Source: Octopus sinensis (Eukaryota). Taken from it: a stretch of DNA of 11,080 nt. The notes beneath the pieces are model-generated. The model did no database searches and had not been told where the DNA came from. It saw only the letters and a list, made by a program, of their open reading frames with translations. The first letter of the stretch is position 1; the number at the start of each line of letters is the position of its first letter. Made by a program: the position numbers and the translations under genes. The stretch lies in the NCBI RefSeq assembly GCF_006345805.1, contig NW_021827220.1:1-11080 (forward strand), written 5' to 3'. Below, piece by piece: positions 1-11,080 of this stretch.

Positions 1-366
1 GTGTGTATGTGTGTGAGGGAGAGAGAGAGAGATAATAGAGTGAGAGTCTATATGTATTTATATAAGTATGCGCTTAAAAGTTTTGATATGTGTATAGATG
101 AGAAAAAGTGTGATATATGCATGTATTTATGCTCGTGTGTGTAGGAATGTTTGTGTATGTACGTTATACACACAAACAAAACTTAAACATGTATATAGAA
201 ACATTCATCAGTAACTTATCCATATACTAAAATACATACGCCCATACGATACATACTTACATTGCTCTCGCTTCCACCTTCTCTCTCTGCATATTTTTTC
301 CGTGAATGTCTTAATAATTACATAATCCTGTTGTCATTATCACTATCCATCTTACGTATGATAGAT

Positions 367-368
<2 letters not shown>

Positions 369-401
<33 letters not shown>
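369..401. repeat. (TA)n microsatellite
   Basis: Uninterrupted AT dinucleotide run read directly from the sequence. Confidence 0.95.
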
Positions 402-407
<6 letters not shown>

Positions 408-950
408 TATGTATAAATGTATGTATTGACGTGTTTATGTATCCATTAGATATTTTTGTCGTTTTTTTTTTTCTTTATCAAATCAAGAATCCATCTTCGA
501 GAATATGGCGGCGCCGTCTAACAGATTTTATGCATTTGTTCCAATTATTGACGTTGCTGGAGTTAAATATATACATATGCGATGTTGCATAATTTTGAAA
601 AATGCGTATATAATGCTGCACTAAGGGGATGCATATATACATACATATATGATTGTAATTTTGCCCTTGTGTGTATCTGTGTGTGTGTGTGTGTTTGGGT
701 ATCGCTGCACTGAAGTGATGCATTATATATCTATATGTATAACACCACAAACATGTAACAATGAAGTTTATATATATAATATATATATTATATATAGATA
801 TATATATTATATATGTCTGTGTATGTGTGTGTGTGTAATGAACTTGCAGAACATGTGTGTTTGACGATGAAAATGAATTATATAAGCACAAACTTTGTTT
901 AGGTTTACATATACTCTATGGTTGGAATATATGCATGCATAAGTTGTATA

Positions 951-2289
951 ATGTGTGTATGAATGTATGTATGTATGTATGTATGTATTATGTATGTATG
1001 TATGTATGTATGAATGTGGTATGTATGCGGTATGCATGTATGTTATGTATTATGTATGTATGTATGTATGTATAGTGTGTATGTATGTATGTATGTATGT
1101 ATTATGTTCTGTATGTTGTTATGCCTGTATGTGGTGTAGTGGGTATGTATGTTATTATGTATGTATGAATGTGTGTTTGTATGTATGCTGTATGCATGTA
1201 TGTATGTATGTATGTCTTATTATGTATGTATGTATGTATGTATGTATGTATGTATGTGTGTATTATGATGTATGTAGTATGAATGTATGTGTGTATGTAT
1301 GCATGTATGCCTGTATGTATGTATGTGTGTATGTATGAATGTATGTATATATGTATGTATGTATTATGTATGAATGTATGTGTATGTATGTATGTTGTAT
1401 GTATGAATGTATGCATGTATGCATGTATGTATGTATGAATGTATGCCTGTATGTATGTATGTATGTATGTATGATTATGTATGCATTATGCATGTTATGT
1501 ATGTATGTATGCATGTATGCATGTATGTATGTAATGTATGTATGTATGTATTATGAATGGTGTATGTATGCATGTATGTATGTATGTATGTATGTATGTA
1601 TGCATGTATGCATGTATGTATGTATGTATGCATGTATGTATGTATGTTGCAATGCATGGTATGTATGTATGTATGTATGTATGTAGTGGTGTGTATGTAA
1701 TGAATGTATGTATTATGAATGTGTGTATGTATGCGTGTATGCATGTATGTATGTATGTATGGTATGTATGTATGTATGGTATGTATGCATGTATGCATGT
1801 ATGTATGTATGTATGTATGTATAGCATGTATGCATGTATGTATGTATGTATGTATGCATGTATTATGTATGTATGTATGTATGTAATGTATTATGAATGT
1901 ATGTGTGTATGTATGCATGTATGCATGTATGTATGTATGTATGTATGCATGTAATGTATGTATGTATTATGTTGTATGAATGTATGTGTGTATGTATGCA
2001 TGTATGCATGTATGTATGTATGTATGCATGTAATGTATATGTATGTATTGTATGTATGTATGTATGTATGTGTGTATGTATGCATGTATGCATGTATGTG
2101 TAGAATGTATGCTGTATGTATGTATGTATGTATGTATGTATGCATGTATGCATGTATGTATGCATGTATGCATGTATGCATGTATGTATGTATGTATGTA
2201 TGTATGTATGCATGTATGCATGTATTATGTATGTATGTTGTATGTATGTATGTATGTATGTATGTGTGTATGTATGTTGTATGTATGTA
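951..2289. repeat. Long degenerate (TATG)n/(CATA)n tetranucleotide array
   Basis: About 1.34 kb of TATG units interrupted by CATG, TATTATG, GAATG and GTGT variants. It explains all MYVC-/HTYI-repeat ORFs on both strands. Confidence 0.97.
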
Positions 2290-2304
2290 ATCCGTATATA
2301 GTCA

Positions 2305-2720
2305 TGAAGTTCGCTTCGTATCCGTGGGGTTACGGTTTTGTCATGCTGAGAGGCAACTTACGCAAGTGCCTTCTACGATTCTATGATAGGTTGTCTAATA
2401 TATATATATATATATATATATTTAATATATATATATGTAATGTTTGTATGAATGTATGTATTAATATATATAATATGTGTGTGTGTGTGTGTGTGTGTCT
2501 TTCTGGCTGTATGTTCTCCACCACCACCACAACATCAAGGCTTGACAACTAGTGTCCGTCTGTTTATGTCCCCGTAACTTAGCGATTCGGCAGAAAGGCC
2601 TATAGAATAGGTACTAAGCTTTAAAAAAATATACCCTGAGGTCGAATTGTTCGACAAAAACACTTCAAGGCTGTGCTCCAGCATGACCACAGTCAAATAA
2701 CTGAAACAAATAAAAGAATA
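2305..2720 (+). mobile_element. Diverged tRNA-derived SINE (octopus-type, family A) with internal TA/TG microsatellite
   Basis: The 5' part (GGCAACTTACGCAAGTGCCTTCTAC) resembles the copy at 5234-5483 (GGCAAGTTGGGCAAGTGTTTTTTAC). GTAACTTAGCGATTC at 2574-2588 is the exact reverse complement of 10902-10916. The tail GTGCTCCAGCATGACCACAGTCAAATAACTGAAACAAATAAAAG matches the reverse complement of about 10996-11039. The family call is from recalled octopus SINE sequence. Confidence 0.85.
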
Positions 2721-2739
2721 CTGTTTAATTAGTCAGACT

Positions 2740-2825
2740 GGTCTCTTCGTCTCGATTGTTGCTTTCGCTACGATTCAGCTATTGTACATTCCAGCCTTTT
2801 TCGGGTGTCTTGAGATGAATTCGGT
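2740..2825 (-). mobile_element. Decayed Penelope-type pseudo-LTR fragment with eroded hammerhead motif
   Basis: Minus strand reads CCGAAAA-A-GGCTG-GAATGTACAA-TAGCT-GAAT. Stem II still pairs (with G.U), but the CUGANGA and GAAA boxes are mutated. It resembles a recalled octopus repeat carrying CTGATGAAGGCTG...CAGCCGAAAC. Confidence 0.4.
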
Positions 2826-3293
2826 CGTTGTATCAGAATTTTGAATCTAACCCTTTATTTGATCCAAAGAGGTGAACTGTTCTCATTCTGCTCTCTGAGT
2901 TTCATAGCCTGTTTTGCTTCAGTTGATGTTTTGTGAATTCACCTTGGAATTCAACTCAGACCCTTGCTTGAGATTAAACACTGAACCTCCAGGTGACTGC
3001 ACTACATTAACCAACGTCTTTATCTACGACGCTATGCTACAAATTTTTACTGCATTAAATCATATAATATAGGCCCAGTGGCGCACATAGAAGCCGGGAT
3101 AATTTTCTTATTTTGAGGTTTTTGTGGGTGGAGAAATGTGTGTCTTATATTCTATCAAATGAATGATTATCTAGTTGTTCTAGGTTCGAGATCAGTTCTG
3201 TCTCTACTGGTGAGAAATTAGAAAAATAAGCCAAAATGCATTGCGTAGTATACACACACTACGTAATATTCCCCCAAGGAATTGCATGCAAGT

Positions 3294-3543
3294 GGGGACA
3301 CATGATTTAGTGGTTAGGGTATAGGACTCATAATCATAAGATTGTGGTTTCCTGGAACGGCGGTACCTTGCGTTCTTGAGCAAAACCCCTTCATTTTGCG
3401 CTGCTTCTGTCCACTCAGCTGACAAAAATAAGGTTTCTTACGATGGACTGGTATACTGCCAGTGGAGAGTATATACACGCCAGAGAATCCTGGAAACCGG
3501 CCCTATGAGTTTATATGACTCGGGATGGAGCTTTATACTTTAA
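3294..3543 (+). mobile_element. tRNA-derived SINE (family B), diverged
   Basis: Pol III A-box-like TGATTTAGTGG at 3303-3313 in a tRNA-like head with a damaged B box. It is followed by TTCTTGAGCAAAAC...GTCCACTCAGCTG (central-domain-like) and a GGAAACCGGCCCTATGAG...CTTTATACTTT tail, as recalled for cephalopod SINEs. Confidence 0.7.
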
Positions 3544-3548
3544 ATGTG

Positions 3549-4010
3549 TTACATGCACACATTGCATAATGCAGACATTACATAGTACAAGTTGCATGAC
3601 ATTTCACAAAAAGCATACTGCATAATACACACACAACACACATTGCATAAAACAGACATTACATAGTACAAGTTGCATGACATTTCACATAAAGCATACT
3701 GCATAATACACACATAACACACATTGCATAGTACATGCTGAAAAACGCGCATTGCATAATATACGTTGCATAACCCACATTACATATCATATTCGCATTA
3801 CCTAACATACACACAATGCCAACACACTTGTTTCATAACATGTACATATTGCGTGATTTGTACACAGGGCATAATATACATACATTGCATAACACACTTT
3901 GCATAACAGACATTGTACAACACACAGTGTGGATAACGTACATACGTTATATAACATGCACACATTGCATAATTTACACATTCTATGCATACAGTACACG
4001 ATATGAAGTC
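3549..4010. repeat. Degenerate ~20-bp minisatellite (ACACATTGCATAA core) containing an 81-bp higher-order tandem duplication
   Basis: CACACATTGCATA occurs at 3556, 3637 and 3718 (period 81). CAGACATTACATAGTACAAGTTGCATGACATTTCACA occurs at 3572 and 3653. TTGCATAA-like cores recur to about 3972. Confidence 0.9.
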
Positions 4011-4344
4011 ATACAAACTTTGAGTAGCGACTACATATTCATTGAATTTGTACTAAATACCATCTCTAAACTATCAGTCTTGTTAAATAATTAATTATTC
4101 TTCTAATTACATTTATTTAAGAAAGCTTTCATGCAGAAGTTTTAAAGATATTTGTCTGAAATCTGAATGAAGCCTGGGCTGGGCATAACAACATCAACAA
4201 CATCAGGGAAGAACGGAAAGAAAACATCGAAAATAGTAAACAGAATCGTATTAATTATAGTTATAGAAGAAAATTGAATTATGAAGTACATTTTTCTTGG
4301 AGATATGAACTTAATAATGACTTATGTAATTGCTATATAATGGA

Positions 4345-4371
4345 AATAACAACAACAACAGCAACAACAAC

Positions 4372-4410
<39 letters not shown>
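4345..4410. repeat. Compound (AAC)n(AAT)n microsatellite
   Basis: Direct reading; it produces the poly-Leu run of ORF 4311..4580(-). Confidence 0.95.
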
Positions 4411-4411
<1 letters not shown>

Positions 4412-4815
4412 TGATCGCTCTATTGACTTCTGAATAGACTAAAATTACACTTGGATGAAGTTCACCCACAGCTAAATTATTTTCAAGAAAACAATTACAG
4501 CTGCAAACTTGATTTGTTGAACGTAAAAGGAAAAGAAATGCGTTGATTGTAAATTTGTTTTCGGAAAGTAGAGATTGCACAAATAATTCTTAAATGAAGA
4601 TATTCTCAGAAGTTCACAATCAGCTATAACACGAAATGTAGCAACTGCAATGCTATACTGTCGTTATTAGGTAATCTCACGATAAGCTTGACCATTCACC
4701 TGTGTGTGTGCGTATATATATATATTTCACTTAGGTATTACGATATTAATAACCTGATGTAGAACTCAGTATACATATGGTTCAGAACGAAACGGTAGTT
4801 GGGTACAGACCGGTA

Positions 4816-4948
4816 ATAAGAAATTGAGATGACAAAGGAATAAGCGATTGTCTTCTGAACTCCATTAGCTTACAGCCGTTTCTGCTATAAGATGCAGTGG
4901 GCTCGTGTTTGAATGCCTGAGTATCACCTTGTCATCTCAATTTCTTAT
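4816..4948. mobile_element. Small inverted-repeat (MITE-like/foldback) element
   Basis: ATAAGAAATTGAGATGACAA (4816-4835) is the perfect reverse complement of TTGTCATCTCAATTTCTTAT (4929-4948), with a 93-nt spacer. TA dinucleotides at the outer ends are compatible with a TA target-site duplication. Confidence 0.6.
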
Positions 4949-4953
4949 ATATA

Positions 4954-5019
<66 letters not shown>
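4946..5019. repeat. (TA)n microsatellite
   Basis: Near-perfect TA run with one phase slip. Confidence 0.95.
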
Positions 5020-5023
<4 letters not shown>

Positions 5024-5137
5024 ATATTTCGGAATGGTCATTTTGCCAGTTTAGCCAATAAAAACACACGCACTATATATTTGGTGTTACTTTGCTTTAG
5101 TGTTATTTATTTTTTACATTAATCTTAATCTTATTTC

Positions 5138-5182
5138 GGCCAGAGTTCTTTCGTCACATTCCTGTGACCGCATCAGTGGTCC
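5138..5182 (-). ncRNA. Minimal type I hammerhead ribozyme-like motif, variant core
   Basis: Minus strand: GGACCA-CTGATGCG-GTCACA-GGAA-TGTGAC-GAAA-GAAC-TC-TGGCC. Stem I is GG(A)CCA/TGGCC, stem II is 6 bp with a GGAA loop, the GAAA box is intact and the cleavage triplet is CUC. A9 is replaced by C plus an extra G. Confidence 0.6.
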
Positions 5183-5233
5183 TTTGTTTTCTTCTTTCTT
5201 ATTTGTGTCTCTCCTTACTAACCGTCAGCCAAA

Positions 5234-5483
5234 GCGTAGGAGTGGCTGTGTGGTATGTAGCTTGCTTACGAACCACATGGTTCCCAGTACAGTCCCACTG
5301 CGTGGCAAGTTGGGCAAGTGTTTTTTACTATAGCTTCGGGCCGACCAAAGCCTTGTGACCTGATTTGGTAGACGGAAACTGAAAGAAACCTGTCGTATAT
5401 ATGTAAATATATATATATGTATGTGTGTGTATATGTTTGTGTGTCTGTGTTTGTCCACCACCACCGCCAACCTCGAACCGATG
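5234..5483 (+). mobile_element. tRNA-derived SINE (family A), 5' half with internal microsatellite, 3'-truncated
   Basis: A-box-like TGGCTGTGTGG and a damaged B-box region (GGTTCCCAGTACAGTCCC), then GGGCAAGTG...GGCCGACCAAAGCCTTGTG...GGTAGACGGAAACTGAAAGAA and a (TA/TG)n tract. TGTCTGTGTTTGTCC matches the reverse complement of 10973-10987. It closely resembles the abundant octopus tRNA-SINE as recalled. Confidence 0.9.
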
Positions 5484-5640
5484 AAAGGCACACTAGTTGA
5501 TTTCGATGGGGTTTGAACTTAGAAACATAAAGTACCAGTTACCAGTCAAGTGCTGCAGTCGATAGTCTTGGCTGACTTCACTTCTACCGTTCTTTCTTTC
5601 ACGCGTTGTACCTAAATCCGAAACTGTCGTTATTGTTATT
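5472..5640. mobile_element. SINE family C fragment with internally inverted B-box segment (copy 1)
   Basis: 5487-5528 is the reverse-complement homologue of 9316-9353, yet it is followed by AAGTACC in the + orientation as at 9373-9379. It shares four colinear blocks with 5761-5940. Confidence 0.6.
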
Positions 5641-5676
5641 GCTTTTGTTTCTATTGGCTGATTTAATATCATTATT

Positions 5677-5969
5677 GGCGAGCGAGCTGCTAGAAGTTTG
5701 GTGCGTCGAAAAAGAAATGCTTTGCGCTGGTATTTCTATTGGTTCTTCACTGTATTCGAGCTCAAAAGAATGAAAGCTCTCTAGACCTCACCGGGATTTG
5801 AACTAAGAACGTGAAGTTGTAGCAGCCAAGTGCTGGAGTCGATTGCATCGACTGCCACAACACACCACCGCCATCACCGCCTCCGCCTCTTATTTCAGAA
5901 TTTCTGTCCTTATGCCTAAATCCAAAACTGTTATTATTACTTTTTGTTGTTGTTGTTGTTGTCGTTGTT
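5677..5969 (+). mobile_element. SINE family C copy with internally inverted B-box segment (copy 2), ending in a (TTA/GTT)n tail
   Basis: Head GGCGAGCGAGCTGCTAGAA...GAAATGCTT...GGTATTTC, an inverted segment GACCTCACCGGGATTTGAACTAAGAACGT, and a 3' part GTGCTGGAGTCGATTGCATCGACT...CCTTATGCCTAAA followed by a simple-repeat tail. Confidence 0.65.
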
Positions 5970-7223
5970 CTAATTATATTCTTGACAAAGAACCATGCGT
6001 TTCGGTTTGATTCTTCAGTTCAGGTTTGATTTTTTTTTCACTTCTTAAATTGCCCAGGGAATTATTTTACTAGGTTTTTTTTTTCTTTTTTGGGTATGTG
6101 TTTTTGTTTATTTCTTTGTTGTGTTTGTTTTCCATCCTTCCGGTTTCAAATTAAAATGGATTAATCACAAACAAGAGTCCACTCAATGGAGTACAAAATT
6201 CCTCCCCCTTTTTTCCCATCAAAATAAGTCTTTGAAGAATGCATTAGATATGACGGGGAAGAATTGACGGTGGTGAGGAAGGGTCTACGCCGACCAACAA
6301 CAACAAAATCCTCCATTCTTCTACAGCTGATACAAGCATTATATTTGCTCTCAATGCTTCTTCTTCTTCTTCTTGTAGCTGATGTTGTCATTACTGTTGA
6401 TCTAGTTGTTGCTGGTGCTGGGGAAAAACACAGCAGTTCTGATTACTCAACAAAAATCCAATTCATGGACCTTATAGAATTTTCTTATTTTCAGCACGTA
6501 GTTTTCCTATTTTTGAGGAAATATTTAAATTTTATCATTGAACACCGTAAAAATAACAGCAAAAATTTTCAGCCATTTTGCTTGGAAACCAATCAAATCC
6601 TATATTGTTTAGATGATAAAATATAAATTGGCGTTTTTTTCAAGTTTTGCTTCTCTTTTTTTTTTAATTAATATGCATTTATTTTAAAATTATTATTGGT
6701 TAAATGGGACATGAAAATTTGCCGTTGGTAATTATCAGCAGGTCTTAGCAATTCTTTGTCGATATTTTTTTAAAACTTTACACATAAAAAGAATACATTG
6801 AAATCATTGGACAAACCTCACTTGTGTGTGTATAGTGTCTGCATATTATATATACATACATACATGCACGTACGCATATGCGCACAGACAAACACACACA
6901 TACACACGCACACACTCGTATATATGTAACGTGCATGGAAGTGTACCTGAGTGCATATATGTGTTAGTAACACTGTAACATTTTTCATTCCCAAACTGGC
7001 GTAGTACCTGCAAAAAATAACGGGGTTTATTTCTGTCATTTACCTTCATATGTGTGTGTGTGTGTGGTGTGTGTGTATGTTCATGTTTGTTTTTATGTTT
7101 AGTTATAATAACTATTTAACATTAATCTAACAGGTTACTCTATACTTTTGTAGAGTACAAATTTATTTTTCTAAAAGAAGAATTTTTTTAAAAGTGACTT
7201 CGAAGTTAAACCAATGTCCATTT

Positions 7224-7268
7224 GCAGTCTGACGATGGCTTAATTAGCCAGAATACGGTGTTTATTGC
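7224..7268 (+). ncRNA. Minimal type I hammerhead ribozyme-like motif, degenerate stem III
   Basis: GCAGT-CTGACGA-TGGCT-TAATT-AGCCA-GAA-TACGGTGTTT-ATTGC. The CUGANGA box is perfect, stem II has 5 bp and stem I has 5 bp (one G.U). GAAT replaces GAAA. Confidence 0.55.
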
Positions 7269-7488
7269 TGATATTTTTCAGTAATTTTGTCACATCTCTG
7301 TAGGGTCACAATGAAAACAACTACATGTATTGATTTTATTTCACTTTATTATAATTATTTATTATTTTTTTGTCATGACTTGGAGTAGAAGCAACATGTC
7401 ATTGACAAATACTTAATGGTGGCGGAAGCACTTTGACAAACGTAACTGATTGGTAGATTGATTGACCGAACAATTAATCAAACAATTG

Positions 7489-7526
7489 ATTAGTTAATTG
7501 GTTAAATGGCTAACCAATTGACTAAT
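7489..7526 (+). other. 16-bp hairpin / inverted repeat with 6-nt loop
   Basis: ATTAGTTAATTGGTTA-AATGGC-TAACCAATTGACTAAT gives 15 Watson-Crick pairs plus one U.G on the + strand. Confidence 0.8.
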
Positions 7527-8082
7527 AAAAAGGTAAAGAAATGAAATAGCACCAATGTGTACGCTTATTATTGGCACAATGACCCTCCGGAGATACAACA
7601 ACAACAACATATATTTCAGCACACGAACGAGTACACATTTAGTATCTCACAAACCAATTACAAAAACGAAACTTTCAGTGATTCTTAATGATTTTTATTT
7701 GAAGCCTATTTGCTCTATTTTCTTCTGGTATTTTGTATTGTCTTCCTTCAGTTATTATTATTCCTCTCACCTTTTTCCATTCACTGTACTTCATTATTTT
7801 CATTGACTCGGTCACATATTTCATTATTTCTTTTCGTAAGGTCAGTGGATTGGGAAATTCCTTAGTGTGTCGGGAAAAATATTTTGTGGTACTTATCCTT
7901 GCTCTTTACGTGCTGTATACATATCCTGTCAAAGTCATTTGTTGTCTTCTCGAATATTGGTACTCGGCACCGACTAACCTCTCTCCTCAGAATTATATAT
8001 ATATATCTCTCTCCCTCCCTCTCTCTCATTCTGTGATATATATGTAACGGGCAAAGTTTACCTATTTCTCCGCAGACAGAAA

Positions 8083-8152
8083 AAAATGATGAACAACCTT
8101 AATCGATTTTCGAACCTTATTGGGTTCTCATCAGAAGCGTCCACATCATTCT
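8083..8152 (-). ncRNA. Type I hammerhead ribozyme with canonical core and palindromic minimal stem III (Penelope/retrozyme type)
   Basis: Minus strand: AGAATGATGTGGACGCTT-CTGATGA-GAACC-CAATAA-GGTTC-GAA-AATCGATT-A^AGGTTGTTCATCATTTT. All core nucleotides are present, G10.1-C11.1 closes stem II, stem III is the palindrome AATCGATT, and the triplet is UUA. Distal stem I is AATGATG/CATCATT. Confidence 0.8.
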
Positions 8153-8369
8153 GACAGTCTCCAGAAAAACAAGCAGCCTAACTGCTTATATACTTAACAA
8201 ATGCAGCAGTTACTCTATGAAGGAGTCCCTAATTTGCACACCGAAAGTGTTTAACACTCTATAAATACCAGCGGCCTGTTAACGGGGATCTCAGTCCACA
8301 CAGTAACAAAGTATGATGTAATAAATATGCAACATGTACGTTTACATATGCGTTATGTGTATATATAAA

Positions 8370-8690
8370 CTTCCTTCGTCTTTTTATCTCTACCAAAATC
8401 TACCTCCACATCTCTTCACTTCTCAACGTCTTTCTATCCCCTCTCTGTTTAACTCTTCCATTCTTGTCTTATTCATTCACTCACTCTACCTCATCACCCC
8501 TCTAATTCCCCCTCTGTATTATAGAACTTTAACTTCTTTCCACCTCTCCTCTATTACTCACGTTATTCCTTCTTTCGTTACTCGTTCTCCTCCCTTTCAC
8601 ACTATTTCTCTTTCGCTCGCCTTATTGTAGGCTGACTACTATCTCTTGTGCCCTCTTTCTTTCTCCATTACACTCTATCATTTACATATT
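8370..8690 (+). repeat. Pyrimidine-rich (CT-rich) low-complexity tract
   Basis: Strong C/T bias with very few G on the + strand; probably a decayed (CT)n/(CTTT)n repeat. Confidence 0.6.
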
Positions 8691-8747
8691 TATCTATGTG
8701 TGTGTGTGTGTGTTATGTTGTTTTGTCTGAGTGTGTGTCTTTTGTAG

Positions 8748-8845
8748 ATGATTACCTTCTCCGTGCGTAATGGCGCCATATATTTTGATACCCGTCCTGT
8801 AAAGCGTATATGTGGGTGTATGTTGGCAACACCGATAGGTGGCGT
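8748..8845 (+). other. Candidate 98-nt exon (coding status unknown)
   Basis: Acceptor-like GTCTTTTGTAG| before 8748 and donor-like |GTGAGT at 8846-8851 flank a GC/CpG-richer unique block. One frame is open (MITFSVRNGAIYFDTRPVKRICGCMLATPIGG), with no homology that I recognise. Confidence 0.22.
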
Positions 8846-8940
8846 GTGAGTAGCAGGTGCTCTGATGTTGTTGATAGTGGTAATGGTGAAAGTGTGTGTC
8901 AGCATAAATGAATGCTACGTTTTGGCTGTCGAGTATCTGC

Positions 8941-8976
<36 letters not shown>
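8941..8976. repeat. (TAG)12 microsatellite
   Basis: Twelve perfect TAG units. Confidence 0.97.
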
Positions 8977-9107
8977 AAATATGTTTCATGCAGTATTTTC
9001 CTAGAACTTCCGCCACAACACTACTTAAAATGATTATACACTGCGAAGATGGATCCATTGTGCTATAAGACACCGCCAATACCACCACTCTATCAATCTT
9101 CTTACCT

Positions 9108-9109
<2 letters not shown>

Positions 9110-9176
<67 letters not shown>
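9110..9176. repeat. (CA)n(TA)n compound microsatellite
   Basis: Direct reading. Confidence 0.97.
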
Positions 9177-9239
9177 ATCTTTCTTTTTCTCTGTTTCACC
9201 TTTCTCAGTAAAGCCACTACTTTTCCCTTCGCGCGTGTA

Positions 9240-9395
9240 AAGGCGTTAGAGACAACCCGGCGCAGTTGCTAAAGCAACGGACAGAAAGTCATACGCTATT
9301 TTGTTCTGACACTATACGTTCTGAGTTCAATTCCCATCGAGGTCAAATTTGCCCACCACTACTTTACACTTTAAGTACCTTTAGTGCACTTGATC
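9240..9395 (+). mobile_element. Diverged SINE family C copy (non-inverted)
   Basis: B-box GAGTTCAATTCCC (9323-9335) lies within ACGTTCTGAGTTCAATTCCCATCGAGGTCAAATTTGCC, followed by AAGTACC. Homologous segments occur at 5487-5528 and 5783-5812 in reverse orientation. Confidence 0.65.
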
Positions 9396-9711
9396 CTGTT
9401 GCAAGCGGCCCAGGTTTCCGAGTTGAGGACACCTTCCTCCTTCTCGCCAGTCTCAGAGGCCCTGTCACGAGTCATGAATACTGCCTTCACTTCTGACTAA
9501 AGAGAAAGAAACAAACTTAAAGAGAGGGCGCCGCTAACCAAATGAAAAAGCACACGTGGCTTAGCGTTTCAGATATTAATATTAGGTCATAGATGAGGGA
9601 CATTCTTCACAACCTTTTGTCAGCTGGCCTTCCTACTCTCCGGAATGGCGATCCTGAGACAGTAGTTGTCCTATCTGGGCATGGGCATAGACAGAGGAGA
9701 GAATCGTTCTT

Positions 9712-9970
9712 TTAAACAAAGCACCGTGTCAGACCTACCACTCAAAAGAAGTTAAATAAACTGGTGCATTATTGCGGTTAAAACAACAAGTGTTCAGTTG
9801 AGGCTACACAAACACATGGGGGTTAAAGCACCTCTTTAAACCTACTACTCAAAGAAGTTAAATATAACGGTGTGTTTGTTGTTTGGGATAAAAACTGCAA
9901 GTGTCTGATTGAGGCTACACTAAATCAAAGTGTTAAACAAAGCGCAGTGTTACACCAACCACTCAAAAAA
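9712..9970. repeat. Diverged ~110-bp tandem repeat, ~2.3 copies
   Basis: CCTAC(C/T)ACTCAAA(A)GAAGTTAAATA at 9734 and 9841, with a partial third copy at 9955. TTGAGGCTACAC at 9798 and 9909; CAAGTGT at 9787 and 9898; TTAAACAAAGC at 9712 and 9933. Confidence 0.85.
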
Positions 9971-9995
9971 ATATTCAAAATTCTAAAAAAAAAAT

Positions 9996-10026
<31 letters not shown>

Positions 10027-10363
10027 CAGAAGCTATTAGTTAAAATTTAATGCTAGAATATAACCGAGCTAAGTAATGTTACAGAATAGTAGATAGTACA
10101 TTTGCTGTGAAATTATTTCAGACATTTTGGTTTTTTTAGACATTCCAGAGAGAGAAATAAAAAGAAGAAATAAAAACGAAATTGTCCATTCTACAACTGC
10201 ATTAGTCAAACATTTTAATTTTAGTGCATCAAAAAACGAATTTATTCGAATTTATGCTTTTTTCTTTTCTTTTCTTTTCTTTATTTAAAAAAATTTTTTT
10301 TTTGTTATCGAAAGCAATCTTTGCACTCAGAAAGCTGCAAAACAAGAATAATTTCACGTCCTT

Positions 10364-10548
10364 CACCACCACCGCCGCCGCCGCAACTACCCACGATGAC
10401 AGCCACCTCCCCGCTGTCACCATCACTATCATCATTCATCACCGCGCCACAAGCTACCTTTATGACTTCCGCTACAGTCACCATCGTCACCACCGTCACC
10501 ACCACCATCACCGTCACCGCCATCACCACCACCACCATTGCCACCAGC
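10364..10548. repeat. Degenerate (CAC/CAT/CGC)n trinucleotide low-complexity repeat
   Basis: CAC-rich triplets give poly-His, poly-Thr, poly-Pro and poly-Val ORFs in several frames. Confidence 0.85.
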
Positions 10549-10861
10549 ACGGCTATTAGCCATTAACAGTTTCCCATTTTTTAATTGTCTACTTAATATT
10601 TTTTTCATTTTTTTTTATATTCTCAAATTCTCCCATAAAATTTTTCTATGAAATCTATGCCATTTCCATATCTCATTCTTTTGGGGATACAATTTTTTTT
10701 TCAAAAATTTATGCAAAAAATATATATATAACTATAAATTAAGTAATGCCATAGGGTTCCCCCACCTACTCAACAACTTCCCCACCGCCACCACTTATTC
10801 TAGGACATCAGGTTTTCATATTTTTTCAAGCTCTGCTATATTGATAGTCTTTTGTCTGACA

Positions 10862-10988
10862 GCTGTTTCTGTCATTGGACTGTAGACCGGTCTGTTTTGC
10901 GGAATCGCTAAGTTACTGGGAGGTAAACAAACCAACACCAATTGTTAAGCGGTGGGGTGGGGGGTGAGGGAAGGACAAACACAGACAT
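10862..10988 (-). mobile_element. Older SINE family A 3' half with internal deletion
   Basis: The reverse complement aligns with 2510-2600 (exact 15-mer GTAACTTAGCGATTC). It then jumps to the tail motif CAGTCCAATGACAGAAAC, skipping the segment seen at about 2605-2685. Confidence 0.75.
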
Positions 10989-10990
10989 GT

Positions 10991-11080
10991 ACTCTCTTTT
11001 ACTTGTTTCAGTCATTTGACTGCGGCCATGCTGGAGCACCAACTTTAGTCGAGCAAATCCACCCCAGGACTTATTCTTTG
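10991..11080 (-). mobile_element. SINE family A 3' tail, well preserved, running off the window edge
   Basis: The reverse complement CAAAGAATAAGTCCTGGGGTGGATTTGCTCGACTAAAGTTGGTGCTCCAGCATGGCCGCAGTCAAATGACTGAAACAAGTAAAAGAG aligns with 2622-2718. Confidence 0.9.

What the first reader, a model, noticed from the sequence alone, without database searches (positions are those of the whole stretch)
2740..10869. High density of mutually dissimilar hammerhead motifs: a ribozyme-bearing retroelement landscape without any RT gene
Seen within about 8 kb: one canonical motif (8083-8152), two near-canonical (5138-5182, 7224-7268), three decayed (2773-2804, 4754-4800, 8215-8259) and two half motifs (4871-4882, 10858-10869), on both strands. 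Their stems are unrelated in sequence while core boxes and pairing are kept. Two of the best copies lie within about 120 nt of TA-rich microsatellites. No RT or GIY-YIG endonuclease ORF is visible. Inference: these are several independent families of non-autonomous hammerhead-carrying retroelements (Penelope pseudo-LTR remnants or retrozyme-like) that may favour (TA)n sites. Such families could be poorly catalogued in cephalopods and might produce small cleaved or circular RNAs.
Basis: partly seen in the sequence, partly recalled or inferred. Interest (0 to 1): 0.75.

Follow-up and report, generated by a model that had tools for sequence, protein, structure and literature searches.

The report
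One real hammerhead in Penelope-type repeat
Only one of the eight claimed hammerhead ribozyme motifs is complete; it belongs to a short, very abundant, non-coding repeat that is likely copied by Penelope-like retrotransposons into microsatellites, a kind of element already known from other animals.

Summary
Of eight claimed hammerheads, one (8083-8152, minus strand) is complete: CUGAUGA, a 5-bp helix II, GAAA, a 2-bp helix III inside the palindrome AAUCGAUU, cleavage-site A, and helix I. It is a family feature of a ~305-nt non-coding repeat (window copy 8044-8340) with at least 1,718 candidate places in the 2.72-Gb genome. Copies are 5'-truncated or head-to-tail 1.x-mers, and their 3' ends abut (TA)n or (CA)n. 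This is the anatomy of a Penelope-dependent non-autonomous element (a non-LTR retrozyme).

Motif 5138-5182 lies in a second, young Penelope-type repeat, but core position 9 is C in 13 of 15 copies. The half motif 4871-4882 is the 3' half of a Penelope-type hammerhead, kept in a third repeat that has no CUGAUGA box.

The other five motifs are chance. They lie in single-copy DNA or rest on window-private substitutions, and a relaxed descriptor finds 30 sites against 30.25 in shuffles.

The window holds no RT or endonuclease remnant. Intact Penelope-like elements with hammerheads in their pseudo-LTRs exist elsewhere in the genome.

RNA-seq shows low, two-stranded coverage without cleavage-site ends or back-joints.

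Verdict: a new member of a known kind. The scan has reported the same kind in other genomes.

The parts
8044..8340 (-). Family 1: one copy (about 0.97 unit) of a ~305-nt non-coding, hammerhead-bearing, Penelope-type repeat. It lacks about 20 nt near its 3' end compared with other copies, and its 3' terminus GTTAC is followed by (AT)4.
   Evidence: Own-genome search: 1,718 first-look candidates, of which the 40 scored are 88-91% identical. Extent and alignment. Unit length from hammerhead spacing of 286-307 nt in 20 of 22 same-strand pairs. GC 0.40.
8083..8152 (-). Complete type-I hammerhead motif with an outer extension of helix I (8144-8150 pairs with 8085-8091).
   Evidence: Core boxes. Strict descriptor: 1 observed against 0.01 in shuffles. 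Helices I and III given the core arise by chance at 0.0116. Helices I and II appear in the MFE fold. Both boxes are kept in 27 of 54 family copies.
8128..8134 (-). CUGAUGA box (core positions 3-9).
   Evidence: sequence read.
8112..8127 (-). Helix II (GAACC/GGUUC, 5 bp, with G10.1-C11.1) and its loop CAAUAA.
8101..8111 (-). G12 A13 A14, then helix III: A15.1-U16.1 and A15.2-U16.2 capped by UCGA. The 8 nt AAUCGAUU are a perfect palindrome, predicted to form an intermolecular 8-bp helix III in a dimer.
   Evidence: Sequence. Descriptor result (2 bp, loop 4, H17 = A, helix I 4 bp). Palindrome duplex at -8.1 kcal/mol, and monomer hammerhead fold at -9.5 against an MFE of -18.6.
8099..8100 (-). Predicted cleavage site on the minus-strand RNA, after A17 (8100) and before position 1.1 (8099).
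   Evidence: Inferred from hammerhead numbering applied to the sequence. No pile-up of read ends was seen here.
5016..5231 (-). Family 2: a 5'-cut copy of a young Penelope-type repeat. Other copies run about 130 nt further upstream.
   Evidence: 186 first-look candidates, of which the 40 scored are 95-98% identical. Extent and adjacent inverted copies in L026-L028, L030 and L031. Alignment. Shared region.
5138..5182 (-). Hammerhead-like motif of family 2: CUGAUGC (C at position 9), one unpaired G, a 6-bp helix II with loop GGAA, GAAA, a non-palindromic helix III region, and a 5-bp closing helix.
   Evidence: CUGAUGC in 13 of 15 aligned copies, CUGAUGA in 0 of 15. Found at the one-mismatch descriptor level.
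4946..5015 (.). (TA)n microsatellite lying between the 3' end of family 2 and the inverted fragment of family 3.
4726..4930 (-). Family 3: a copy of an older, high-copy Penelope-type repeat. Its 3' end abuts (TA)n at 4713-4725.
   Evidence: 2,019 first-look candidates, of which the 40 scored are 79-85% identical, with 8 adjacent inverted partial matches among the rows. Extent. Alignment.
4871..4882 (-). Relic of a hammerhead 3' half. The window reads GAAACGGCUGUA. The family majority reads GAAACAGCUGUA, which is GAAA plus the palindrome ACAGCUGU plus A. No CUGAUGA box lies upstream.
   Evidence: The same 3' half follows a full CUGAUGA/long-helix-II motif in L067.
4922..4948 (+). Short inverted fragment of family 3 joined to the 5' end of the main copy. 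Its partner arm is 4816-4842.
   Evidence: Inverted repeat I1, 27 nt, 89% complementary. The same junction is seen in L076 and L080.
2720..3037 (.). Family 4: an older repeat that often has an adjacent inverted partial copy. It contains the claimed 'decayed' motif 2773-2804, which is not a hammerhead at family level.
   Evidence: 281 first-look candidates, of which the 40 scored are 76-82% identical, with 4 inverted neighbours among the rows. Alignment of 3 other copies.
7224..7268 (+). Chance resemblance: CUGACGA, a 5-bp hairpin, then GAAU.
   Evidence: Single-copy in the genome. No GAAA box.
10858..10869 (-). GAAACAGCUGUC in single-copy DNA. It is either chance or an unrecognisably old fragment.
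   Evidence: Single-copy. No CUGAUGA box upstream.

Best explanation
The stretch 8044-8340 (minus strand) is one copy of a ~305-nt non-coding repeat that carries a complete type-I hammerhead and is likely a non-autonomous passenger of Penelope-like retrotransposons (a 'non-LTR retrozyme').

Shown:
- The motif has every conserved core position, a 5-bp helix II, a 4-bp helix I with an outer extension, and a 2-bp helix III inside the palindrome AAUCGAUU.
- The motif is a feature of the whole family.
- The family has well over a thousand candidate places in the genome. Copies are 5'-truncated, or start at the unit boundary with a short tail, or are head-to-tail 1.x-mers with hammerheads about 305 nt apart.
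- 3' ends run into (TA)n or (CA)n.
- The same genome holds canonical Penelope-like elements (RT plus C-terminal GIY-YIG) with palindromic-helix-III hammerheads in their pseudo-LTRs, and their 3' ends run into (AT)n.

Inferred:
- Transcripts that span two units would pair their palindromes into a dimeric helix III and cut after A8100, releasing unit-length RNA.
- That RNA (linear, or circularised by a host ligase) would be reverse-transcribed in trans by a Penelope RT/endonuclease that primes on nicked microsatellite DNA.

The window copy has a single hammerhead and a 3' deletion, so it is most likely an inert product.

Families 2 (5016-5231) and 3 (4726-4930) are further Penelope-type passengers. 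Their hammerheads are, respectively, a C9 core variant and a 3'-half relic. The remaining five claimed motifs are chance.
For: Motif:
- Both boxes are intact only at 8083-8152.
- The strict descriptor finds 1 site against 0.01 expected.
- Given the core, helix III + H17 + helix I arise by chance in 2,320 of 200,000 flank draws, or 0.0116.
- The architecture matches the published description of metazoan type-I hammerheads: helix III of 1-2 bp with a small palindromic loop, active as dimers in tandem repeats (PMC4209133, passages read).

Family:
- 1,718 and 2,000 first-look candidates.
- 20 of 22 same-strand hammerhead spacings are 286-307 nt.
- Most of the 39 non-self matches to a natural 1.3-mer are full length, and 5 loci show a further overlapping match.
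- Insertion starts: 6 of 20 lie within 17 nt upstream of the unit boundary, and the rest are truncated or longer than one unit.
- One adjacent inverted partial copy was seen (L011).
- 14 of the 21 located 3' ends have (AC)n or (AT)n within 30 nt, against 71 of 760 background windows.
- GC is 0.40.
- None of the 38 family-1 loci runs on into coding sequence.

Partner pool:
- 5,029 GIY-YIG candidates.
- A 781-aa ORF with RVT_1 and GIY-YIG.
- In L065, a repeat 99.2% identical over 1,353 nt, each copy carrying CUGACGA...GAAAUCGGUCCGAUA, flanks the ORF.
- The PLE 3' end runs into (AT)n in 3 of 3 copies.

Literature: Penelope hallmarks are 5' truncation, partial tandems, inverted copies, a tail and a microsatellite bias (PMC8557442, passages read). 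Non-LTR retrozymes are 170-400-nt, low-GC tandem units with type-I hammerheads (PMC7229834, passages read) and have been proposed as Penelope derivatives (10.64898/2026.07.22.740005, abstract read).
Against: - Rfam's curated hammerhead models do not report the motif at gathering score or at E up to 10, either in the window or in a consensus-like tandem locus. The same models also miss the pseudo-LTR hammerhead of the L065 element, so this is weak evidence.
- The monomer hammerhead fold is far from the MFE (-9.5 against -18.6 kcal/mol), and the segment's fold z-score is only -1.49.
- RNA-seq gives 167-222 reads per run, none 99% or more alike, in both orientations. Depth tracks the genomic truncation profile, with no back-joints and no read ends at 8099/8100. 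Processing and circles are therefore not shown.
- Insertion 5' ends do not cluster at the cleavage site.
- I saw only 1.x- to about 2-mers, not the long arrays described for retrozymes.
- No sequence similarity links family 1 to the 36 Penelope loci sampled, so the partner is unidentified.
- 27 of 54 copies carry a change in a core box or in the palindrome, as expected from neutral decay. This says nothing for function.
Confidence: 0.78

Rival explanations
1. Family 1 is not a self-standing non-autonomous element. It would be the 5'-truncated 3' end, or the pseudo-LTR, of a long autonomous Penelope-like element, as earlier follow-ups in this scan often concluded for other genomes.
For: All Penelope hallmarks are present. 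Hammerheads sit in the pseudo-LTRs of autonomous elements in this genome. Only 36 Penelope loci, from a few lineages, were compared, whereas a published octopus repeat annotation lists 31 'Penelope-like' entries in one table (PMC13282606, passages read).
Against: - In the 38 family-1 loci, homology never extends past about one unit except into another unit of the same family.
- 6 of 20 copies start at the same unit boundary.
- Unit-to-unit junctions are constant, with spacing of 286-307 nt.
- There is no BLAST similarity to the Penelope loci apart from microsatellite.
Confidence: 0.12
2. The 8083-8152 motif is a chance match with no ribozyme function. The repeat would then be an ordinary SINE-like element copied by some other (LINE) machinery.
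For: No Rfam hit. A weak fold z-score. No RNA evidence of cleavage. Across a scan of many windows, a 1-in-100 event will recur.
Against: - The combined chance of the core (0.01) and helices I and III (0.0116) is about 1e-4 per window.
- The motif is the family's consensus state.
- It has the palindromic helix III typical of the class (PMC4209133).
- It sits in exactly the genomic context where such hammerheads are known: ~300-nt tandem units, partial tandems and microsatellite targets.
- Other Penelope-associated motifs in the same genome share the GAAA-palindrome-UH form.
Confidence: 0.06
3. The plus strand at 8081-8154 encodes a C/D-box snoRNA, with AUGAUGA at 8085-8091 and CUGA at 8150-8153.
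For: Weak cmscan matches to snoZ105, snoR29 and SNORD43 (13.7-17.4 bits, E 2.7-9), and again in L090.
Against: - The scores are far below the gathering thresholds of 45-50 bits.
- The stretch is a 5'-truncating, minus-strand-oriented repeat present in over a thousand candidate places.
- No read ends mark an RNA of that size.
- I did not test rRNA complementarity.
Confidence: 0.02

Closest known systems
Non-LTR retrozymes of animals (Cervera and de la Pena 2020, PMC7229834; Li, Clavereau and Pollet 2026 preprint, 10.64898/2026.07.22.740005)
   Same: Short (~305 nt) non-coding, low-GC (0.40) unit with one type-I hammerhead per unit, a head-to-tail arrangement, no LTR and no ORF, and a proposed dependence on Penelope-like elements.
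   Different: Only 1.x- to about 2-mers were seen here, not long arrays. Many copies are solo and 5'-truncated. No circular or cleaved RNA was detected in the RNA-seq laid. I found no cephalopod example in print: the search 'hammerhead ribozyme' + 'octopus' returned 5 papers, none on the subject; PMC7229834 has 0 occurrences of octopus or cephalopod; and PMC13282606 has 0 occurrences of hammerhead, ribozyme or retrozyme. I did not read the supplements of these papers, and they may list species.
Hammerheads in the pseudo-LTRs of Penelope-like elements (min-HHR and small-palindromic-helix-III forms; Cervera and de la Pena 2014, PMC4209133)
   Same: A type-I topology, a very short helix III embedded in a palindrome, predicted action as dimers, genome-wide solo copies, and association with Penelope insertion anatomy. 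The same genome shows such motifs flanking an RT/GIY-YIG ORF.
   Different: Family 1 has no coding body and no detectable sequence similarity to the sampled autonomous elements. Its helix II is 5 bp with no unpaired base, so it is closer to the 'canonical metazoan' form than to the min-HHR form, which has a 7-8 bp helix II.
Penelope-like element insertion anatomy (Craig et al. 2021, PMC8557442)
   Same: 5' truncation, partial tandems, adjacent inverted 5'-truncated copies, a short tail at one end, and insertion at (TA)n or (CA)n microsatellites.
   Different: That paper describes autonomous elements. The microsatellite bias is stated there for Naiad and Chlamys, which lack canonical hammerheads. 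Here the bias is seen for hammerhead-bearing short elements and for a C-terminal-EN element.

Membership tests
Hammerhead ribozyme, type I | Conserved core: C3 U4 G5 A6 N7 G8 A9 and G12 A13 A14 | tested here: met
   8128-8134 and 8109-8111 on the minus strand. This is the only one of the 8 claimed sites that meets it.
Hammerhead ribozyme, type I | Helix II directly abutting both boxes | tested here: met
   5 bp, GAACC/GGUUC, with G10.1-C11.1.
Hammerhead ribozyme, type I | Helix III with an A15.1-U16.1 pair, then H17 (not G), then helix I closing on the base before C3 | tested here: met
   2-bp helix III, loop UCGA, A17, helix I of 4 bp plus an outer 7 bp. Chance of this given the core: 0.0116.
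Hammerhead ribozyme, type I | Reaches the gathering score of a curated covariance model (Rfam hammerhead families) | tested here: not met
   No hammerhead match at gathering score or at E up to 10. The models also miss the pseudo-LTR hammerhead of L065, so their sensitivity for this subclass is low.
Hammerhead ribozyme, type I | Self-cleavage at the predicted site | not testable with these tools
   No read ends at 8099/8100 in three RNA-seq runs. These are fragmented libraries with multi-copy mapping, so this is not decisive.
Non-LTR retrozyme | Unit of about 170-400 nt with one type-I hammerhead, non-coding and low in GC | tested here: met
   Spacing of 286-307 nt. GC 0.40. No Pfam domain in the ORFs.
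Non-LTR retrozyme | Tandem genomic arrangement, from dimers to multimers | tested here: inconclusive
   Partial tandems are common and 5 loci show more than one overlapping match. No long array was seen among the 38 loci.
Non-LTR retrozyme | Expression as unit-length linear and circular RNA | tested here: inconclusive
   Family-level reads are present in both orientations, with no back-joints. The library type may exclude circles.
Autonomous Penelope-like element | ORF with RT and a GIY-YIG endonuclease | tested here: not met
   0 of the 32 ORFs of 70 aa or more that start at or after 3204 match RVT or GIY-YIG. tblastn with 5 PLE ORF products gives a best E of 1.2.
Penelope-type insertion (autonomous or passenger) | 5' truncation, partial tandem, adjacent inverted copy, tail, and microsatellite target | tested here: met
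   Family 1. Family 2. Family 3.
Hammerhead ribozyme (the family 2 motif, 5138-5182) | A at core position 9 | tested here: not met
   C in 13 of 15 copies and A in 0 of 15. The helix III region is not palindromic (read).
C/D-box snoRNA (plus strand, 8081-8154) | Reaches a curated model's gathering score; a discrete RNA | tested here: not met
   13.7-17.4 bits against thresholds of 45-50. No defined read ends.

The most novel reading that the evidence does not exclude
Family 2, at 95-98% identity between copies, spread recently while carrying a hammerhead-shaped motif with C in place of the normally invariant A9. Family 3 reached thousands of candidate places with only the 3' half of a hammerhead. 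Two readings follow. A C9 core may be a natural, active hammerhead variant that works in the dimeric Penelope context. Alternatively, the ribozyme may be dispensable for Penelope-type mobilisation, and what these passengers must keep is the GAAA-palindrome-UH half, for example as a dimerisation or RT-recognition signal. Family 1 could in addition be a live source of ~305-nt ribozyme-processed RNAs in this animal.
Probability: 0.15. Interest if true: 0.6.

Novelty: new member of a known kind. Interest (0 to 1): 0.3.

Why it matters
The finding shows that a large invertebrate genome, probably a cephalopod's (not verified here), holds abundant short passengers of Penelope-like elements. One family keeps a textbook dimer-type hammerhead. 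Repeat pipelines are likely to label such families as unclassified SINEs, although I did not test that. The side-by-side presence of an intact-hammerhead family, a core-variant family and a half-motif family, all with the same microsatellite-targeted insertion anatomy, offers a natural comparison for asking what the hammerhead contributes to Penelope-type retrotransposition. For the scan itself, the lesson is that single 'near-canonical', 'decayed' or 'half' motifs read by eye occur at chance frequency. They need checking against the family majority, genomic copy number and shuffled controls.

Tried and rejected
- Rfam scans: no hammerhead family was reported anywhere, not even for the pseudo-LTR motif of an intact Penelope element. 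I treat this as a sensitivity limit. The many mir-297, mir-466 and similar sub-threshold matches are artefacts of the (TGTA)n-like satellite at about 950-2290 and other low-complexity tracts.
- The look-up of sequencing runs: no RNA holder listed. The holders were small-share or of unknown type, and I did not use them.
- Similarity of families 1 and 2 to Penelope loci: the only matches were about 40-nt hits, which turned out to be (TA)n microsatellite. I rejected them as a link to a partner.
- Hammerhead core scan of the 30 GIY-YIG loci with 1.5-kb flanks: 4 weak hits, none convincing. The flanks were too short to reach the element ends. Six wider 10-kb loci did show the motifs.
- Clustering of insertion 5' ends at the predicted cleavage site: not seen.
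- The idea that 4754-4800 or 2773-2804 are decayed hammerheads: rejected, because the family majority is less hammerhead-like than the window copy.
- A search of earlier notes for this same genome returned nothing.
- Complex prediction, structure prediction and the protein-database searches were not used, because no protein is involved.

Full report
THE WINDOW

The window is the whole of contig C3691 (11,080 bases) of a 2.72-Gb assembly with 13,516 contigs. It has no flanks to explore. It is AT-rich (GC 0.35) and full of microsatellites.

CHECK OF THE OBSERVATION

I extracted the eight claimed sites on both strands. Only 8083-8152, read on the minus strand, contains both an intact CUGAUGA box and an intact GAAA box.

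Rfam reported no family at gathering score. It reported no hammerhead family even at E up to 10, either on the whole window or on 8030-8290 alone.

I then ran a descriptor search of my own against dinucleotide-preserving shuffles of 2740-10869:
- Strict form (CUGANGA, helix II of 4 bp or more abutting both boxes, GAAA): 1 site against a mean of 0.01.
- One core mismatch or fewer: 4 sites against 0.56.
- Two mismatches or fewer with 2-nt offsets, which is what is needed to capture the 'decayed' motifs: 30 sites against 30.25.

So the canonical site is far from chance, the near-canonical tier is mildly enriched, and the decayed tier is exactly what chance gives.

THE COMPLETE MOTIF

On the minus strand, the parts of the motif are:
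- CUGAUGA at 8134-8128.
- Helix II, GAACC/GGUUC, with loop CAAUAA, at 8127-8112.
- GAA at 8111-8109.
- A15.1 and A15.2 paired to U16.1 and U16.2 across the loop UCGA, at 8108-8101.
- A17 at 8100.
- Helix I: AGGU (8099-8096) pairs with GCUU (8138-8135). After an internal loop, a further 7 bp form between 8091-8085 and 8150-8144.

Given the core, flanks drawn from the same region satisfy 'helix III of 2 bp or more, H17, helix I of 4 bp or more' in 2,320 of 200,000 draws, or 0.0116.

The eight bases AAUCGAUU are a perfect palindrome. Folding predicts that the monomer does not favour the hammerhead fold (-9.5 kcal/mol with the helices enforced, against an MFE of -18.6). Two copies can form an 8-bp intermolecular helix III at -8.1 kcal/mol.

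This matches the published description of the usual metazoan type-I hammerhead: helix III of 1-2 bp capped by a small palindromic loop, inactive alone and active as a dimer in tandem repeats (PMC4209133, passages read; PMC7229834, passages read).

THE REPEAT THAT CARRIES IT (FAMILY 1)

A search of the own genome with 8040-8200 gave 1,718 first-look candidates. All 40 that were scored were 88-91% identical. Mapping and alignment of 19 loci showed the following:
- The element is oriented on the minus strand of the window.
- Its 3' end is constant and its 5' end is variable.
- The same ~23 nt are present at both ends of full copies.
- Several loci hold head-to-tail copies.

A natural 1.3-mer used as the query gave 2,000 candidates. 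Most of the 39 non-self matches were full length, and five loci showed a further overlapping match.

Across 38 loci, 20 of the 22 same-strand hammerhead-to-hammerhead distances are 286-307 nt. The other two, at 1,531 nt, are one segmental duplication. The unit is therefore about 305 nt.

Insertion starts fall into three groups:
- At the unit boundary, with 0-17 nt of 'tail': 6 of 20 in the first sample, counting the window.
- Truncated inside the unit.
- Longer than one unit.
None cluster at the predicted cleavage site.

Where the canonical terminus could be located (21 of 38 loci), 14 have an (AC)n or (AT)n run of at least four units in the next 30 nt, against 71 of 760 background windows.

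Of the 54 copies that cover the core, 27 keep both boxes and 27 carry at least one change in a box or in the palindrome. That is the pattern of neutral decay after insertion.

The window copy (8044-8340) lacks about 20 nt near its 3' end and has only one hammerhead.

THE OTHER CLAIMED SITES

5138-5182 lies in family 2 (window 5016-5231):
- It is a young repeat, with 186 candidates at 95-98% identity.
- It has frequent adjacent inverted copies, and its 3' end abuts the (TA)n at 4946-5015.
- Its motif has the shape of a Penelope min-HHR: a short closing helix, one unpaired base, a 6-bp helix II, then GAAA.
- Position 9 is C in 13 of 15 aligned copies and A in none. The helix III region is not palindromic.
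- It therefore fails the definition of a hammerhead at family level.

4754-4800 and 4871-4882 lie in family 3 (window 4726-4930):
- The family has 2,019 candidates at 79-85% identity, and adjacent inverted partial copies are common.
- It is oriented on the minus strand, with its 3' end at a (TA)n.
- The plus-strand 'decayed' motif rests on window-private changes. The majority reads CTGGTGT...GAAGC.
- The minus-strand 'half motif' is real at family level. The majority reads GAAACAGCUGUA, and the same 3' half follows a complete CUGAUGA/long-helix-II motif in L067. Family 3 itself has no CUGAUGA box.
- A 27-nt inverted fragment of the family is joined to the copy's 5' end.

The remaining sites:
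- 8215-8259 is antisense to family 1 and is not a hammerhead at family level.
- 2773-2804 lies in family 4, an older repeat with 281 candidates at 76-82% identity. Its three other aligned copies read GAAG and have no CUGAUGA box.
- 7224-7268 is single-copy.
- 10858-10869 is single-copy.

RT AND ENDONUCLEASE

None of the 32 ORFs of 70 aa or more that start at or after 3204 matches an RT or GIY-YIG family. tblastn with five PLE ORF products from this genome finds nothing in the window (best E = 1.2).

The genome itself is rich in Penelope-like elements:
- There are 5,029 GIY-YIG first-look candidates, 147 of the 150 scored match, and open frames reach 883 aa.
- At least two protein lineages, 47% identical to each other, are present.
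- In L065 the ORF is flanked by a repeat that is 99.2% identical over 1,353 nt. Each copy carries CUGACGA, a helix II and GAAAUCGGUCCGAUA, which again is a palindromic helix III.
- Other loci show GAAACUCGAGUC, GAAACAUAUGUC and GAAACAGCUGUA.
- The 3' end of this element runs into (AT)n in 3 of 3 copies.
- No sequence similarity links families 1 or 2 to the 36 sampled Penelope loci apart from microsatellite. The mobilising partner is not identified.

RNA

No RNA holder was listed for the stretch. Three raw RNA-seq runs with the same species label were laid on 7900-8500 at 85% likeness or more:
- 167-222 reads were laid per run, with about 6% of each run read.
- None was 99% alike or better, so the reads come from other family copies.
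- Reads lie in both orientations.
- Depth is highest over the hammerhead and falls towards the 5' end, as the genomic copy profile does.
- There are no joints, and no pile-up of read ends at 8099/8100.

This looks like passive read-through transcription. It neither shows nor excludes ribozyme processing.

MECHANISM

Shown: the motif, its family-level conservation, the tandem and truncated insertion anatomy, the microsatellite association, and the presence of apparently intact Penelope elements that have the same style of hammerhead and the same target type.

Inferred:
- Transcripts that span two units dimerise through the palindrome and cleave after A17.
- The unit-length RNA, linear or ligated into a circle, is copied by a Penelope RT primed at endonuclease-nicked (TA)n or (CA)n.
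- Template jumps or multimeric templates give the 1.x-mers, tails and inverted stubs.

The window copy is most likely an inert product.

COMPARISON AND NOVELTY

Family 1 fits the published class of animal non-LTR retrozymes and hammerhead-bearing Penelope derivatives in unit size, GC content, ribozyme type and arrangement. It differs in that no long arrays and no circular RNA were seen here.

I found no paper describing such elements in cephalopods:
- The search 'hammerhead ribozyme' + 'octopus' returned 5 papers, none on this subject.
- PMC7229834 does not mention octopus or cephalopods.
- A 2026 octopus repeat annotation lists Penelope-like elements but never mentions hammerheads, ribozymes or retrozymes (PMC13282606).
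- I did not read the supplements of these papers.

VERDICT

The finding holds one genuine hammerhead in a Penelope-type non-autonomous repeat, plus two related passengers with a variant or a relic motif. Five of the eight claims are chance. It is a new member of a known kind, of modest interest.

Noticed in passing
L084-L102 and L014 (family-1 loci); window 8134-8135: Among insertions longer than one unit, 11 of 17 upstream partial copies begin within about 30 nt of the CUGAUGA box (reference positions 203-234). That is more than an even spread would give. RNA-seq loose ends with two different flanks also sit at 8134/8135. This may be an RT stop at the structured ribozyme or a preferred template end. 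The sample was biased by the query used.
   Followed up: partly
window 8232-8239 and 8257-8269 (minus strand): The family-1 majority carries ATGCAAAT (GTGCAAAT in the window copy) about 25 nt downstream of a TATA-like GGTATTTATAGAG, upstream of the hammerhead. They resemble an octamer/TATA promoter pair, as I recall those motifs, and could be an internal promoter. I did not test this.
   Followed up: no
window 8081-8154 (plus strand): Weak C/D-box snoRNA-like matches (snoZ105, snoR29, SNORD43; 13.7-17.4 bits, E 2.7-9) lie on the strand opposite the hammerhead. They arise because the outer helix I arms read AUGAUGA...UCAUUCUGA.
   Followed up: yes
window about 950-2290: A long (TGTA)n-like satellite gives dozens of sub-threshold miRNA-family matches in Rfam (mir-297, mir-466, mir-3149 and others). 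These are low-complexity artefacts.
   Followed up: no
window 2540-2720, 3282-3536, 5234-5459, 10889-11080: Further dispersed SINE-like repeats recur in many of the fetched loci (BLAST rows). Some look tRNA-derived by eye. I did not analyse them.
   Followed up: no
L016/L017 (G000:C23, about 21.472-21.477 Mb): A tandem duplication with a 1,531-nt period contains a family-1 unit, a short upstream partial copy, (CA)n and a SINE fragment. This is a higher-order repeat, not a retrozyme array.
   Followed up: partly
L065 (G000:C1, about 207.47-207.48 Mb): A Penelope-like element has a 781-aa open RT/GIY-YIG frame, a second upstream 479-aa open frame, and flanking repeats 99.2% identical over 1,353 nt. 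The arrangement is a partial tandem with a period of about 5.9 kb. This is description only.
   Followed up: partly
window 6394-6426 (plus strand): The one-mismatch descriptor also hits here (CUGUUGA...GAAA, with a helix rich in G-U pairs).
   Followed up: no

What the first reader, a model, noticed from the sequence alone, without database searches (positions are those of the whole stretch)
8083..8152. Apparently intact genomic hammerhead ribozyme with a palindromic stem III (possibly dimer-dependent)
Seen on the minus strand: CUGAUGA (8134-8128), stem II GAACC/GGUUC with loop CAAUAA, GAAA (8111-8108), and the palindrome AAUCGAUU (8108-8101). Predicted cleavage follows UUA, between 8100 and 8099. 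Stem I is irregular next to the core (U-A, U.G, C-G, G.U), then a bulge, then the 7-bp helix AAUGAUG/CAUCAUU. Established: minimal type I hammerheads with short palindromic stem III occur in pseudo-LTRs of Penelope-like retroelements and in non-autonomous retrozymes, and can cleave as dimers. Inference: this copy could still self-cleave and truncate a minus-strand transcript. The AAUCGAUU/UUA variant differs from the commoner ACAGCUGU/GUH form.
Basis: partly seen in the sequence, partly recalled or inferred. Interest (0 to 1): 0.8.

Follow-up and report, generated by a model that had tools for sequence, protein, structure and literature searches.

The report
Hammerhead ribozyme in a mobile repeat
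This is a real hammerhead ribozyme sequence inside one solo copy of a roughly 300-base repeat found at hundreds of places in this animal genome, likely a retrozyme (a non-coding mobile element of a known kind) spread by Penelope-like retrotransposons, and this copy is probably an inert leftover.

Summary
Observation confirmed. The minus strand carries an intact type I hammerhead: CUGAUGA, 5-bp stem II, GAAA, palindrome AAUCGAUU, UUA at 8100/8099. It lies in a 287-bp copy (8335-8049) of a non-coding repeat with a period of about 306 bp. The family gives 1652 search candidates and 287 core-plus-palindrome matches against 1 control. Stem II covaries between subfamilies. Copies share a 3' end beside microsatellites (45 of 63), have ragged 5' ends, and occur as 1.0-1.5-mers, some with inverted pieces. 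These are Penelope-like (PLE) insertion marks. No ORF was contiguous with any copy examined; an intact-looking PLE lies elsewhere in the genome. Best reading: a non-LTR retrozyme (non-autonomous PLE-type element), a known kind; my searches found no description of this family. This copy is solo and 5.9% diverged. Folding predicts an inactive monomer that needs a partner, and it has none in cis. Three RNA runs show family reads, none at 99% identity to this copy, and no pile-up at the cut site. Cleavage was not tested.

The parts
8049..8335 (-). One copy (about 1.0 unit, 287 bp) of the ~306-bp non-coding repeat (family A); holds a single hammerhead
   Evidence: BLAST boundaries against 89 other loci; 17 of 287 positions differ from the commonest letter of 29 other copies
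8036..8048 (-). Remnant of the family's 3' tail running into a short TA tract; about 21 nt of the usual tail are missing in this copy
   Evidence: Alignment and 3' flanks of copies
8128..8134 (-). Catalytic core C3-A9 (CUGAUGA), intact
   Evidence: Sequence; columns at least 90% conserved in 87 copies
8112..8127 (-). Stem II (5 bp, G10.1-C11.1 first) with 6-nt loop
   Evidence: Pair probability about 1.0; both-side changes at pairs 3 and 4
8108..8111 (-). Core G12-A13-A14-A15.1
   Evidence: Sequence
8101..8108 (-). Palindrome: 2 A-U pairs plus 4-nt loop as monomer helix III, or 8-bp helix between two copies
   Evidence: Monomer pair probability 0.00; duplex -6.1 kcal/mol
8099..8100 (-). Predicted self-cleavage site after UUA
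   Evidence: Inferred from hammerhead geometry; no RNA ends seen here
8135..8150 (-). 5' strand of stem I (4 bp + 3 bp + 2-nt bulge + 7 bp); U at 8136 gives a wobble where most copies have C-G
8085..8099 (-). 3' strand of stem I
8065..8169 (-). Extended rod enclosing the hammerhead (8155-8169 paired with 8079-8065); this copy has lost one pair at 8078
   Evidence: Fold; C-G/U-A covariation at 8157:8077

Best explanation
The stretch is an intact type I hammerhead sequence within a solo copy of a dispersed, non-coding ~306-bp repeat, which is likely a non-LTR retrozyme copied into TA/CA microsatellites by a Penelope-like retrotransposon's enzyme. Shown: the motif, the repeat, its copy structure, covariation, and no contiguous ORF. 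Predicted by folding: a single hammerhead traps its core (8133-8130) against its own palindrome (8107-8104), while two copies can pair their palindromes into an 8-bp helix III. Inferred: source elements with two hammerheads were transcribed and cut out unit-length RNA, which may have been circularised, and a PLE reverse transcriptase/endonuclease started at the tail and copied 1.0-1.5 units into the genome. This copy has one hammerhead, so it cannot release a monomer and could cut only slowly or with a partner RNA in trans; it is most likely a dead-end insertion whose core is still intact by chance.
For: Copy number: 1652 candidates, 40 of 40 scored at 89-100% identity; 287 core matches vs 1 control. 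Insertion marks in 73 non-redundant loci: 63 reach the same 3' end, 45 of those 63 have a microsatellite within 55 nt (background 13.8%), 5' ends range over unit positions 1-263, 15 are multi-piece; adjacent inverted pieces in L009, L014, L188. These are the PLE marks listed in PMC8557442. Period 304-307 bp in undeleted tandems. Structure under selection in source elements: 83.6% of cells paired vs 21-49% when slid; stem II pair 3 is AU 57, CG 13, GU 8, UA 2, GC 1, other 6 of 87; 8157:8077 is Watson-Crick in 51 of 77 vs 33.1 shuffled; core columns vary less than other 3'-half columns (10/271 vs 307/3124, p=0.0004). Dimer need: active monomer +9.1 kcal/mol over the MFE, active two-strand form +4.5 for two sites. 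An intact-looking PLE (842-aa ORF, 98% identical pLTRs) is in the genome. Decay: of 27 copies in loci picked by the non-hammerhead half, 17 keep the core and 3 keep everything.
Against: No cleavage, circle or unit-length RNA was shown. No long tandem array was found: 8 strict dimers genome-wide, all partial, none with a third copy within 1.5 kb, whereas described retrozymes are tandem arrays. RNAalifold gave no consensus pair on the 87 copies, and the number of pairs with both-side changes (9) did not beat shuffles (465 of 500); the covariation rests on a few subfamily-level events. Circular folds of 7 natural monomers were not clearly more stable than shuffles (z -2.5 to +1.1). The partner PLE is not identified: the intact PLE shows no BLAST match to the unit and its tail match is not significant (185 of 1000 shuffles). 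This copy is among the best preserved (it passes all tests that only 3 of 27 pass), though it was noticed for that reason.
Confidence: 0.78

Rival explanations
1. The unit is the pseudo-LTR (3' end) of an autonomous PLE whose ORF-bearing copies are rare, old or missing from the assembly; this copy is a 5'-truncated PLE insertion.
For: Same insertion marks; PLE endonuclease-like pieces are abundant here (13,636 candidates); retrozymes are related to pLTRs in Xenopus (bioRxiv 10.64898/2026.07.22.740005).
Against: Upstream of a full unit lies another piece of the same unit or unrelated flank, never shared coding sequence. tblastn with the PLE ORF over 244 loci hit near a copy only at L070/L206, L063/L207, L209, L257 and L105; four were inspected and are on the other strand or cut off by microsatellites and SINEs; L105 was not inspected. 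Flanks were mostly 1.5 kb and only one PLE clade was used as the query.
Confidence: 0.13
2. This copy has been kept by the host as a cis-acting ribozyme that cuts a minus-strand transcript.
For: Core, G10.1-C11.1, stem II, palindrome and proximal stem I are all intact, as in only 3 of 27 comparison copies. Private changes in core columns run lower than elsewhere (4/271 vs 97/3124), though not significantly (p=0.19).
Against: At 5.9% divergence an intact core is common (17 of 27). The copy has its own weakening changes (8136, 8078, 8166). The monomer is predicted inactive and has no cis partner. No RNA reads on the flanks and no ends at the site (one study, species match unknown).
Confidence: 0.06
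3. The repeat is some other dispersed element and the hammerhead look is chance.
For: No Rfam hammerhead hit in the window; RNAalifold gave no structure.
Against: Core columns are the most conserved part across subfamilies only 70-75% alike, with compensatory stem II changes.
Confidence: 0.03

Closest known systems
Animal non-LTR retrozymes with type I hammerheads (coral Acropora, mussel Mytilus, axolotl; PMC7229834)
   Same: Non-coding unit within the 150-450 bp range, low GC, one type I hammerhead per unit, weak palindromic helix III, thousands-scale dispersed family, co-occurring PLEs.
   Different: Here copies are mostly solo or 1.0-1.5-mers, not dimers to multimers; circular RNA and cleavage not shown; UUA triplet with an all-A-U helix III; sequence is its own family.
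Solo retrozyme monomers of Xenopus (bioRxiv 10.64898/2026.07.22.740005)
   Same: Dispersed monomers that cannot start a new cycle; proposed PLE mobilisation; in that study 8 of 9 tested dimers did not cleave.
   Different: There the units match pLTRs of annotated PLEs; here no matching PLE was found.
pLTR hammerheads of EN+ Penelope-like elements (PMC4209133; Hydra clade, PMC8557442)
   Same: Fixed 3' end with tail, 5' truncation, partial tandems, inverted pieces, (TA)n targets; palindromic helix III.
   Different: No RT/GIY-YIG ORF attached; lacks the extra base after A9 and the longer helix II of the minimal PLE hammerheads.
Rfam Hammerhead_1 (RF00163)
   Same: Type I topology and core.
   Different: The window copy does not score; other hammerhead repeats in this genome do.

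Membership tests
Type I hammerhead ribozyme | Core CUGANGA, GAAA, NUH with helices I-III | tested here: met
   helix III is only 2 A-U pairs as a monomer
Type I hammerhead ribozyme | Match to Rfam RF00163 | tested here: not met
   No hit at E<=10 in three window scans; not among the 7 genome matches, where only 74 of 265,813 candidates were scored
Type I hammerhead ribozyme | Site-specific self-cleavage | not testable with these tools
   Needs an assay; no read ends at 8100/8099 in three RNA runs
Type I hammerhead ribozyme | Loop 1/loop 2 tertiary contact | not tested
   A bulge in stem I and a 6-nt loop 2 are present and conserved in position; likeness to known contacts is recalled only
Minimal PLE hammerhead (PMC4209133) | Unpaired base between positions 9 and 10.1; helix III absent or reduced | tested here: not met
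   G10.1 follows A9 directly; short palindromic helix III present (definition)
Non-LTR retrozyme | Non-coding unit of about 150-450 bp with one type I hammerhead | tested here: met
   Period 304-307 bp; no ORF overlapping the hammerhead strand beyond short frames
Non-LTR retrozyme | Head-to-tail tandem copies with at least two hammerheads | tested here: inconclusive
   Partial dimers with two hammerheads exist (8 strict; more) but no full dimer or longer array of family A was found; arrays may be collapsed in the assembly; this copy is solo
Non-LTR retrozyme | Expressed as unit-length linear and circular RNA | tested here: inconclusive
   Family reads at low level on both strands; no back-joint among the listed rows for the RNA runs; library type may miss circles
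Autonomous Penelope-like element | RT plus GIY-YIG ORF between pLTRs | tested here: not met
   No PLE hit in the window; none contiguous with a copy in the loci inspected
PLE-type insertion | Fixed 3' tail, 5' truncation, partial tandems, inverted pieces, microsatellite targets | tested here: met

The most novel reading that the evidence does not exclude
This family is a genomic record of a PLE enzyme reverse-transcribing around a ribozyme-made RNA circle. Copies start at a fixed tail and run 1.0-1.5 units; of 47 copies with a full 5' half, 10 run through the upstream cleavage site and only 1 stops at it, as a religated or uncut template would give. The predicted pairing of the palindrome with the catalytic core would keep the circle from cutting itself. 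With an intact-looking PLE in the same genome, the proposed PLE mobilisation of animal retrozymes becomes testable in a cephalopod-type genome.
Probability: 0.3. Interest if true: 0.55.

Novelty: new member of a known kind. Interest (0 to 1): 0.27.

Why it matters
As a single locus it matters little: hammerheads in dispersed retrozyme/PLE repeats are common in invertebrates, and 235 Hammerhead_1 hits were reported in the giant squid genome (PMC6962438, passage). The family has some value: it shows PLE insertion marks on a purely non-coding element, several age layers with compensatory changes, and a candidate helper PLE in the same genome, so it could serve to test how animal retrozymes are mobilised and how their circles avoid self-cleavage, a point PMC7229834 leaves open.

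Tried and rejected
Rfam scans gave only microsatellite-driven miRNA hits and chance snoRNA hits. Run search: no RNA holder listed; this is not evidence either way; shares under 0.2 were not used. Family B, a composite element sharing the hammerhead and tail, first looked like the autonomous partner but has no ORF in six frames and its upstream part belongs to other repeats. The intact PLE L176 as direct parent: no nucleotide match, tail similarity not significant. PLE fragments near copies (L206, L207, L209, L285): not contiguous. A Pfam accession recalled for PLE proteins was not in the library; Pfam did not recognise the PLE proteins, so their naming rests on motifs read by eye. Circular-fold stability and RNAalifold gave no support. 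Distal stem pairs were mis-numbered by one and were redone. The apparent pile of 5' ends at -14 is likely a match of the AT-rich tail to TA tracts and was not used. Earlier scan notes: nothing. Literature searches for hammerhead+ribozyme+octopus, retrozyme+cephalopod and octopus+Penelope+non-autonomous showed no description of this family; the core motif was absent from the PMC8557442 supplement as held (line breaks could hide it). The supplement of PMC7229834 and one file of PMC4209133 could not be read and may list cephalopod examples. A search on triplet rates was seen as a listing only; that UUA is a slower triplet is recalled.

Full report
Observation. Stem I is 4 bp, a 1-nt bulge, 3 bp, a 2-nt bulge and 7 bp, and continues as a rod to 8169/8065. 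A loose core pattern matched at two sites in the window, 7 overlapping matches against a shuffle mean of 0.26; only this site has a stem II. Rfam did not list a hammerhead in three scans.

Surroundings. The window is a whole 11,080-bp contig of a 2.72-Gb genome, rich in microsatellites and dispersed repeats. The ORFs listed are short or low-complexity. That the host is an octopus-like cephalopod is inference; no call names it. The hammerhead lies in a repeat spanning 8335-8049. The 141 bases around it gave 1652 candidates, of which 40 were scored, all 89-100% identical. The exact 35-nt core occurs 38 times, a CpG-tolerant version 92 times, and core plus palindrome 287 times against 1 control. 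DNA contigs of run X15 cover the family deeply and one contig matches the flank 8262-8480 without differences.

Copy anatomy. From loci L001-L090 I dropped 9 duplicates and 8 family-B loci. Of the remaining 73, 63 reach the same 3' end, and 45 of those 63 have a microsatellite within 55 nt, against 13.8% at random flank positions; 5' ends are ragged; 15 loci are multi-piece. Inverted pieces adjoin L009, L014 and L188. Undeleted tandems give a period of 304-307 bp; shorter spacings (264-291) carry deletions and older subfamilies gave 335-338. A strict dimer pattern found 8 places genome-wide; each is a partial unit plus a full one, with no third copy within 1.5 kb. Of 47 copies with a full 5' half, 10 extend more than 5 nt past the upstream cleavage site (one more, L041, failed my filter) and 1 stops within 5 nt of it. 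So templates were not generally cut at the upstream hammerhead when copied: they were circles or uncut precursors (inference). Fixed tail, 5' truncation, partial tandems, inverted pieces and (TA)n targets are the PLE marks in PMC8557442 (passages and supplement rows).

Is the structure selected? In 87 copies (the window, plus 86 from loci picked by the non-hammerhead half or by BLAST with two older copies), 83.6% of cells pair, against 81.7% shuffled (0 of 500) and 21-49% when partners are slid. Stem II pair 3 is AU 57, CG 13, GU 8, UA 2, GC 1, other 6; pair 4 is CG 35, UA 15, UG 10, with 25 unpaired. Pair 8157:8077 switches C-G to U-A between subfamilies (51 of 77 Watson-Crick, shuffled mean 33.1). 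Against this: the count of pairs with both-side changes (9) did not beat shuffles, copies are related so these are a few events, the two older query copies were hand-picked for divergent stem II, and RNAalifold predicted no pair. In 29 copies picked by the non-hammerhead half, core columns differ less than other 3'-half columns (10/271 vs 307/3124, p=0.0004), but for private changes the gap is not significant (4/271 vs 97/3124, p=0.19). This fits selection in source elements and decay after insertion, with low power to exclude weak later selection.

This copy. It differs from the column-wise commonest letter at 17 of 287 positions (5.9%; median of others 7.1%), including a C-G to U.G change in stem I (8136), a lost rod pair (8078) and about 21 nt missing from the tail. 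Of 27 comparison hammerheads, 17 keep the core, 8 also G10.1-C11.1 and all of stem II, 5 also the palindrome, 3 also proximal stem I; the window copy passes all (four loci whose copy did not span the hammerhead in my filter were left out). It is the only copy in its contig.

Mechanism. The monomer MFE (-18.6 kcal/mol) pairs core 8133-8130 with 8107-8104; helix III has probability 0.00 and the active monomer costs +9.1. The two-strand active form evaluates at -32.7 against -37.2 for two monomers, +4.5 for two sites. The model omits core and tertiary contacts, so only the direction is informative. Dimer dependence of such hammerheads is established in PMC4209133 (parts 1-2 of 4 read) and PMC7229834 (parts 2-4 of 6 read). 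I infer that two-hammerhead source elements released unit RNA, possibly circularised, and that a PLE enzyme inserted it. Internal initiation and the tail signature are described for an anole PLE (PMC11167929, part 1 of 4 read). A solo copy cannot restart this cycle.

RNA. Three raw RNA runs of one study (organism B, match to this genome's species unknown; about 6% of each read) laid 170, 222 and 167 reads at 85% likeness, some on the microsatellite at 7985-8027. None was 99% alike, 2, 2 and 4 were 95-99% alike, the flanks had no depth, both orientations occur, and no begin or end pile lies at 8100/8099. So the family is present in RNA at low level; this locus and cleavage are not shown.

Partner search. 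Family B shares only the hammerhead and tail and has no ORF. A PLE endonuclease-like frame from L118 found 13,636 candidates and led to L176: pLTR, 842-aa ORF, 98% identical pLTR, inverted 5' piece, and its own type I hammerhead with a different palindrome. Its DKT motif and C-terminal endonuclease suggest the Hydra clade by eye (definition; an octopus Hydra family is listed). It does not match the unit. tblastn over 244 loci found no ORF contiguous with a copy among those inspected.

Comparison and verdict. It works like an animal non-LTR retrozyme; membership is met for size, non-coding content and hammerhead, inconclusive for arrays and circular RNA. A 2026 preprint argues such elements are non-autonomous PLE derivatives and found 8 of 9 dimers inactive (parts 1-3 of 5 read). 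Passages only were seen of PMC6962438, PMC6155905 and PMC8967140. My searches found no account of this family. Verdict: real, new member of a known kind, this copy probably inert; interest 0.27.

Noticed in passing
L176:282-7299 (G000:C3:129830500-129840400): Intact-looking autonomous PLE: 2.25-kb pLTRs 98% identical, 842-aa RT plus C-terminal endonuclease-like ORF, inverted 5' piece, a type I hammerhead with a long loop 2 in each pLTR; relatives L177-L185 are 89-97% alike over the ORF. Hydra-like by motifs read by eye; Pfam does not recognise it.
   Followed up: partly
L091-L098, L124-L129: Family B: a composite non-coding element of over 1.6 kb, with a sharp start that recalls a hAT transposon end (recalled, untested), which has captured the hammerhead plus tail and multiplied it (about 15-20 near-full copies); a second hammerhead-like motif lies about 1.1 kb downstream (L127:1544).
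   Followed up: partly
L278, L281-L284: A second hammerhead repeat family that passes the RF00163 cut-off, with a different palindrome, a 431-bp tandem (L283/L284) and an inverted arrangement (L281).
   Followed up: no
window 8192-8185, minus strand: TATA-like sequence about 90 nt upstream of the cut site; most copies read as a perfect TATA box here while this copy has a change at 8185. Possible internal promoter, untested.
   Followed up: no
L009:1627-1700 (as oriented): A family copy followed by a short inverted piece and then two to three telomere-type TTAGGG repeats.
   Followed up: no
L129:2771-3565 (-): Caspase domain in one uninterrupted frame (Pfam PF00656, E 7.8e-62) a few kb from a family-B copy.
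   Followed up: no
window 2500-2720, 5220-5480, 10880-11080: Dispersed repeats that match 46-123 of the fetched loci per 100-bp bin, probably SINEs; also an 81-bp tandem repeat at 3556-3730 and a 1.3-kb ATGT microsatellite at 951-2289.
   Followed up: no
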